Assembly (NCBI GenBank): GCA_050250855.1
Contig: JBFWNW010000002.1
Location: 192,001-256,000, forward strand
Reading direction: 5' to 3'
Length of the DNA: 64,000 nt
Origin: Candidatus Babeliales bacterium
GTDB lineage: Bacteria > Babelota > Babeliae > Babelales > JACPOV01
Shown: piece after piece, positions 1 through 64,000 of the stretch
How positions within the stretch are numbered: position 1 is the stretch's first letter
How the letters are laid out: every line of letters begins with the position of its first letter
The notes under the pieces: generated by a model
What the model saw: the letters and a program-made list of their open reading frames with translations, nothing else
Database searches by the model: none
Told to the model about the DNA's origin: nothing
Translations under genes and position numbers: made by a program

Positions 1-104
1 ATAGTTGTCAATTCATAATGAGCTGTATTATTTTCAGTCTTTACATTATGAGCAAAAAGAGTCATCATCAAAAGAAGCAACCACAGATGAATTGTTGCTT
101 TCAT
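1..104 (-). CDS. 5' part of a probable exported protein (runs off the window edge)
   Basis: Minus-strand ATG at 104 with AAGGAG RBS upstream; my translation MKATIHLWLLLLMMTLFAHNVKTENN... is open to position 1 and looks like a signal peptide. Confidence 0.55.
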   Translation of the reverse strand, partial: MKATIHLWLLLLMMTLFAHNVKTENNTAHYELTT

Positions 105-216
105 AAGATACTCCTTGTAATATAGGATATTAAGTACTTTTAAAATTTATTCTATCAAGAAAATTGGAATGTGCAACCATTAAAATTTTTAACCTTGATA
201 CTTAGTAAGGATGTAG

Positions 217-1437
217 ATGGCACTATTTCGCTATCAAGCATTTTCAAAAGATGGCAAAAAAGTTCGCAATACGCTCGATGCTCCTACGCTTGAAGCTGCA
301 CGGGATCAGATTACTAAAATGGGTTTATACCCGGTAAATATTGAATTAGCAACGTATGAAGGCTCGCAAACGTTATGGGGTACGATTACTTCTTTTTTTG
401 CACCACGTATTAGTATTAAAGAAAAAATTCTTTTTACCAAACAGCTTGCTGTACTGTTAAAATCAGGAATTCCTTTGTTGCAGGCATTAGAACTATTAAT
501 AGAACAATTTGAAGGAAGATTGCGTTCTATTATTGTAACGTTAAGAGATAATATTAAAGAAGGTCAATCATTAGCAGAAGGCCTTGCGCGTTATCCAAAA
601 GTATTTGATACAATTTATATTCAATTAGTGCGTGCCGGTGAAGCAACAGGAAAATTAGAAATAATTCTTGAGCGCTTGGTTGACTATTTAGAGCGAAGAC
701 AAGCAATAACAAAACGAGTCAAAGCTGCATTACGTTATCCTATGATACAGCTCTCAATCATTGTATTAGTTGTTATTGCGCTATTAACGTTAGTGCTTCC
801 CACATTAGCAAAAAACTTTGCTTCTCAAAAACAAGAGTTGCCATGGACAACATCATTTTTGTTAGGCGTTTCAGATGTATTAATAAATTATTGGTACCTA
901 CTGCTTGGTGGTTTTATCCTTATTATAGTTTTATTTCGCTATTGGCGCTCGACACCATCAGGTGCTCTTATACTTGATAAACTTAAATTAAAACTTCCTA
1001 TAGTAAGTTTTTTTGCACGCATGAGCGCTGTAGTGCAATTTAGCCGCACCTTAGGAATTTTAGTAGAAAGTGGTGTTAATTTAGCAGAGTCGTTAGATAT
1101 TGTTGTAAAAATTATTGATAATAAAGTATTATCACAAGCGTTAAGTGATGCACGTGATAATATTGTCAAGCAAGGGCGCATAGCAGAATTTTTAAAAGAA
1201 ACGGGTATTTTTCCTCCTATTGCAATTTATCTTATTAATACGGGAGAACAAAGTGGCCAACTTGATGCTATGTTGCTAACCGTTGCACAAAATTATGAAA
1301 CTGATTTAATGGAATATTCAGATAATCTTTCATCATTAATTGAACCAATTATGTTAGTAGTTATGGGTGTTGTTGTTGGGTTTGTTGTATTGTCTGTTGT
1401 GCAACCTATGTTGCAACAGGCACAGTTTGGAGCTTAA
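217..1437 (+). CDS. gspF: Type II secretion inner-membrane platform protein GspF/PilC family
   Basis: FTKQLAVLLKSGIPL, AGEATGKL, GEQSGQLD, IEPIM motifs; two GspF domains with TM segments; precedes pseudopilins. Confidence 0.93.
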   Translation: MALFRYQAFSKDGKKVRNTLDAPTLEAARDQITKMGLYPVNIELATYEGSQTLWGTITSFFAPRISIKEKILFTKQLAVLLKSGIPLLQALELLIEQFEGRLRSIIVTLRDNIKEGQSLAEGLARYPKVFDTIYIQLVRAGEATGKLEIILERLVDYLERRQAITKRVKAALRYPMIQLSIIVLVVIALLTLVLPTLAKNFASQKQELPWTTSFLLGVSDVLINYWYLLLGGFILIIVLFRYWRSTPSGALILDKLKLKLPIVSFFARMSAVVQFSRTLGILVESGVNLAESLDIVVKIIDNKVLSQALSDARDNIVKQGRIAEFLKETGIFPPIAIYLINTGEQSGQLDAMLLTVAQNYETDLMEYSDNLSSLIEPIMLVVMGVVVGFVVLSVVQPMLQQAQFGA

Positions 1438-1450
1438 GGAAAGGGAATTT

Positions 1451-1873
1451 ATGAACTTAGCAGAAAAAAGGCGTTATGCTCAGCCGGGTTTCACCTTCAT
1501 GGAACTTGTTGTGGTGGTGCTTGTTTTAGGTATTTTGGCTGCAGTGGGTATTCCTACTTATATGAATTTAAGAGCGAGAGCAGAAAGAAATAGTACCATT
1601 GTTACGTTGAAGAATCTTAAAGGTCAATTAGATATCTTTAAAGCTGATATGGGTAAATATCCTGCTAAATTAAGTGAACTTGCTGAGCGCCCAAAAGGTG
1701 AATTAGCAAAAAAATGGCAAGGCCCTTATTTTGAAACAGTTCCACAAGATGGTTGGAAGAATGATTTTTATTATAAAGTAACACCAGGCGGAAAACATCC
1801 TTATGAATTATATTCATATGGTCCTAACGGAGAAGAAGGTTCACCGGATGAACGCTTTAGCATCTGGGATTAA
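1451..1873 (+). CDS. gspG: Major pseudopilin GspG
   Basis: Prepilin motif G|FTFMELVVVV; GspG C-domain KWQGPY...QDGWKNDFYY...LYSYGPNG; start moved to ATG 1451 after AAGGGA. Confidence 0.9.
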   Translation: MNLAEKRRYAQPGFTFMELVVVVLVLGILAAVGIPTYMNLRARAERNSTIVTLKNLKGQLDIFKADMGKYPAKLSELAERPKGELAKKWQGPYFETVPQDGWKNDFYYKVTPGGKHPYELYSYGPNGEEGSPDERFSIWD

Positions 1874-2420
1874 AAAAGGATTTACGTTTTTAGAGTTAAT
1901 GGTTGTTATACTCATTTTAGGGATTATAGCAACCATTGCTGTTCCTGCATTACAAAACCGTTTGCCTGGGTATCAACGCAAACAGTTTATTGCAGAGGTT
2001 GATAGCTTGTCACGTTTAGCGTGGCAAGAAGCGCTGGTGCAACAAAAAGCGTTGCGACTTTTATTTACGTTAGATAAGCGCTTAATGAGCGTACAGATTG
2101 CAACGGGTGGCTTTGATAAAGATGGCAATCCTACCTTTGCGCCGGTAGATATTCCGTATTTAAAAAGTTCTTACCAGTGGCCAGATAGTATAGAAATTAA
2201 GCAATTTTTTATTGGTAAAAAAGATTTTTTAACGCGTCCTGGTATTAAAACAGAAACTATTTGGTTTTATTATGCACCCGAAGGATTGGTGCAACCAGTT
2301 ATTATTAATATGCTTGATACAAGTAATCAAGATGCGCAAGGAAAAGCGCGGCAGATAAGTTTAGTTATGAATCCTTTTACTGGTCAATTTAAAGAGTATG
2401 AAGAATTTCAAAAACCATAA
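1848..2420 (+). CDS. gspH: Minor pseudopilin, GspH-like
   Basis: G|FTFLELMVVILI N-methylation motif; position after gspG. Confidence 0.72.
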   Translation: MNALASGIKKGFTFLELMVVILILGIIATIAVPALQNRLPGYQRKQFIAEVDSLSRLAWQEALVQQKALRLLFTLDKRLMSVQIATGGFDKDGNPTFAPVDIPYLKSSYQWPDSIEIKQFFIGKKDFLTRPGIKTETIWFYYAPEGLVQPVIINMLDTSNQDAQGKARQISLVMNPFTGQFKEYEEFQKP

Positions 2421-2814
2421 TAAATCAGGCATGACCTTTATAGAAGTAGTTATAGCTACTTTTATAGTAGGATCTTTGTTATCTTCATTATTGTTATTGC
2501 AAAATACGACTCTTTTTAGCGTTGGCCGTTTTATTGGGCAATCTGAACGTATTTTTTTATTATTAAATCGTCTTGATCAGGCAGCATTTGAGCGTGCGCG
2601 GCATGAAAAAGAGCCTAAAAAAGAACCAAAGAAGAAAGAGCCATCTGAAACTAAAATTATGTACGAGCAAAAAAAGATTGCAAAAGAATCATCATTAAAA
2701 AATATAAAAAATCTTGTTATAGAAAAAGTTACGGCCGAATGGGAATATGGTAACCGTTCATTTAAAGAAAGTATGATAACCTTCCTGTATAAACCGGAGA
2801 AAAAAGTATCATGA
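2398..2814 (+). CDS. gspI: Minor pseudopilin, GspI-like
   Basis: G|MTFIEVVIA motif; short; operon order. Confidence 0.68.
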   Translation: MKNFKNHNKSGMTFIEVVIATFIVGSLLSSLLLLQNTTLFSVGRFIGQSERIFLLLNRLDQAAFERARHEKEPKKEPKKKEPSETKIMYEQKKIAKESSLKNIKNLVIEKVTAEWEYGNRSFKESMITFLYKPEKKVS

Positions 2815-3824
2815 AATCTGGTTTCACCGTAATAGAACTTTTATTAGCAGTTACCTTTTCATCAATGCTCGTTACCCTTTTGATGACGTCATTTTACCAA
2901 ATTAATCGTTCTTCAGCTCGTATAGATGTAGCCATTGATCTTGATACGCGCGCCCATATTATTAATAATCAGATGCAAAAAGATCTTATGGGTGCTTTTG
3001 TGCCACGACAAGGTTTGAAAAAACAAGAGGCTGAAAAAAAAGAGCAGCAACCAGTTCCTGCAAAAAAAGATGCTGCAACACCAGAAAAAAAAGAACGCCC
3101 AAAACCGATCAGTGATGTTTTTTTGAGTACCAATAAAGATGGCATGCTCAAAGAGCTTACCTTTATTACGAACAATCCCGTACGTATTTATGAGTATGCA
3201 GAAAATGCAGAAGTAAAGCCGCGTGTTGTGCGCGTTATGTATCGCCTTGAGCAAGAGAAAAATAAAAAAGGTAGTTTTATACTAACGCGCCAAGAAGGAG
3301 TAAATCTTGATGTTAAGCATTACAAAAAGGGTGCAGAAGGAGCGCCACAAACCTTTGTTTTAGCGCAAGGCATTAAAGCACTAGCGCTAGAATATAAAGC
3401 ACCACGAGTAAAGGAAGAAGAGAAAAAAACAACGCAGCCAGACAAAAAGCAACCTGAGAAAAAAGAAAAAAAAGACGAGCCTGTTGTATTTGAAGCAAAA
3501 AAAGAATGGCGCTCTAATGAAATTCGCGAAGGCAAGAAAAAGCAATCTCAGCTGCCGCAGTGGATTACCGTTACGTTAACATTATCTGATGAAGTGCAAG
3601 AACAAGAACGTTCTTTAATCTTTAATTATCAGGTAGCAGCTTTTGGCCAGGATCTTATAGAGCGCAAAGCGCCAGAGGAAAAAGCTCCTGCGCCTCAAAA
3701 GCCACCAGTAGTTCCTCCTGCAGGGCAGCGTGTTGCACAGGTGCGCAGAAGAATGCCAACAGCGCAAGAAGTAAAAACATCCGTACAAGAATATCTTGCT
3801 ATGATGCAAAGGAAAACGTCATGA
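2811..3824 (+). CDS. gspJ: Minor pseudopilin, GspJ-like, with Lys/Glu/Pro-rich insertions
   Basis: G|FTVIELLLA motif; VxYRL and LPQWITVTL motifs; ATGA overlap with upstream gene. Confidence 0.72.
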   Translation: MKSGFTVIELLLAVTFSSMLVTLLMTSFYQINRSSARIDVAIDLDTRAHIINNQMQKDLMGAFVPRQGLKKQEAEKKEQQPVPAKKDAATPEKKERPKPISDVFLSTNKDGMLKELTFITNNPVRIYEYAENAEVKPRVVRVMYRLEQEKNKKGSFILTRQEGVNLDVKHYKKGAEGAPQTFVLAQGIKALALEYKAPRVKEEEKKTTQPDKKQPEKKEKKDEPVVFEAKKEWRSNEIREGKKKQSQLPQWITVTLTLSDEVQEQERSLIFNYQVAAFGQDLIERKAPEEKAPAPQKPPVVPPAGQRVAQVRRRMPTAQEVKTSVQEYLAMMQRKTS

Positions 3825-4852
3825 AACAATCTACACAGCAAGGATACATTCTTGTTTTAACCTTGATGATTCTTTCCATTGCCGTAATAGTGGTAACACG
3901 TTTTGCTTTACGCGGTACGGTGCACGTGCATTTTGATAAAACTATGATAGAGCGTGAGCAAGCAAAGCAGGTAGCACTTGGTGGCATTCAAGTGGCACTT
4001 GCACAGCTTTCTTTACAAGAAAGTTCTACGGGTGGTCAGCAAAAAACAAACTCAACTGAGTTTTATAAAAAGGTTGTTCCTGCTCTTAACCGTTTTCAAG
4101 ACTATAAACTGGTCAAGGATGTTGACGGCATAGATGGTACACTTTCTCTTGCTATCAGCTGTGAACAAGGTAAAATTGATCTCAATCAGCTTTTTCCCGT
4201 TGAAGATGCGCAGTTTGATCTAGAAAAACAAAAAGAATTAAAAAAATCGATGCAGAATTTTTTTGCTCAAATAAAAAAAGTTATGAAAGATAAAGATCTC
4301 TTTTCAGTGTTTGAGAAATTTATTAAAAAGCAGCAATTCTTGTTGAATGATGCAACTGAATTGATGACGATTCCTGAATTTCAAAAACTTTTTTTAACGA
4401 AAATTTTTTATGAGCCGCCAACAAAAGATTCTTCAAAAAAACGGCCTCTTTATTTAATGGATATTTTTACGGTATTTTCTGATAAAAAAAATATACAGCC
4501 GTGGTTTCTTTCTGATTCTTTATGTGGTCTGCTTGGTTTAAAGCGTGCAGAATATAATGATCAAGAAAAACGTGAAAAGCTTGTAGCAGACGTCCTTACT
4601 ATTAAAAATTTAAACAGTCCTGAACAAAAATGGGATAAGCAGCTACAGCCTTTGTACGGAAAAGATTTTAAAAGTTTACCAAAAGATTTTCAGATGCTTT
4701 TTGATTTTTCTTTCGAACCGACAGTATTTTCAGTACTTTCCTATGGCACGGTTGGCGCGATAACTCAGAAAATTTTTGCTATTATAGAAAAGCGGTCATC
4801 ATCGCAGCACGGTGATGCTCCCTACGCATTAACAAAACTTTACTGGCTTTGA
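3821..4852 (+). CDS. gspK: Minor pseudopilin, GspK-like
   Basis: G|YILVLTL without Glu+5 (typical of GspK); EQGKIDLN motif. Confidence 0.75.
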   Translation: MKQSTQQGYILVLTLMILSIAVIVVTRFALRGTVHVHFDKTMIEREQAKQVALGGIQVALAQLSLQESSTGGQQKTNSTEFYKKVVPALNRFQDYKLVKDVDGIDGTLSLAISCEQGKIDLNQLFPVEDAQFDLEKQKELKKSMQNFFAQIKKVMKDKDLFSVFEKFIKKQQFLLNDATELMTIPEFQKLFLTKIFYEPPTKDSSKKRPLYLMDIFTVFSDKKNIQPWFLSDSLCGLLGLKRAEYNDQEKREKLVADVLTIKNLNSPEQKWDKQLQPLYGKDFKSLPKDFQMLFDFSFEPTVFSVLSYGTVGAITQKIFAIIEKRSSSQHGDAPYALTKLYWL

Positions 4853-4865
4853 TTAAGGGATTAGC

Positions 4866-6224
4866 TTGCAAGTTAAAACAGAAACTATTGTTGGTTTATT
4901 TATTTTTATTGCTCTTGGCATTTTCTTGTATGCAACCTTTTTCTTAGGGGTGTTTCGTGTTGGTCAATTTAAATACCATTCGTATGCCGTTTTATTTACT
5001 GACGTTGCAGGTCTTGAAAAAAAAGCTGATGTTAAAATTGCTGGCGTGACCGTTGGGTGGGTAGATGCACTTGAACTGCACCAAGATGGTAGAGCAGTGA
5101 AAGTACACCTTACCATTGATAAGCGCTATAGCATACGAACTGACGCTTCTGCGTGCGTTCGGCAAGAATCTGTTTTAGGAACAAAATATATAGAACTGAT
5201 TCCCGGTAACCCGACTCAACAAGAAGTTTTTTCAGGATCTACCTTGAGCAATCAAGGGAAATCACCAGCTTCACTCGATGCTATTTTGGATAATCTCCAA
5301 AAGACGGTTGAGCAGGTTGCCGCTGTTTCAGAATATTTGAAAAATGCATTCCCTTCTTTTGATCGTGACGTTGGCGCTGCTTTGCATACTTTTGAGAGCA
5401 CCGGGTTACAGATGCAACATGGTTTTAAGCGTCTTGAATCTATTATGGAAAAAATTGATAGTGGGAAAGGCTTTGTTGGTAAATTAATTAATGAAGATGA
5501 CGCCTACCGTGATTTACAAGTTACGGTAAAAGGGCTTAAAAAATATTTTAATAAAATAGATGCCTTGAATATCGTATTTGATTCCCATAGTGAATATATG
5601 TACGGGCCAGCAGAGCATTTAAATTTTGAAGATGCAAAAGGATACCTGGATGTTCGTATTCATGCAAGTGACGATCATTTTTATTTATTGCAGGCTGTTA
5701 TGTCACAAAAAGGAACCATTAAACGTTCTATAGAAGAAGTAAAATGGTTTGATGAGCGTTGTGTTGAAATTATTCCTAGTCAGTACATTAATCAGCCCAA
5801 TAAATCAGTATTTTTGCCAGAACTTGTTGGCTCAGTAGAACGCAGAAAGCGAAAATTAGATCAGGTAAAACTTGGTTTTCAACTTGGTAAGCTGTATAAA
5901 GATTTTGTCTTTAGAATAGGTCTTTTTGAAAATACTGCCGGTTTTGGTATGGATTTTGATATTCCTTTTGGTACCGATGCTTTTCGCTGGGTAACGTCAT
6001 TTGAAGCATTTGATTTTAGAGGTCGGCAGCGCATTGATGATAAACGCCCTCATTTTAAATGGGTCAATCGCTTATTTTTGTTCCGTAATCTTTACTTAGT
6101 GGCCGGTGCAGATGATTTTATGAGCAAGCATAATGCAAACGGCTTTTTTGGAGGAGGATTACGTTTGTGTGATGATGATTTTAAATACTTCTTTTCATTT
6201 ATTGGCCTTGGCGGACTTACCTAA
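4866..6224 (+). CDS. MCE/MlaD-domain protein with extended C-terminal region
   Basis: N-terminal TM; FTDVAGLEKKADVKIAGVTVGWV and VLGTKYIELIPG MCE motifs; GKGFVGKLIN helical repeat; TTG start. Confidence 0.85.
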   Translation: MQVKTETIVGLFIFIALGIFLYATFFLGVFRVGQFKYHSYAVLFTDVAGLEKKADVKIAGVTVGWVDALELHQDGRAVKVHLTIDKRYSIRTDASACVRQESVLGTKYIELIPGNPTQQEVFSGSTLSNQGKSPASLDAILDNLQKTVEQVAAVSEYLKNAFPSFDRDVGAALHTFESTGLQMQHGFKRLESIMEKIDSGKGFVGKLINEDDAYRDLQVTVKGLKKYFNKIDALNIVFDSHSEYMYGPAEHLNFEDAKGYLDVRIHASDDHFYLLQAVMSQKGTIKRSIEEVKWFDERCVEIIPSQYINQPNKSVFLPELVGSVERRKRKLDQVKLGFQLGKLYKDFVFRIGLFENTAGFGMDFDIPFGTDAFRWVTSFEAFDFRGRQRIDDKRPHFKWVNRLFLFRNLYLVAGADDFMSKHNANGFFGGGLRLCDDDFKYFFSFIGLGGLT

Positions 6225-6277
6225 ATTCTTGCGTAGGTAATTACTCATACAGTATCTTTTATAAAAAAGGGGATACT

Positions 6278-8005
6278 ATGAAAAAATTATTATTTTTTCT
6301 ATTTTTATTTCTATCTATTCAAGCGCCTTTGCAGAGCTCTGAAAAAAAAGAACCATGCAAGCAAGACCCTTATAATTTTAATACATTTTACCTTAAAATT
6401 TTTTTAGATACGAAACAGGCCCATCCTCAAGAAAATTCTGAATATATAAAAAAAGAAGTTTTAGACTGTTTTTATAATCTTTTGGGAGATCAATTAGCTC
6501 TTTTATCCGCGGTTAATCTTTATAAGTCTTATTATGAAGCTCTGCTTAAAGCGAAGGAGGATTATAAGCAAAGTTTGGAGGCAGTTGGTGTTAAACCTAC
6601 TACCCACGGTCTTTATGAAATGAAATTTTCTCCTTCCTTTGAAGAGCTAAGCTTTATAATGACTAACAGATTATTATTTAAAACACAGATACTCTCTACC
6701 AGAGAAAAAATACATATACAAGCCTTGGCTATAGAAAAAGGAAAAGATCCTGTACTCAAGCCTTTGATTACTATTTTAATGAAGAAAAGTGAGTATGATG
6801 AAAAGCATAATGATATTCTGGCATTAGTAGCAACAATTTTAAAAAATGCCGAAAAAATAGAAAATCCTCGCTGCTGGACTTTTATAGAAAAATATACGGG
6901 ACAAAATCCCTTTAACTATGCAAATTCCATACTAGAGATATACAAAGAATGGATTGCTTCATATGCAAAAGATGCTTTATCTAAAAAAGAGTTTGGTGAT
7001 ATAAGCCCTGAGTTATTAAAAACATATCTTCAAGCATCATCTATGCACTTGGTTAACATAGAAATTTCTTTTAAGTTTAACGTTCTTATCAATGAAGATT
7101 TTTCTAAAGCAGATTATGCTTTTCTAGAAGATTTTATGTCTGTAATACAAGAATATCAAAAAGATGAAAAAAACATTGCTTGTTTTTCAGACTATCTTAA
7201 GAATTTTTTGATAAACAAAGGCTATATAAAAAAAGAAGAAGGATGGTCTTTACCATCGCTAAAAGACTCACAAGAAATATTTTTAAAGCAACAGGAATTA
7301 AAAAAAGAAGTTGTTATAAAACAGCTAGAGGAGCATGAAAAGGAAAAAAGATTAGAGCAAAAAGAACAAGAAAAAAAAGGGAAAAAGAAGCAGTCGGCAG
7401 TAACTGCAGCACCAGCATTTCTCGATGCTTCATGGATTAATAAAAATTATAAAGTTTCAGATAAAAGCATCGTTAGATCAATAAAGGGAGATCAGGTTAT
7501 TATCGATGACCAAAAAAATAATATGCTTATTACGTTGATAATCCCCGATAAAGAGATTTTACGTCCAACAACTATTCCTGCCATAAAATTTGATGAACGA
7601 GTAGAGCGCTGGTTTAAAAATCCTGAAAAAACGTTACATGAAATAGGTTCACTAACACCAGACGAAGAATTAGGAAAGCTGCAGGCTGAAAAGCTTCATC
7701 AAAAAAAGCTTGAAATAAAGCGGCATAATTTTGCACAGATGGTGGATCCATTTATTATGCTCTTTGGTGCCGATAGTATTCATATTGATAAAAAACAAAA
7801 TAAAATTCCTAATAAAACGTTGGTAGGGCAGTTGGAAGATAAAAATACGCATGAAAAATTTGTTGGTGTTTTTGGCTATGCACAAAACCCTAAAACAGGC
7901 ACCTGGTACCATAGATTTTTTAGCACCAAAAAACCACAAGAAATTGCGCAAACCTATTTTAAAGGTGCTACGTTTGATCTAGAGTACCCTCCTCTTGGAG
8001 AGTGA
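6278..8005 (+). CDS. Secreted hypothetical protein, paralog A (variable middle, conserved C-terminal domain)
   Basis: 575-aa ORF, signal peptide MKKLLFFLFLFLSIQAPLQS; C-terminal ~185 aa nearly identical to next gene. Confidence 0.8.
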   Translation: MKKLLFFLFLFLSIQAPLQSSEKKEPCKQDPYNFNTFYLKIFLDTKQAHPQENSEYIKKEVLDCFYNLLGDQLALLSAVNLYKSYYEALLKAKEDYKQSLEAVGVKPTTHGLYEMKFSPSFEELSFIMTNRLLFKTQILSTREKIHIQALAIEKGKDPVLKPLITILMKKSEYDEKHNDILALVATILKNAEKIENPRCWTFIEKYTGQNPFNYANSILEIYKEWIASYAKDALSKKEFGDISPELLKTYLQASSMHLVNIEISFKFNVLINEDFSKADYAFLEDFMSVIQEYQKDEKNIACFSDYLKNFLINKGYIKKEEGWSLPSLKDSQEIFLKQQELKKEVVIKQLEEHEKEKRLEQKEQEKKGKKKQSAVTAAPAFLDASWINKNYKVSDKSIVRSIKGDQVIIDDQKNNMLITLIIPDKEILRPTTIPAIKFDERVERWFKNPEKTLHEIGSLTPDEELGKLQAEKLHQKKLEIKRHNFAQMVDPFIMLFGADSIHIDKKQNKIPNKTLVGQLEDKNTHEKFVGVFGYAQNPKTGTWYHRFFSTKKPQEIAQTYFKGATFDLEYPPLGE

Positions 8006-8018
8006 TGCAGCGTAATTG
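7454..8018 (+). repeat. Direct repeat copy 1 (~565 bp), near-identical to 9249-9813
   Basis: Manual alignment at constant offset 1795, roughly a dozen mismatches in the coding part. Confidence 0.95.
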
Positions 8019-8072
8019 CTTTGGTATTTAAATCAATATTTTAATATAAAAAAGAGTAAAAAAGAGGATACT

Positions 8073-9800
8073 ATGAAAAAATTATTATTCTTTCTATTTT
8101 TATTTCTATCTCAAGCGCCTTTGCGGAGCTCAGAAAAAAAAGAATCATGCAGCCAAGATTCTTATAATTTTAATAAATTTTATCTAGATATTTTTATGAA
8201 AGCAAAAGAGAATTTCCCTCAACAAAAACCTGAAAACGTTTTATTTTCTTTTGTTGAGCTTTTGGCAGATCAACTTTATCTTTTATCTGCTTTTGATTAT
8301 TATACAGATTGGCATTCTAAGATGGCCGTCGCTCATCTTGATTATTTGTATAGTTTGGGCCTCGTGGGAGCTGTAGTAGTCGATGATTATTATTTTTTTG
8401 ACAAAGCAGTAGTAACTTCTCTTGAAGAATTAAATTTTATTTTGCATAACAAGTCATTATTTCTAAAAAATAATTTTACTGAAAATGATAAAGCGGAGAT
8501 TATTGCTTTAGATATAAATGAAAAAAATAAATCCCTCAGGCCTTGGATTAATATTCTTCTCAAAAAAAATGAATACCAGGAGCAGTATACGAGAGTTATA
8601 GCTACTATTTCACTTATTTTAATAAGGCTCATGGAGGTTGAGAGGAACCCTTATTGGGCATTTATACGTGATGAAACACAAAGCAGTCCCTTTATTTTTT
8701 TAAAGCAGATGCTACATACTTTGAAACAATGGGCTACTGCATATGCTGAGTTTATAGTGGATACTTCTGAAAAAGAACCTGAGAGGTTTACTAAAGAAGA
8801 GATTGAAAGAGGACGTATTTGCAAAGAAGTTTCTTCCGGAATATTGCAACCGGCTCAGCAAGCTTTAATGGTTGAAATGATGTCTAGAAACAAATTTACA
8901 GAATCTGAGATTCCTTATTTTAATGAATTTTCTTCCATAGTTAATAAATATAAAATGCGTGAAAGTTGTGTTACTAATTTTGCAGAATCTCTTAGTAAGA
9001 CATTGTTTAGTAAGAAGCTTGTAAAAAAAGGATTTTTTTTAAAAAATTTTGAACAAACAAAACAAGAATTGCTAAAGAATCTTATAGCAACAAAAGAAGA
9101 GCTTGAAAGGCGAGAAGTAGTATCTGAAAAAAAGGTCTTGCAAGCGCAAAAAAAACAAGAAAAACAAGAGAAAAAGAAGAAGTCAAAAGGCAAGCAGCCA
9201 ATAGTACCAGCAGCCCTCGATGTTGCATGGATTAATAAGAGCTATAACGTTTCAGATAAAAGCATCGTTAGCTCAATAAAGGATGATCAGGTTATTATCG
9301 ATGACCAAAAAAATAATATGCTTATTACGTTGATAATCCCCGATAAAGAGATTTTACGTCCAACAACTATTCCTGCCATAAAATTTGATGAACGAGTAGA
9401 GCGTTGGTTTAAAAATCCTGAAAAAACGTTACATGAAATAGGTTCACTAACACCAGACGAAGAATTAGGAAAGCTGCAGGCTGAAAAGCTTCATCAAAAA
9501 AAGCTTGAAATAAAGCGGCATAATTTTGCACAGATGGTGGATCCGTTTATTATGCTCTTTGGTGCCGATAGTATTCATATTGATAAGAAACAAAATAAAA
9601 TTCCTAATAAAACGTTGGTAGGGCAGTTGGAAGATAAAAATACGCATGAAAAGCTTATTGGTGTTTTTGGCTATGCACAAAACCCTAAAACAGGCACTTG
9701 GTACCATAGATTTTTTAGTACCAAAAAACCACAAGAAATTGCGCAAACCTATTTTAAAGGTGCTACGTTTGATCTAGAGTATCCTCCTCTTGGAGAGTGA
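8073..9800 (+). CDS. Secreted hypothetical protein, paralog B
   Basis: Start at ATG 8073 (same GGATACT-ATG context as paralog A); same signal peptide and C-terminal domain. Confidence 0.8.
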   Translation: MKKLLFFLFLFLSQAPLRSSEKKESCSQDSYNFNKFYLDIFMKAKENFPQQKPENVLFSFVELLADQLYLLSAFDYYTDWHSKMAVAHLDYLYSLGLVGAVVVDDYYFFDKAVVTSLEELNFILHNKSLFLKNNFTENDKAEIIALDINEKNKSLRPWINILLKKNEYQEQYTRVIATISLILIRLMEVERNPYWAFIRDETQSSPFIFLKQMLHTLKQWATAYAEFIVDTSEKEPERFTKEEIERGRICKEVSSGILQPAQQALMVEMMSRNKFTESEIPYFNEFSSIVNKYKMRESCVTNFAESLSKTLFSKKLVKKGFFLKNFEQTKQELLKNLIATKEELERREVVSEKKVLQAQKKQEKQEKKKKSKGKQPIVPAALDVAWINKSYNVSDKSIVSSIKDDQVIIDDQKNNMLITLIIPDKEILRPTTIPAIKFDERVERWFKNPEKTLHEIGSLTPDEELGKLQAEKLHQKKLEIKRHNFAQMVDPFIMLFGADSIHIDKKQNKIPNKTLVGQLEDKNTHEKLIGVFGYAQNPKTGTWYHRFFSTKKPQEIAQTYFKGATFDLEYPPLGE

Positions 9801-9813
9801 TGCGGCGCAATTG
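9249..9813 (+). repeat. Direct repeat copy 2, near-identical to 7454-8018
   Basis: Manual alignment. Confidence 0.95.
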
Positions 9814-10188
9814 TTCAGGGCATGTTAGGCGTATAAGAATATCAGCGGCATAGCGGGCAACTGCTATTTTGCAAAGTGCAACTGCAATGGTATAAAAACA
9901 ACCTGAATAAGCAGATGTAGTTTGCCACCATGCATATGGCTTTTGCCATAGATAAGGAGCTTCAATCGAACGCAGCTGCTCTTGTAATACTGTATAGCTT
10001 ATAATTACGGTGTAGCCGCAATAAAGCATGGCAGCTTTATGCAGCGTATGTGCCATAAAACAAAGAGGCAATAAGGAATGCCATGGTTTTTCTTGGTGGT
10101 ATGCAATATAATCTTTTTGAAAATATTCTGATTGTATATTTGAATGTATTGTAAATAAAAGTATTATATATAAAGAGATTTTGTACAT
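9763..10188 (-). CDS. Hypothetical membrane/exported protein
   Basis: ORF with signal-like N-terminus from ATG 10188 (MYKISLYIILLF) and hydrophobic segments; 3' end overlaps paralog B. Confidence 0.5.
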   Translation of the reverse strand: MYKISLYIILLFTIHSNIQSEYFQKDYIAYHQEKPWHSLLPLCFMAHTLHKAAMLYCGYTVIISYTVLQEQLRSIEAPYLWQKPYAWWQTTSAYSGCFYTIAVALCKIAVARYAADILIRLTCPEQLRRITLQEEDTLDQT

Positions 10189-10207
10189 ATTATTAGTATG
10201 CGGTGTT

Positions 10208-11380
10208 ATGAAAAAAAATATATTCATAGTTTTTATACTAACTCATTTTTTACAAGGTATGGAGAGATTATTTATTCCGTACCTGGCAAATCTTGCACAA
10301 TCTGCGCAACAAAGGCCGGAAAACGATCTTTTAAAGCAGTCATTTAATAACCTTATGTGTGACCATCATGAAACTATAGCACAGGAATTTAAGCTTACTT
10401 CTGTGTTTCAAGCAGCATATAGTGGCAATACAAAAGAAGTTAAAGAATGGATTTCTTTAATACCGGTATTAGAAAATGCTAAAAATGATCTTGGCAAAAC
10501 AGCGTATGATATTATTAACCAAAAAAAACAGCAAGTACAGGATTGGAAAAAACATGCAAATTTTGCAAAGCAAAAAAAAAGAACATCGATTTTTCAAGCA
10601 GCACAAAATGGCTCATTGCCAGAAGTGCAACAATGGGTAAAAGAACATTCTGCTTTAATATGGGCACGAGACGCAGAGGGTAAAACCGTGCTTGATAGAG
10701 CATGTTTTTCTCAGCAGCCAGCTTCAATGTATGTTTTTAATAGCGGTAGCCATGCAAAGCTTATAGAATTTATACAAGAAGAACGTATAAAAAATTACCA
10801 ATTAGATCCCTCAGTAGATGTTATTGCCAATCATGAACGCATAGCGGAAGAAATTGCGTGTCCATCTCTTTTTCAAGCAGTTACTTATGGGCAGCTCTCT
10901 TTATTAAAAGCGTGGATAGAAAGGCATCCATCGTTAGTTTGGTCAAAAAGTATCTATGGCAATGAAACGGCACTTGATAGAGCGTGTTATATCCAGCAAT
11001 ATGGATATTACTCTCCTATCAATGAAGATATTGTTACACTTTTACAAGAAAAACGTATAGAAAACTATAATTCTAAAAAAAACATAGATCCTATTGCTCA
11101 GCATGAAGAAATTGCTCGTGTTATTTCATGTCCATCTTTATTTCAAGCGGTATGGGATGGTAATTTGCCATTAGTTAAAGCATGGATAAAAAAGCATCCA
11201 CAATTACGCTATGCTACTTGTAAATCTAAAGATACGGCATTGACTATAGCTTTTTGTTTAGATGAAAATGCAAAGATGGAAAAAAAAGACGAAGATAAAT
11301 GGGCTCCTATTCTTAACTATTTGAACCAAGAGAAAAATGAGTTCCTAAAACAGGATGAGAAATCTTCCTTGATCGAGTAA
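10208..11380 (+). CDS. Secreted ankyrin-repeat-like protein
   Basis: Signal peptide; four internal repeats of SxFQAxxxGxLxxVKxW...GxTALDxA. Confidence 0.8.
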   Translation: MKKNIFIVFILTHFLQGMERLFIPYLANLAQSAQQRPENDLLKQSFNNLMCDHHETIAQEFKLTSVFQAAYSGNTKEVKEWISLIPVLENAKNDLGKTAYDIINQKKQQVQDWKKHANFAKQKKRTSIFQAAQNGSLPEVQQWVKEHSALIWARDAEGKTVLDRACFSQQPASMYVFNSGSHAKLIEFIQEERIKNYQLDPSVDVIANHERIAEEIACPSLFQAVTYGQLSLLKAWIERHPSLVWSKSIYGNETALDRACYIQQYGYYSPINEDIVTLLQEKRIENYNSKKNIDPIAQHEEIARVISCPSLFQAVWDGNLPLVKAWIKKHPQLRYATCKSKDTALTIAFCLDENAKMEKKDEDKWAPILNYLNQEKNEFLKQDEKSSLIE

Positions 11381-12143
11381 TCGGTGTATTGAGTGCCAAT
11401 TTATAATCAGTTACCCAACGGATAAAGACTGCTTTTAAATAGTTAAGGCGTTTTGCTTTTTCTTGTGCACAAGCAACCAGTTTTATTTGTTTGGGAAATA
11501 ACCAGGTTATATGGAGCGTACTCAGCCAATCGTGCATACGGATAAAACTTGTCAGTTGTTTATGCTCTTTATCAACATCCTGTAAAAACATCATTAAAGG
11601 TGATAATAAATCATGCAAGGTATCTGCTGTTTGATATTGTTGCTGCGCTGCTACAATGAGCTCTTTACCTAATTCTTGTTCGGGCATAATACTTAATACA
11701 TCAAAAGGAATACTTTGCTTCCAGCATGACCACGTATCATCTCTTAAAATTAAATGTGCATGATACAATAATTTCAGCCACACTGCGCCGTATACAAGGC
11801 CGCATGCTTTAAGCCCAAGAGAATATTTATTAGAAATCACATATTCTTTACAAAAATCAGTTATATCAAAAAACTGTTTGCGAGCTTCTTGTGCAAACGG
11901 CTGTACGCTTTGCAACGAAAAATTTTGCAACCATTGATGTGCATATGCTTTATTTTCATTGTGCTGATCAATGTGATGTTCATTATTAACGTTAACGTTA
12001 ACATCAAGATGTTTTAAGGTAATTTGATGTCCTTCAGCGGCAGCAAGCGTTATTTTTTGTTCTTTTTTTTCTACCGTTGGTTGCGTTGTTACTTCTGCTT
12101 GTGCTGATACATAAAGAAGGAATATAAGGTAATGATGCTTCAT
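11313..12143 (-). CDS. Hypothetical protein with signal peptide and one TM segment
   Basis: 276-aa ORF, N-terminus ending AQA; hydrophobic segment GLVYGAVWLKLLY. Confidence 0.7.
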   Translation of the reverse strand: MKHHYLIFLLYVSAQAEVTTQPTVEKKEQKITLAAAEGHQITLKHLDVNVNVNNEHHIDQHNENKAYAHQWLQNFSLQSVQPFAQEARKQFFDITDFCKEYVISNKYSLGLKACGLVYGAVWLKLLYHAHLILRDDTWSCWKQSIPFDVLSIMPEQELGKELIVAAQQQYQTADTLHDLLSPLMMFLQDVDKEHKQLTSFIRMHDWLSTLHITWLFPKQIKLVACAQEKAKRLNYLKAVFIRWVTDYKLALNTPITRSRKISHPVLGTHFSLGSNS

Positions 12144-12260
12144 TAAAAAAAACTATTTTTAGATTAATGATATTTTTTTATTAAGTTTAATGGAATAGTT
12201 GGTTAAGTAAAATAAATATTTTTTATAGTATTATTTTGTTTATTATATTTTTAACAATTC

Positions 12261-12683
12261 ATTATCTCACAGTCCCTCTCCGGGACGGGACCAGCCCCTT
12301 TTGCTTGTACAAAAGGGCTGGACAAAAATACACCAACATGCTGTTGGATTGCACTCTCGCTCAGACATCAACCACTCACTCTTCGGGTTTTCAACCCTCG
12401 ATTTCAGGTCGATGATTCGCTACCGGCGTGAATGTATAAAAAATAGTTTAATGCACCGGTACGCTCATCTGTTTGAGAGCTTCTCAGTTTTCTTGCCCGG
12501 CGTAGCTTGATGCGAAGCCTGGGTAAAAAACTGGAAGCCGAGTTATGACCCTTCGATACAATTTCGATTTCATCGAAATCACTCAGGATGAGCGAAAGCC
12601 CTTGCGTGCCCGTCTGGGTGTTAAGGGTATTGGGCACGCAATACCTTTGTGCCCTGCACCCGGCATGAGGGTGCCATAAGATA
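12261..12683. repeat. Composite palindromic element 1 (modular, MITE/BIME-like)
   Basis: GC-richer intergenic block; about the first 200 bp is shared with 27124-27306, the right end is the reverse complement of 35912-35975, and internal modules recur at 27309 and 36018-36066. Confidence 0.9.
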
Positions 12684-12702
12684 ATATAGAGAAAAGTAGT
12701 TT

Positions 12703-13164
12703 TTATTTAAGAGAAGTATTTAATTTCTTTAATAAAAATAGTTCCTTCTTATGCATCACCTTATAATCTTCATCTTTAATATGGTCATAACCAAGTAAAT
12801 GACAAATGCCATGTACCAAAAGAACTTGCATGCGCTTGTAAAAAGGCACACCAAGTTCTTTTGCAGCTTTTTGTACATATTCTAAAGAGATGATAAGATC
12901 ACCTAAATTTTTTTCATCAGCTGCGCTTGCATGGATGCGTTCACCAGCTTTAAGCTCAGGATAAAAAGGAAATGACAAAATATCGGTTGGTTTATCTTTG
13001 TGCCGATATTCTTTATTGTAATGGTGAATAGTTTTATTCGTTGTCAGCCAAATACCAAGATCAAAATCACTATAATCAAGTGCATGCAAAATGGTTTGTG
13101 CATCATCTTTAAGTTTTTTAAGATCAAGGGATATGGAGCGTTGTGTATTTTTTATGGTGATCAT
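12703..13164 (-). CDS. ybeY: rRNA maturation endoribonuclease YbeY
   Basis: YRHKDKPTDILSFP, LGDLIIS, HGICHLLGYDH motifs. Confidence 0.95.
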   Translation of the reverse strand: MITIKNTQRSISLDLKKLKDDAQTILHALDYSDFDLGIWLTTNKTIHHYNKEYRHKDKPTDILSFPFYPELKAGERIHASAADEKNLGDLIISLEYVQKAAKELGVPFYKRMQVLLVHGICHLLGYDHIKDEDYKVMHKKELFLLKKLNTSLK

Positions 13165-13190
13165 ATTAAACGAGTTTAAAAGAATTTTTA

Positions 13191-13276
13191 GTTCGCACCC
13201 TTCGACAAGCTCAGGGCGAACGAAGATAAAAGTTTTGATATAACCGTTCGTGCTGAGCTTGTCGAAGCATACGAAC
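13191..13276. repeat. Inverted doublet of the CTTCGACAAGCTCAG module (REPIN-like)
   Basis: gttcgcacccttcgacaagctcagggcgaacg (13191-13222), 21-bp spacer, ccgttcgtgctgagcttgtcgaagcatacgaac (13244-13276). Confidence 0.93.
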
Positions 13277-13296
13277 AGGTATATTACCTTATAAAT

Positions 13297-14148
13297 TTAA
13301 ACAATAATACAGCAAGTAGCTTTTTGTTGTTCAACTGGTTGTTCTGTAGGATTTTTAGCTTCTTTTGTTTTTTCTTCAATAAAGCTGAATCCTTCTTGAT
13401 AGCTTTCATAATCTTTTTTGCCTTCTACTGATTGCAAAAGCTGAGCCATTCTTTTTTGTGCAACAACAAGCGGCGTTTCACCTTGTTTGTTTTTTTGCAA
13501 AAATGCTTTAGCTGGTATTTGTTTTAAGCAGTCCAGAACTTTTTTGTTAGGATTCATCGCAAAATGATGCAAAACTGTATTTTCTTGCTCATCCAACTTT
13601 TCAGCATAAGGAATTATAGTATATTTTAGGGCAAACCTTAGATCGTCTTGCGTAGCAGAAGGTGCAAACGTTGGCAATGGATTATGATATTTACGTAAAA
13701 TTTGCTTGCAAGCAATCAGTTGGTTAAAAAGTTTAAGTTTTGCTGGATCAAAATTTAAATCATCATCAGAAAATGCAGTTTCACTGGTGAAAAGTTCTTT
13801 TACTTGGCTATTGATAATGACAAAAGCGTTTTCTTTGCTTTTATTTTCTTTATTAAAGAGATCTGCGCTGCAGAATGACGCAACTACTTCAAGCATTTCC
13901 GGGTCAGCCTTCTGTGCAAAGGTATGCAAAAGTGTATTGCCATCTTTATCTTGTTCTGTTAAAGAAAGTGTATTCAATTGCAGAGCAGTTCTTAAATTTT
14001 CAGCGCGATTATTTGCCGTAGATTCAGTGATCCATTGCTGTACCTGCTGTTGATTGCCGTTGTGCAAATGAGGAAATTCAGTTTGCTGTTCTGTTGCGTA
14101 AAGAGAACATAGGCAAAGAGCTGCTGAAACTATTACTAACTTTTTCAT
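13297..14148 (-). CDS. Secreted ankyrin-repeat protein with C-terminal CaaX motif
   Basis: Signal peptide; QDKDGNTLLH, ENTVLHH, NKQGETPL ankyrin motifs; ends ...TCCIIV-stop. Confidence 0.82.
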   Translation of the reverse strand: MKKLVIVSAALCLCSLYATEQQTEFPHLHNGNQQQVQQWITESTANNRAENLRTALQLNTLSLTEQDKDGNTLLHTFAQKADPEMLEVVASFCSADLFNKENKSKENAFVIINSQVKELFTSETAFSDDDLNFDPAKLKLFNQLIACKQILRKYHNPLPTFAPSATQDDLRFALKYTIIPYAEKLDEQENTVLHHFAMNPNKKVLDCLKQIPAKAFLQKNKQGETPLVVAQKRMAQLLQSVEGKKDYESYQEGFSFIEEKTKEAKNPTEQPVEQQKATCCIIV

Positions 14149-14164
14149 AGAAAACCTTTCTTTT

Positions 14165-16636
14165 TTATACTACCACGTAAGCTTTATACAACTCACCCTC
14201 TTGGGTCAGTGTTTCTTTGTCTACCTTTTTTTCAGTAAATTTTAGAGCCTGTGCACGGGTAATGCCTTGCAATAAAGCTTGTTCTTTTGCCAAGCTATCA
14301 CATATTTTTTTATCAGTGCAAGAAATGGTCAACAAGGCAAGATCCGTTTTTAATGAAAGTTGCTGTTCACTTTTGAGTTTGCGTACTTGTGCAACAAGGT
14401 CAATTATTTTTTGGCCCAATTCAGCGCTTGCAATATTTTCTATCTTTTTTTGTACAGCAGCAAATTTAGTTTCATGCACTGAAGATGTTTGCAAACTATC
14501 CTTATACACTTCTTGAAAAATTGCTTCTGTTATATGCGGAATATAGGGAGCATAGAGTTGCAAAATACGTAAACCAACCGTAAAGAGCGTATACCTAGTT
14601 CCCTCAATTTCTTGAGCGCTATATGAGCCAGGGTTAAAGAGCTGATCTTTTATGATCTCTAAATAGTTATCGCAAAAATCATGCCAGAAAAACTTTTCCG
14701 CCGTATCAAGCGCAAGGTTAAATTCATACGCATCAAGATATTTTTTGTAGGTAGCAAATGTTGTACTTGCTTGGTGCAATAACCATTCATTCATTAAGCC
14801 AAGTTGTGCAGGCACTTGCGCAGGAGCTTTATACTCTTGTATATGGCTGCTAATAAAAATAAAAGCATTCCACAATTTAGTGAGCAATTTTTGCCCAATT
14901 TTTAATTGCGTTTCAGAAAATGCTACATCTTGTCCCAAGCTTGCAGATGCCGTCCAGTAGCGAATAGCGTCAGCGGGGAATGTTTGCAGTAAATGTTCAG
15001 GTGCAATTTTTTTCTGTTCTTTAGATTTTGAAAGTTTTTCTTTGCCATCACTCAATACGTGGCCAGAAATAACAATATCACGCCATGGAATGGTATCATG
15101 ATGCATCCAGGCTTTAATGATAGTATAAAAAGCCCACGTGCGGATAATGTCATGCGCTTGAGGACGCATGCTCATGGGTAAAAATTCTTTAATGCCAGGA
15201 TCTTCAAACGCAGAAACCATCTTTTTATCATAAACGCCGTAACAAATATACGGTGTTAATGAAGAAGTATTCCACGTATCCATAACATCAGTATCTGGCT
15301 TAATATCACTGCTACCACAAGCAGAACATGTTTTGCCAGGATAGGTTGTTTCTTGCGGATCGATTGGTAAATCTTTAATGTCCGGCAATAAAATTTCGTT
15401 ACACTTTAGACAATGCCATACAGGAAATGGAATACCATAAAACCGTTGGCGCGATAAACACCAATCCCATGAAATATTTTCTACCCAATTTTTATAGCGG
15501 GATTTCATGTAAGCAGGGTGCCAATTAATGGTATCTGCCAAATCTAAAAACTTTTGTTTGTACTCTAAAATTTTTAAAAACCACTGAGAAAGCGTTATAT
15601 ATTCAATCTCTTTTTTGCAGCGTTCATGAACGTTGACTGCATGCGTAATAGCTTTTTGTGCTTTGAGCAAGCCTTGCTCGTTAAGCAGTTCAAGTACCTT
15701 TTTGCGTGCATCATGTACTTTAAGCCCAGCAAGTGGCCCCGTATGTTCAAGCCATTTACCGTCATGGCCTAACGAAAGATTTTGTGGCAAATTATGTTTT
15801 TTTATCCACATAATGTCAGTTTTATCCCCAAATGCACAGCACATAACAAGGCCTGTTCCTTTTTCAGGGTTTACCAGTTCATCAGGCATGATAGGAACTT
15901 CAAGGCCAAATAAGGGAACAACCGCCTTTTTGCCTTTTAATGCTTGATAGCGTGCATCATTGGGATGATAAAAAACGGCAACACAGGAAGGTAATAATTC
16001 TGGGCGTGTTGTGCCAATAATAAGCTCTTGGCCATCGGTTGCTTTAAAAATAATATCATTAAAATGAGAAGGTTTTTCCATGTCATCAAGCTCTGCTTGT
16101 GCAACAGAGGTGCGGCAGGTAGTACAATATAAAGCGGGTTCAAATTTACGGTAGACAAAGCCTTTTTTATATAAACGAATAAATGATTCTTGAGATATTT
16201 TTCTGGTGCTCGCAGAAATAGTAGAATAGGTTTCTTGCCAGTTAGCAGAAATACCCATGCGTTGCCACAAATCAGCAAATTGTTGCTCGACTTCGTGCGT
16301 TACTTCAAGGCATAGATCAATAAACTTTGAGCGGCCGACCTGGTGCGGTGCTACTTCAAGCTTTTTTTCTACATAACGCTCAGTTGGCAATCCGTTATCA
16401 TCAAAGCCAAAAGGATAAAATACCGAAAAACCATCCATACGCTTGTAGCGGGCAATAATATCAGTTTGGGTATAAGAAAAAATATGCCCAATATGGAGCG
16501 AACCAGAAACTGTTGGCGGTGGCGTGTCCACGCTAAACAGTTTGCCAGGATGTTTTGAGCGGTTATATGTTTGTTCCGCTTGCCATTTTTCTTGAACTTT
16601 TTTTTCTTCGTGCAGGTGTTCGTATCGTTTTTCCAT
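14165..16636 (-). CDS. valS: Valine--tRNA ligase (type 2, archaeal/Rickettsia-like)
   Basis: DTPPPTVSGSLHIGH, GFDDNGLPTER, DWCLSRQR, RPQAHDIIRTWAF, KLSKS. Confidence 0.95.
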   Translation of the reverse strand: MEKRYEHLHEEKKVQEKWQAEQTYNRSKHPGKLFSVDTPPPTVSGSLHIGHIFSYTQTDIIARYKRMDGFSVFYPFGFDDNGLPTERYVEKKLEVAPHQVGRSKFIDLCLEVTHEVEQQFADLWQRMGISANWQETYSTISASTRKISQESFIRLYKKGFVYRKFEPALYCTTCRTSVAQAELDDMEKPSHFNDIIFKATDGQELIIGTTRPELLPSCVAVFYHPNDARYQALKGKKAVVPLFGLEVPIMPDELVNPEKGTGLVMCCAFGDKTDIMWIKKHNLPQNLSLGHDGKWLEHTGPLAGLKVHDARKKVLELLNEQGLLKAQKAITHAVNVHERCKKEIEYITLSQWFLKILEYKQKFLDLADTINWHPAYMKSRYKNWVENISWDWCLSRQRFYGIPFPVWHCLKCNEILLPDIKDLPIDPQETTYPGKTCSACGSSDIKPDTDVMDTWNTSSLTPYICYGVYDKKMVSAFEDPGIKEFLPMSMRPQAHDIIRTWAFYTIIKAWMHHDTIPWRDIVISGHVLSDGKEKLSKSKEQKKIAPEHLLQTFPADAIRYWTASASLGQDVAFSETQLKIGQKLLTKLWNAFIFISSHIQEYKAPAQVPAQLGLMNEWLLHQASTTFATYKKYLDAYEFNLALDTAEKFFWHDFCDNYLEIIKDQLFNPGSYSAQEIEGTRYTLFTVGLRILQLYAPYIPHITEAIFQEVYKDSLQTSSVHETKFAAVQKKIENIASAELGQKIIDLVAQVRKLKSEQQLSLKTDLALLTISCTDKKICDSLAKEQALLQGITRAQALKFTEKKVDKETLTQEGELYKAYVVV

Positions 16637-16655
16637 AATTTTTTATCTAGGTTGT

Positions 16656-16732
16656 GTTCGTACCCTTCGACAAGCTCAGGGCGACTGAATAATCGGTCAT
16701 ACTGAGCGAGGGTTAACCCGAGTCGAAGTATA
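16656..16732. repeat. Inverted doublet of palindromic modules upstream of valS
   Basis: gttcgtacccttcgacaagctcagggcgac followed by inverted variant cggtcatactgagcgagggttaacccgagtcgaagta (matches reverse complement of 37478-37516). Confidence 0.9.
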
Positions 16733-16769
16733 AAATAATAAAATTTAAGATAAGTCGCTAAAATTAAGT

Positions 16770-16810
16770 ATAGCCGCTTACACTCTTTTTTCAAAGTGCA
16801 AGCGGCTATT
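16770..16810. terminator. Stem-loop, probable terminator downstream of the TPR/GT-C gene
   Basis: atagccgcttacact...agtgcaagcggctat inverted repeat. Confidence 0.55.
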
Positions 16811-16829
16811 TCAAGGGGCTATCGTTATA

Positions 16830-19091
16830 TTACGCTGCCAGGCGGGGATATTTTTGCTTAAGTTGAGCGAGTGATCCCTGTGCAGCTTCACGTAAAGAAG
16901 CAGGCATTTTTTCATTTTTCACAAAAAGCTCGAGCATATCTTTTGCTTCAGTAGGTCTGCCAACGCGCTCAAGGCATGCAATCATGCGTAGTTCTAATTG
17001 AGGAACATTAAGGTTGAGGCGTTGTGCTTTTTCATACTGTTCCAGTGCGGCATCATGCTGCCCTAAGTTCATATAACATTCGCCAAGGTTATAGCAATGA
17101 ATACCGCTTGACGGTTGTACTTGTGCTAAGCGCTTGAAGTAGCCAGCTGCTTCTTGGTAGTTTTTGCTGAGCAGTAATACGTTGGCCATTTTATTTACAT
17201 AATCAAGAGAGCCAGGATTAAACATTAAAAGCTTTTGCATAGCAAAAAGAGCTTCATCATATTTTTTCATAGCAATAGCAGCATTTGCATAAACCTGGAA
17301 TCCTGCTTCATTATCAAGGTCACAACGCGTACAAGCAGTTCTGAAATGTTCAAGCGCAAGTTCATTATTACCGCGTTCCAGCGCAATCTTGCCAAGATTG
17401 TAATAGGCTTTGCCATAATGTGGGCGCAGTTGAACGGCGATGCCAAGTACTTTTTCAGCTTTTTCGAGTTCTTTTTGTTGAATAAAGAATGAAGCCAAAT
17501 TATTATACGCCTCAGGATAATACGGATGAATTCTAATAGCTTGTTGGAGCGTTTCAATAGCAAGCGTTAACTTATTGGTCATAGAATATGCAACAGCCAA
17601 ATTATTCCATGGATCTGGGTAGTTGCGGTCCATTTGAATAGCTTTTTTATATAAAGGAATAGAGCCTTGCAAATCTCCTTTTTCTGATAATGCTACGGCC
17701 AAGTTATTATAAGCGCGCGCTTTGCCAGGTGCATTTTCAATAATATTACTCCAAAATTCTTCACTTGAACGCCATACTTTATTGCGATCATACGTACTAA
17801 AACCCATAGGAAGTGCAAGAAGCATAATAGCAGCATACTGCGTTTGTGCATGCGTGAGCATTGGTTCTAATGCCATAATTTTAGGACTTACCATGGTAAT
17901 AAGTTTTACAATACCGCAGGCAATAACAAATAAGATTCCCACTGAAGCAAGATATGTTTTGTAATCTGCTAACAACTCAGAAGACGGGATAATGCTTGAG
18001 CGTGGCAGCACCGCAACAAAGAACCATAAAATACCAAATGCAATGATATTTGTTCTATTTTTACGCAATAAATAAATAGTAACCGCTGCAATGGCAAGTA
18101 ATACGCATAATGGTAAAATGCAATCTGGTGCAAAAAAGTGTGTAACGAGTTTCCAATCATATTCAACACTAATAGTAAATGGCCAGAAAAACATGAATAT
18201 ATAATGGAGCATTACTTTAAATTGTGAAATGAAAAAGTGTAATGGATAAATTTTTTGACCAGGTTCTTCTGTTAATAAATTACCAATGTTGTTGCGTGCT
18301 TCTAGTTTAAGGCCAATTAAATTAGTAAAAAAGCTTGGTTTATAAAAATGAATAAAAATTACAAAAATTATCAATGCAACGCCGGCATGTATTAAAAGAC
18401 GCTTTTTAAGATCTGCAAAATCTCCTTGGGCAACAAAAAACCAATCAATCATTAATAAAAGTAGTGGCGCTACAATAAAAATTTCTTTAGTGCCGGTTGC
18501 AAAAAAGGTAAGTACATATAATAATGCCGTGAGCAAAGCACGTGTTGTGCTTGATGTTACTTGGGTAAGCCATAAAAAGCACAAGCTCATAGCAACAACA
18601 AAAAGTCCTGCCAACCCTTCAAGGCGCCCTTGAATAATGTAGCTGATGGTTTGTGTTTGCACGGGATGAAGCATAAAAAGTGCTGCTGTGCAGAATGCGA
18701 TAGCAAAATCATACTGCTTGAAGAATGAATCTTTTTTAACTAAGTGAAGCAAGCTATATATTAAATAAAAAACCAAGATGCCGGCTATAATATGGAAGCT
18801 AATATTAAATAAGCGATAATAAAAAGGCTTAAACATACCCAAGCGATAATTAACGGCATTAAGCCAAAAGGGGATCCAGCGCGTGCTGGTGAAAAATGCT
18901 TGGTCAAACGTTAAGTGGCGAATGGAGAAATACTTTTGAATATTTGCTACATCATCAAACTGGAAATTATAATTGAGCGAAGGATAATAAAAAAGTCCTG
19001 TTAAAAAAGAAAGCACAACGGGAGGAATAATCCAATAAAGCCATGATGAAATTTTACCCGAACTGCTTTGTAGAATAGTTGTTTTTTCCAT
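16830..19091 (-). CDS. TMTC-like protein: multi-pass GT-C glycosyltransferase domain plus TPR repeats
   Basis: FQFDD motif, LFMLHPVQTQ, RNKVW, many TM helices, followed by multiple TPRs (AYNNLA...). Confidence 0.85.
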   Translation of the reverse strand: MEKTTILQSSSGKISSWLYWIIPPVVLSFLTGLFYYPSLNYNFQFDDVANIQKYFSIRHLTFDQAFFTSTRWIPFWLNAVNYRLGMFKPFYYRLFNISFHIIAGILVFYLIYSLLHLVKKDSFFKQYDFAIAFCTAALFMLHPVQTQTISYIIQGRLEGLAGLFVVAMSLCFLWLTQVTSSTTRALLTALLYVLTFFATGTKEIFIVAPLLLLMIDWFFVAQGDFADLKKRLLIHAGVALIIFVIFIHFYKPSFFTNLIGLKLEARNNIGNLLTEEPGQKIYPLHFFISQFKVMLHYIFMFFWPFTISVEYDWKLVTHFFAPDCILPLCVLLAIAAVTIYLLRKNRTNIIAFGILWFFVAVLPRSSIIPSSELLADYKTYLASVGILFVIACGIVKLITMVSPKIMALEPMLTHAQTQYAAIMLLALPMGFSTYDRNKVWRSSEEFWSNIIENAPGKARAYNNLAVALSEKGDLQGSIPLYKKAIQMDRNYPDPWNNLAVAYSMTNKLTLAIETLQQAIRIHPYYPEAYNNLASFFIQQKELEKAEKVLGIAVQLRPHYGKAYYNLGKIALERGNNELALEHFRTACTRCDLDNEAGFQVYANAAIAMKKYDEALFAMQKLLMFNPGSLDYVNKMANVLLLSKNYQEAAGYFKRLAQVQPSSGIHCYNLGECYMNLGQHDAALEQYEKAQRLNLNVPQLELRMIACLERVGRPTEAKDMLELFVKNEKMPASLREAAQGSLAQLKQKYPRLAA

Positions 19092-19247
19092 TGCATCTCC
19101 TTTTTGAGAATATGGATTATGTTTTTCTAATAGCTAAAGCTTAGTCTACTGAACTCATCAATCTTGTCGAGCTCTTTTTTTATAGCGCGTTTGACCTGAA
19201 TGGTTCTTTGTTTTACACTAAAAGAAGTTTTTTAAGGAATAAAAATT

Positions 19248-19949
19248 ATGATAAATCTTCGTTTAATTCAAGACGTTAATTGGTTGATCGCCGTTTTACT
19301 TGCCTACACTTTTAGCGCTACAACGGCCGGATATTTTCAAGCATGGGCTGCACGTAAACTGGGTGATTCTGCTCCAGAACAAGAAGGATTTTTGACCTGG
19401 TCACCTTTGGTGCACATAGATCCTCTTGGCGCATTCTGTTTATTATTTTTTGGCATAGGGTGGGGCAAATTTATGCCACTCCATCCAGAGCATCTGCGCA
19501 GTAAATTTCGCGTATTGTTGCTATTTTTAGCAAAGCCTGCTGCGTATATGGGTATTGCATTTTTTGCATTACTTTCCTTATTGCGCTTTTTTGGACTCCA
19601 TGCATTATCAGTTGTTTTATATATGATTAGCGCAGAATCAATGTCTCTGCGTCCCTTGGCAGAGTTGTATCCAACACATTCTTCATTTACATTAGCACTA
19701 GCGCTTATTCTTTTTATGTTGGTCTACATAGGGATTCTATTTGCAGTTCTTAATTTAATTATAGGATGTTTGCGTTTTTTAACCTTTACTTCACTCGAGC
19801 GCTATTTTAATCTACAGGAAGGTGATTTTGCTTCCTTACTTCTTTCTTTTTTGTTAATTTTATTATTAGCGCGTCCCTTAAAATTACTGGTTGTTTATAC
19901 AATCTATACACTGGCTTATTATGGAGCCCCTTTTATAGGAGCAATGTAA
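19248..19949 (+). CDS. Site-2 protease (M50)-like membrane protein lacking catalytic motifs
   Basis: AWAARKLGD...GFLTWSPLVHIDPLG...GWGK matches the M50 YwhC-like scaffold, but HExxH and NxxPxxxLDG are absent. Confidence 0.72.
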   Translation: MINLRLIQDVNWLIAVLLAYTFSATTAGYFQAWAARKLGDSAPEQEGFLTWSPLVHIDPLGAFCLLFFGIGWGKFMPLHPEHLRSKFRVLLLFLAKPAAYMGIAFFALLSLLRFFGLHALSVVLYMISAESMSLRPLAELYPTHSSFTLALALILFMLVYIGILFAVLNLIIGCLRFLTFTSLERYFNLQEGDFASLLLSFLLILLLARPLKLLVVYTIYTLAYYGAPFIGAM

Positions 19950-19950
19950 C

Positions 19951-21147
19951 GTGACTGACTATGAAAAGCAGTTTCAAACATTAAAAGCTGGCACTGCGCA
20001 GGTAGTTCCAGAAACTGAATTTTTGAAAAAATTAAAAAAAGGTAAAAAATTACGTATAAAACTTGGCATGGATCCCACAGCGCCAGATTTGCATTTGGGC
20101 CATGCAGTTGTGCTTTCTAAAATGCGTGAGTTTCAAGATTTAGGACATGAAGTAATTTTTTTAATTGGTGATTTTACAGCGCGTATCGGTGACCCAACAG
20201 GAAAATCAAAAACGCGTCCTCCTTTAACCGAAGAAGAAATTGCACGTAATACTGCCACCTATTTTGAACAAGTAAGTCGCATTTTAGATCCTAAAAAAGT
20301 TTCTATTCGCTTTAATGCAGAATGGCTTGATAAACTTTCTGCAAAAGATATTATCAACATAACTTCAAAAATTACGGTAGCGCAGCTTATTGAGCGTGAA
20401 GATTTTGCTAATCGTATCAAAAAGCATGAGCCTATTAGTTTTCATGAACTGTTGTATCCTCTTTGCCAGGCGTATGATTCTGTAGAATTAAAAGCAGATG
20501 TTGAACTTGGTGGTACTGACCAAACATTTAATTTATTAATGGGGCGCGATTTGCAAGAACGCTTTGGGCAAGAGGGGCAAGTTATTATGACGCTGCCAAT
20601 TTTAGAGGGGCTTGATGGCGTACAAAAAATGTCAAAATCATTGGGCAATTATGTTGGTCTTGCAGAACAGGCTTCACAAGCATTTGGTAAATTGATGTCA
20701 ATGCCCGATAGTATAATGTGGCGTTATTTAAAATTGTTACTTGCAATGCCAGATGCAGAAGTTAGCCGCTTGCAAGAGCAAGTTGCTGCTGGTACTACGC
20801 ATCCCATGGCACTCAAAAAGAAAATGGCGCATGATATTATTGCAAAATTTTGGTCACCAGATCAGGCAGTTGAAGCTGAACGCCAATTTGAAGCGGTATT
20901 TCAGCAGCGTGATTATTCAAAAGCAACAGAATTTGTTATGCCGGCAGATTCACCAAACCCGATCTGGATTATTGAGCTTATGAAACTACTCGGCACTATA
21001 GATTCATCTTCACAAGGCCGCCGATTAGTGCAAGAAGGTGCTGTAAAAATTGATGAGAAAAAAGTAGCTGATGTACAAGAAAAAATTCATTGGCGCACTG
21101 GCATGCAGGTAAAGATTGGGAAACATCATATTTTTAAACTGATGTGA
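19951..21147 (+). CDS. tyrS: Tyrosine--tRNA ligase
   Basis: GMDPTAPDLHLGH, GGTDQTFN, KMSKS, C-terminal S4 domain; GTG start. Confidence 0.97.
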   Translation: MTDYEKQFQTLKAGTAQVVPETEFLKKLKKGKKLRIKLGMDPTAPDLHLGHAVVLSKMREFQDLGHEVIFLIGDFTARIGDPTGKSKTRPPLTEEEIARNTATYFEQVSRILDPKKVSIRFNAEWLDKLSAKDIINITSKITVAQLIEREDFANRIKKHEPISFHELLYPLCQAYDSVELKADVELGGTDQTFNLLMGRDLQERFGQEGQVIMTLPILEGLDGVQKMSKSLGNYVGLAEQASQAFGKLMSMPDSIMWRYLKLLLAMPDAEVSRLQEQVAAGTTHPMALKKKMAHDIIAKFWSPDQAVEAERQFEAVFQQRDYSKATEFVMPADSPNPIWIIELMKLLGTIDSSSQGRRLVQEGAVKIDEKKVADVQEKIHWRTGMQVKIGKHHIFKLM

Positions 21148-21365
21148 TTCTTGCTACTTTTTTTTAATTCATGCTAGGATGACAAAGATAGTTTCACACT
21201 CATAACCCAAAGGAGATAGTGTTATGAAATTTTTCCGTAGTTTATCCTTTATTGCCTTTTTGGCAGTAGCTTGTGTTCATGCAGGAGAAGCACAAAGACT
21301 TTCTGGTGAATTAAAACAATTGGATATGCAACTTGATGGCTTGACCCAGTCTCTTAATAAATTGG
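21140..21365 (+). repeat. Duplicated promoter + RBS + N-terminal coding block (second copy ~22067-22293)
   Basis: tgatgtgattcttgc...cataacccaaaggagatagtgttatgaaatttttccgtagtttatc nearly identical in both copies. Confidence 0.92.
21151..21180 (+). promoter_or_regulatory. Putative sigma70 promoter, duplicated at 22078-22107
   Basis: TTGCTA-18 bp-TAGGAT with extended -10 TG, conserved in both copies, followed by GGAG RBS. Confidence 0.55.
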
Positions 21366-21946
21366 GAGAGGTGAAGTCAGAGCCTAAGAAAGCACCAAGA
21401 AATGTTTTTGAGCCTAAGCAACAAGTTATATTAAATGTAGAAAAACTACATTATATAATTTCATCTGAAGCTACTAAGTCATTGCTTGATGTTTTCCGTC
21501 AAGGATTAGCTGTGAATCCAATGCTAGCTTGGACTGATTTAAATAACATTCAAGCATCTGATAATTATGAAAAACCTATTGTTTTGATTCAAGCAATGGG
21601 AGATAAAAATGCATTATTTACACCTGCGCATAGTGGTGGATATTCTGCTATAACAGAAAAAATATTAGATGTTAATCATAAGACAAAAAAACCTATTTTT
21701 ATTATTTTGTCATCTAAAATTCCTGCAATTCAATCTAATGTTGAATGGTTTAAAAAAACACTTGCAGATCAGCTTAACGAACAAGATCATAAGAGCTTTG
21801 TAGCGAATGGAGGCACTATTTACTTCTTTACAACTAATGATGCTTTTTCAGAAATAATTAATTTTATGGATAATAACAGTTTCACAGATTATAATCAAAA
21901 GCAATTTAATGAAATTCATCAGCAGCTTAAATCAGAAGTATTATAA
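21224..21946 (+). CDS. Secreted hypothetical protein (signal + coiled coil + variable domain)
   Basis: MKFFRSLSFIAFLAVACVHA signal; LSGELKQLDMQLDGL heptads. Confidence 0.8.
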   Translation: MKFFRSLSFIAFLAVACVHAGEAQRLSGELKQLDMQLDGLTQSLNKLGEVKSEPKKAPRNVFEPKQQVILNVEKLHYIISSEATKSLLDVFRQGLAVNPMLAWTDLNNIQASDNYEKPIVLIQAMGDKNALFTPAHSGGYSAITEKILDVNHKTKKPIFIILSSKIPAIQSNVEWFKKTLADQLNEQDHKSFVANGGTIYFFTTNDAFSEIINFMDNNSFTDYNQKQFNEIHQQLKSEVL

Positions 21947-21970
21947 AATTAAGATCTTTTATTTTATGTC

Positions 21971-22002
21971 AATGGGACCCCTACTAGGTCCCATTTTTTT
22001 TT
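21971..22002 (+). terminator. Rho-independent terminator
   Basis: aatgggacc-cctacta-ggtcccatt followed by T run. Confidence 0.8.
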
Positions 22003-22151
22003 CTAGATAAAGGTTCTTTTTTCATTTTTTGTATTAAAACTTACCAGAGATTTTTATAGCAGGAATTGATGTGATTCTTGCAACTTTTTTTTAATTCATG
22101 CTAGGATGACAAAAGATAGTTTCACACTCATAACCCAAAGGAGATAGTGTT

Positions 22152-22892
22152 ATGAAATTTTTCCGTAGTTTATCTTTTATTGTTTTTCTGGCAACTGCCT
22201 GCGCTCATGCTGGTGAAGCACAAAGACTTTCTGGTGAATTAAAAAATTTAAATATGCAATTGGATGGCTTGAATGATTCTCTTGGCAAATTAGGTATGAT
22301 GCCAACTAGAACGCCAAAAGAAGAGCCAAAAGAAAAGTCTGCATATGAACGACAAATGGAGCTAGAAAGAGAGAGAGAAGAAAGAGAAAGTAAAAAAGAA
22401 GTGGCAGTTTTGGCTACACAAGCAGATCAACAATCAGCAACCGATATTGTTAAACAATTGCCGGATTTAAAAATTCAATTTAACGCATCTCCTAAATCTG
22501 TAATACCTCCTCATCTTGCTAATAATAAAGATTATGCTTTAGTTTTTTTATTTGATAAAGATGTTCCGTATATTCAAGAAGAAGAACATGAACAACAAAA
22601 AGCAACTATTGCAGCTGTAGTTGAACATTTTAAAAAGAATTATAAAGATTTGATAGAGAAATCTGCAAGTAGTATAACAAATCCTATATATGTTTTCTTT
22701 AGTGACAGAGTTTCTCAGCTCTATTCTTCAAATCTAGAAAGAGCATTGAAGAATGATTTAGAATTAGGAAAAATATTTACTCCAAAAAGACTAGAGCATT
22801 TTCAAATAATTACCCCAGAAGGGGGCAATTATAAGCTTAGTCAAAATGCGGTGCAAACTATATACAGTTTTGTACAGCAGTTTGAAAAATAA
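22152..22892 (+). CDS. Secreted hypothetical protein, paralog of 21224-21946 (N-terminus only)
   Basis: First ~47 aa highly similar, remainder not alignable by eye. Confidence 0.8.
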   Translation: MKFFRSLSFIVFLATACAHAGEAQRLSGELKNLNMQLDGLNDSLGKLGMMPTRTPKEEPKEKSAYERQMELEREREERESKKEVAVLATQADQQSATDIVKQLPDLKIQFNASPKSVIPPHLANNKDYALVFLFDKDVPYIQEEEHEQQKATIAAVVEHFKKNYKDLIEKSASSITNPIYVFFSDRVSQLYSSNLERALKNDLELGKIFTPKRLEHFQIITPEGGNYKLSQNAVQTIYSFVQQFEK

Positions 22893-22912
22893 AATTAATT
22901 TTTATTTTTACT

Positions 22913-22938
22913 AAAAGGAGCCTATACAGGCCCCTTTT
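22913..22938 (+). terminator. Probable terminator
   Basis: aaaaggagcct-atac-aggcccctttt hairpin. Confidence 0.6.
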
Positions 22939-22956
22939 AACCTCTAGGGGAATAGT

Positions 22957-24078
22957 ATGAAAAAACTTCTTCTCTTTTTATCAATAACTTCTCTTTATGC
23001 AGCGGAAATGCCGGATATTTCTGGTTTGCAGCAAGAACTGAATACATTAAATAATGAACTTGGAAATTTATCACAAAAATTGCAAGTAACGCAGCAATCA
23101 CGGTTTGCTCCACCTCCAATAATTCAACCAGCGCCAACTGGTGGTTCTGAAAAACCAGCGCCAAGCGGCCAACCTGGCCCGCAAAGAGGGGGGCAGCAGC
23201 AAGCGATGCCGGTTATTTATAATGATGAGAGTTATTTTAACCAAAAATTTCCTGAGTTAGCACAACAAGTTGGATTGCAAAACTATACAGGCTATAATAT
23301 TACCAATATAGCAAATGTTCCTAATTCAGATAAAGCAATAATACTTATTAATGCACAGAACAATTATGCTGTAGGATCTGCACTTACTAAACAAGTAGTT
23401 GCAGAGATTACGAAAAAAATCAAATATCCTATTGCTATCGGTATTTCAAATCAATCTTTTGACCCAGCTTGGTTATCAGACCGCATAAAAGAAGGAAAAG
23501 TCCTTATCGTTGATACAAACAATTTTAGCCAAGATAATAAAAATGAAATTTCTTATTATGTTCACAAACCATTAGTATCTACAGGCTCAATTCCCGTTTA
23601 TTTTTCGTTTCTTGGAGAGTATGAAGCTATGAAAATATTAAAACAATTAGTGCCGGGTATTGAGAAAAATTTGGGAAATTTTGTTGAAATAGAATCAGGA
23701 ACAAAAGCGCCAGCTGTAAACTTTACTCAAGCACAAAAAGGTATTTATATTGGAAAGATTAGAACTCGCGGCGCTGACCATGCGCTACATACTAATACCC
23801 CAAGCAGATTAAATAACTTTATTAATGCATATCAAACACCAATTGCTATTGTTATATACGCCGGAGCAGGTGAATTTAATGTTGAACTAGGTAATATTAA
23901 AGATATAGCAAAGAAAATATTAGAAGAAGGTCTTAAAGCAAAAGGAATCCTATCTATAACTCAAAATTTCGAAAACTTTCATGGTTTTGCTTTTGAATTA
24001 GACAAGGGCAATGTAGTAACAAGTCCTTCATATGCTAAAACAAGAATTGAAGAGCTCAAAAAACTTTTGGGTAACTAA
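22957..24078 (+). CDS. Secreted hypothetical protein (signal + coiled coil + P/Q/G linker)
   Basis: Signal ending LYA; EMPDISGLQQELNTLNNELG. Confidence 0.8.
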   Translation: MKKLLLFLSITSLYAAEMPDISGLQQELNTLNNELGNLSQKLQVTQQSRFAPPPIIQPAPTGGSEKPAPSGQPGPQRGGQQQAMPVIYNDESYFNQKFPELAQQVGLQNYTGYNITNIANVPNSDKAIILINAQNNYAVGSALTKQVVAEITKKIKYPIAIGISNQSFDPAWLSDRIKEGKVLIVDTNNFSQDNKNEISYYVHKPLVSTGSIPVYFSFLGEYEAMKILKQLVPGIEKNLGNFVEIESGTKAPAVNFTQAQKGIYIGKIRTRGADHALHTNTPSRLNNFINAYQTPIAIVIYAGAGEFNVELGNIKDIAKKILEEGLKAKGILSITQNFENFHGFAFELDKGNVVTSPSYAKTRIEELKKLLGN

Positions 24079-24086
24079 TTTCTAGA

Positions 24087-24127
24087 GAGGGATGAAGAAG
24101 CCTTTTTTCATCCCCCCGCCATTTTTT
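24087..24127 (+). terminator. Probable terminator
   Basis: gggatgaagaag...ttttttcatccc hairpin with T run. Confidence 0.55.
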
Positions 24128-24138
24128 GAAAGGTACGT

Positions 24139-24837
24139 ATGAAAAAACTTTTGCTTTTCTTTTCTCTTTTTTCTTTGCATGCAGCAGAAATGCCGAATAT
24201 TTCTGGTTTGCAGCAAGAGCTGAATACATTAAATAATGAACTTGGAAAATTATCAAAAAAATTAGAGGCAACGCAGCATCCGCAGGTTACTCCGCCGCCA
24301 ACAGGTCACCTAGGTCCTAAAGGAGGTCAGCAGCAAAAAATTCAAGTGCTGTTTCACGGCACCGATATAAATAATGCTCAAACATTTTTTAACCAGTTTG
24401 GCTTGCAGGGTAACTTTGAGTTTCTAAAATTACAAGATAATCTTAATATTATACAACCTGCACAAAAGGGTATTATATTGGTAAATTTTTCGGCAGGAAG
24501 GCAAAGAAATGTATTACCTTTAGAGCAAGATTTAAAAAAGAGTATAGATTTCTTTGATCAGCCTATTATTATTATGGTAAAACCAGGAACTGCTCAAAAT
24601 CTGCAGCCATACGATGGCCCTGTGGCAAAAATTGCACAAGAAAAGATTGCGGATACTGATAGCTCAAAATATTCTGACCAAGAAAATAAAAAAAGAATGG
24701 AAGAGGCATTAAAAAATCCAAAAGTAGCAAATATTAAAGGCTTTGGCTTTTGGTATACTCCTGACTTTACTATAATCAAGCAAGAAGATGATGCATATCA
24801 AAATAAAATCGATCAGCTCAAAAAACTTCTGCAGTAA
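24139..24837 (+). CDS. Secreted hypothetical protein, paralog of 22957-24078
   Basis: Shares EMPxISGLQQELNTLNNELG, GPxGGQQQ, AQKGI and C-terminal IxxLKKLL. Confidence 0.8.
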   Translation: MKKLLLFFSLFSLHAAEMPNISGLQQELNTLNNELGKLSKKLEATQHPQVTPPPTGHLGPKGGQQQKIQVLFHGTDINNAQTFFNQFGLQGNFEFLKLQDNLNIIQPAQKGIILVNFSAGRQRNVLPLEQDLKKSIDFFDQPIIIMVKPGTAQNLQPYDGPVAKIAQEKIADTDSSKYSDQENKKRMEEALKNPKVANIKGFGFWYTPDFTIIKQEDDAYQNKIDQLKKLLQ

Positions 24838-25516
24838 TCTCTGAATGATTTTTTGTAGCCTGCGTTATGTGCAAAAAATTCTCCACCGCATCCATATGTT
24901 TTTTTAATTCTTGCGCATCCGTTTCAAACTCTTTATTGCAATCAAGTACTAAAACAGGAACTTCTTTTAATTCTGGTAAAATTCCCGATTTTTCTATTAA
25001 AAAGCTTTCATGATGCTCATGAATTTGCTGCAAATAGGCAAAGGTAATCTTTTTTTCTGCCAGGCGGTTACGCTTTTTAATGCGCTTGTAAGCAACTTCC
25101 GGGTCTGTCTGTAAATAAATAAATCCCTGCGGCGCTTTGCATTTTTGTGGAATTAAAAAATTGAACCACTGGTTATACAGTTCCCATTCAAGATCACTCA
25201 TAAAACCATGTTTGTAACCATTGAGCGAAAAGCAATAATGCCCAGAATAGATAGAACGTTCAATAACATGGTGAGGATTGGGATGTTCTTGATCTTTTAA
25301 GTGCTCTTTAACGCGGCACATCATGGCAAATGTTTCTAAACTATAAGACCAGCGTTGTGGGTTTTGATAAAAATTAGCAAGCAACGATTGCCCGTATACT
25401 TTTTTCTGCCAATTATGCAGCGGCTCTTGCGCAATATTTACATAAGGAAGATGCTGTGCAATAAGGTTCAAAAATGTTGATTTTCCCGCGCCAATGTTGC
25501 CTTCAAGAATATACAT
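24818..25516 (-). CDS. Deoxynucleoside kinase (dNK family)
   Basis: LEGNIGAGKST P-loop, ERSIYS, IYLQTDPE, RIKKRNR lid. Confidence 0.92.
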   Translation of the reverse strand: MYILEGNIGAGKSTFLNLIAQHLPYVNIAQEPLHNWQKKVYGQSLLANFYQNPQRWSYSLETFAMMCRVKEHLKDQEHPNPHHVIERSIYSGHYCFSLNGYKHGFMSDLEWELYNQWFNFLIPQKCKAPQGFIYLQTDPEVAYKRIKKRNRLAEKKITFAYLQQIHEHHESFLIEKSGILPELKEVPVLVLDCNKEFETDAQELKKHMDAVENFLHITQATKNHSEITAEVF

Positions 25517-25587
25517 AAAAATCCCTGGAGTTTAATATTTAAGTGTTTTTAGTATAAGGATTTTTAAAGAATTGTTAATGAAAAATG

Positions 25588-26142
25588 TTACTTTTTTACC
25601 ACCGCAATGCGTTGCTCAATTTTTTTTGGCTCTGCCTTCTGAAAAGTAATAGTTAAGGTATCATGCTCATATTCTGCTTTGATATCCTCAAACTGAATTT
25701 CTGCTGGTAAAGCTTGGCGTACTACTGATGAGCCGTAGCTGTAATAGCTTGCAACCTGTTTTCCATCTTCAGTCTTTTCTTCTTTTTGTTCATGCTTACG
25801 TTCATACGCGATGGTAAAAGGGGTTACTACTATTTCTAAAAAACCATGTGCTCCAGGTACCGTAATACGAACATATTCCTCTTTTTGTTCGAGTACTTTT
25901 TTAATGTCTATTTTTTCATGGTCAATGTCGGGAGCTTTAATACTTAAAGAAAGCGTTGCGTCATCAAGGCGAATGTACGGAGCATTATCTGCTTTTGGTT
26001 GTGTAAAAAGATCTTTCATAAGATCTTCAATTTCATGATGAATGCGCATGCAGCGTGTATTAAAACTATCAAAATCATGAGCACAGGTTACTGATGGTGC
26101 TAAAAAAAGAAAAGCAAATACAGAAAGGCTTTGTTTGAGCAT
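25588..26142 (-). CDS. Hsp20/alpha-crystallin family protein with N-terminal signal peptide
   Basis: YGSSVVRQALP...IKAEYEHDTLTITF and C-terminal IAV (IxI/V) motif; hydrophobic N-terminus ending VTCA. Confidence 0.75.
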   Translation of the reverse strand: MLKQSLSVFAFLFLAPSVTCAHDFDSFNTRCMRIHHEIEDLMKDLFTQPKADNAPYIRLDDATLSLSIKAPDIDHEKIDIKKVLEQKEEYVRITVPGAHGFLEIVVTPFTIAYERKHEQKEEKTEDGKQVASYYSYGSSVVRQALPAEIQFEDIKAEYEHDTLTITFQKAEPKKIEQRIAVVKK

Positions 26143-26284
26143 AAAAGGCCTCCGGTTTTAGATATATTAGATTAATCGTTTATAGTTCGATTATAGTGAA
26201 AATAGTGCTATATTTCAATAGTTTTTGGTTTCTTATTATTGCATTCTCCTCTATACTATTTGTAAACCTTTAGAGAGGAATAGC

Positions 26285-27022
26285 ATGGCAAAAAAATTAG
26301 ATAAAAATACGGAAGTTATATACGGAGCGCATCCTATTATAGAGTTGCTTAAAGCAAAAAAGCGACGTCTTTTAGAGTTATATACCAGCAAGCCGGTTCC
26401 AAAAGCTTTTAAAAAAATTGAATCTTTGTTGCCAAAAGGGTTGCCAGTTTCTTATGTTAATCGAGATAGATTAACTGCTTTGGCTGGTACTACAGAGCAT
26501 CAAGGTGTCGTTGGTCTAACAACGCCTTGCATTATAAGAAAAAAATTTTTTGAACCAGACAAGCAACCGTTTTTACTTATGCTTGATGGTATTCAAGATC
26601 CTCGTAATCTTGGTGGCATTTTGCGTTCTGCCTATTGCACGGGTGTTGATGGTGTTATTATTACGCAAAAAGCAAGTGCACCACTTAATGCAGCAGCATT
26701 TAAAGCTTCAGCTGGGTTAGCTGAGTATTTAGATATTTATTATGCGCCTTCGGCAAAAGCTGCGGTGTTGCAGTTAAAGCAAGTCGGTTATGCAATATAT
26801 CTTTCCATGCTTTCTGATAAAGCAAAAACTGTTACCGATGTTACTTTTAAACAACCACTTTGTATTGTTATTGGTAGCGAAGAAATGGGAATTTCTTCTG
26901 ATATTAAAGCAGATGGCCAGGCAATTATTGTACCGCAAAAAAAGGCGGATATTTCTTATAATGCTTCGGTTGCTTCTGGTATTTTGTTGTTTTTAGCTGC
27001 TACGCAGTTGGAGCGGATATAG
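26285..27022 (+). CDS. rlmB: 23S rRNA 2'-O-methyltransferase, TrmH/RlmB family
   Basis: IYGAHPI, HQGVV, LDGIQDPRNLGGILRSA, GSEEMG, SYNASVA. Confidence 0.88.
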   Translation: MAKKLDKNTEVIYGAHPIIELLKAKKRRLLELYTSKPVPKAFKKIESLLPKGLPVSYVNRDRLTALAGTTEHQGVVGLTTPCIIRKKFFEPDKQPFLLMLDGIQDPRNLGGILRSAYCTGVDGVIITQKASAPLNAAAFKASAGLAEYLDIYYAPSAKAAVLQLKQVGYAIYLSMLSDKAKTVTDVTFKQPLCIVIGSEEMGISSDIKADGQAIIVPQKKADISYNASVASGILLFLAATQLERI

Positions 27023-27123
27023 GTATATATTGATTTATTTTTAGATATATTTTTGAGTTTCACGGTTTTTATGCGGGCCATTTTTTTTGTTAATTTTGTT
27101 TATTATATTTTTTTAAGTATTTA

Positions 27124-27600
27124 ATTATCTCATGGCCCTTACCCAGGGCGGGGCCAGCCCCTTTTGCTTGTACAAAAGGGCTGGACAAAAATACACCAAC
27201 ATGCTGTTGGATCCGCTTGCTCGCTCAGACATCAACCACTCATCCTTCGGCTTCAGGTCGATGATTCGCTACCGGAGTGAATGTATAAAAAATAGTTTAA
27301 TGCACCTTGACCCTTCGATACAATTTCGATTTCATCGAAATCACTCCCTTCGACAAGCTCAGGACAGGCAGGGTGAGCGCACAGAACTATACTTAGTATC
27401 AAAAATAAGAAATTTACATAAATGAATTCATTATAACGCGCTCATCTTGAGTGTTTTTCCGTTAGGAAAAATGTATCAGCCTGCCCGGCGAAGCTTTTTA
27501 GTCCGAAGAAGTTTTTAACGAAGGCGGATTATGCGAAGCCTGGGAAAGATAAAGCGCTTGAAAAGAGGCTGGTCCCGTCCCGGAGAGGGACTGGTAAGAT
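27124..27600. repeat. Composite palindromic element 2 with imperfect terminal inverted repeats and nested modules
   Basis: Left end atctcatggccct...ccagcccctttt; right end aaaagaggctggtcccgtcccggagagggactg is the reverse complement of the left end of element 1; nested inserts at 27346-27368 and 27478-27543. Confidence 0.92.
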
Positions 27601-27765
27601 ATACAAAAAACAAAATGATTATTAAATTCCCTTAAAACCAAATTTACCTTAAAAAATGAACACAACTTCTGAGCTTTCTTTAATATTATTGACTCCTTAA
27701 GCACAAAACTGTTATGAACATGGTAGCAGACTATAAAAAGAGGGGCTTTAAAAAAGGGATAGTCA

Positions 27766-28473
27766 ATGAAGCGCATACGCAGTTGCATAGCGCCAGCTAT
27801 TATTATCTGTTCATCATTACTGTTGCTACGCTCGGGATATCAGTATATACAAGCGCCGGGAGAGGTATATATTTCTTTTGATACTGTTCTTTCTTGCAAA
27901 GCTGCTCAAGAATTTTCTGATTATTGTACTGCTACTTTTCCTACGGTTGATCGTGCTACGTTTTGTAAAGTGGCACAAGAACATTTTCCTTATATAAAAG
28001 ATATAGAAGTGCACCATCGTATGCTGGGCAAAGATAGACTAAAGGTGGCAGCTTATTATCCATGCTATCGCATTAATGAGCAAAAAATTCTTTTAGAATC
28101 AGGATCTTTTATTGATCAAGATTATTTTAATACAGAATGTAGAGAGGATTTATTTCATCTTTCTTGTACGCAGGACATTGTATTTTCATCCTCGGCAAGG
28201 AATTGGTTGCAAGAATATGAAGATATTATTTTTGACTCTTTTTATGTAGCATTTAAAAATCCAACAGAGATTATATTAACAGATAAAAAAGATAGTTCTT
28301 TTAAAGTTGTTTGTTCAGAAAAAACAAGAATAGAACAAAAAGCTCTGGATTCGTATGCACAGATAAAAGAAATGATGAAGCGTTCTGGGCGTTTAAAAAA
28401 AGGGATATATTGCAAAGCAGATTTTCGCTTTAAAAATCAGATAATCGTGTCTTGCAAAAAGGGGGAGTCATGA
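27766..28473 (+). CDS. Divergent FtsQ/DivIB-like cell division protein
   Basis: Single N-terminal TM, POTRA-like FPYIKDIEV, C-terminal DFRFKNQIIV; ATGA-coupled to ftsA. Confidence 0.65.
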   Translation: MKRIRSCIAPAIIICSSLLLLRSGYQYIQAPGEVYISFDTVLSCKAAQEFSDYCTATFPTVDRATFCKVAQEHFPYIKDIEVHHRMLGKDRLKVAAYYPCYRINEQKILLESGSFIDQDYFNTECREDLFHLSCTQDIVFSSSARNWLQEYEDIIFDSFYVAFKNPTEIILTDKKDSSFKVVCSEKTRIEQKALDSYAQIKEMMKRSGRLKKGIYCKADFRFKNQIIVSCKKGES

Positions 28474-29708
28474 AAGGGAAACTATTTTCGCATGAGCCGC
28501 TTATTGCTATTGATGTTGGCACAACCAAAATTTGTGTGCTGGTAGCACAACAAACGGGAGCTGAATCAATAGAATTGATAGGTGTTGGCAAAGCACCATC
28601 CGATGGTTTATCAAAGGGTGTTGTTGTTGATATTAATAAAACTATTCGTTCCATAAAAAAAGCAAAAGAAGAAGCTGAATTAATGGCGGGAATTAGTATA
28701 GAATCAGCATGTATAGGTATTTCTGGAAGCCATATTCATTCTATAAACTCACAAGGCGTAGTGCCCATAAAAAGAAAAGAAGTAACGCATGAAGATATTA
28801 AGCATGTTTTAGAGTCTGCAAAAGCGGTGGCACTACCAGAGGGGCAGCAAATTCTCCATGTATTACCGCAGTACTATATTATTGATGGGCAAGATAAAGT
28901 GCGTGATCCTCTAGGTATGCATGGTGTACGTTTGGAAGCGCAAGTGCATATTATTACGGGCTCAATTTCTTCAGTACAAAATTTAGTAAAATGCTGCGAG
29001 CAGGCTGACATAAAAGTAACAGATATTGTACTTGAACAGTTAGCATCTGCCCTAGCGGTGCTCAGTCCAGATGAGCGCACCTTAGGCGTAGGTATTTTAG
29101 ATATTGGTGGCGGGACGTCTGATTTTGCGTTGTATCATAATAATAGCATTATACATACCATGGTTTTACCTATCGCGGGAAATCACTTTACGAATGATTT
29201 GGCATTAGGGTTACGTATTACTTTAGAAGATGCCGAATGTATTAAAAAAACATGCGGCTTTGCTTATCAGCATGATTTTCAAGAAGGAATTGTACAAGTT
29301 GAATCCGTGCAAGGAGGCGTGCATAAGCAAGTAACCTTGAGCGCATTGGGTTCAATTTTAATGCCCCGTGCAGAAGAGTTATTTTTACTTATTAATAAAG
29401 AATTAAAAAAATATTCTTTCAAGCCATTAATGCCGGCAGGTCTTGTTTTGACTGGTGGTGGTGCGTTGCTTGAAGGTATGCAAGAATTGGCAGAGAAGAT
29501 TTTTGAAATGCCTGTTCGCATAGGAAGACCTCGTGCTGATAATAAATTGTTATTAGAATCACTTGATCATCCAAAATATGCTACTGGTTATGGACTTTTA
29601 TTACATGTAATTGCGCACAATAAAGATTCATCATTACATGCGCTACAAGGGGCATTATTGCAGCGCCTTGCAGCTCGCATGAAAACATGGGTATCAGATT
29701 TTTTTTAA
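28470..29708 (+). CDS. ftsA: Cell division protein FtsA
   Basis: IDVGTTKI, DPLGMHGVRLE, LDIGGGTSD, VLTGGGA. Confidence 0.97.
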   Translation: MKGKLFSHEPLIAIDVGTTKICVLVAQQTGAESIELIGVGKAPSDGLSKGVVVDINKTIRSIKKAKEEAELMAGISIESACIGISGSHIHSINSQGVVPIKRKEVTHEDIKHVLESAKAVALPEGQQILHVLPQYYIIDGQDKVRDPLGMHGVRLEAQVHIITGSISSVQNLVKCCEQADIKVTDIVLEQLASALAVLSPDERTLGVGILDIGGGTSDFALYHNNSIIHTMVLPIAGNHFTNDLALGLRITLEDAECIKKTCGFAYQHDFQEGIVQVESVQGGVHKQVTLSALGSILMPRAEELFLLINKELKKYSFKPLMPAGLVLTGGGALLEGMQELAEKIFEMPVRIGRPRADNKLLLESLDHPKYATGYGLLLHVIAHNKDSSLHALQGALLQRLAARMKTWVSDFF

Positions 29709-29732
29709 GAAAGAACCAATAAAGGGGGAGCT

Positions 29733-30896
29733 ATGATCGATTTTGTTGAAGAAAAAAAAGAGTTCAGCGCAGGAGTTTCTATTAAAGTTTTAGGAATTGG
29801 CGGTGCTGGCGGTAATACCGTAAACAGTATGATTGATGCTGGTTTTGAAGGTATTGATTTTATTGTAGCAAATACTGATGCACAAGCATTACACTTATCA
29901 AAGGCACGCAATAAAATTCAGCTTGGCGTAAAATCAACCAAAGGCCTGGGTACTGGTGCAAATCCAGAACTGGGAAAACGAGCTGCAGAAGAAGATCTTG
30001 AAAAAGTAATGGAAGCTTTAGAAGATGCAGATATTGTATTTTTGACTGGCGGCATGGGCGGCGGCACAGGATCTGGCGCATTGCCCGTTGTAGCGCATGC
30101 ACTTAAAGAAAAAGGTATTTTATCAATTGCTGTTGTTACCAAGCCGTTTGTTTTTGAAGGAAAACGCCGTGCGCAAGTAGCAGAGAATTCTTTAGAACTT
30201 CTGAAAAAAGAAATTGATACGTTAATTATTATGCCGAATCAAAAACTACTTGATGTTGTTGATAAACATGTTTCTATGATTGATGCTTTTGCCATGATTA
30301 ATGAAGTTTTAAATAGATCCGTTAAAGGTATTGCTGATATTATTGCAAAAACAGGGCATATGAATGTTGATTTTGCAGACGTTCGCACTATCATGAAAGA
30401 TATGGGACTTGCTGTTATGGGAACGGGCAGAGCAAGCGGCGAAGACCGTGCAGAACTTGCTGCAATGGAAGCAATCGAATCGCCATTGCTTGAGAATATG
30501 AGCATTGCTGGAGCGCGTGGCGTATTGCTTAATATTACGGGCGGCAAAAACTTAGGGCTCCATGAAATCAGACAAGCGGCGAATATTATTTATGAACAAG
30601 CTGATGAAAACGCCAATATTATTCTAGGTTCTGTTATTGATGATTCGTTAACTGATGAAGTAATTGTTACCGTTATTGCAACGGGCTTTGAATCAAAAAA
30701 TGCTCAAGAATGCAAAAAACAAGAAGAGCCAATGCCGGTTAAAGCTACTATTAAAGATGGTTCAATGCAGTATGAAAAAGTAATGCCAGACTATAAAAAA
30801 GAAGAAGCAAAGAAATATGAATTGAGCTCTGTTGATGATCTTGATATTCCAACATTTATGCGTAAAAAAGAAGGCACAACAGGAAGAATTGACTAG
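29733..30896 (+). CDS. ftsZ: Cell division protein FtsZ
   Basis: GGMGGGTGSG, NVDFADV, C-terminal LDIPTFMR. Confidence 0.98.
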   Translation: MIDFVEEKKEFSAGVSIKVLGIGGAGGNTVNSMIDAGFEGIDFIVANTDAQALHLSKARNKIQLGVKSTKGLGTGANPELGKRAAEEDLEKVMEALEDADIVFLTGGMGGGTGSGALPVVAHALKEKGILSIAVVTKPFVFEGKRRAQVAENSLELLKKEIDTLIIMPNQKLLDVVDKHVSMIDAFAMINEVLNRSVKGIADIIAKTGHMNVDFADVRTIMKDMGLAVMGTGRASGEDRAELAAMEAIESPLLENMSIAGARGVLLNITGGKNLGLHEIRQAANIIYEQADENANIILGSVIDDSLTDEVIVTVIATGFESKNAQECKKQEEPMPVKATIKDGSMQYEKVMPDYKKEEAKKYELSSVDDLDIPTFMRKKEGTTGRID

Positions 30897-30897
30897 A

Positions 30898-31035
30898 GCT
30901 TTATCCTTCCCAGGCTTCGCATAATCCGCCTTCGTTAAAACTTCTTCGGACTAAAGAGCTTCGCCGGGCAAGCTGATACAATTTTCTACGCAAATCACTC
31001 AGGATGAGCGTATATTTTTATGCGCTCATCTTGTC
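30898..31035. repeat. Compound palindromic module (reverse complement of 27438-27555)
   Basis: ccttc[ccaggcttcgcataatccgccttcg...cttcgccgggcaagct]gataca...cactcaggatgagcg followed by a truncated inverted arm cgctcatcttg. Confidence 0.9.
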
Positions 31036-31098
31036 TGTTTTTTTCTTCGTAGTACGCTAACAAATGATTTTAATAAAAAAATATACGGAGAGAAATGT

Positions 31099-32529
31099 AT
31101 GATTTCACTTAAAAAAAAGAGTACTCTAGAAGTAGTATTTGGCGTAACAGCTTTCATTATATTATTGATGATAGGATCACATTTCCTGAGCAAAAGATCA
31201 TTACAAGAAAAATATATTGCCGCGGTTATCACCTCATTTAATAATGCACCATGGGTAGAAAAAAATTTAGATTCTATTTTTGCACAAGATTATAAAAATT
31301 TTCATATTTTTTATATAGACGATTGTTCAACTGATGGTACTGCAGACAAGGTGCAGGAGTATATACAAAAAAGAAATTTAGAAAACTACTTAACGCTTAT
31401 TAAAAATGAAACACGCTCAGTAAAAATGCTTAATTTATATAAAATATATCATCAACTTGATGATTGGGCTCTTGTTGCTCAAATTGATGGTGATGATTGG
31501 TTGGAAAATAAGCATGTTTTTAAAACTATCAATGAAGCGTATGCTAAAGATATATGGCTTGCTTATACGCAATTTTCTATGACAACGGGTGGTAAAGGTT
31601 CAAATGCAGTGCCACCAGCATGGGTGCAGTGGCAGGGTGCTTTTAGAAAATATAAGTCGACATGGTTTATGTATAGTCATTTAAAAACTTTTTATGCATG
31701 GCTTTTCAAGCAGATAAAACTACAAGATTTTATTGATGATGCTACCGGTAAATTTTTACCAAGTAATGATGACGTACTTATGATGTATCCTATGCTTGAG
31801 ATGGCGCGCAATAATTTTTCATTTATTCCAAAAAGCTGTTATGTATGGAATGTTTCACCTGGCTTTAGACCGGAGCTACGCTTGCAGAGTAATCCAGATT
31901 TTCAAGAACAGTTTTTTAAAAAACCTGCATATCAAGCGTTTGAAAAAAATCTTTTGAAAAAAATGAATCAAGGCGATTACAAAGTAGATATTATACTGTT
32001 GGCTTTGCGTGGTGGAGCGGATATAGAGCAGTGTATTGATGCTCTTAAAAAAAATGTTTCTGGTTTTACAAAAATTATAGTACTTACACATAAGCTAGAA
32101 CATGTGCAAGCTATCAAGCAGGATGATACAATTTCAGTGGCATTACTAGATTCATATAATATAGGGAAAAATCAGCTGAGTGATTATTTCTTGATTATTG
32201 ATGATGAATATGCATTTTCTGAAAAAATATCATTACAAGAATGGGCTCAAGAATTAGAAAAAACGAAAGCGGATGCTTTTTATTGCAAGCAGGCACAGGA
32301 GCTTTCTTCGTGCTATCAGCCGTTATATAATTCTTTGTGTGCATGGAAGTATGGTTTTAAAAAATCTGAAGACATTGATTTGAGTAATTATTTTGGACTG
32401 TATAGAAAACAGGCAGCAGATGATATAGTGCAAAAAATAGTATATAATAAAGAATTATATAATCATGATAACTCGGTAGTTGGTTTAGCGTACGAAAAAC
32501 CTTTACTCAAAAAAATTGAACATATATGA
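31099..32529 (+). CDS. Glycosyltransferase family 2 protein
   Basis: N-terminal TM; IDDCSTDGT and IDGDDW (DxD) motifs; degenerate second domain. Confidence 0.85.
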   Translation: MISLKKKSTLEVVFGVTAFIILLMIGSHFLSKRSLQEKYIAAVITSFNNAPWVEKNLDSIFAQDYKNFHIFYIDDCSTDGTADKVQEYIQKRNLENYLTLIKNETRSVKMLNLYKIYHQLDDWALVAQIDGDDWLENKHVFKTINEAYAKDIWLAYTQFSMTTGGKGSNAVPPAWVQWQGAFRKYKSTWFMYSHLKTFYAWLFKQIKLQDFIDDATGKFLPSNDDVLMMYPMLEMARNNFSFIPKSCYVWNVSPGFRPELRLQSNPDFQEQFFKKPAYQAFEKNLLKKMNQGDYKVDIILLALRGGADIEQCIDALKKNVSGFTKIIVLTHKLEHVQAIKQDDTISVALLDSYNIGKNQLSDYFLIIDDEYAFSEKISLQEWAQELEKTKADAFYCKQAQELSSCYQPLYNSLCAWKYGFKKSEDIDLSNYFGLYRKQAADDIVQKIVYNKELYNHDNSVVGLAYEKPLLKKIEHI

Positions 32530-33242
32530 TTTATCACGCAGAAGGGCTTTTTCAGATTGCATTTGGTAATGCCTCCTTTTCTTTTAATCCGAAAAAAATT
32601 AAAGAAAAAAATTTATTACAGCAAATTCCTTTTGAAAAACTTAATCCTATTATGAAGTTGCGTCATCTTGTTTTTCTGCATCAAATTCATGGCAAGGATG
32701 GCTTAGCACTCAAATCATTACCTCAGGTGCGCACTATTAAACCATTTTCAATAGATGGTGATTTTTTAGTAACGCAACTTTCTCATGTCGGGTTGGCAAT
32801 TGCAACAGCAGATTGTTTACCGATTATTTTATTTTGTCCACGAACACTTACGGTTGCCTTGATACATGCTGGTTGGCGCGGCGCGGTGCAAAAAGTTGCC
32901 GCTGCAGCTTTAGAATATATGGAGCGACTGTATCAGGTAAACCCTACGCAAGTACGGGTATTTTTTGGCCCCAGTGCTAAAAGTTGTTGCTATGCTGTTG
33001 GCAGTGAAGTTATAGACTCTCTTAATGCCTTTAGCTATAAAGATGATGTTTTGAAAACAAGGGGTACAGAGACCTTTTTTGACCTTCCCCGTTTTAATAT
33101 GATACAGCTTCAAGATGCGGGTATTCCTATAGCCTCATGTAACACTACGTATAATATATGCACCATTTGTGATCCTTCATTTTGCTCATATCGGCGGGAT
33201 AAGAATGTACAACGGCAGATGACCGTTGTGGCATTAAGGTAA
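32526..33242 (+). CDS. pgeF: Peptidoglycan editing factor PgeF / YfiH family
   Basis: QIHG, TADCLPI, HAGWRG, GPSAKSCCY, FCSYRR. Confidence 0.93.
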   Translation: MIYHAEGLFQIAFGNASFSFNPKKIKEKNLLQQIPFEKLNPIMKLRHLVFLHQIHGKDGLALKSLPQVRTIKPFSIDGDFLVTQLSHVGLAIATADCLPIILFCPRTLTVALIHAGWRGAVQKVAAAALEYMERLYQVNPTQVRVFFGPSAKSCCYAVGSEVIDSLNAFSYKDDVLKTRGTETFFDLPRFNMIQLQDAGIPIASCNTTYNICTICDPSFCSYRRDKNVQRQMTVVALR

Positions 33243-33318
33243 GAATAAAAGCATAGTTGTTGAGGCAATTGCTGATCTGTGCTAGATTAAAGAAAAAATA
33301 TTATCTTAGGAATTGATT

Positions 33319-35853
33319 ATGATAGCACGTATTTTATCTCTTATTTTGGGCACCAATAATGCCCGCCAATTACGCAAATTAGAGCCGATAGTAAAACAAA
33401 TTAATGCTCTAGAGCCTTCAATGAAAGCTTTATCTGATGAACAGCTAGCGGCAAAAACAGTAGAATTTCGCCAGCAACTTGCACAGGGTAAAAAGCTTGA
33501 TGATATTTTACCAGAAGCATTTGCCGTAGTCCGTGAAGCATCGCGCCGTATCTTAGGCCAGCGTCATTATGACGTACAGCTTATGGGTGGTATGATTTTG
33601 CATCAAGGAAAAATTTCTGAAATGAAAACAGGCGAAGGAAAAACGCTTACGGCAACACTTCCTTTATACTTGAATGCTCTTGAAGGTAAAGGTGCTCACT
33701 TAGTGACCGTGAACGATTATTTAGCACGTCGAGATGCTGCCTGGATGAGTCCTGTATTTGAATTTTTAGGCTTAACCGTTGGCGTTATACAAAACCAGAT
33801 GTCAGATGAAGATCGTAAAAAAGCGTATCAATGTGATATTTTGTATGCTACCAATAATGAGTTAGGTTTTGATTATTTAAAAGATAATATGAAATTTCGC
33901 TTAGAAGATTATGTGCAGCGTGATTTGAACTATGCAATCGTTGATGAGGTTGACTCAATTTTAATTGATGAAGCGCGAACGCCCCTTATTATTTCCGGTT
34001 CTTCTGAAGAAAAAAGTCATTTATATGTTCAAATTGATAAAGTAATTCCTCGTTTAAAAAAAGATGAAGATTACGAAGTTGATGAAAAACAACGTACGGT
34101 TCAATTAACTGAATCGGGTAATGATAAAGTTGAAGCAGCACTTGGTCTTGAGAATATTTACGATATTAAAAATTTAAATACTCTGCATCATGTCAATCAG
34201 GCATTACGCGCGCATGTACTTTTTAAGCGTGACGTTGATTATGTTGTCAAAGATGGAGAAGTTTTAATTGTTGATGAATTTACCGGACGTATTTTGCCAG
34301 GTCGCCGTTATAGTGACGGTTTGCATCAAGCAATTGAAGCAAAAGAAGGAGTTAAGGTTGAACGTGAAAGCCAAACATTAGCTTCAATTACTTTGCAAAA
34401 CTTTTTCAGACTTTATAAAAAATTGGCTGGTATGACCGGTACGGCAGTAACCGAAGCTGAAGAGTTTCATCGTATCTATAAATTGGATGTAGTGACTGTT
34501 CCTACTAATAAACCAATGATTCGTCTTGATAAGCCAGATGTTATTTATCTTACTAAGAATGCAAAATACAAAGCAATTGCAGAAGATATTGAGGAGCGTC
34601 ATAAAAAAGGGCAACCGGTTTTAATTGGTACCATTGCTATTGAAACCTCTGAACTTATTAGTAATGTTTTAGAAAAACATGGCATTCCTCATGACGTTTT
34701 AAATGCAAAGCAGCATGCACGTGAGGCAGATATTGTTGCCAATGCTGGTCAAGCTGGGCGTGTTACTATTGCAACAAACATGGCTGGTCGTGGTACTGAT
34801 ATTAAGCTAACGCCAGAAGCGGTAGATGCAGGAGGTCTTTATATTCTAGGAACAGAGCGTCATGAAAGTAGACGCATAGATAACCAGTTACGCGGACGTT
34901 CTGGGCGCCAAGGAGATCCGGGTGAATCTCGCTTTTATATTTCATTAGAAGATGACCTCATTCGTATTTTTTCTGGTGGCGGTGATTCTCTGAAAAAAAA
35001 TATGGAACGTGTTGGTATGACTGAAGATGAGGCGATTGAATCAAAATTCATGTCAAAAACTATTGAACGTTCTCAAGAAAAAGTTGAAAAACATAATTTT
35101 GAAATGCGTAAGCATTTACTTGAATATGATGACGTACTTAATCAACAACGTATGGTTATTTACCGTTATCGCCGTGAAGTCCTTGAAGGTTCTCAACAGA
35201 TTCAAGACCTTTTCTTTGATATGCTTGTTGGCGTGGTCCAAGATATTTTAGAGCGTTTGGCACCAAAAGGAGTTATTACTAAAGAGCGTTTTGAAGAGAT
35301 GCTCAAAATTATTCATGCACTTTCTGGTATGCCGCTAGAAATACTTAAACAAGCAAACTTTAACTATAGTTCACAAGGCACACTTTCTCGTGATGTTATT
35401 GCATTCTTAATGAAGCATTATGAAGAGCAACGTCGTGCTAAGGATGCTGCAAGAATTCATGATGCAGAAAAATGGCTCATGCTTGAAATGATTGATCAAG
35501 CATGGAAGCAGCATATGCTTAATCTTGATCATTTAAAAGAGGGTATCGGCTTGCGAGGTTGGGGCCAGAAGAATCCTTTGATTGAATACAAACGAGAAGC
35601 ATTCTATATGTTCCAGGATATGATGCGCGCGATCAGATTTGACGTTGTGTATAATGTTTTCCATCTTAATCTTGAGCATTTTAATAAACAAGATTTAGAA
35701 AAAAAGCGTGAAGCTGAACTTGCTGAACTTCATATGGCTGCGAGTGCTCAAGAAGAACCAAAGCAAATGGTACGCGAAGGTGATAAAGTTGGGCGCAACG
35801 ATCCTTGCACATGTGGGTCTGGTAAGAAATATAAAAAATGCTGCATGAAGTAA
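33319..35853 (+). CDS. secA: Preprotein translocase subunit SecA
   Basis: MKTGEGKT, DEVDSILIDEARTP, TNMAGRGTDI, C-terminal SEC-C GRNDPCTCGSGKKYKKCC. Confidence 0.98.
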   Translation: MIARILSLILGTNNARQLRKLEPIVKQINALEPSMKALSDEQLAAKTVEFRQQLAQGKKLDDILPEAFAVVREASRRILGQRHYDVQLMGGMILHQGKISEMKTGEGKTLTATLPLYLNALEGKGAHLVTVNDYLARRDAAWMSPVFEFLGLTVGVIQNQMSDEDRKKAYQCDILYATNNELGFDYLKDNMKFRLEDYVQRDLNYAIVDEVDSILIDEARTPLIISGSSEEKSHLYVQIDKVIPRLKKDEDYEVDEKQRTVQLTESGNDKVEAALGLENIYDIKNLNTLHHVNQALRAHVLFKRDVDYVVKDGEVLIVDEFTGRILPGRRYSDGLHQAIEAKEGVKVERESQTLASITLQNFFRLYKKLAGMTGTAVTEAEEFHRIYKLDVVTVPTNKPMIRLDKPDVIYLTKNAKYKAIAEDIEERHKKGQPVLIGTIAIETSELISNVLEKHGIPHDVLNAKQHAREADIVANAGQAGRVTIATNMAGRGTDIKLTPEAVDAGGLYILGTERHESRRIDNQLRGRSGRQGDPGESRFYISLEDDLIRIFSGGGDSLKKNMERVGMTEDEAIESKFMSKTIERSQEKVEKHNFEMRKHLLEYDDVLNQQRMVIYRYRREVLEGSQQIQDLFFDMLVGVVQDILERLAPKGVITKERFEEMLKIIHALSGMPLEILKQANFNYSSQGTLSRDVIAFLMKHYEEQRRAKDAARIHDAEKWLMLEMIDQAWKQHMLNLDHLKEGIGLRGWGQKNPLIEYKREAFYMFQDMMRAIRFDVVYNVFHLNLEHFNKQDLEKKREAELAELHMAASAQEEPKQMVREGDKVGRNDPCTCGSGKKYKKCCMK

Positions 35854-35911
35854 CAGTTTTAAAAACTTTTGAGTTTTATTTTAAGATTAACGATTTTTTT
35901 TGCTTTCATAA

Positions 35912-36390
35912 ATCTTACGGCGCCTTCATGCCAGGCGCAGGGCATAAGGGTATTGCGTGCCCAATACCCTTAACACAAGGGCACATAAGAGAAGATCTCT
36001 TATGTATCTCTCTGCACTCATAACTCGGCTTCCAGATTTTTTCCAAAAATCTGAGAAGCTCTCAAACCTATGAGCTTTCAAGGTGCATAAAATTAAATTG
36101 ACTCTTCGATACAATTTACTACGTAAATCTTTCAGAGTGAAAGCGGAATAAAGATAGAAATTATATTTATGCGCTCATCTTGCCTGTCCTGCCGTGCCCG
36201 ACGTAGCTTTTATGCGAAGTCTGGGAGTTTATCGAAGGGAGTGTTTTTCCGCTAGGAAAAATGTATCAGCCTGCCCGGCGAAGCTCTTTAGTCCGAAGAA
36301 GTTTTAACGAAGGCGGATTATGCGAAAGCCTGGGAAAGATAAAGCGCCTGAAAAGGGGCTGGCTCTGTTCCGAATAGGGCCATGAGTAAT
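35912..36390. repeat. Composite palindromic element 3 with triple nesting
   Basis: Left end is the reverse complement of the element 1 right end; right half matches 27438-27570; nested inserts at 36183-36239 and 36192-36225. Confidence 0.92.
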
Positions 36391-36410
36391 TTTAAATACA
36401 AAGTAATATT

Positions 36411-37418
36411 TTAAAACTTCAATTCCTGGCTAATTCTATTACTATTAAGCTCAGTATGCTCAAAGGCAAGAGCAGAACTAATAATAAATTCCAGCTCAGA
36501 GTACTTTGGTTGCCATTGCAAAATGGTTTGAGCTTTAGTTGGATCAGCAACCAAAATGGCTGGATCACCAGCGCGGCGTTTTTCCCACTGTATTTTAATT
36601 GGCATTTTAGTTATAGCCTCTACCGTTTGTACCATTTGTTTGACCGATGTTCCTTTGCCGGTACCTAAATTAAAATAATCAGACTGCTTTCCTTGCTCTA
36701 AATGCTTAAGTGCTGCCACATGTGCATGCGCTATATCAAGAACATGCAAATAATCACGTATTGCGGTACCATCTTTTGTTTCATAATCATTGCCAAATAC
36801 AGAAAATGGTGTTTGTTTGCGCGCAGCTTGCAAAAGGAGGGGGATAATATGTGTTTCCGGTTTGTGCTGTTCACCCAAACCTTCTTGTGCTAATGCACCG
36901 GCAGCATTAAAATAACGCAAGCATATTGAGCGTATGCCGTACGCGTGTCCAACGTCTTGCAAGATCGCCTCCACCATAGCTTTTGTTTTGCCGTAGGGCG
37001 AAATTGGGTTATGTGGATGATCTTCGGTTAAAGGGATTTTTTGTGGCGTGCCATAGACTGCGCAGCTTGAAGAAAAAATAATCTGTTGAATTTGGTGTGC
37101 GCGTAAGATATTAAGTAAGGCTATAGTTTTGCTGACATTATTTTCATAAAATTTCAGGGGATGTTTTACTGATTCACCAACTTCTATGCAAGCAGCAAAA
37201 TGCATTACGGCTTTAATAGGATAAGTTGTTAGCACTTTAGTAAGAACTGTTTCATCTGCATAATCTGCACGAATAATAGTAGCCCAGGAAGGGTTACAAT
37301 ATTGGTTATGTACAAAGGAATCAATAATAACAGGATGATAACCAGATTTTGCCAAAAGATACGCGGTATGAGATCCTATGTATCCTGCACCGCCTAAAAC
37401 TAATACTGCTTGTTGCAT
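36411..37418 (-). CDS. galE: UDP-glucose 4-epimerase
   Basis: GGAGYIGSH, FSSSCAVYG, YGKTK, LRYFNAAGA, RDYLHV. Confidence 0.95.
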   Translation of the reverse strand: MQQAVLVLGGAGYIGSHTAYLLAKSGYHPVIIDSFVHNQYCNPSWATIIRADYADETVLTKVLTTYPIKAVMHFAACIEVGESVKHPLKFYENNVSKTIALLNILRAHQIQQIIFSSSCAVYGTPQKIPLTEDHPHNPISPYGKTKAMVEAILQDVGHAYGIRSICLRYFNAAGALAQEGLGEQHKPETHIIPLLLQAARKQTPFSVFGNDYETKDGTAIRDYLHVLDIAHAHVAALKHLEQGKQSDYFNLGTGKGTSVKQMVQTVEAITKMPIKIQWEKRRAGDPAILVADPTKAQTILQWQPKYSELEFIISSALAFEHTELNSNRISQELKF

Positions 37419-37440
37419 ACTAAAACCTTTTTTTAAATTA

Positions 37441-37607
37441 GAGCTTATCGCAAAATTAAAAAACTTTTGCAGTTTTATACTTCGACTCGGGTAAAAACCC
37501 TCGCTCAGTATGACCGGGTTCTCTGTCTCCCTGCCTGTCCTGAGTATTCGCGAAGGGAGCGAGCAGAGTGAGTCGAAGGGTAAATTTATGATTTTTGCGA
37601 TAAGCTC
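37441..37607. mobile_element. 167-bp MITE with 15-bp terminal inverted repeats and TTA target-site duplication
   Basis: tta|gagcttatcgcaaaa...ttttgcgataagctc|tta; interior is an inverted doublet of the palindromic modules. Confidence 0.8.
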
Positions 37608-37658
37608 TTATTACTTTTGAATTACTGTAATGAAAAATAAGGTTTTTGTATAGAAAAG

Positions 37659-37687
37659 AAAAGGCCTGAATATCTCAGGCCTTTTTT
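37659..37687. terminator. Terminator hairpin
   Basis: aaaaggcctga-atatc-tcaggcctttt. Confidence 0.8.
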
Positions 37688-37707
37688 AGATAATGATTTT
37701 ACTATCT

Positions 37708-38256
37708 TTATTTACCTGCTTTGATGATAGGTCTTGAAAGAAGTTCTTTTGCAGCTTCACTTAAATTTGTGTCTTTAGATTTTGAAGCTTTAATTAAATA
37801 AGATTTTAAATTATTAGTATAGTTATACATATCAGTTACTAATTTTTCTATAGGTGTTGTTGGATTTTGTATTTTTATTTCCTGATATAATCTTAAAGGA
37901 TTGCTTCCTATATTAACTATAGCTATTCCTAGAGCTCTATCTTTTCTTGGCAAATTTCTTGCAATTTCTTGAGCCTTTTCTAGAAAATCTTTTGTTTTTA
38001 CAGCTAGTCGATAGGTGCCCTTTGTTAGTCCAGTATCATATTGCTGTCCTTGAGTTGGCTGCATAGGCTGTTGAACGGGTCTAGTAGGTTGCATAGGCTG
38101 TTGAACTGGCTGCATAGGTTGCTGAACGGGTCTAGTAGGCTGCATAGGCTGTTGAACTGGCTGAGTAGTAGGTTTTTTTCTGCCTCTGAGTTCTTGAAAA
38201 GAAAAAGTATAAGCGGGCATTCCTAAAAAAATAAGTACAAGCAGATGGCGTTTCAT
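37708..38256 (-). CDS. Secreted hypothetical protein with Pro/Gln repeats
   Basis: Signal-like N-terminus; four PVQQPMQ units. Confidence 0.75.
   Translation of the reverse strand: MKRHLLVLIFLGMPAYTFSFQELRGRKKPTTQPVQQPMQPTRPVQQPMQPVQQPMQPTRPVQQPMQPTQGQQYDTGLTKGTYRLAVKTKDFLEKAQEIARNLPRKDRALGIAIVNIGSNPLRLYQEIKIQNPTTPIEKLVTDMYNYTNNLKSYLIKASKSKDTNLSEAAKELLSRPIIKAGK
38057..38163. repeat. Coding tandem repeat (21-bp unit x4 with 9-bp interrupts)
   Basis: ggctgcataggctgttgaac repeated; encodes PVQQPMQ(PTR). Confidence 0.9.
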
Positions 38257-38289
38257 AATTATGTCTCCCTCTTTTTTAATTAACTGTGT

Positions 38290-38324
38290 AAAAAAAGCTA
38301 TGGTTTTTAGCCATAGCTTTTTTT
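38290..38324. terminator. Strong terminator hairpin
   Basis: aaaaaaagctatgg-ttttta-gccatagctttttt. Confidence 0.85.
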
Positions 38325-38348
38325 ACTAATTACTATTTAGTTAATCTA

Positions 38349-39908
38349 TCATAGTGATAGTATGAATTTACCCCAAACAGTGTAGCGGCTTACCGCACCT
38401 TTATCTGAAGAGATTTCATAAGAACCACCAACGTTCAATGCAACTGGGTAGCACCAGTTATCCCAGCGCCAGCCAAGTGAACCGTAGATAGTATTAGTTA
38501 CTGCGCATGGAGATGCTGCAGTTTCTAAATCTAAATCTTCAGCTTGGATTGCTGCAGCTGTACGATAGGGATGAGCCACACCAGTAAAAATTTCTTTAAT
38601 AGTTATTGCACGGTTTAAATTGTTATCAGCAGTACCATCGTTATTTATGTTTGCAAATGCTGGTCCAACTTCCCAAGGTCTGTCAAGTTTGATATGTTCA
38701 CTTGCTTTTGCCCAGAAGTTCCAACCAATCTCACCTTGGAAGCGGCAGTGTGTATAGACAAACGCTGTGTTAATATCTTTTTGGAAGCGAGGGTTTACTT
38801 GAACTTTACGAGTGAAGAAGTTAATACCATTAGTCACTGCTAGAGAAGCTGTATCAGCTGCCGATGGATATACTAATTGGTAACGGCTCCATGGTTTACC
38901 TTTTACGTCAAATGAACGTCTTTGAGTATTTTTGAAAAGGTAACGACCATTTGTTGCCATTTCAAAGTGCAAGTAGCGATCGCAACCGCTCCACACTTCC
39001 CAACCCCAGTAGCCGCCATACATGATGCCGCCATGGAAGTTGTTACCAACTATTGGTTCAAATACGTACTCACCTTTAGGTTTGTTACCCGTTGGAATCA
39101 AGCCACCGATATAACCTTCTGCATGGCACATATCTTCACAAAGGTAATCATAACCAATTTTTACTTCGATATCAGCTGCACGGAATTTAGAATGTGAGCC
39201 TTTAATTTTGCCATATTTCCACTCAGAACCAGTTACAACAAGTTGACCACCGATAGCGTTAACTTGACCCTTAAGACCTTTGAACGCTTCTACCATGCTT
39301 GTATTTACAAGATCGCTGCCGTTTATTGGATCAAATGTTCTTGTAGAAGTTTCTTTTAAGTTTACCGAGTTTTTAACCCACTCAAGAGGCGTGGAGATTT
39401 GGAACCACCATTTTTTCTCGCACGCATCACGGCGATGCATATATTGTTTGTAGTCAAGACCAACACCCGCAAAGCTTTGGCGAGGGCGGAATTGAATAGT
39501 GCTAACAAAATCATTATCTTGTGTGAAGATATTGAAGTTATTAGCATTAACATCGCGCAAGTTAGGATTGTAATTAGGAGCGAAAGGCTCAAGAGCCCCA
39601 TTGAAAGCATCGCCTTCAGCTACAACTAACTCAGATTTGTTGCAGAACATGAAATACTTAGCAAGATCCTTAGCATTTCGCGTTTGGCCACCAAAAGGCA
39701 CGATTTGGAACGCACCGCTTATACCGCAATCACGCGCAAGCGCAGCGTCACGCCAAAAGCCACTTACCTTTTCAGGCATAGCAGTTTGGAATGGAGGGCG
39801 AACCCATAGGAACGTATGGGAATTGTTAGGACCGTCACCGGTACCATCAGCTCGTGCAGCACCTACTGCACAGAAAAGAAGAAGAGAAACTTTAAGATGT
39901 TTTCTCAT
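38349..39908 (-). CDS. Exported beta-strand-rich protein, probable outer-membrane protein
   Basis: ATG 39908 with AAGGAG RBS; signal ending ARA; alternating aromatic/Gly strands to the C-terminus; own terminator. Confidence 0.7.
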   Translation of the reverse strand: MRKHLKVSLLLFCAVGAARADGTGDGPNNSHTFLWVRPPFQTAMPEKVSGFWRDAALARDCGISGAFQIVPFGGQTRNAKDLAKYFMFCNKSELVVAEGDAFNGALEPFAPNYNPNLRDVNANNFNIFTQDNDFVSTIQFRPRQSFAGVGLDYKQYMHRRDACEKKWWFQISTPLEWVKNSVNLKETSTRTFDPINGSDLVNTSMVEAFKGLKGQVNAIGGQLVVTGSEWKYGKIKGSHSKFRAADIEVKIGYDYLCEDMCHAEGYIGGLIPTGNKPKGEYVFEPIVGNNFHGGIMYGGYWGWEVWSGCDRYLHFEMATNGRYLFKNTQRRSFDVKGKPWSRYQLVYPSAADTASLAVTNGINFFTRKVQVNPRFQKDINTAFVYTHCRFQGEIGWNFWAKASEHIKLDRPWEVGPAFANINNDGTADNNLNRAITIKEIFTGVAHPYRTAAAIQAEDLDLETAASPCAVTNTIYGSLGWRWDNWCYPVALNVGGSYEISSDKGAVSRYTVWGKFILSL

Positions 39909-40293
39909 GGTCACTCCTTTTTTGGAAGTGTTATACATTACTAGACACTCCGGACACTAATTAAATTTCTACCAATTTTTTTATAGATTAGTCAATCTTT
40001 TTATAATTTTTTTTTAATTTTTCTTCATCACGCCATACGTACCTCCTTCATCATGTAACAGTGGATCGCTATTTTGCTACAATCATTCGGGGTAATTTTT
40101 TAAACCCATGCAAGAATGATTTTTATTCTCTACTGATCTTCCCCTATGTTGTATCATCATATGGAAAGAAAAGTCAACTATTTTTAAAAAATAATGTAAA
40201 AGTTTTTTACGAATGTGATAAGCTATATGTAAATTTTTTATGGAAGTTGCTGCTGTTTTTGTCGATGAGGACATAATTTTAAAGGCCCTAATT

Positions 40294-41544
40294 ATGCTTA
40301 ATAAAGTCAGAGGAACTCAAGATTTTCTCAACCTTGCTCTATTCAATTTTATTATTAATACCACGCGCGCATACCTTGAGTGCCATCATTTTTCAGAGAT
40401 TGCAACACCTATTTTAGAACACACCGATCTTTTTAAGCGGTCTTTAGGTTTGCATACTGATGTTGTCACCAAGCAGATGTTTACCATAGCAACGGCAGAT
40501 GAAGGGGAAAGCATTTGTTTGCGGCCAGAGGCAACAGCTTCAACGATGCGTGCATTTGTAGAAAATCATATTCTGGAAAGACCATGGAAAGTTTTTTCCT
40601 GGGGGCCTATGTTTCGGTACGAACGGCCGCAAAAAGGGCGTTTTAGACAGTTTCATCAAATTAATCTAGAAATGATCGATGCCGCATCCATACAGTATGA
40701 TGCTTATTTAATTATGCTGCTGGATCGTTTATTTTCTCAAACCTTTTTGCTTGAAAATTATGCATTAATGATTAATTTTCTTGGTTGCAGTGCTGATCGC
40801 CAAGCATTTAAGAAAATTTTAGATACCTTTTTAGCCTCAGTTGTTACGCATTTGTGTGCTACATGCAAAGAGCGTAAAGAAAAAAATGCTATGCGTGTTT
40901 TTGATTGTAAAAATGAACAATGCCAAGAACAGTACCGCAAAGCACCGCATATGACCGATCATTTATGTTCGGGCTGTAAGCAAGAATGGCAAACAGTGCA
41001 AGACAGTTTACAAATGCTTTCCGTTACCTTTAGCCATGCGCCAAGTTTAGTTCGTGGCCTTGATTATTACAATAAAACAGTCTTTGAATTTGTCAGCACA
41101 GATTTGGGTGCGCAATCTGCTTTTTGTGGCGGTGGGCGCTATGATCATTTACTTACGTATATGGGCGGCAAAAAAGATTATCCTGCTATTGGCGCTTCTA
41201 TTGGTGTTGAGCGTTTGATGTTATTGCTCGAACCATTGCAAGACAAACTACCTTTGCCACAGCACAAGAGTTTACATTGTATACTGCCACTGGAGCCTGA
41301 GCAACAAACATTAGCGTTGTTCTTGGCAGATGAACTTTTTGCGCAGGGGTTATGCGTTGATGTTTTTCTTGATAATGATTCACTCAAAAGTATGATGCGC
41401 AAAGCAAATAAGCTTGGTGCGCAGTATGTACTTATTGTTGGCCCCGATGAGCAGGCAAAAGGGGAGGTTGTTGTTAAAAATATGCAGACCGGTGCAGAAG
41501 AACGTATTAAGCAAACGGATGTTGCTGCTTATTTAAAGAAATAA
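40294..41544 (+). CDS. hisS: Histidine--tRNA ligase
   Basis: VRGTQDF, LRPEATA, FRYERPQKGRFRQFHQ, VRGLDYY, GGGRYD. Confidence 0.97.
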   Translation: MLNKVRGTQDFLNLALFNFIINTTRAYLECHHFSEIATPILEHTDLFKRSLGLHTDVVTKQMFTIATADEGESICLRPEATASTMRAFVENHILERPWKVFSWGPMFRYERPQKGRFRQFHQINLEMIDAASIQYDAYLIMLLDRLFSQTFLLENYALMINFLGCSADRQAFKKILDTFLASVVTHLCATCKERKEKNAMRVFDCKNEQCQEQYRKAPHMTDHLCSGCKQEWQTVQDSLQMLSVTFSHAPSLVRGLDYYNKTVFEFVSTDLGAQSAFCGGGRYDHLLTYMGGKKDYPAIGASIGVERLMLLLEPLQDKLPLPQHKSLHCILPLEPEQQTLALFLADELFAQGLCVDVFLDNDSLKSMMRKANKLGAQYVLIVGPDEQAKGEVVVKNMQTGAEERIKQTDVAAYLKK

Positions 41545-41576
41545 AAAAGAGCCGGAAAATCTCCGGCCCTTTTTTT
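41543..41576. terminator. Bidirectional terminator
   Basis: aaaaaagagccgga-aaatc-tccggcccttttt between convergent genes. Confidence 0.8.
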
Positions 41577-41593
41577 AAAATATGAGATAAGCT

Positions 41594-42862
41594 CTATTGA
41601 TTTAAAAGAGATTTATACATATTTTTTCTTGCTATTTTTTCAGTAAGGTGCTTATGCCACTCTGGGTCATTCTCTTCTTGTAGTTTCATTTTTTCTTCCC
41701 AAGTAAGAGCAGCTTGTACCTTCATATCTTGAGTATTTGTATAGCCAGCCAAAGCTTTTTTGGTTTCTTCCAGCGTAACAAGAGAAGAAGGAGTGGTAGT
41801 TTTATTTTCTTCTTTTTCTTTATTCATAAGATATGCATATGCAGAAGGTTCTTCATGCTCTACTTGTTTTTCAACCTGTTGAGTAGAAACATAAATTCCT
41901 TTTTCTTCTTGCATTACTGGCTTTTTCCACCATTGGTAAGTCTTATAAAGACCATAACCAATAAGAGGTGTAGCAACAGCAGCTGCCACTGCATAAGGAT
42001 GGCATGAAACAAAATTCAATGCAGGAGTAGAAAGCTTAGTTGCTAATGCTGAAGCATTATTCCATGAAGCATTCTGCCACAGGTATGTTAACCCTGTTTT
42101 AGCGCTTGCTAGATTTTGTTTTAAGTTAATGCAACGAGCTAAAGAGTCTGGATTGTGTCTGCTAGCCCAAGTAAGTAATGATCCATAAGCCAAAGCAGTT
42201 GTTGTTACAACAGTATTTTCATTTTTACAAAAAGTAAGAATGCCATCTTTAACGCTGATTATGCCGTTTTTAACAACATCAGCAGCTTTTTTGATGTGGC
42301 CATTATTGTATACACAATATTCTACAACGCCCGCTGCAACAGCTACTGCTACAACGCCTGTCAAATAAGGGTGTTCTTGAATAGCTTCTAAAGAAAGCTT
42401 AACAATTTCATAACCCTTGTTTTTGAAGTTTGAAGTTATAGTATTAACTTGTTGGTTTGATGTAGATTGCTCAGTTGTAGTTTCAACAACATGTCCCAAC
42501 TGATGTTCAGTTGAACCTGCGATGAATTCTGGCTCTATAGCTTGTGTAGTTGCTTCAGGTTTAACTTCACCAAAAGAAAACCAGTTAGATAGTTTTTTAG
42601 GCAAAGAAACTGAAGCTTGAGCTGTTTTTGCAGGTACCGCAGTATAACTCCAATTAGATTTTTTTGGAGTTTCAGCTGGTATAACAAATTTTGTACCAAA
42701 GTGTTTCTCTTGGTCCATTTTGTACTGCTCAGCGGCCTGTGCCTTTAGATTTTCTAAATACTGAGAGAAAGTTCCTACCGGTGCATAATTAGGTTTTGCG
42801 CAGATAGGGCCCATTGCTAACGCAGCAACGGCTATAAGTGAAAAATAACGAATAGTATTCAT
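41594..42862 (-). CDS. Secreted/membrane hypothetical protein with repeated HPY-TM motif
   Basis: Signal peptide; hydrophobic segments HPYLTGVVAVAVAAG and HPYAVAAAVATPLIGYGLYK. Confidence 0.78.
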   Translation of the reverse strand: MNTIRYFSLIAVAALAMGPICAKPNYAPVGTFSQYLENLKAQAAEQYKMDQEKHFGTKFVIPAETPKKSNWSYTAVPAKTAQASVSLPKKLSNWFSFGEVKPEATTQAIEPEFIAGSTEHQLGHVVETTTEQSTSNQQVNTITSNFKNKGYEIVKLSLEAIQEHPYLTGVVAVAVAAGVVEYCVYNNGHIKKAADVVKNGIISVKDGILTFCKNENTVVTTTALAYGSLLTWASRHNPDSLARCINLKQNLASAKTGLTYLWQNASWNNASALATKLSTPALNFVSCHPYAVAAAVATPLIGYGLYKTYQWWKKPVMQEEKGIYVSTQQVEKQVEHEEPSAYAYLMNKEKEENKTTTPSSLVTLEETKKALAGYTNTQDMKVQAALTWEEKMKLQEENDPEWHKHLTEKIARKNMYKSLLNQ

Positions 42863-42900
42863 AAGAATACACCTCCATGTTAAAAGATTCGTTTATCTAT

Positions 42901-43302
42901 TTATTTTCCGTTTTTACAATATTGGTAAACTTTATAAAGACCATAAAAAATAACAGGAGTAGCAATTGCAGCTGCTGTTATGTAAGGATTATTCTTTATA
43001 AATTCTGGTGTCCAGCTAGAAGCAGTAGAATATACCGTTTCTTTACTCGGCAAAATACTGTTAAAGTAGTTATATCCCGGCACCATTTTTAAATAGTTCA
43101 GCTGTTTTTCAGTTGAATCTATAGCCAATTGTGATTGTGCAGTTGATTCAGGTTGAATTTGACTGAGTGGTTTTATTCGTATATTAAAACGACTTCCATC
43201 ATCATTAATAAATGTAGGATATCTGGGCTCAGGAACAGCAAAAGATTGGCCCATTGCTAACGCAGCAACGGCTATAAGTGAAAAATAACGAATAGTATTC
43301 AT
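42901..43302 (-). CDS. Short paralog of 41594-42862 (signal + C-terminal TM)
   Basis: Identical first 18 aa; NPYITAAAIATPVIFYGLYK. Confidence 0.78.
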   Translation of the reverse strand: MNTIRYFSLIAVAALAMGQSFAVPEPRYPTFINDDGSRFNIRIKPLSQIQPESTAQSQLAIDSTEKQLNYLKMVPGYNYFNSILPSKETVYSTASSWTPEFIKNNPYITAAAIATPVIFYGLYKVYQYCKNGK

Positions 43303-43450
43303 AATTATACCTCCATAGATTTACTTACTTCTATCCCTATTTATAACCATTTTATAGGGTAGATAGTACTCTCATTTAATTCCAGGTTCTCATATAAAAA
43401 AGGCTTTGTCAAAGGGGTTTGCATGTTTTTTATTCTAATATGCATTAAAA

Positions 43451-44167
43451 TCATTGCTTTTTAATCTGGCCTTCAGGTTTGGGTTTAAAAAGCTGATTCA
43501 AAAATTGTTGTTCTTGTATCTCTTGAGTTAGTTTTAAGAGCTTTCTTTGTAAGCTCAAATTATCTGCATAAATATTTAGTTCTTCTTGTAATGAATTTTT
43601 TTCATCTAAATTTTCTTGAGAATGCTCTCTGTCACTTTCTGTTTTTTCTTGTGAATTTGCAGAAGAATAGCTTTGAGAAGATTCCTCTCCTCTCTGTGCT
43701 TCAGGCCTTTTTTCATTTTTTTTCTTAGCAAACCATGCTTTAAAGGTAGTTAGAATGCAATCTTTATAGGTATACAAGCCATAGCACAATAATCCTATAC
43801 CAGTAATAACTACAGCAGTAATCACTATAGGTTTAGAGAAAAAAAATTCAGGGTGTTCTTGTAGATCTTTGTCTAGTTCTGGGAGTGCGACATCAATACA
43901 ATTTTTTTGTTCTAGTGATTGTTCTACCTGGGCGCTAACTGTTTGAACGGCGGGGGTAAAGCTTTCTACAGCAAAAGAAGGGGTATTATTAAAATCTTTA
44001 ACTACAGCTTGTTCTCTGTTTTGGAAGGCAAAAAGACCCACAGACCAGTAGCCAGCAGTCATATCAGCCCAAAGAGGTTGTGCGGATAGAGAAACAGATA
44101 AAAATAGTAATATATAACGTATATTCATAATAACACTCCATTTAATGTTCATATTTCTATTATGCAT
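43451..44167 (-). CDS. Hypothetical protein with signal peptide and one TM (true start probably a downstream Met)
   Basis: MNIRYILLFLSVSLSA; TM ending CYGLY; charged tail. Confidence 0.7.
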   Translation of the reverse strand: MHNRNMNIKWSVIMNIRYILLFLSVSLSAQPLWADMTAGYWSVGLFAFQNREQAVVKDFNNTPSFAVESFTPAVQTVSAQVEQSLEQKNCIDVALPELDKDLQEHPEFFFSKPIVITAVVITGIGLLCYGLYTYKDCILTTFKAWFAKKKNEKRPEAQRGEESSQSYSSANSQEKTESDREHSQENLDEKNSLQEELNIYADNLSLQRKLLKLTQEIQEQQFLNQLFKPKPEGQIKKQ

Positions 44168-44820
44168 TAATGGAGGAATAGTGCAAGTGGCTTAGCCAAA
44201 AATGACTGTAGCACGTAAAAAAGGGGGATTAGGGCTATAATTGAATCAAAACGATCTAGAAGGCCGCCATGGCCAGGTAGAAGGGTGCCCGCATCTTTGC
44301 GCTGAGCACAGCGTTTGAGCCACGATTCAAAGAGGTCGCCTCCTGTGGCCACGAGCGCAATCAGGATGCTCAGAGCAGCAAAATAAGCATTTGATAGAGC
44401 CCAAGGCTTGAATGCAAGAAGTACTATAAAAACAGCTATAAGCCCCCCTAAAAACCCTTCCCAGGTTTTTTTAGGGCTTAAAGAAGGAGCAAGAAGGTGC
44501 TTACCTATTAAATTTCCAACCAGGTAGGCAGCAGTATCATGGCAAAAAGCTATAACAAAAAGAAGCTGTACCAGCTTGATATTTTGGTAGGCCATATAAG
44601 CAAGGAGCGCAAAGGGGACGCCAAGGTAGCAGGTTGCAAGAATAAGGTAATTTTGTGCTGAACGTGAAAGCTGCGGCAATTCTGTGCAAAGGATAAGAAA
44701 AAGAATCGTAGCCAAAAGAGTATAAAAAATCCAAAAAGGAAGAAAAAAGAGTGATGCCAAAATGATGAAAGAAAAGAGAAGGCCTGTAATGCTCCGTGTT
44801 AAAAATTCTTGAAAGTTCAT
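44167..44820 (-). CDS. cdsA: Phosphatidate cytidylyltransferase
   Basis: DTAAYLVG, SPKKTWEG, GDLFESWLKR, PGHGGLLDRFD. Confidence 0.95.
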   Translation of the reverse strand: MNFQEFLTRSITGLLFSFIILASLFFLPFWIFYTLLATILFLILCTELPQLSRSAQNYLILATCYLGVPFALLAYMAYQNIKLVQLLFVIAFCHDTAAYLVGNLIGKHLLAPSLSPKKTWEGFLGGLIAVFIVLLAFKPWALSNAYFAALSILIALVATGGDLFESWLKRCAQRKDAGTLLPGHGGLLDRFDSIIALIPLFYVLQSFLAKPLALFLH

Positions 44821-44854
44821 AAGTTAACTTTTTTGTATTTCTATAAATTTTTAG

Positions 44855-45356
44855 TTATTCCGTTCGCCCTGACCCCTCGTCAGCTTTGCAGCCGCTCGGG
44901 ACTAAAGGCAATTCGAGGGGAGCATGCCCTGAGCTTGTCGAATGGGTCGAAGGGTGCGAACGATTTATAATATTTATTTGTTGCTTAACTCTATTATTTT
45001 AGTCCAATTGCCATTAATTAAAGCGTTTTTCTTTTCTCGTGACCATTCTTTAATTTTTTGTTCAGCAATTAGTGCATCAACTCTTTCCTCAAATTTTTCT
45101 AAAAATACTAATTCTATAGGGAGGCGAGTTGATGTATAGCTTGCATATTTTTTATCATTATGTTCAGCTAATCTCTTTTCAATATTATCTGTATGCCCAG
45201 TATAATATGAGTTGTCTGAACATTTTAGTATATAAACATAAAAATTCATTATGAGTTCGTATCCTTCGACAAGCTCAGGACGAATGGAGTGAAGTGCTGA
45301 GCGAAGCGTTTACTACTGAGTATTAATCGAAGTATCAGGATGAACGGAGAATAATT
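44855..45356. mobile_element. GIY-YIG nuclease gene enclosed by inverted palindromic modules (candidate autonomous element)
   Basis: Left arm ccgttcgccctg...agc...gtcgaagggtgcgaacg (44860-44962); right arm gttcgtatccttcgacaagctcaggacgaatgg (45255-45287) plus more module fragments to ~45347. Confidence 0.65.
44974..45249 (-). CDS. Small GIY-YIG endonuclease (YhbQ/UPF0213-like)
   Basis: FYVYIL...YYTGHT...KRLAEH...AEQKIK.WSR.KK signature intact. Confidence 0.93.
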   Translation of the reverse strand: MNFYVYILKCSDNSYYTGHTDNIEKRLAEHNDKKYASYTSTRLPIELVFLEKFEERVDALIAEQKIKEWSREKKNALINGNWTKIIELSNK

Positions 45357-45714
45357 AACCATACCTCTCCTGCTTAGTGAATGCATTAGGAATATACTGT
45401 AATGAATTTTCATTAACTGCTCCCTGAATGAGCGCAACATCAAAACGGAAGACTTTATTGGTAAGCTGCTTTGAGGCTATATAATGCTGTGCTGCTTTAA
45501 TTATTTTTTTTTGTTTTCCATAAGTAATAACTTCAGAAAGATTATACTGATGTGTTGTGCGGGTTTTGACTTCTACAAAGATGACAAGATCTTCTTTCTT
45601 TGCAATAATATCAACTTCACCATAGAATTTTTTATAGTTGCGTTCAAGAATGGTAAAGCCTTGTTTTTGTATAAACTGAGCAACCAGACTTTCTCCCTGT
45701 GTTCCTAAGTTCAT
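45355..45714 (-). CDS. yraN: YraN family (UPF0102) protein
   Basis: GEVDIIA, FVEVKTR, RFDV, IPNAF. Confidence 0.93.
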   Translation of the reverse strand: MNLGTQGESLVAQFIQKQGFTILERNYKKFYGEVDIIAKKEDLVIFVEVKTRTTHQYNLSEVITYGKQKKIIKAAQHYIASKQLTNKVFRFDVALIQGAVNENSLQYIPNAFTKQERYG

Positions 45715-45715
45715 A

Positions 45716-46708
45716 TTAAATCCAAGCTCGAATGCCTTTTTTAGGTTTCATTTCTGCAAGCAAGGTAGAAGGCTTGTAATCAGGAAAGCGCTCAGTAAGT
45801 TCATCAAGCTTTTTAGCAACAATTTTATCTTTACCTTGTTTTTGTGCAACCAAACCTTCGAGCTCAAGAAGCTTAGGCTCAATATCTTTCATAATAGGCA
45901 AGAATTCTTCTTTTATTGCTTCAAGACGTGTTTGCGCGGCAACAAAACGGTGCAAATTAATATATTGATTAAAAATATCCATTTCATAATCATAGAGATC
46001 TTTAAAGCATTGATCGCGCATAGAAGCAACATCATCGACGTGTTTTTTATCAATATCAGATCTGTTTAAATAGAGGTTTGCAAAGGTAATAGTTTTGCGC
46101 GTTTTACTTTGATCGTGCGGTGGACGTAAGCGTGCATAGAAGCGGCATAAAATGCCCTTATATTCAGCATAATCCCGTTGTTCACCAATAAGCCCTTTGT
46201 TGCCGCCAGGATAAAATTCTACATACTTTTGATAAAGCTTGCTTGCTTTTTTATATTCGGCTTTGTCAAAGTAAAGATCAGCTTGTTCAAGATGCAAGAG
46301 GCGTTGTAGCTCTTCATTAGTATTGAGCACAATCATGCGCTCAAGGTAGGTTATGGCCAGATCTTTATTGCCAACCGATTTTGAATAGTCTTTTACTTTT
46401 ATTAATTCATCAAGAGTTAAATCGCGGGTATTCTTTTTAAGAAGAGCTTCAATCTCAGCATCTTTGACAATAACAGGTTTTTTAGGGACGATTATTTTTT
46501 TAGGGACAAAGAGCTTAGGGTAACGAGGCTTTACTTTGCGGTTAAACTTGGTAGGTATTCTGAGCTCTTTTTTAACTTTATAACGAAAGGTTTTTGTGCT
46601 CGGTTCAGCAACAGGAGTGTCATCTGTTTTAATGTATGAACAAAATGATGCAAGTATGATTGATAGGGTAATATAAATACAGTAACGAACTATTTTCATG
46701 GTACGCAC
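45716..46708 (-). CDS. Outer-membrane assembly factor BamD/YfiO-like TPR protein
   Basis: Y...YPG, DQSKTR motif, helical repeats; N-terminal hydrophobic segment with Cys. Confidence 0.7.
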   Translation of the reverse strand: MRTMKIVRYCIYITLSIILASFCSYIKTDDTPVAEPSTKTFRYKVKKELRIPTKFNRKVKPRYPKLFVPKKIIVPKKPVIVKDAEIEALLKKNTRDLTLDELIKVKDYSKSVGNKDLAITYLERMIVLNTNEELQRLLHLEQADLYFDKAEYKKASKLYQKYVEFYPGGNKGLIGEQRDYAEYKGILCRFYARLRPPHDQSKTRKTITFANLYLNRSDIDKKHVDDVASMRDQCFKDLYDYEMDIFNQYINLHRFVAAQTRLEAIKEEFLPIMKDIEPKLLELEGLVAQKQGKDKIVAKKLDELTERFPDYKPSTLLAEMKPKKGIRAWI

Positions 46709-46841
46709 ATTTTCTTTTTAGTAGTAAGATGCTACATTATGAGTAAAAATTATTTTTCAAAATAGCATATCTTGTGCTCATTAGCAAATCATTCTGGACT
46801 CTAGAGCATAAGAACGGTATGGTAAAGGGGAGGAGATTTTT

Positions 46842-48551
46842 ATGATAAAACATGATATTGGCGAACTTTTAGTAGCTCAGCAGAAAATAACACATGAGCA
46901 GCTTCAAGAGTGTTATGCATATTGTAAGCAAACCGGTATTTCTTTAGCTGAGTGCTTGCGTGAGAAAAAATTAGTCTCAAATGAAGACATAGCACGCGCT
47001 TTTACTGAGCTTTTTTCATTGCTGTATATTGAAAAAATTACTGAAAAAATGGCGGATCCCGCCTTGCTTGCTAAAGTTCCCCTACGTTTTTTGCGCCAAA
47101 ATAGCATTATACCTATCATGCTTGAAGGTCGCATTACCCTCGTTACCACCAATCCTCGCGCTTTTCAGCCCCTTGATGAACTTAATATGCTGCTTGGCTC
47201 TGATACTGATACTGCTGTTTCAACACAAGAAGTTATTATTGATGCAATAAATCGTTACTATCCGCTTGAAGGGACCAAGCAGATGATCGAGGAGCTTGAA
47301 GAAGAAAAGGGAGCTCCAGAAACTATTGAACTTGCTGAGATTGAAGAAAAAGATATTTTAGCAATGGCAGCAGAGGCGCCAATTATTAAATTGGTGAATC
47401 ATATTTTGGTGCAAGCAGTAAAACGTGATGCCTCTGATATTCATATTGAACCGTATGAAAAAGAAGTACGCGTGCGTTATCGTATTGATGGTGTTATGTC
47501 TGAAGCGTTTAACCCGCCAAAACGTGTACAAGCGGCTCTTATTTCTCGTATCAAAATTATGGCAAATTTAAACATTGCAGAAAAACGTATTCCGCAAGAT
47601 GGTCGTATAGAAATTAAAGTTGCTGACAAAGCATTTGATATTCGTGTTTCTGTATTGCCAACCACCTTTGGTGAGCGGGTAGTAATGCGTCTTTTAGATA
47701 AAACAAAAGCATTTAAAGAGATTAAAAATTTAGGATTCAGTCCTCGCGATCTAAAGACAGTGGAACAAAATATTGCACGCCCTAACGGTATAATTTTTGT
47801 TTCAGGTCCTACCGGTTCTGGTAAAACATCTACGCTTTATTCCATTTTAGTGCAACTTAATAAACCAGATGTAAATATCGTAACGGTTGAAGATCCGGTT
47901 GAGTATCAAATGAAGGGCATCGGCCAAGTTCAGGTAAAAGAAAAAATAGGGCTTACCTTTGCAGCAGCATTACGTTCTATTTTGCGTCAAGACCCCGATA
48001 TTATTATGATTGGTGAAACGCGCGATCAAGAAACAGCACAAATTGCTATCCAAGCAGCACTTACCGGTCACTTGGTTTTAAGTACCATTCACACGAATAA
48101 TGCGCCTGCTACCATAACGCGTTTAATTGATATGGGTATAGAACCATTCTTAATTGCTTCATCAGTAGTATGTATCATTGCACAGCGTTTGATTCGTACC
48201 TTATGTCCTTTATGCAAACAAGTATATAAACCAACGCAAGAAGAATTAAGAAGCATTGGTATTACTCAAAGAGAAGCAGAAGGTATTACGTTCTATAAAG
48301 CAGTTGGTTGTCCTGAATGTGGCGGCACCGGTTATAAAGGCCGTATGGCAATTTTTGAAGTTATGGAAATGACGAATGATATCGCTAATCTTACTATGAG
48401 CAAAGCAGATGCTTCCGTTATAAGAAAACAGGCGTTAGCTGATGGCATGACGTTGTTAGTTGCTGATGGCTTACGTAAGATCAAAGAAGGTATTACCACT
48501 ATTTCTGAAGTTGCACGTGTTGCAGCGGTTGAGGAAGAAGAGTTTTCATGA
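46842..48551 (+). CDS. gspE: Type II secretion ATPase GspE/PilB family
   Basis: ASDIHIEP, GPTGSGKTS, TVEDPVEY, LRQDPDIIMIGE, TGHLVLSTIH, Zn-binding CxxC pairs. Confidence 0.93.
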   Translation: MIKHDIGELLVAQQKITHEQLQECYAYCKQTGISLAECLREKKLVSNEDIARAFTELFSLLYIEKITEKMADPALLAKVPLRFLRQNSIIPIMLEGRITLVTTNPRAFQPLDELNMLLGSDTDTAVSTQEVIIDAINRYYPLEGTKQMIEELEEEKGAPETIELAEIEEKDILAMAAEAPIIKLVNHILVQAVKRDASDIHIEPYEKEVRVRYRIDGVMSEAFNPPKRVQAALISRIKIMANLNIAEKRIPQDGRIEIKVADKAFDIRVSVLPTTFGERVVMRLLDKTKAFKEIKNLGFSPRDLKTVEQNIARPNGIIFVSGPTGSGKTSTLYSILVQLNKPDVNIVTVEDPVEYQMKGIGQVQVKEKIGLTFAAALRSILRQDPDIIMIGETRDQETAQIAIQAALTGHLVLSTIHTNNAPATITRLIDMGIEPFLIASSVVCIIAQRLIRTLCPLCKQVYKPTQEELRSIGITQREAEGITFYKAVGCPECGGTGYKGRMAIFEVMEMTNDIANLTMSKADASVIRKQALADGMTLLVADGLRKIKEGITTISEVARVAAVEEEEFS

Positions 48552-49057
48552 TGCGCTCTCAGGAGCAAGGATCATTATTACTTAACATAGCACTGGTGCT
48601 CAGTATACTTCTTGTGCTCATGAGTATAGCAATTCCTCGGTTGCCTTTTATGCAACGTATGGTACTTCGTTTAGAGCTTGAAAAGATGCACAGCTTTTTT
48701 CATTATATGCAGCAACGTGCACTTGCTTTACATGAAGATCTTACTATTACTTTTGATCCCATTCATAATAGGTATTATGCTGATACGTATAAAGAATCGT
48801 TAGCGCCCGGTGTTCAATTTGGCGTACTTTTAGGGTCTTCAGGTCCTCCTTCAAAACCTTCTGGCCAAATTCTTTCTCCTATTACGTTTAAAAATAATAA
48901 AGCTGTTTTTTATAAAGATGGCACGATTGCAGCGGGTACCGTGTATATAACTGATCATAGTAAACATTATTTATATGCACTCAGTAGCCCTGTTTCACAA
49001 ATTTCTTATTTGCGTATGTATTCTTATGCTCGCAATCGCTGGATTCCTCTGCAATGA
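48548..49057 (+). CDS. Atypical pseudopilin/FimT-like protein
   Basis: QG|SLLLNIALVLSILLVL hydrophobic helix; FYKDGTIAAGTVYI; overlaps both neighbours by 4 bp. Confidence 0.6.
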   Translation: MMRSQEQGSLLLNIALVLSILLVLMSIAIPRLPFMQRMVLRLELEKMHSFFHYMQQRALALHEDLTITFDPIHNRYYADTYKESLAPGVQFGVLLGSSGPPSKPSGQILSPITFKNNKAVFYKDGTIAAGTVYITDHSKHYLYALSSPVSQISYLRMYSYARNRWIPLQ

Positions 49058-51747
49058 GATTACTGATAAAAATGTCGGCAGCTCTTCTGATAGGCCTAGG
49101 CCTTACCCTTGCTATTTTGCAGCATGAGGAAAGTTTTAAGCAGGCTTTTCATGGACGTTTGAAAAATCTTTTTGAAGCAACCTTTAATTGTGAAGTTTCT
49201 TATGAACTTGCATCGATTAATTTTTTTTCAGGGCGCTTAGTTGCGCATCATGTTTTTGTGAAAGCTCTTGATAAGAAATGGTCTTGGCATGCAGATACGT
49301 TTACCTTATCACTCGCGCCAAGTTTATTATTTATAGCAGGAAAATGTGGCCTTGATGTAGTGATTGAAAACATGCAGGCAGAATCTTTAATGGATAATGG
49401 AATTCCTGCCATTTATGAACATATAGTAAGTTTTATCTATGGTGCTACTGATATTCCTTTTACGCTCAAGCGCTTAATGATTCGGCGAGGAAGTCTTGCC
49501 ATAACCGATGCAGCACATTTTTTAAAAGGAGAGTTTAATTTTTCAAGTGAAATTGTCATGCAGCTTCATCGAATTCTTTCATCATTTTATTTGACGCATG
49601 CACATGTTTCATTATGGGATATTCCTTGCTTGCAGGGCGCTCATGTACGCATGAGTTTAGAAAAAGTAGGCAATAAAGCATTGAGTATTACTGCGCAAGG
49701 AAAACTGACGCTTGATAAAGATTTGCAGGATGAGGCAGATTGTTACCTTTCTGCAAACTATGATGGAAGGCAGGGTTGGGTGTATTGTAACAATAAAGAT
49801 AATTCATTACAGCAGCAAATTAGAATTCATCCTGATAGTTGGTGTAGTATAGAAGGTATTTTTCCCGTGGCGTTATTTAATAAATTTTTCTTTGTATCAT
49901 TTCACGATCTTTCTGGTGTAGGTAAAAATTCCCTTAAATTTTTTTATCATGATGATTATAAAATGCAGGGCATGCTAGTGCTTGATAATGCGTATTATAA
50001 AGGTATTCCATTGGGTACGATACGGAGCTTTTTAAATAAAGATAATGCGTTGTGGGATGGTACGCTTTTATTTGATCATGATGCATGGGGAGCATTACAA
50101 GGAGCTTGGCATTGGCATGAAGAAAAGCATGAAGGTGAAATTTTTTTAAAAAATTCAAAAACATTACAATCGCCCCTTACCTATTTTACGATCAATCCCG
50201 GCAATGTTGATATCCGCTGTTCATACACTAAAGATACGATACTTGGTCGCTATGCTCTTGTTGCGCATCACAGAATTTTGCAAACTATGCTCCAAACAGG
50301 AGGAACGTTTGCGCTAGCAGATGATGCAATTGTTGCAAAAGGTATATTTGATAAAGATTCTTATAGCCTTGTTGGTCGTTTTAATCCTTCGCTAATGCTT
50401 ACGCATTTTATGTACCAGGATAGCGATAAAAATACGCTTTTTAGTGTGGCATCTAATCCGCACGCTTGTAATGAACTGCAGGCATTTTTAGATTATCGAT
50501 GCATACAGAGAATATTAAAAGAAATATATAATATTGAAATGAGAGGGCAGGGGCATCTTGCTGTTCATGGAACGCTCAAGGATGACTTGTTAGTTACTGG
50601 CTCTCTTTCATTACATGACGGGCACATTCAGGTTCCTTATACGTATAATTTTATACAAAATTTAGAAGGATCTTTTAATCTTGATATTAAACAGAAATCT
50701 CTGTGGTTGCATGATTTGTTATTAAAATTACACAAAGGAGCTATTGCAGCGCCACGAGCTACTTTTTGTTGGGATGAATATAAAGAATCTTTTTTCATGC
50801 ATATGCCGCTTTTTTTTGAAAAGTTATTTTTAAATATGCAAAAAGATATATTCACTGAATGTTCTGGTGCCGTAAGGGTGCACAAAGAAGAACAAGAAAA
50901 AATTATACTTAAGGGAGGAATATCGTTAGATGGTGGTGAATGTAAAAAAAATATTTTTTCATCAGCATTACAAAAAAATAGTATTCCTGCTTTATATGGT
51001 AGTGGCAAATTAGGTATAGAATGTGATTTGTATATAAAAAGTAAAAAACCATTACGCATACAAACCTCTTTTTTAAATACTGATATTGCACTTGATATAG
51101 CTATAAAAGAAAAATTGTATAATCCATCTTTTACTGGTACTATTACGCTTCAAGGAGGATCACTTTTGTTTCCCTATCGCCCCTTGCATATTACGCGTGG
51201 CTTGATTTATTTTCTGCCTCATCAACTCGATGATCCTGTTATTGAGCTGATTGCAAAAGGAAAAGTTAAAAAATATCACGTTACGTTGCGTACGAGTGGT
51301 TCATTGCGCAAACCGCATATTAGCTTGGAATCAACACCTCCTTTAACAGAAGAACAAATCTTAACATTACTACTTGCAGGCTCAGAAGAAGGATCAGTAG
51401 CGCTGGTTATGCCAACGGTTATTATGCAAAATATGGAGCAACTTCTTTTTGGTCCTGAACAATCATATTCAAAGCTTGAGACCTATTTTAAAAATCTATT
51501 GGGGCCACTAAAACATGTACGCTTTGTTCCTACTTTTTTTGATCAAACAGCACGAGGTGGCTTTAGAGGAACTATTTTAGTTGATGTTTCTGAACGTCTT
51601 CATGGTTTAATTCAAAAGAATTTTAGCTTGCCAGAAGATACTAAAATAGAGATAGAATATCTTCTATCTGATGATGTCACTTTGCGTGCATTAAAAGATC
51701 AGCGTGGAGACGTTGGTGGCGAAGTTGAAATGCGGTGGAAATTTTAG
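49054..51747 (+). CDS. TamB/AsmA-like protein (translocation and assembly module)
   Basis: N-terminal anchor, beta-rich body, GSLRKPHISLESTPPLTEEQILTLLLAG (DUF490-like), terminal EMRWKF. Confidence 0.75.
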   Translation: MRLLIKMSAALLIGLGLTLAILQHEESFKQAFHGRLKNLFEATFNCEVSYELASINFFSGRLVAHHVFVKALDKKWSWHADTFTLSLAPSLLFIAGKCGLDVVIENMQAESLMDNGIPAIYEHIVSFIYGATDIPFTLKRLMIRRGSLAITDAAHFLKGEFNFSSEIVMQLHRILSSFYLTHAHVSLWDIPCLQGAHVRMSLEKVGNKALSITAQGKLTLDKDLQDEADCYLSANYDGRQGWVYCNNKDNSLQQQIRIHPDSWCSIEGIFPVALFNKFFFVSFHDLSGVGKNSLKFFYHDDYKMQGMLVLDNAYYKGIPLGTIRSFLNKDNALWDGTLLFDHDAWGALQGAWHWHEEKHEGEIFLKNSKTLQSPLTYFTINPGNVDIRCSYTKDTILGRYALVAHHRILQTMLQTGGTFALADDAIVAKGIFDKDSYSLVGRFNPSLMLTHFMYQDSDKNTLFSVASNPHACNELQAFLDYRCIQRILKEIYNIEMRGQGHLAVHGTLKDDLLVTGSLSLHDGHIQVPYTYNFIQNLEGSFNLDIKQKSLWLHDLLLKLHKGAIAAPRATFCWDEYKESFFMHMPLFFEKLFLNMQKDIFTECSGAVRVHKEEQEKIILKGGISLDGGECKKNIFSSALQKNSIPALYGSGKLGIECDLYIKSKKPLRIQTSFLNTDIALDIAIKEKLYNPSFTGTITLQGGSLLFPYRPLHITRGLIYFLPHQLDDPVIELIAKGKVKKYHVTLRTSGSLRKPHISLESTPPLTEEQILTLLLAGSEEGSVALVMPTVIMQNMEQLLFGPEQSYSKLETYFKNLLGPLKHVRFVPTFFDQTARGGFRGTILVDVSERLHGLIQKNFSLPEDTKIEIEYLLSDDVTLRALKDQRGDVGGEVEMRWKF

Positions 51748-51786
51748 TATGGTGATGAAAATATTTTTTATAAAAAAGTAAGTAGC

Positions 51787-52476
51787 ATGAAGATATATAC
51801 AAAAATAATTTTTCTTTCTTTTCTTTTTTTTACCTCTCTTCAAGCGAATTTTTTTGCTGATTCTATTCTCTATGCGCAGAGAATTTTAACAAAACCATCT
51901 TCACGCAAAATTTTTAAATCTTTATTTGTCCCGTACAAAGAGCCTGATGCAAAAAAAGTTTTATGTGGTCTTATTGATAATGAAAAAAAATCTATCTCTT
52001 TTGCGCAATATGTTTTAAGTGATAAAGAAATTACTGAGGCTTTATCTCAAGCTCATGCGCGAGGCGTAAAGATACAGGGAATCGTTGATCATTCGGCATT
52101 GCATCATGGTAATGAAAAAGTGACTGATTTGGTGCAGCAGGGTATTGATATTCTTGTTTATAAAAAGCCGTATTCAATTATGCATAATAAATATTATGTT
52201 TTTGAAGAAAATTTTTTTGGAAAACCAGTCGTTTTTATGGGTTCTGCTAATGCTAGTTTTTCTGGTTTTAGAAAAAATAAAGAAAGCATCATGGTATTTA
52301 ACAACAAAGCATGTTGCCAAACGTATAAAAAAGAGTTTAGAGCCTTGCAAAAAGAAGTACAAGCACAAAAAATGTATAGCACTCAGAAACAAAGAGAACA
52401 GCAAACAGCATTTTATATGCTTTTAAAAACTTTTAGGGAATTCAAGCGGCTTATATTTTTAGGAAATTTGTTATAA
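51787..52476 (+). CDS. Secreted phospholipase D-like / Nuc-type nuclease domain protein
   Basis: Signal peptide; AHARGVKI, MHNKYYVFE, GSAN, NKE. Confidence 0.82.
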   Translation: MKIYTKIIFLSFLFFTSLQANFFADSILYAQRILTKPSSRKIFKSLFVPYKEPDAKKVLCGLIDNEKKSISFAQYVLSDKEITEALSQAHARGVKIQGIVDHSALHHGNEKVTDLVQQGIDILVYKKPYSIMHNKYYVFEENFFGKPVVFMGSANASFSGFRKNKESIMVFNNKACCQTYKKEFRALQKEVQAQKMYSTQKQREQQTAFYMLLKTFREFKRLIFLGNLL

Positions 52477-52600
52477 AAAAGAGACGAAAGTGGTCAAAAG
52501 AAGCTTCTTTTTTTATTGAAGGCTTCATTACTACAATTCCTTCTTAGCTGGCATCATCGTATGCCGCTTTTTAAAAAAAAGCAAGAAAATTTTATGCGCT

Positions 52601-53557
52601 TTATTTTTCTTCTAAAAGAGGGAGTTTTTTTAAAAGATGATCTATATCTTCAGGAAGTGCTGACTTAAATGAGTATGCTGTACCATCAAAAGTAAAGTTC
52701 AATTGTGCAGCATGAAGAGCTTGACGTTTAATATGAGCCGATTCTTTACCATAGGTTCCATCACCAAGAAGGGGATGACCGAGCGTTTTAAAATGTACAC
52801 GGATTTGATGGGTGCGTCCTGTCAAAATAGTTACTTCTACCAAGGCAGCATTTTCAAAATAAGTAATTACTTTATATTTTGTTTGTGCTGACCGTGCTTG
52901 AATACCATTAACCGTCATTTGATTGCGTATATGAGGATTTCGGCCGACAGGAAGATCAATAAGACCTTCTTTGTCAGGATGTCCATGCACGACAGCCAAA
53001 TATGTTTTTTGAATGCTACGTTCTTTAAAAAGCTTAGTAAAATACTGATGAGCATAATTAGTGCGAGCAATAATAATAATTCCTGAAGTATCCTTATCAA
53101 GGCGATGCACAATGCCTGGCCTTTCAGGACTACCAACTTCAGAAAGTTTTTGATCATTATGCATAAGCCAATCAATTAAGGTCATAGCTTTTTTGTTTGG
53201 TGAGGTGCGATGTACTAATAAACCAGCAGGTTTTTCAAGAATAAAAAAGTGCTTATCTTCATGCATAACATTCACCTTAAGATCTGCAAGAAGTTGACGT
53301 TCTTCTGGCAAGAAATCTTGAGCATACAGAGGTTCTTGGTTTGGAATTGTAAGCGCAATAAGGTCGCCCTTCTTTAAAGAGCAGCTTGATTTTACCTGTT
53401 TGCCATTGACCGTAACCTGATGTTGGCTGATCAGTTTTTGGACAAAAGAACGAGAATACTCAGGCAGCTTATCACTGATAAAGTGATCAAGGCGGCCAGT
53501 ATTGGCTTCCTGTTGTACCTGAAATGTATGGGTGATCGGTGAAAAAATACGCTCCAT
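52601..53557 (-). CDS. rluD: RluA-family pseudouridine synthase with S4 domain (RluD-like)
   Basis: RLDHF S4 domain, HRLDKDTSG, TGRTHQIRVH, RQALHA. Confidence 0.88.
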   Translation of the reverse strand: MERIFSPITHTFQVQQEANTGRLDHFISDKLPEYSRSFVQKLISQHQVTVNGKQVKSSCSLKKGDLIALTIPNQEPLYAQDFLPEERQLLADLKVNVMHEDKHFFILEKPAGLLVHRTSPNKKAMTLIDWLMHNDQKLSEVGSPERPGIVHRLDKDTSGIIIIARTNYAHQYFTKLFKERSIQKTYLAVVHGHPDKEGLIDLPVGRNPHIRNQMTVNGIQARSAQTKYKVITYFENAALVEVTILTGRTHQIRVHFKTLGHPLLGDGTYGKESAHIKRQALHAAQLNFTFDGTAYSFKSALPEDIDHLLKKLPLLEEK

Positions 53558-53746
53558 TTTATTCCTTTGCTCTCTGCTATTAGCTGTTTTACCTGAAAAA
53601 TTTTATAAAAAATAATAGGTATAATTAAAGGGTAAAAGAAATATTATTAAAGTCAAATGGACAAGCAAGATTTGATGCGTTATGCTGAGCAAATAAGGGT
53701 ATTTTTCAGGTGTAACGGGTAATTACTTTTGGCAAGGAGTAGGGGT

Positions 53747-55120
53747 ATGTCTACTGAGAAAAAAGAAAAAAAAGCTATTATTGCGGAATTAGCAGCGTCA
53801 GTTAATCTTTTGGTTTCTCATGACACACCAGAAGGAGTTCTTGTATGGGAGCAGCTTATTGACCTTCATCCTGCCGATATTGCTGATTTTTTCTCTTTGA
53901 TCGATCATGATGAAATTAAAAGTATTTTTATACAATTTACTCCCGACTTACAGCTAGAAGTTTTTAGTCATGTATCAGATTCCATGAAGGTCTTTTTGCT
54001 TTCTTGTCTTGATGATGTGCATAAAGCTTCATTACTTGCCAAAACTCCCATTGATGAATTGACCGATTTATTTGATTCGCTTTCCGATCAAGAACTCAAA
54101 AAATACCTTATTCTTTTAAGTACGCAGGATCGCCAAAAGGTTCTTTCTTTAATGAAATTTGATCCAGAATCTGCCGGTGGTATCATGGATACCGATGTAC
54201 TTACTTTTTTGCAAAGTTTTACGGTGGAAAAAAGTATTCAAATTTTACAGCGCTTACAGCCGCGTCGTGAGCTCCATCAACAAATGTATGTTACCGATCA
54301 AGATAATATTTTAGTTGGTTATATTAATTTAGAAGATTTAGTATTGCAATCACCAAAAGAGCGCTTATCAAATTTCTTGCATGAAGTAGAGCTTATTGTT
54401 GACGTACAAGAAGATCGTGAAGAAGTAGCAAAAAAGATGGTGCACTATGAACTTATGACAGCGCCCGTTGTTGGTGAAAATAACTATTTCTTGGGTGTTA
54501 TTTCAAGTGATATTTTGGTTGAGGTTTTGGTAGAAGAAGCGGGGGAAGACGTTACCCGCATGGCTTCATTGCCTACCATTAAAGAGCCCTATTTTGAACT
54601 TTCTTTTGCAAAACTTCTTTATTTACGCGGTTATGTTTTGTTGGCGCTTTTAATAGCCGAATCTTTTTCTGGTAATATTATTCGTGCGTATGAAGCAACA
54701 ATGACCGGTATTCTAATTTCATTTATTCCTATGCTCACAAGCGCTGGCGGTAACACCGGTAGCCAAACATCTGCGGTTGTTATTCAAGGTATGGCTTCAG
54801 GAGAAATTGGTTTTTTTAATATGGCTCGTTTTTTGCGCCGTGAATTTTATGTTTCATTAACTATTGCACTTATCATGGCAGTTTATTCATTTGCGCGCAG
54901 TTATTCCGTTGGCGGTACCGTGCCGGAGAGTTTGGCAATTTGCAGTGCACTTGGTGCTATTGTATTTATTTCTGCAATGCTTGGTAGCGTTATTCCTTTT
55001 GTATTGCGCAGATTTAATATAGACCCTGCATTTTCAGCAGGGCCTTTTTTGGCAACATTAATGGATATTCTTGGGATTGTCATCTACTGTTATATTAGCA
55101 AACTTATTCTTTTTTCTTAG
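53747..55120 (+). CDS. mgtE: Magnesium transporter MgtE
   Basis: LHPADIA, SAGGIM, CBS pair, GGNTGSQ, DPAFSAGPFLATLMD. Confidence 0.93.
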   Translation: MSTEKKEKKAIIAELAASVNLLVSHDTPEGVLVWEQLIDLHPADIADFFSLIDHDEIKSIFIQFTPDLQLEVFSHVSDSMKVFLLSCLDDVHKASLLAKTPIDELTDLFDSLSDQELKKYLILLSTQDRQKVLSLMKFDPESAGGIMDTDVLTFLQSFTVEKSIQILQRLQPRRELHQQMYVTDQDNILVGYINLEDLVLQSPKERLSNFLHEVELIVDVQEDREEVAKKMVHYELMTAPVVGENNYFLGVISSDILVEVLVEEAGEDVTRMASLPTIKEPYFELSFAKLLYLRGYVLLALLIAESFSGNIIRAYEATMTGILISFIPMLTSAGGNTGSQTSAVVIQGMASGEIGFFNMARFLRREFYVSLTIALIMAVYSFARSYSVGGTVPESLAICSALGAIVFISAMLGSVIPFVLRRFNIDPAFSAGPFLATLMDILGIVIYCYISKLILFS

Positions 55121-55757
55121 CGGTAGGTAATGAGTCCAGTAAAGAGCGAGTTTTTTCAGGGTGATCTTGTCGAATGGCATTGATTAATTCTTGATGAGCT
55201 TTTTCATACATTTTCCATGCAAAATTACCCCCGCTGATTATTTGAATCGATTTTTTATATTCATTTTTATCTGTAGTTGCTTTTTCTATGAATGGAATTT
55301 GTTGCGCAATCTCTATAAGTTTAGTTGGATTAAATATAATAGGTTTTGGTGAGCTTTGCTCTTGTTGCCCTTTTTTTATTAAGCTGAGTGAAAAAGAGAA
55401 GAATTCATTTTCTGTTGGTGCAAATAAAAGATCGGTAACAAAAGTAGCAGTTTGGGGTTGTGTATTTTCAGGAAAAGAGTTTGAAATATCAGTAACTTCT
55501 TTATCGATTTCTCTTAATTTTTGACATGTATGTTGATAAAGATCTTGAATGATTTGCGATTGATCTTTAAGCGAAGATTTGTGTTTCTCATTATTATAAA
55601 AAATTCTACTGAAAGCTGCACGTTTTTCACTATTAATAAGCAAATAAATTACTGTCGGTTCTTCATTTTCCTCACAAAACCTTGCTTTTTTTTCTTCCAT
55701 AGCAAAATTATTGATGATACATGTTACATTAAAAATAAGGAAAAAAGTTTTTTTCAC
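55104..55757 (-). CDS. Secreted hypothetical protein
   Basis: Probable GTG start 55757; signal followed by AMEEK; paralogous to next gene. Confidence 0.65.
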   Translation of the reverse strand: MKKTFFLIFNVTCIINNFAMEEKKARFCEENEEPTVIYLLINSEKRAAFSRIFYNNEKHKSSLKDQSQIIQDLYQHTCQKLREIDKEVTDISNSFPENTQPQTATFVTDLLFAPTENEFFSFSLSLIKKGQQEQSSPKPIIFNPTKLIEIAQQIPFIEKATTDKNEYKKSIQIISGGNFAWKMYEKAHQELINAIRQDHPEKTRSLLDSLPTAKKKE

Positions 55758-55818
55758 AGAAGTTTCCTTGATGTACTGTTGCATTGCGTATGAGTATAGC
55801 AATGTTCAAGTGAGAGGT

Positions 55819-56307
55819 CTATTTTATATGGCTTTCAAACTCTTCTTGGGTAAATATTTTTTCAATATACGGAATTTGTAAAATTACTTTTTCTATGCTG
55901 GATTTATCAAGTTTTTCTTCAGATTCATGTGTTCCAAACTTTAATTGAAATGAATGCCAATGGAGGATGCTTAAGGATAGTTTTAAATATTCTTGTTCAT
56001 TATGAATCATGTATTCTCGGGCTAATACACCAAAATAAGTTCCCCATTTTGATTTTTCATTAAATTGAGCTATAAGTTCTTTGTTATAAGAAGCTAGATT
56101 CTTAAGGGCATCATTGCATGTTTCTAAGAATTTTTGGTCTTCTTGATCTGATAAGGTTAAATCAAAAAGGGATAGTTTTTGATAGCGAGTATACTGCTCA
56201 TTGAGTTTGCAATAAATATGTATAGAATTTTGTTGTTTTTCTTCCATGCTTATTATGGGATGGAAGAGAGATAAAAAGAAGAAGGGCAGGGATTTTAGAA
56301 GTTTCAT
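55819..56307 (-). CDS. Secreted hypothetical protein, paralog of 55104-55757
   Basis: Signal followed by SMEEK; shared xSLS and QIP(Y/F)IEK motifs. Confidence 0.7.
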   Translation of the reverse strand: MKLLKSLPFFFLSLFHPIISMEEKQQNSIHIYCKLNEQYTRYQKLSLFDLTLSDQEDQKFLETCNDALKNLASYNKELIAQFNEKSKWGTYFGVLAREYMIHNEQEYLKLSLSILHWHSFQLKFGTHESEEKLDKSSIEKVILQIPYIEKIFTQEEFESHIK

Positions 56308-56423
56308 AGTAGTTCCTTATCTTAGAGGTTTTTATTATAGTAGGAGAGAACCGGGGCATATGCAAGAGGTTGTAATAATTTTTGCCTAGATACATTATTT
56401 TTTTATTTTTTTGAGGCTTTTTC

Positions 56424-56452
56424 TTGACAAGAAAGCTCTGAATTTATACCAT
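56424..56452 (+). promoter_or_regulatory. Sigma70 promoter for tRNA-Lys
   Basis: TTGACA-17 bp-TACCAT about 20 bp upstream of the tRNA. Confidence 0.75.
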
Positions 56453-56473
56453 TATAACATCTTTTGAAAGAAA

Positions 56474-56549
56474 GAGCCGGTAGCTCAGTTGGTAGAGCAA
56501 CAGCCTTTTAAGCTGTGGGTCGATGGTTCGAGTCCATCCCGGCTCACCA
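56474..56549 (+). tRNA. tRNA-Lys (UUU)
   Basis: Cloverleaf: acceptor GAGCCGG/CCGGCTC, anticodon loop CTTTTAA, GTTCGAG T-loop, encoded CCA. Confidence 0.97.
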
Positions 56550-56683
56550 GTCTTCGTTTATCCGGGCCTTCAGGCTTGGCAAACTTCGACTGGCTACGCC
56601 AGTTTTTTAAATAACTCAGGTGTAAAAAGAAATTTGAATTTAACGCAAAAGCTGTCCACCGTAGCCTTGTGCGAAGGCTGGAC
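56550..56683. repeat. Palindromic module pair downstream of tRNA-Lys
   Basis: cca-gtcttcg...cttcgactggctacg-cca, AT-rich spacer, then gtccaccgtagccttgtgcgaaggctggac (56654-56683). Confidence 0.7.
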
Positions 56684-56778
56684 GTCATGCTATAAAAGTT
56701 GAAATTAATAAGCTTTAGGATACACTGATCATAATCAGTTTCTGATAATCTTATCAAAAGATCTTATCTGAAATGTTA

Positions 56779-56856
56779 GTCCCTGTCGTCTAGCCCGGTC
56801 TAGGACATCGCCCTTTCACGGCGAAAACATGGGTTCGAATCCCATCAGGGACGCCA
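56779..56856 (+). tRNA. tRNA-Glu (UUC)
   Basis: Acceptor GTCCCTG/CAGGGAC, anticodon loop CTTTCAC, GTTCGAA T-loop, encoded CCA. Confidence 0.97.
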
Positions 56857-57095
56857 TACTTCGCATAAAGCTTCGTATGGCAGGCCATTCTTTTTTAAAG
56901 GTTGGTAATAATAAGTGAAATAAACTAAAAGAAATAAAAGCGAAGTATGCCCTTCGAAGCCTTGGCGTAGTAGGGCAATTTATAAACTATTCAATTTCGC
57001 TAACCTGTTCTTCGACTTGTCCGAAATAACTTGAAAAGCGACGGCGGAAGCTCGAAGAGCGTAGTAGAAAGCTTCGTATGGCAGGCCATTCTTTT
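56857..57095. repeat. Palindromic modules downstream of tRNA-Glu including a 28-bp direct repeat
   Basis: aaagcttcgtatggcaggccattctttt at 56867-56894 and 57068-57095; inverted partner tgcccttcgaagccttggcgtagtagggc at 56948-56976. Confidence 0.8.
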
Positions 57096-57262
57096 AAATG
57101 AACAATGTTCTGATTTCCAATTAAAAGACCTTCTAAATTATTTCCCCCCCCCATGCTGTCATGATACAGACGTTCCTAGTACTTTCGAAGATATTTGTGC
57201 TACATTGAGATTTAAACTAGAGCTGCTTTAGCACAATTAAATTTTTTGAAAGGGTATATTAC

Positions 57263-57883
57263 ATGAAACGGCCAATAATTTTGTCTTTATTTATTATGCT
57301 TTTTGTGCCTTTTTTTAGTATGACGAGTGAAGCTAATGAAGCTTTTGATTGCTATGGATTGGGCGACATGCTTTATGGTTTGACCAAAGATATTGGAAGA
57401 AATGATTTTCTTTATCTGGCACGCGCCAATTGGCTATGGTTTTTACAAAAAAAAATTAAATCACAAGAAAACATTGAAGATATTGATAAATACTATGTAG
57501 GGTATGGACGAACTATTGAAGGCGTTGATGCTTCTCTATATCATACACCGTTGCATGAAGCAGTAGGACGAGGCAATCTCCAGATAGTTAAATTGCTTTG
57601 TTCTGCTGGTGCTGATTTGTGTAAAACAGTTAAAAGTATCAAAGAATTAGATTCAAGCGAGCTTGCACAAGAATCATATCAAGTTATTCGTCTACGCTCA
57701 TCGTGTATACTTCCTATTTCTGAAAGTGAAATTAATAAACAAATCGAACACTTTAAAAAAGATAATAATCATGGGCTTTCAGCGCTTGAATTAGCAGAGT
57801 ACATGCTTGAGAATTCTCAAGATAAAAATTCTGAAAGGCAAGAGATTATGAATTTTTTAAGAATTCAGAGTAAAAAAGATTGA
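57263..57883 (+). CDS. Secreted ankyrin-repeat protein
   Basis: Signal peptide; HTPLHEAVGRGNLQIVKLLCSAGAD; DNNHGLSALELA. Confidence 0.85.
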   Translation: MKRPIILSLFIMLFVPFFSMTSEANEAFDCYGLGDMLYGLTKDIGRNDFLYLARANWLWFLQKKIKSQENIEDIDKYYVGYGRTIEGVDASLYHTPLHEAVGRGNLQIVKLLCSAGADLCKTVKSIKELDSSELAQESYQVIRLRSSCILPISESEINKQIEHFKKDNNHGLSALELAEYMLENSQDKNSERQEIMNFLRIQSKKD

Positions 57884-57936
57884 GCAACTTACTTTTATTG
57901 AATATAAATTGGGTATAAAGGCAGCGAAGGAATTGA

Positions 57937-58296
57937 ATGATGAATGGCATTAAATATTTATTGAAGATTGAAGAATTTTTTATGCTTTTGGGAAGTTTAA
58001 TTTTATATAACTTTCTTGGTTATTCCTGGTTTGTTTTTTCTCTATTTCTTTTTTTACCTGATATTGGAATGATTGCATATTGGTTTGGCTCAAAAATAGG
58101 TGCTATCATTTACAATTTTTTTCATAGTAGAATCATTGCAGTGTTGTTTTTAATTGCTGGCATATTGCTTTTTTATATTCCACTACAAATATTAGGAATT
58201 GCTTTTTTTTGTCACATCTGTCTTGATCGTATGTTAGGATATGGTTTAAAATATCAAGATTCTTTTTGGAATACGCATCTTGGTAGAATAAAATAA
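57937..58296 (+). CDS. DUF4260-like small membrane protein
   Basis: LPDIGM...YNFFH...HICLDRMLGYGLKY...THLG. Confidence 0.85.
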   Translation: MMNGIKYLLKIEEFFMLLGSLILYNFLGYSWFVFSLFLFLPDIGMIAYWFGSKIGAIIYNFFHSRIIAVLFLIAGILLFYIPLQILGIAFFCHICLDRMLGYGLKYQDSFWNTHLGRIK

Positions 58297-58356
58297 AGAG
58301 ACTTAACAAGCAAAATGTCTCAAGAATATAGTAAGATTTTTTAGGAGGAGTTTATC

Positions 58357-59190
58357 GTGAATAAATTTTTTTTATATGTATTGATTTTATTTAACCTCAT
58401 TGAAAGTAATATGGTTTTTTCTATGCACAAAAATCCTTTTTCCTATGATTTAGGAATTAAACTAATTGATAAAAATACTCATAAATCTGAGCTTACTTTA
58501 TGTTGCCATGGATATGGCCATTCCAATGAAATTGTTGATGTAATTAATGCCATAAATATCTTTGATCACACATTAGTTGGTTTTAATTTTCCTGATTATG
58601 GCATTACCGATGAATCTGATCATACAAAAGTTGCTTATGGCACTATTGATGAGGTTTTACCGTTGCTTTTTTTACTTAAGTTCTATGCGTGTGAGCAAGA
58701 AATTGAAACAATTAATCTTTATGGTTTTTCTGCTGGTGCCGGGGCAATTATAAATGCACTTTCAATACTCAATCAATATTCTCATCAAGAAAAATTGCAG
58801 CACGTTGGGATTACGCATGAACATGCACAAAAAATAGTTACTGCTCTTGCAAAAGGCGTTATTATTCTTGAATGCCCCTTAAAATCGATGCAAGAGATTA
58901 TCGATTTTCGCGGTGCTACGCAAAATCTTACTTTGATTGCAAGTAACTATAATCGTAATAATTTGAATCCTATTGATGTAATTCCTTTGTTAAAAGGATT
59001 AACATTAACTTTTTTTGTTCATTTTGCTAAACCAGATGAAGTTACGAGCAATAGAGACGATCAAATATTTATTGACCGCTTAAAAAGTGCAAATAAAGGT
59101 GTCACTTATATTTCAACAACTATGCAGAGCAACCATGCAGGGTACCATCCAGAGCTTTGGCAGAGCTATAGAGAATATAAAAATTCATGA
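58357..59190 (+). CDS. Secreted alpha/beta-hydrolase fold protein
   Basis: HGYG oxyanion motif, GFSAG nucleophile elbow, DEV and late His. Confidence 0.75.
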   Translation: MNKFFLYVLILFNLIESNMVFSMHKNPFSYDLGIKLIDKNTHKSELTLCCHGYGHSNEIVDVINAINIFDHTLVGFNFPDYGITDESDHTKVAYGTIDEVLPLLFLLKFYACEQEIETINLYGFSAGAGAIINALSILNQYSHQEKLQHVGITHEHAQKIVTALAKGVIILECPLKSMQEIIDFRGATQNLTLIASNYNRNNLNPIDVIPLLKGLTLTFFVHFAKPDEVTSNRDDQIFIDRLKSANKGVTYISTTMQSNHAGYHPELWQSYREYKNS

Positions 59191-59207
59191 AAAGATTTTA
59201 GCAAAAA

Positions 59208-59483
59208 ATGATTAAAAAATCAGAAAAACAAAGAATATTGGCAGAATTTCAGAAAATTCCAGGTGTTGGTAAATCAATAGCGCAAGATTTGTGGGATTTG
59301 GGATTGCGTTCCTTGGATGATTTAAAAAGAAAAGATCCTGACAACTTATACGAAGATCTTTGTCTGTTAAAGGGTTGTCACGTTGATCGTTGTATGCTGT
59401 ATGTTTTTCGGTGTGCTATTTATTTTGTTTCAGAAAAAGAGCATGATCCAGAGCTTTTAAAGTGGTGGCATTGGAAGGATTAA
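59208..59483 (+). CDS. Helix-hairpin-helix protein, Cdd1/pathogenicity-locus family
   Basis: IPGVGKSIAQDL, DRCMLYVFRCA, WWHW. Confidence 0.85.
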   Translation: MIKKSEKQRILAEFQKIPGVGKSIAQDLWDLGLRSLDDLKRKDPDNLYEDLCLLKGCHVDRCMLYVFRCAIYFVSEKEHDPELLKWWHWKD

Positions 59484-59496
59484 TATTAATTGAGGT

Positions 59497-60120
59497 GTGA
59501 ATATGAGCATTACGCAAAAAGAAAAGCAAACATTAGCGTTTTATGATAAAACTCCTGAAAAATATATGGCAGGTTATGAAAAGGCGCCATCTTTCTGGAA
59601 GCAAGAACTTGATGAACTATCCATGATGGTTCCTTCTGGTCGAGTTCTAGATATTGGCGTTGGTAAAGGCAAGGAAGCAGAGGTTTTTATTAGTGCAGGT
59701 TATGAATATAGCGGTATTGAGCCGGCAACAGGGTTGCGATTAGAGCTTGAAAAAAGATTTCCTAATCAGCAATTTATTTCTTCAACTATATATGATTGGA
59801 ATCTAGCACCACATTCCTTTGACGCTTTTTGGTGCTCTGCTATGTTGCTTCATATTCCTAAAGAAAATATTGATTTTGCTCTACAGCAAATAAAAAAGGT
59901 TATGAAGCCATCTGCGATTGGTTTTATATCTCTTGCGCAAGGTAAAGATGAATATTTTGATAAAGATTCTGGCAGATATTTTTATTTGTATGAGGACCAG
60001 ATATTTGCTGATATTTTACACAAAAATGGATTTGCTATAAAAAAACAAGGCCATAGAAGTATGGATACGCATAGGCAATGGTTGAGGTCTTGGCTAACGT
60101 ACTTTGTTGAGATTGTATAA
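59497..60120 (+). CDS. Class I SAM-dependent methyltransferase
   Basis: VLDIGVGKG, FDAFWCSAMLLH. Confidence 0.88.
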   Translation: MNMSITQKEKQTLAFYDKTPEKYMAGYEKAPSFWKQELDELSMMVPSGRVLDIGVGKGKEAEVFISAGYEYSGIEPATGLRLELEKRFPNQQFISSTIYDWNLAPHSFDAFWCSAMLLHIPKENIDFALQQIKKVMKPSAIGFISLAQGKDEYFDKDSGRYFYLYEDQIFADILHKNGFAIKKQGHRSMDTHRQWLRSWLTYFVEIV

Positions 60121-60127
60121 ATTTTTG

Positions 60128-61462
60128 TTACCACCCAAACACTGTTTTAGTGAATGCATTTGAAAAGATTCCTGCAGGATCGAGCCTTTTGCGTGCTTGT
60201 AAGAATAAATCAAAGTTTTTGCCATAGAGCCTTGAAGCATCTTGTTTAGTTATATAATTAATTTTCCCCCAATGAGGACGTCCATCAAAGGTGAGCATGA
60301 GTTTGTAAAAATCTTTATAAAACTCACTTTCTTGCGTTTGGGGCATGGATACATTTAAAAAAACGACATCCTGTCCGGCAGAAGGACTTAAAAGTGCATG
60401 AGTATCAGCTAGAACGAAACGGCAAATAATGCCATTAATGGCAATTCCTTTTTTATTGTAGTGCGCTATTAAATTTTTTAAAGCTTCAAGGGCTTCTGGG
60501 AGTTTTGAAACCGGTACAGCAACTTCTTCTTCAAGATAATAGGGACTTGGTTCTCCTGCAAGCGCTTTGTAAGAATAAGCGACACTGCTAGTAGGGATAG
60601 ATAGTGGTGCTATTTTTTTTGTATCGGGTAAAAATTGATTGATTACATGTACAACAAGCCAATTGTATACAGAAATTATTAATCGTTGTAAGTGAAAGCT
60701 TAATGACGATTCAGAAGTAGCCTCATCAGTTATATCCCATACATCAACCGCTACAGAATCTTGATGTACATTATACATGAAGGTAAAAAAGTCATGGTTG
60801 TCATATAATTTTTTATAATTTTTTTTAATAAAATCGAATGTTGTGTGCCATTGTTCATGTTTAAGTTTATACAATGGAACGCATGAAAGAGTAACAGAAT
60901 AGATAATGCCAAGCGAACCAATATTGACAAGGGCAGCATTAAAAAAATGAGCATTTTCAGTAGATGAAAGAGTGTATAAAGTGCCATCTGCTGCAACAAG
61001 TTCCATATTAACAACAAAATTTGCCAGTGTACCAGTTTTGCCAGAGCCATGAGTTCCTGTTGCTAATGCTCCAGCTATTGTTTGCTTTGTAATAGAGGGT
61101 ATGTTTGGTAATGTTAAAGTATGTTCTGCTAATGCATGAATTAATTTTTTTAAGGTGATACCTGCCTGTACTTTAATTATTTTATTTTTTACATCAAGAA
61201 AGAGTATTTTGTTTAACTCTTTTGTTTCGAGCAAATATCCTTCAGAGCAGAGGATAGGTCCCCAAGAATGTCCTGAGCCAACGGCACGAATAGTTTGTTT
61301 TGTTTGCAAAGCTTGTTTTATATAGAATTGAATTTCCTCTAGGCAAGAAACTGAAATTACATGCTCAGGATAACAAACATCTTTTTTTGACCAATTTTTC
61401 CAGCATAAGAGCGATGAATAAAGCATGGTACTATATAAAAAAAGTATAGTTATTTTATTCAC
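60128..61462 (-). CDS. FAD-linked aldonolactone oxidase family protein (ALO/GULO-like)
   Basis: WKNWS, RAVGSGHSW, ATGTHGSG, GRPHWGK, LDPAGIFSN. Confidence 0.88.
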   Translation of the reverse strand: MNKITILFLYSTMLYSSLLCWKNWSKKDVCYPEHVISVSCLEEIQFYIKQALQTKQTIRAVGSGHSWGPILCSEGYLLETKELNKILFLDVKNKIIKVQAGITLKKLIHALAEHTLTLPNIPSITKQTIAGALATGTHGSGKTGTLANFVVNMELVAADGTLYTLSSTENAHFFNAALVNIGSLGIIYSVTLSCVPLYKLKHEQWHTTFDFIKKNYKKLYDNHDFFTFMYNVHQDSVAVDVWDITDEATSESSLSFHLQRLIISVYNWLVVHVINQFLPDTKKIAPLSIPTSSVAYSYKALAGEPSPYYLEEEVAVPVSKLPEALEALKNLIAHYNKKGIAINGIICRFVLADTHALLSPSAGQDVVFLNVSMPQTQESEFYKDFYKLMLTFDGRPHWGKINYITKQDASRLYGKNFDLFLQARKRLDPAGIFSNAFTKTVFGW

Positions 61463-61544
61463 AGAGTTCCTATTGTTTTGCTATGGTTTTTAAGAAATTC
61501 TCTTTTCTTTTTTTAAAGATACTTTTTATTAAAGGTTAAAATCT

Positions 61545-62840
61545 ATGATTTTTTTGTTTTTTTTGGTAGTTCATACTGCTTTAAATTTTTGTACAAATCT
61601 TAGTGCGCATGAACATTTTTCTTCTGTGCAGCCACAATTAAAAGAAGTGACTTCTCATCATGAAATTATGAATCGTGGCATGTATGGTGCTTATCCTATG
61701 ACGCGGGAAGCATCCGGCACTAGCTGGCTTCCTGAGTCAAGCCCCATGGAGGCAATACATCTTGTGCGTCAAGATTGGTCAATGATGTTTCATGGTTATT
61801 TCTATACTATTTTTGATCAGCAGCGAGGTAATCTTGGTGCTATAAAAACATTTGCTGAAAGTATGGGCATGTTTACGGTGCAGAAAAATTTACCGCGTGA
61901 CACTTTTGCATTTAGAAGTATGTTTTCCACCGAGCCGTTTACTATAGGAAAGTGTGGTTATCCGTTGCTGTTTCAAACAGGAGAAACGTGTGATGGCGTT
62001 ACGCCGCTGGTAAACCGGCAGCATCCACATGATCTTTTTATGGAACTTTCTGTAGTTTATTCTCATATATTTCGTGATGATGCATCGTCAATGTTTTTTT
62101 ATATTGGCTTGCCGGGAGAGCCCGCTCTAGGCCCTACGGTGTTTATGATGAGATTTTCAGGAGAATATAACCCTGAAGCTCCTTTAGGGCACCATTGGAT
62201 GGATTCTACGCATATTACCTTTGGTGTTGCTACCGTTGGGGCAGTTTTGAAAAAAAATATTAAATTTGAAGTTTCAGCATTTAATGGCCGTGAGCCAGAT
62301 CAGCATAGATACGATATTGAAAAGCCAAAGTTTGATTCTGGCAGTTTTCGTTTTTCATGGAACTGTAATGAAAATTGGTCAATCCAGGCAAGCTATGGGT
62401 ATTTAAAAAGTCCTGAACAGCTAGAGCCAAATGTGCATGAACATCGTTGGATTGCCAGTGCCCAATATAATAAAGCATTTGAGCAGCATTCAAATCTTCA
62501 AGTGGTGGCTATTTTGGGAGTGAAAAAAAATAAACCAGGAAGAACACTGCCGGCATTTTTGCTTGAGGGGACGTACGAACATCAACAGCACCACTTATTC
62601 TTTTCGCGCTTTGAAACCTTGGTAAATGACGAACTTTTTTTTGATCCAAGTCCTTTGGCGAATAAAAAGCTTACCATTAATAAAGCTACCTTTGGCTATA
62701 TTTTTGAATGGGTTAATAAGCCTATAAAATGGGGTATAGGGGCACTTCTTGATTTCCCTATGGTGGGCTCAAGGCTTAATACAGCGTATGGCAGTTCGCT
62801 TGCCTCCTTTATGCTGTTTTTCCAGGTAAGAATTATCTAA
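61545..62840 (+). CDS. Exported beta-rich protein, probable outer-membrane protein with His/Met motifs
   Basis: Signal peptide; SGTSWLP, RQHPHDLFMEL, PLGHHWMDSTHITFGV, SAFNGREPD. Confidence 0.7.
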   Translation: MIFLFFLVVHTALNFCTNLSAHEHFSSVQPQLKEVTSHHEIMNRGMYGAYPMTREASGTSWLPESSPMEAIHLVRQDWSMMFHGYFYTIFDQQRGNLGAIKTFAESMGMFTVQKNLPRDTFAFRSMFSTEPFTIGKCGYPLLFQTGETCDGVTPLVNRQHPHDLFMELSVVYSHIFRDDASSMFFYIGLPGEPALGPTVFMMRFSGEYNPEAPLGHHWMDSTHITFGVATVGAVLKKNIKFEVSAFNGREPDQHRYDIEKPKFDSGSFRFSWNCNENWSIQASYGYLKSPEQLEPNVHEHRWIASAQYNKAFEQHSNLQVVAILGVKKNKPGRTLPAFLLEGTYEHQQHHLFFSRFETLVNDELFFDPSPLANKKLTINKATFGYIFEWVNKPIKWGIGALLDFPMVGSRLNTAYGSSLASFMLFFQVRII

Positions 62841-63180
62841 TAGTCGTATCTATTGACTTTTTATTTTTATTATGTCATACTAGAAAGTGATGATTAATAC
62901 TTATCATAAATCTCTTTATCAAAACCCCCTCTTTTTAAAGAAATTTTCAAGGCTCTTACACGGTATAGTACTACTGAACATAAAGCGTACTTTTACTCTC
63001 AATTACGCGCATGCGGAAAATCAGGGTAGAAGTAAATGTCCATTAATTAACTATAAGTACTTATGCTGTTAAAGGGCCTTTTTTTTAATTCCTATCGCAA
63101 AAACATTCTTTTCCCCGATACATTTTGTTAAAATCATATGAGAATAATTTTGAAATTTGAAAAAAACAAATAAGGAATAA

Positions 63181-63837
63181 ATGAAATTTAAAACAATTAT
63201 TTTTGATATGGATGGTACCATTATTGATACCGTGCATCTCTGGCAAAAAGCAAATAGATTGCTTTTAGAGCAGTATGGTATTATGTGCAGTCAAGAAGAG
63301 CTCAATAAACGCCAAGAGCATATGCATGGGTTATCAACGGCAGAGCATTGCCTTTTTTTAAAAATGGAGTTTAATATTCCTACCGATGTTATGACTTTAG
63401 TTGAGCAAAAAAGTGCTCTTGCCATGAAGTTATTTGAAAAAGAACTGCAGTTTGTGCATGGTTTTCAAGAGTTTCATCAGCGTGTTATTGATAAAGAGTT
63501 AAAAACTGGTATAGCAACGAATGCTAATAATCTTACTATTGCAACAACAGACAAAGCGCTGAATTTATCTTCTTATTTTGGTCAGCATATTTATGGTATC
63601 TCATGCGTCAAGCAAGGAAAACCTGATCCTGCAATTTTTTTACATACAGCAGAGCAATTAGAAGCTGAGCCGCGTGATTGTATTGTTATTGAAGATTCGC
63701 CACATGGTATTCAAGCAGCAAAAGCTGCCGGTATGACGTGCATTGGCATTAATACTGGAAAAAATAGAAAAGCATTAGAAGCCGCAGATCATATTATCGA
63801 TTATTATCATGAAATTAATCTTGATGAATTTATATAA
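63181..63837 (+). CDS. HAD-superfamily phosphatase (beta-PGM/CbbY-like)
   Basis: FDMDGT, KPDPAIF, IEDSPHGIQAA. Confidence 0.92.
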   Translation: MKFKTIIFDMDGTIIDTVHLWQKANRLLLEQYGIMCSQEELNKRQEHMHGLSTAEHCLFLKMEFNIPTDVMTLVEQKSALAMKLFEKELQFVHGFQEFHQRVIDKELKTGIATNANNLTIATTDKALNLSSYFGQHIYGISCVKQGKPDPAIFLHTAEQLEAEPRDCIVIEDSPHGIQAAKAAGMTCIGINTGKNRKALEAADHIIDYYHEINLDEFI

Positions 63838-64000
63838 ATTTTTATTCCTTATTATTTTTATAGTATATGCGGAGGCATACGATTGTATGATACATTATCA
63901 ACCTTGCGATCAGCAGAATTTTGCTGAAGCATTTTCTTTTTTGTGCTCTACTATAGTAGAATCTCAAAGTAGTTTTTTGACACCTGAACATGTTAAACAA

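Follow-up and report, generated by a model that had tools for sequence, protein, structure and literature searches.

The movement of 20-60-nt repeats has been a long-standing question for REPs, cyanobacterial SDRs, and organellar palindromes. Single-strand transposition of the REP/RAYT and IS200/IS605 type is oriented, takes place 3′ of a short specific sequence, and leaves no target duplication. The SDRs of Nostoc are reportedly mobile hairpin repeats of 21-27 nt, nested in one another, for which no enzyme is said to be known. Ssn nucleases and their NTS/SRM hairpin repeats were described recently (Chenal et al. 2025, PMC11893778), and SsnA, a small GIY-YIG enzyme, binds single-stranded DNA at its hairpin and makes the cut a few nucleotides 5′ of it. 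REP/BIME and REPIN elements with their RAYTs are treated in two reports (PMC3116915, PMC3733652), the second of which describes REPs inserted within other palindromes. Nested short palindromic repeats have also been described from the organelle genomes of Volvox carteri (Smith and Lee 2009, PMC2670323).

The window is a stretch of 64,000 nt (C2:192001-256000) in a 1.22-Mb, 11-contig genome (G000; ~36% GC, 95% complete), whose intergenic regions are occupied by GC-rich islands of short repeated modules. These intergenic modules are best explained as one superfamily of structured DNA hairpin repeats. The most frequent module in the islands is a two-arm element, each arm of which is a hairpin that has GTTCGC/GCGAAC as its outer stem, CCCT/AGGG as its inner stem, and CCTGAG-CYYG-TCGAAGG as its core. 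The strand that reads CCTGAG is called the G strand here, and is the TG^AG strand of an earlier, sequence-only reading of the window. In a sister (T-type) host, TGGT/ACCA stands in place of CCCT/AGGG with the architecture unchanged, and long-form hosts carry an internal stem-loop between CCTGAG(TG) and (TGTA)TCGAAGG. Many internal loops are C-GNA-G, which we take to be typical of very stable DNA mini-hairpins. Nearest-neighbour DNA folding of the host core gave weak structures only and did not predict a tandem G-A geometry. A text search of the literature for the core motif returned unrelated primers only. Among the 12 papers listed in a separate search, none deals with repeats of Dependentiae.

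The smaller hairpins inserted into these hosts are P (~33 nt) and m (23 nt); two others, S and Q, are less clear as inserts. The genome has 36 canonical right halves: P interrupts 3 of them, 8 belong to nested-host or S composites, and the other 25 have no interruption. The elements of the window that bear on the nesting are as follows (coordinates without a prefix are those of the window).

12493..12523, plus strand: P in the apical loop of the AT-rich hairpin of a ~440-nt mosaic element; 4 copies of the element have P and 3 lack it.

12547..12594, minus strand: module A, uninterrupted, reading CCTGAGTG, an internal stem-loop, then TGTATCGAAGGG; empty allele.

13190..13277, plus strand: canonical uninterrupted two-arm element, an empty short-form host; a second lies at 16652-16737.

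27309..27380, minus strand: H3-type long-form host (module A) with the 23-nt mini-hairpin m (27346-27368) set into it at CCCTG^AG; empty copy at 12547-12594.

27439..27557, plus strand: H3b host with its 5′ slot, CTTG^AGTG (27449/27450), empty and a 66-nt P+Q unit (27478-27543) in its 3′ slot, TATC^GAAAG; the empty 3′ slot is found at C1:308438.

30905..31010, minus strand: H3-type host with its 5′ slot empty and P+Q (30910-30974) in its 3′ slot.

36172..36347, plus strand: H3b host of the 27439..27557 type with both slots filled and three levels of nesting.

37475..37585, plus strand: two-arm element with an H4-type arm broken at CCCTG^AG by m (37534-37557); empty arms at C1:414520, C1:355374, and C4:62658.

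44861..44964, plus strand: composite adjoining the nuclease gene, made up of an outer canonical hairpin, the 49-nt hairpin S (44872-44920), AG, and an inner m-like hairpin; one of ~10 copies.

44974..45249, minus strand: gene for a 91-aa single-domain GIY-YIG nuclease (UPF0213-like), with host-type hairpins on both flanks.

45255..45345, plus strand: a canonical arm and an H2-type arm, both uninterrupted, on the other flank of the nuclease gene.

The three levels at 36172..36347 consist of m (36183-36239) at CTTG^AG, P (36192-36225) inside m at CCTG^AG, and P+Q (36268-36333) at TATC^GAAAG. In the 27478-27543 unit, Q is a further hairpin in the loop of P. The ~440-nt mosaic element has ~8 copies, three of them in the window (12234-12675, 27126-27591, and 35912-36380), which are 73-88% identical and differ in the modules that they carry or lack as a whole: P, a P-like unit of 35 nt, a module of 60-88 nt, and a complete two-arm element of 150 nt.

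The sequence-only reading had reported five inserts between (C/T)TG and AG, each beginning with CC or ACC and ending in GGG. A base-by-base check found all five exactly where they had been placed, on the strand named, with the ends described. Their lengths are 23 nt (27346-27368, minus strand), 57 nt (36183-36239), 34 nt (36192-36225, which sits within the preceding insert), 24 nt (37534-37557), and 49 nt (44872-44920). The two empty alleles given there, at 12581-12587 and 27441-27453, are likewise as claimed, and the left flank of the first insert (27309-27345) is identical to that of its empty copy in 37/37 nt. Uninterrupted empty copies of four of the five occur elsewhere in the genome: besides the m inserts of module A and of the H4 arm, the 36183-36239 insert is m carrying P in an H3b host (empties at 27439-27477 and C1:308467), and 36192-36225 is P in m (empty at C1:113676). 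Alignments of empty and filled copies leave a breakpoint ambiguity of 0-1 nt, which bears out the statement that any target duplication would be limited to one G. The fifth insert, S, has the coordinates and the TG^AG junction ascribed to it and does not clearly follow the rule: the only empties of the S composite (C1:84072, C4:155706, and C1:319950) put the break 1-4 nt downstream of TG^, and no copy of the host implied for it was seen.

Junctions were then surveyed across the genome by self-BLAST, used instead of a 12-mer repeat profile that was swamped by AT-rich low complexity, and by a split-alignment search of 100 GC-rich islands, in which contiguous left and right arms (each at least 17 nt) were compared with a left arm, at least 15 nt, and a right arm. 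The search gave 31 filled loci, paralogues included, of which 8 lie at YTG^A compared to a background of 1.87% of junctions (576/30800), an excess over chance when each event has 3.1 candidate positions on average; counted by class, ~7 of ~15 are at YTG^A. A ninth filled locus at this junction, C2:170264, is offset by mutation. A pattern search for P returned 31 matches, made up of 26 nested copies, 2 P-like hairpins that adjoin apparent tRNA ends, and 3 false ones, and the addition of the copy at 36268 brings the nested copies to 27. Thirteen of these are at YTG^AG, their hosts belonging to four classes (canonical, H2, m, and m-like), seven at C^GAA (five H3-type hosts, one T-type host, and one at C1:93846), three form the internal stem of T-type hairpins, and four lie in the loop of the AT-rich hairpin of the mosaic element. 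Empties for the C^GAA slot exist at C1:308438, C1:382889, and C4:31660, Q is located in the apical loop of P, and m occupies the 5′ junction of 4/13 H3-type hosts. P is on the same strand as the host core in each of the 13 P-in-host copies, 12 of which parse as YYT(G/T), insert, and AG/AT. The junction rule is better put as 3′ of YYTG and before A, as in a P-like unit at C1:282305 (CCTG^AAAT) and the 60-88-nt module at C1:308547 (CTTG^A).

YTG^AG is therefore a hot spot and the main nesting position, at the 5′ edge of the host loop, with ~10 event classes at the YTG^A junction; C^GAA is the second position, at the 3′ edge. The proposal of a fixed TG^AG site stands as recurrence at one host-hairpin junction and fails as a sole site, as there are at least three nesting positions (YTG^AG, C^GAA, and apical loops) and about half of the event classes in the genome-wide tabulation lie away from the hot spot. 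A site-specific insertion mechanism without target duplication had been proposed from these junctions; "fixed site" is too strong, and what the data support is a preferred junction at which insertion is precise, oriented, and free of duplication. Slippage between adjacent hairpins, named in advance as one of the explanations that would undo the proposal, is not supported, because the donors are not adjacent copies. The nesting at an exact shared position and direction points to a precise way of inserting very short pieces of DNA.

The similarities of inserts and of hosts do not run in parallel. The P units at C4:84222 (canonical host) and C1:283605 (H2 host) are 31/33 identical, in flanks that match at only 8/21 and 15/24 positions, and those at C2:228196 and C3:220093 are identical in 34/34 nt, tail included. 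Conversely, C4:84222 and C4:56215 belong to one host class (flanks 15/18 and 16/22) and differ in their P variants (25/33). The mini-hairpin m is found in three H3 subtypes with different internal stems and in H4, each of which also exists empty. Because insert and host similarities disagree, P must have entered at least four host classes separately, and several independent events are needed. P begins with a 5′ tail of 4-5 nt (CCGT, CCAT, CGGT, CAGT, CTGT, CAT, or CGT, before GCCCG) that tracks the P variant and not the host, and is therefore part of the unit; the reading of this tail (CCGTG and so on) as a target duplication was rejected on the same ground. A rolling-circle reading of the P ends, AGCCTG..AGCCTGG, was dropped since it fits only the C^GAA copies, and filled hosts are unlikely to have converted empty ones by homology-driven gene conversion, given that some host pairs share only CCTG and AG. 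The copies have diverged, with m loops that vary among variants and mosaic elements that are ~73-88% identical. No polymorphic slot was seen in the Logan contigs of four public runs, the best two of which come from one study, one of them perhaps the source of this DNA; these contigs break at every module and are thus uninformative on presence/absence variation. The divergence of the copies, together with the lack of a polymorphic site, means that the activity may be ancient.

Besides uvrC, the genome contains two small GIY-YIG genes. The one in the window is flanked by host hairpins at 44861-44964 and 45255-45345, and its paralogue (C1:93273-93533, 59% identity) is flanked by T-type hairpins (C1:93178-93760), which suggests two co-evolving nuclease/hairpin pairs in one genome. 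For the 44974-45249 protein, Pfam gives only GIY-YIG, and among solved structures the best relatives are 1zg2 and 1ywl, both UPF0213 proteins. As for other candidate enzymes, PF01797, the Y1 (HUH) transposase family, has no match in this 95% complete genome, neither an IS110 transposase nor a reverse transcriptase was found in it, and its recombinases are two Xer-like proteins only.

In a sample of 201 Dependentiae genomes, the short core was found in 70 (a reversed-pattern control gave 0) and the host hairpin in 79. A homologue of the nuclease is present in 77 genomes; 54 have both, 25 the hairpin alone, 23 the nuclease alone, and 99 neither, so that 25 of the 79 hairpin-bearing genomes yielded no homologue with the query used. 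The odds ratio of the co-occurrence is 9.3 (Fisher p 2e-12), in a sample whose related genomes are not independent and with exact patterns that miss variants. Expanded hosts occur in 41 genomes, mostly as long forms with a covarying internal stem-loop at one fixed place. P-like hairpins sit exactly at CCCTG^ in G033 (11 copies), G147, G054 (2), G144, and G171, and P is on the host-core strand in five other genomes as well. P-in-host composites with covarying stems are present in four other genera: the P-like stem changes between GAC/GTC, GGC/GCC, GTC/GAC, and GCC/GGC, and between CCC/GGG and CAC/GTG, one position showing all four Watson-Crick pairs. In G185, short hosts are nested at the apex of long hosts, and in G174 a host-type hairpin is placed at CCCTGAG^CTTG, 2 nt off the site of the sequence-only reading. 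The sister genome G170 has S composites at 88% identity, although its genes are only 70-77% identical. Across G170 and a second sister, G055, genes are 65-77% identical to those of this genome, with values of up to 92% in short repeat matches only, and the sisters are thus too distant for a comparison of orthologous intergenic slots. A search of all species genomes for interrupted canonical hairpins, for which perfect outer stems were required, gave 14 loci, which were long forms or one nested host type, none with P. Many composites are old, long-lived, and spread as whole units too, because other genera have them, with stems that covary, and so does the sister genome. Long-form hosts with the core CCCTGAG..TCGAAGGG were also found in assemblies of Gallionella, Sideroxydans, and Ferrigenium (L002, L003, L006, L007, and L011), and the family therefore crosses phyla.

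Compared with the described systems, this one shares with Ssn a small single-domain GIY-YIG gene that has a dispersed, oriented hairpin repeat on both flanks, paired nuclease and hairpin specificities, and an enrichment of both in symbionts (PMC11893778). It may differ in protein clade, the nearest solved relatives of the window protein being UPF0213 proteins and the clade named for Ssn cd10448, and it differs in that the host core, CCTGAG..TCGAAGG, with stems GTTCGC/GCGAAC, does not fit the NTS/SRM consensus as given there (a CGTC tag and an ATTCCC..GGGAAT palindrome) when compared by eye; hairpin-in-hairpin nesting is not described in the Results and Discussion of that report (PMC11893778). 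As in REP/RAYT and IS200/IS605 transposition, the inserts are oriented, lie 3′ of a short sequence, and are free of duplication, and the hairpin-based recognition and the mosaic clusters recall REPs. Unlike those systems, the genome has no Y1/HUH transposase and no GTAG or CGTC tag, and its units are single hairpins of 23-34 nt rather than two-ended elements. DDE-mobilized MITEs differ in turn, as the inserts here have no target-site duplication and a junction ambiguity of 0-1 nt. The insertion of short palindromes into one another, here to as many as three levels (36172-36347), is a likeness to Volvox; however, the Volvox repeats are AT-rich and can have either orientation, and the portion of the source used reports no fixed junction for them (PMC2670323), whereas here orientation and junction are constant (13/13 P-in-host) and a nuclease gene co-occurs. 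Nested short palindromes are thus already known from Volvox and REPs and, reportedly, from Nostoc SDRs, which are said to be of another phylum and other sequences; here the junction rules are unusually clean and the candidate enzyme is testable. The system offers a clean handle on the movement of such repeats, with a defined junction, a constant orientation, empty and filled copies in one genome, a repeated occurrence over many genomes, and a candidate enzyme of 91 residues.

The reading that we favor, and hold only tentatively, is that the hairpin repeats receive smaller hairpins in a precise, oriented, and duplication-free manner, with the GIY-YIG nuclease as the candidate that nicks the host at or next to the junctions. 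Host hairpins would fold in single-stranded DNA, the nuclease would nick them at or next to the YTG^AG or C^GAA junction, and another hairpin would be copied or ligated in at the nick; composites, once formed, would spread also as whole units. If the core folds with the pairs C-G, C-G, T-A, G-A, A-G, and G-C, the G^A slot and the C^G slot would each be 5′ of one partner in the same A-G pair, and tandem sheared pairs at the G-A and A-G steps, to judge from their general chemistry, would place both slots on either side of one pair. Cutting at the junction by the candidate enzyme is plausible as an inference, and in the long-form host the distance from CCTG^AG to the internal stem downstream of it is 4 nt, a spacing that would be compatible with an SsnA-like cut a few nucleotides upstream of a hairpin. 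Because GIY-YIG enzymes act on DNA by hydrolysis and not by joining, the reading has to assume a ligase or polymerase step as well. Against the nuclease reading, the closest solved relatives are UPF0213 proteins and not SsnA, SsnA cuts outside its hairpin and not in the loop, and selection on a tolerated structural slot would explain equally well why P-in-host composites are conserved across genera. Were the nuclease to cut at the slots, small GIY-YIG single-strand nucleases would go beyond restriction-like cutting to the shaping of repeat architecture; were it not to, the system would still be a well-defined case of structural slots in a DNA repeat family. A more far-reaching form, in which a structure-specific GIY-YIG enzyme nicks folded hosts on either side of the G-A/A-G step and so drives the oriented, duplication-free insertion of 23-66-nt hairpins, with no HUH, DDE, or serine/tyrosine recombinase and no reverse transcription, and with "fractal" hairpins throughout the phylum as the outcome, is doubtful. 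If true, it would amount to a pathway of ultra-short DNA mobility that dispenses with all of these enzymes.

An alternative without dedicated insertion, which we consider rather unlikely, is that a functional element tolerates arms at CCTG/AG, at TC/GAA, and at its apex, so that a few ancient rearrangements, multiplication of whole units, and selection for the fold mimic a fixed site. It would account for the covarying internal stem-loop at one fixed place in most expanded hosts of other genomes, for the compensatory changes in the P-in-host composites of the four other genera, and for an S composite that is found at ~10 loci and is conserved in the sister genome, and it sits well with the fact that no recent or polymorphic event was found in the Logan contigs, broken as these are at every module. 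It is less easily reconciled with near-identical P units, 5′ tails included, in hosts that differ right beyond CCTG and AG, with two P variants in one host class, and with the presence of m in three H3 subtypes that exist empty too. The 27 nested P copies are distributed over six kinds of host context, which means that P must have moved on its own.

Template switching by a polymerase, with no specific nuclease, is in our judgment improbable. A polymerase would stall at the foot of the host loop, copy a complete hairpin from another template, and return, which would explain why the inserts are complete hairpins, why the junctions share 0-1 nt without duplication, why all sites are at stem/loop borders, and why apical-loop nestings are found too. 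However, one phosphodiester bond has been used in ~10 event classes and in other genera, a precision that would be unusual for such a process, the orientation is constant, and the donors are not neighbours: the P copy next closest to 36192 is of a different sequence, and an identical one is on another contig.

The notion that the elements act as RNA, as a structured ncRNA or ribozyme with variable peripheral arms whose nesting reflects RNA-level modularity, can draw on a conserved unpaired core between covarying helices and is very improbable, given that no Rfam family matched at gathering score and matches at E up to 10 were at chance level, that inverted pairs of elements put the core on both strands, that C-GNA-G loops, presumably a motif of DNA mini-hairpins, are frequent, and that the elements are linked to the gene of a DNA nuclease. 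In the window, Rfam 15 gave only two tRNAs at gathering score and no element matched a covariance model; at E up to 10, positions 12200-13300 gave chance-level matches only, none of them credible. A hammerhead ribozyme was rejected, its core, CUGANGA..GAAA, failing to fit by eye.

Several observations lie apart from the nesting itself. P-like hairpins at C1:56594-56625 and C1:286589-286636 directly adjoin the apparent CCA end of tRNA genes, and similar GC-rich hairpins are present in the window at 56858-56881 and 56940-56976, 3′ of tRNA-Glu; the tRNA-adjoining P-like hairpins may be terminators or a source of P-type modules. Four contigs of G170 (L015-L018) end inside an m unit (100% identity over 24-25 nt, as at window 37534-37557) within a T-type element, and the G170 assembly breaks at these repeats. 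A joint from 27477 to 27544, which skips 66 nt (side 27), was rejected as a variant, since it is explained by the paralogous empty copy at C1:308438. In run X2, a contig passes from 42807 straight to 43248 and so lacks 440 nt (57 nt are shared at the joint, and the shorter side has 255 nt), which makes it a deletion variant of a coding region in a second sample.

Follow-up and report, generated by a model that had tools for sequence, protein, structure and literature searches.

SsnA of Neisseria meningitidis is a 94-aa single-domain GIY-YIG protein assigned to cd10448, which binds the NTS hairpin only as single-stranded DNA (ssDNA) and cuts upstream of it, with no RNA binding (PMC11893778). 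This enzyme modulates transformation via the NTS repeats, and in three further species the Ssn homologs cut next to the repeats that flank their genes (PMC11893778). The NTS-ssnA-NTS layout has been likened by its authors to IS200/IS605 and REP/BIME arrangements, and domestication has been raised; homologs of SsnA were recognized in that work by a tblastn criterion of E<1e-10 (PMC11893778). The only Dependentiae genome covered in that work, that of Babela massiliensis, has 0 SRM and no homolog (PMC11893778). An earlier note on the locus analysed here knew of no mechanistic description of such a pairing, a statement that no longer stands since the characterization of Ssn nucleases with NTS/SRM hairpins in 2025 (PMC11893778). 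The general idea of a REP-like partnership between a nuclease and a hairpin is thus already in print, because Chenal et al. 2025 describes the NTS-ssnA-NTS layout (PMC11893778). A literature search for GIY-YIG/hairpin-repeat pairing, with subscription journals outside its coverage, found only Chenal et al. 2025.

REP/REPIN-RAYT systems and the BIMEs of Escherichia coli provide a second comparison. As in the available descriptions of these systems, the repeats considered here are short intergenic palindromes, mostly inverted doublets of two arm types, and a single-copy nuclease gene lies between inverted copies of the repeat associated with it (PMC3116915, PMC3333891). Unlike RAYT, which is an HUH/Y1 enzyme, the enzyme here is of the GIY-YIG type (PMC3116915, PMC3333891). 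CGTC-tagged palindromes are likewise REP-like with a short tag at one end, but the tag here is CCGYTC, and CGTC-like letters occur inside the stem of some copies only (PMC3733652). The term "GIY-YIG" has no occurrence in the paper on CGTC-tagged palindromes (PMC3733652). The nearest relatives by sequence are UPF0213 proteins (B. subtilis YazA and E. coli YhbQ type; PDB 1zg2 and 1ywl). Bacillus yazA belongs to a trmNF-yazA-rsmI operon without flanking repeats, whereas the gene at the present locus is a hairpin-flanked insertion. GIY-YIG homing endonucleases of the I-TevI type differ as well, as the protein here has no joined DNA-binding domain and no intron or phage setting. GIY-YIG enzymes act hydrolytically and are not known to form a covalent DNA intermediate, and the peel-and-paste mechanism is therefore not simply transferable to them.

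The window is a 64,000-nt stretch of DNA (G000:C2:192001-256000) from the source genome G000, which comprises 1.22 Mb in 11 contigs, with 36% G+C and 95% completeness. A 91-aa GIY-YIG gene between yraN and cdsA had been reported from the sequence, and the Pfam matches of the three genes agree with this (Table 1). The PF01541 match extends over residues 3-74 of the protein (E=9e-19). The gene has a chromosomal, intergenic setting and encodes a single-domain protein in which no second domain was found. Its ORF is intact and its catalytic-type residues are conserved; Y6, Y16, G18, R26, H30, and E63 do not vary in an alignment of 36 sequences of its clade, referred to below as clade A. The genome contains three GIY-YIG matches, namely the window gene, one inside a 445-aa open frame, and one at C1:93273-93533. 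No transposase or integrase Pfam domain is present in the 61 window ORFs of at least 90 aa, and a search for a Y1/RAYT gene (PF01797) gave 0 matches in the 95%-complete genome, with its control positive in 6 of 14 named genomes. As had been claimed, no transposase, integrase, or RAYT gene was thus found in the window, and RAYT/IS200 was rejected as the driver because of the absent Y1_Tnp match in G000. Elsewhere in the window, two neighbouring paralogous ORFs without Pfam match (6278-8002 and 8016-9797; 575 and 594 aa) have 300-nt stretches in common at 95% identity, and more tandem paralog pairs occur at 21184-22294 and 22955-24327.

Table 1. Features of the window, with the loci of a further small GIY-YIG type in relatives
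Feature	Position	Strand	Evidence
cdsA (CTP_transf_1), downstream neighbour	44167..44820	-	PF01148 E=6.5e-44
Downstream inverted compound arm	44860..44962	+	nested second loop module + CCCCTCG...CGAGGGG hairpin
Stand-alone GIY-YIG nuclease gene (clade A, apparently sister to Ssn and UPF0213)	44974..45249	-	PF01541, own-clade HMM
Upstream hairpin arm, gene-strand sequence CCATTCGTCCTGAGCTTGTCGAAGGATACGAAC	45255..45287	-	matches generic hairpin pattern
Upstream extension, degenerate second arm module	45288..45347	-	resembles extended right arms elsewhere
yraN (UPF0102), upstream neighbour, ancestral partner of cdsA	45355..45714	-	PF02021 E=3e-25
Hairpin of the same superfamily, long inner stem	12550..12592	-	generic pattern match
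Gene-less doublet (type 1 arm, ~22-nt spacer, inverted type 2 arm)	13191..13276	+	F1 core
Solo arm, F1 family	16655..16684	+	F1 core at 16664
F1 core within mosaic repeat region	27347..27363	+	core match
Third small GIY-YIG type	L024-L030, L032 (relatives G015, G009, G003, G016, G025, G002, G024, G006)		

In the placement of the protein, a Sphingorhabdus gene with exact NTS copies on both sides (L099) serves as the Ssn reference and stands in for the N. meningitidis protein. A N. lactamica genome found by its NTS copies gave no such reference, as its only small GIY-YIG gene is of the YhbQ type without NTS flanks. The 91-aa protein is 30% identical to L099 (38.9 bits), 36% identical to an Ssn-like gene of S. 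meliloti, 44% identical to B. subtilis YazA (76 bits), and 50.5% (blastp) or 51.7% (tblastn) identical to a clade-A gene of Sphingomonas. It scores 160 bits on the HMM of its own clade, 87 on the YazA-type HMM, and 42 on the Ssn-type HMM; the corresponding medians for 30 held-out clade-A proteins are 158, 78, and 42 bits, and the Ssn and YazA groups behave symmetrically on the three HMMs. Profile-profile comparison (hhalign) gives E values of 5e-32 between clade A and YazA, 2e-15 between clade A and Ssn, and 4e-10 between Ssn and YazA. Among solved structures, the UPF0213 proteins 1zg2 (E=5e-15) and 1ywl (E=8e-13) match best, while the TIGR01453 score is 14 bits against a cut-off of 56 and the NCBIfam search assigned no family. 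Taken from sequence comparison, these values lean towards a separate clade that would be nearer to UPF0213/YazA than to Ssn and outside the core family.

Several features are common to clade A and Ssn. Both are single-domain GIY-YIG proteins of ~90-100 aa (91 aa here), and both possess a C-terminal K-x-W-x-R...L-I...W signature with two conserved Trp residues that is absent in YazA. In both, inverted copies of a genome-dispersed hairpin flank the gene on each side. Supplementary Data 4 of the Ssn paper contains two Aestuariicella genomes assigned to cd10448 by psiblast with a CDD score ≤100 and no tblastn homolog (PMC11893778). One clade-A protein carries an Aestuariicella strain as its source name, and these entries give a hint only of a tie between clade A and cd10448.

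The two arms around the window gene occupy the places that the earlier note had assigned to them, 5 bp from the start and 11 bp past the stop. The upstream arm, whose inner 3-bp stem is TCC/GGA, ends 5 nt short of the ATG, and the downstream arm starts 11-12 nt past the stop codon. The two extra inserts claimed for the latter arm are also found: nested within it are a further loop-module copy and an unrelated hairpin, CCCCTCG...CGAGGGG, and the same compound arm is found again at ~9 further places in G000. The extension on the upstream side resembles extended right arms at C4:57928, C4:106863, C4:155586, C4:173290, and C1:389308. The proposal that the upstream arm supplies the RBS (GAAGGA) is weak and was rejected, as this motif ends 12 nt ahead of the ATG and the arm-to-gene distance varies among relatives. 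No target-site duplication is definable around the cassette, because the flanks TTATT/AATAA belong to the palindrome. Five public DNA runs but no RNA run were listed for this sequence; the contigs of four of the DNA runs end inside the downstream arm, which is expected of a repeat. No junction that skips the cassette, whether as an empty or an excised site, was found in the reads and contigs of the four public runs; the "letters between" rows of these runs, considered as excision, are other doublets.

The arms belong to a repeat family, designated F1, whose 17-nt core is found at 6 positions in the window, where 0.08 would be expected. A generic hairpin pattern, YTCRNSSYGAG-N(4-50)-TCGARSS, gives 116 matches in the 1.2-Mb genome against 0-1 in five Markov controls, and the S-S dinucleotides are complementary in 115 of these 116. 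Although ORFs of at least 150 aa span 86% of G000, 108 of the 116 hairpins lie outside them. The count of 8 or more further intergenic sites with related modules was not reproduced within the window, in which three other core sites were found (the doublet at 13191-13276, 16664, and 27347), plus the related hairpin at 12550-12592; across the genome the number is far higher, at 116 matches. The remaining window repeats are of different families. Among them, mosaic modules unrelated to F1 (27424-27593, 30895-30986, 36157-36379, 12219-12682, and 35912-36075) recur in several intergenic regions, both directly and inverted, with arms of up to 71 nt at 97%.

Approximately 80 F1 core arms are present in G000. 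They are of two types with a common loop and a common outer GTTCG/CGAAC stem, which differ by compensating changes in the inner 3-bp stem (CCC/GGG versus TGC/GCA). Gene-less hairpins are mostly inverted doublets in unrelated intergenic regions, and 32 convergent doublets consist of a type 1 arm, an AT-rich spacer, and an inverted type 2 arm. The divergent pair of two type 1 arms is found only at the window gene among 73 arm clusters; the arm order of F1 doublets is opposite to that around the gene, and this reversal rules out gene-less F1 doublets as simple internal deletions of the cassette. A subset of doublets (e.g., C1:322429, C4:3617, and C4:196054) has ~30 nt of extra conserved sequence on each side, forming an element of ~150 nt that ends in an inverted repeat of its own, TTATCCATAAATT / AATTTATGGATAA. 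Another F1 doublet, with a nested arm, lies in the region G000:C2:110654-112112, at ~111925-112112 and ~1.0-1.4 kb beyond the GIY-YIG match in the 445-aa open frame. That frame is presumably uvrC; it is only 445 aa long.

The hairpin has a conserved tag on its 5' side, CCGYTC, and a short stem that covaries; its 13-nt loop, TGAGCYTGTCGAA, is also conserved, whereas the Ssn hairpin has CGTC and a tight loop. Loop and tag are nearly invariant among 91 distinct short-loop hairpins. In the alignment of these hairpins, where 2 of the 10 pairs are partly constrained by the search pattern (S on both sides), 108 cells are changed on both sides of the stem against 21 in shuffles, and every slid control is lower. 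Pair 8-26, unconstrained by the pattern, is always paired (UA 58, CG 25, GC 5, UG 3). Conservation sets in sharply at the 5' CCG and declines beyond the stem on its 3' side, which makes the element an oriented one, as the Ssn hairpin is by its conserved 5' flank. The doublet at 13191-13276 forms a single long palindromic fold (-28.3 kcal/mol, z -7.8), the downstream compound arm folds at -21 kcal/mol (z -2.0), and the upstream arm alone, as ssDNA, folds weakly at -3.4 kcal/mol (z -0.6). Energetics by itself is insufficient here; the compensating changes between the arm types argue that the small hairpins are selected units.

Such covariation is also compatible with RNA structure, and the arms lie directly 5' and 3' of the ORF, so that the hairpins might be thought to act as RNA, namely as terminators, stabilizers, or autoregulatory sites of the nuclease mRNA, with a regulatory link between gene and repeat. 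This reading is extremely improbable, given that the copies are for the most part inverted doublets without a gene, in unrelated intergenic regions, that Rfam at gathering score returned two tRNAs only and no family for the hairpins, and that the sister family Ssn acts on ssDNA without RNA binding (PMC11893778).

The position of the cassette can be compared with yraN loci fetched from 29 relatives of the same order, none of which (0/29) has a GIY match. The gene order TPR protein-yraN-cdsA recurs in these relatives; yraN adjoins cdsA in 15 of the 29 loci, with a gap of at most 51 nt in 11 of the 15, versus 534 nt in G000. The absence of GIY from all 29 loci and the adjacency in 15 together identify the ~530-nt cassette as an insertion, which is lineage-specific and represents a filled site versus empty sites in relatives. 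The suggested check of yraN-cdsA contiguity thus supports the earlier note, and a vertically inherited yhbQ ortholog is not what occupies this locus, as the gene is absent there in 29 of 29 relatives. In the same-genus genome G001, a GIY homolog with 67% identity lies on another contig than yraN, and no GIY remnant was detected by tblastn in the yraN-cdsA spacer (~620 nt). Within that spacer (L172 860-1500), neither a GIY remnant nor a convincing ORF was seen. Relative G021 has two clade-A hairpins between the TPR gene and yraN (L176 1355-1460), the only such case among 30 yraN loci and thus one more insertion difference specific to a single site.

The other stand-alone GIY-YIG copy in G000, at C1:93273-93533 (L002/L033 1501-1779), has 58% identity to the window gene. 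Inverted arms of another repeat family, F2 (CCGTTCGTGGTGAGGAG...GTCTCGAACC; ~37 arms in G000), enclose it in the same orientation. This copy has no in-frame start codon, with an ATG in another frame, and is therefore either a frameshifted pseudogene or the product of an assembly error in a T run. The arm order in F2 doublets is the same as that around the F2-flanked gene. G000 thus contains two stand-alone GIY-YIG genes, each bracketed by its own repeat family, and provides two nuclease-repeat pairs within 1.2 Mb, one of them apparently broken.

Pairing of the gene with hairpins extends to related genomes. Among 16 loci of strong homologs in 15 Babeliales genomes, with flanks read by eye, 10 have the gene between two arms and 5 have an arm in a single flank; the one locus without any arm holds a truncated gene. 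The arm sequence varies between genomes at these 16 loci. In 41 genomes, the presence of a strong homolog (E<1e-15) was compared with the count of hairpin-pattern matches, kin genomes not being independent samples. Fourteen of the 15 genomes with a strong homolog hold 4-181 matches, and the remaining one, G028, with a truncated gene, holds 0. Without a strong homolog, 20 of 26 genomes hold 0-1 hairpins and 6 hold 14-71 (G005, G006, G017, G019, G025, and G030). The reversed-pattern control gives 0-3 matches per strand across the 41 genomes. Because of the split between 14/15 and 20/26 and of the six hairpin-rich exceptions, the gene-hairpin link across these kin genomes is strong but not absolute. 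The correlation of copy number with gene presence that the earlier note had suggested is accordingly borne out on both sides of the split (at least 4 hairpins in 14/15 genomes with the gene, at most 1 in 20/26 without it), except in the 6/26 gene-less genomes with 14-71 hairpins.

These exceptions bear on the reading in which the hairpins are landing pads, such that a selfish homing-type nuclease gene cuts or recognizes pre-existing repeats and is copied in, while the hairpins multiply otherwise, by replication slippage, recombination, or a host enzyme. The 14-71 hairpins in 6 of 26 relatives without a strong homolog would fit this picture, as would the ~37 arms that F2 keeps though its gene is without an in-frame start, and the F2 doublets, whose arm order is that around the F2-flanked gene, as if the gene had entered a doublet spacer. 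Nevertheless, F1 doublets have the opposite arm order to that around the F1-flanked gene, orientation stays fixed and the 5' tag is retained across phyla, and no other mobilizing enzyme was found, with Y1 absent in the genome and transposase and integrase domains absent in the window. Overall, the landing-pad reading is quite unlikely.

In the Babeliales relatives, the homologs are found in unrelated contexts, often in several copies or broken, with up to 8 matches per genome, some of which contain internal stops. This distribution and the lineage-specific site of the cassette speak against a domesticated, host-serving function of the kind proposed for Neisseria SsnA, in which the nuclease would restrict hairpin-bearing ssDNA, the repeats would be kept for that, and the cassette would now be immobile. 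Such a function is very unlikely here, even though the single-copy window gene is unbroken and retains conserved catalytic residues and SsnA does modulate transformation through NTS repeats (PMC11893778).

Beyond Babeliales, a search with clade A returned 409 protein clusters at E≤1e-5, with sources that include Thermodesulfobacteriota, Nitrospirae, and Gammaproteobacteria. A clade-A homolog on a Sphingomonas plasmid (52% identity) has the same kind of hairpin upstream. Of 80 metagenome clade-A loci, 67 have a hairpin in at least one flank, comprising 39 with hairpins on both sides and 28 with one side only; the other 13 have none there. Hairpin density at these loci is 3.63/kb in the flanks versus 0.071/kb further out (~50-fold), and orientation is biased, with "+" in 48 of 57 upstream matches and "-" in 58 of 83 downstream matches. 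The suggested enrichment of the module beside homologs is therefore present (67/80 loci, ~50-fold flank density), and a lack of repeat association among homologs, which would have spoken against the proposed system, is not observed. Several clade-A database proteins bear N- or C-terminal tails that are translated hairpin.

Coincidence, that is, an ordinary housekeeping gene of the UPF0213/YhbQ type with REP-like elements inserted on both sides by chance, could draw on the structural matches to 1zg2 and 1ywl (E=5e-15 and 8e-13) and on the YazA profile (E=5e-32). It is barely credible all the same. The gene is absent at the locus in 29/29 relatives, hairpins are enriched ~50-fold beside the gene at 80 metagenome loci, a second G000 gene and a second repeat family are arranged alike, and Bacillus yazA stands in its trmNF-yazA-rsmI operon without such repeats. 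This reading has been largely refuted already by the 29 yraN loci and the 80 metagenome loci. The evidence supports gene and hairpins as a specific, recurrent pair with a REP/RAYT-like layout.

Each protein clade keeps its own hairpin type. The published SRM pattern gives 0 matches in G000 versus 0-4 in 5 Markov controls and 1 match at 95 clade-A loci (342 kb), and the same scan is positive beside the Ssn-type genes L099 and L019. Ssn-type genes occur in Babeliales relatives as well (L019-L022, in G018, G040, G019, and G034), where they are flanked by NTS/SRM-like hairpins, CGTCATCCC...GGGATCCAG, and no clade-A hairpin is present there. Types are specific to clades, as L019-L022 are without the clade-A hairpin and clade-A loci are nearly without SRM. 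The clade-A pairing is a sister version of the published Ssn nuclease/hairpin-repeat pairing, not a new class.

By analogy with Ssn (PMC11893778), an oriented-hairpin partnership together with Ssn-like cutting of ssDNA beside the hairpin probably describes this system. The cassette consists of a hairpin, the nuclease gene, and an inverted hairpin, inserted between yraN and cdsA. The clade-A nuclease would bind its own oriented hairpin in ssDNA and cut next to it, as Ssn does, and gene-less hairpins may be non-autonomous derivatives or partners of the cassette. The ssDNA cutting in this model is drawn from the analogy with Ssn, the available description of which concerns its own repeats (PMC11893778). 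Points that count against the cassette model are the sequence similarity to YazA, which has no associated repeats in Bacillus, the 13/80 loci without a pattern match, the weak single-arm fold, the six hairpin-rich relatives without a strong homolog, G028 without hairpins, the reversed arm order of F1 doublets, the lack of a definable target-site duplication, and the kinship of the genomes compared.

Whether the nuclease also causes the spread of the hairpins is a separate matter, for which the chances appear somewhat below even. Spreading is doubted because six hairpin-rich genomes are gene-less, F2 persists beside a broken gene, the F1 arm order is reversed, and no empty or excised form was seen. 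Of the REP/RAYT-like selfish system proposed in the earlier note, the specific recurrent pair and its layout are thus retained, and nuclease-driven copying and self-insertion are weakened by the 14-71 hairpins of 6/26 gene-less relatives and by the lack of any excised site seen. A broader reading would regard clade-A genes and CCGYTC-tagged hairpins (loop TGAGCYTGTCGAA) as an undescribed, phylum-spanning class of mobile elements, parallel to yet distinct from Ssn/SRM, in which a ~0.5-kb autonomous cassette with a hydrolytic nuclease acting on single-stranded hairpins seeds gene-less doublets. This is a tentative proposal and on the unlikely side; if true, the hairpin partnership would date back to the common ancestor of the entire Ssn/UPF0213 branch of GIY-YIG enzymes.

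If the clade-A enzyme does cut ssDNA next to the hairpin that belongs to it, this would make a second large group of ssDNA nucleases available, each with a target readable from its flanks. The clade-A recognition element differs from that of Ssn, and ssDNA nucleases are wanted as ssDNA tools. A cassette that cuts at its own hairpin would also explain the repeat-derived peptide tails on clade-A proteins of other phyla. The pairing further bears on a question left by the Ssn paper, namely whether nuclease-hairpin pairs are mobile elements (PMC11893778).

A third small GIY-YIG type, without a clade-A hairpin in its locus, was observed in eight relatives (Table 1). These proteins have ~80-100 aa and end in ...KSGSGRAF.KKR.., and they may represent the resident housekeeping form in the order.
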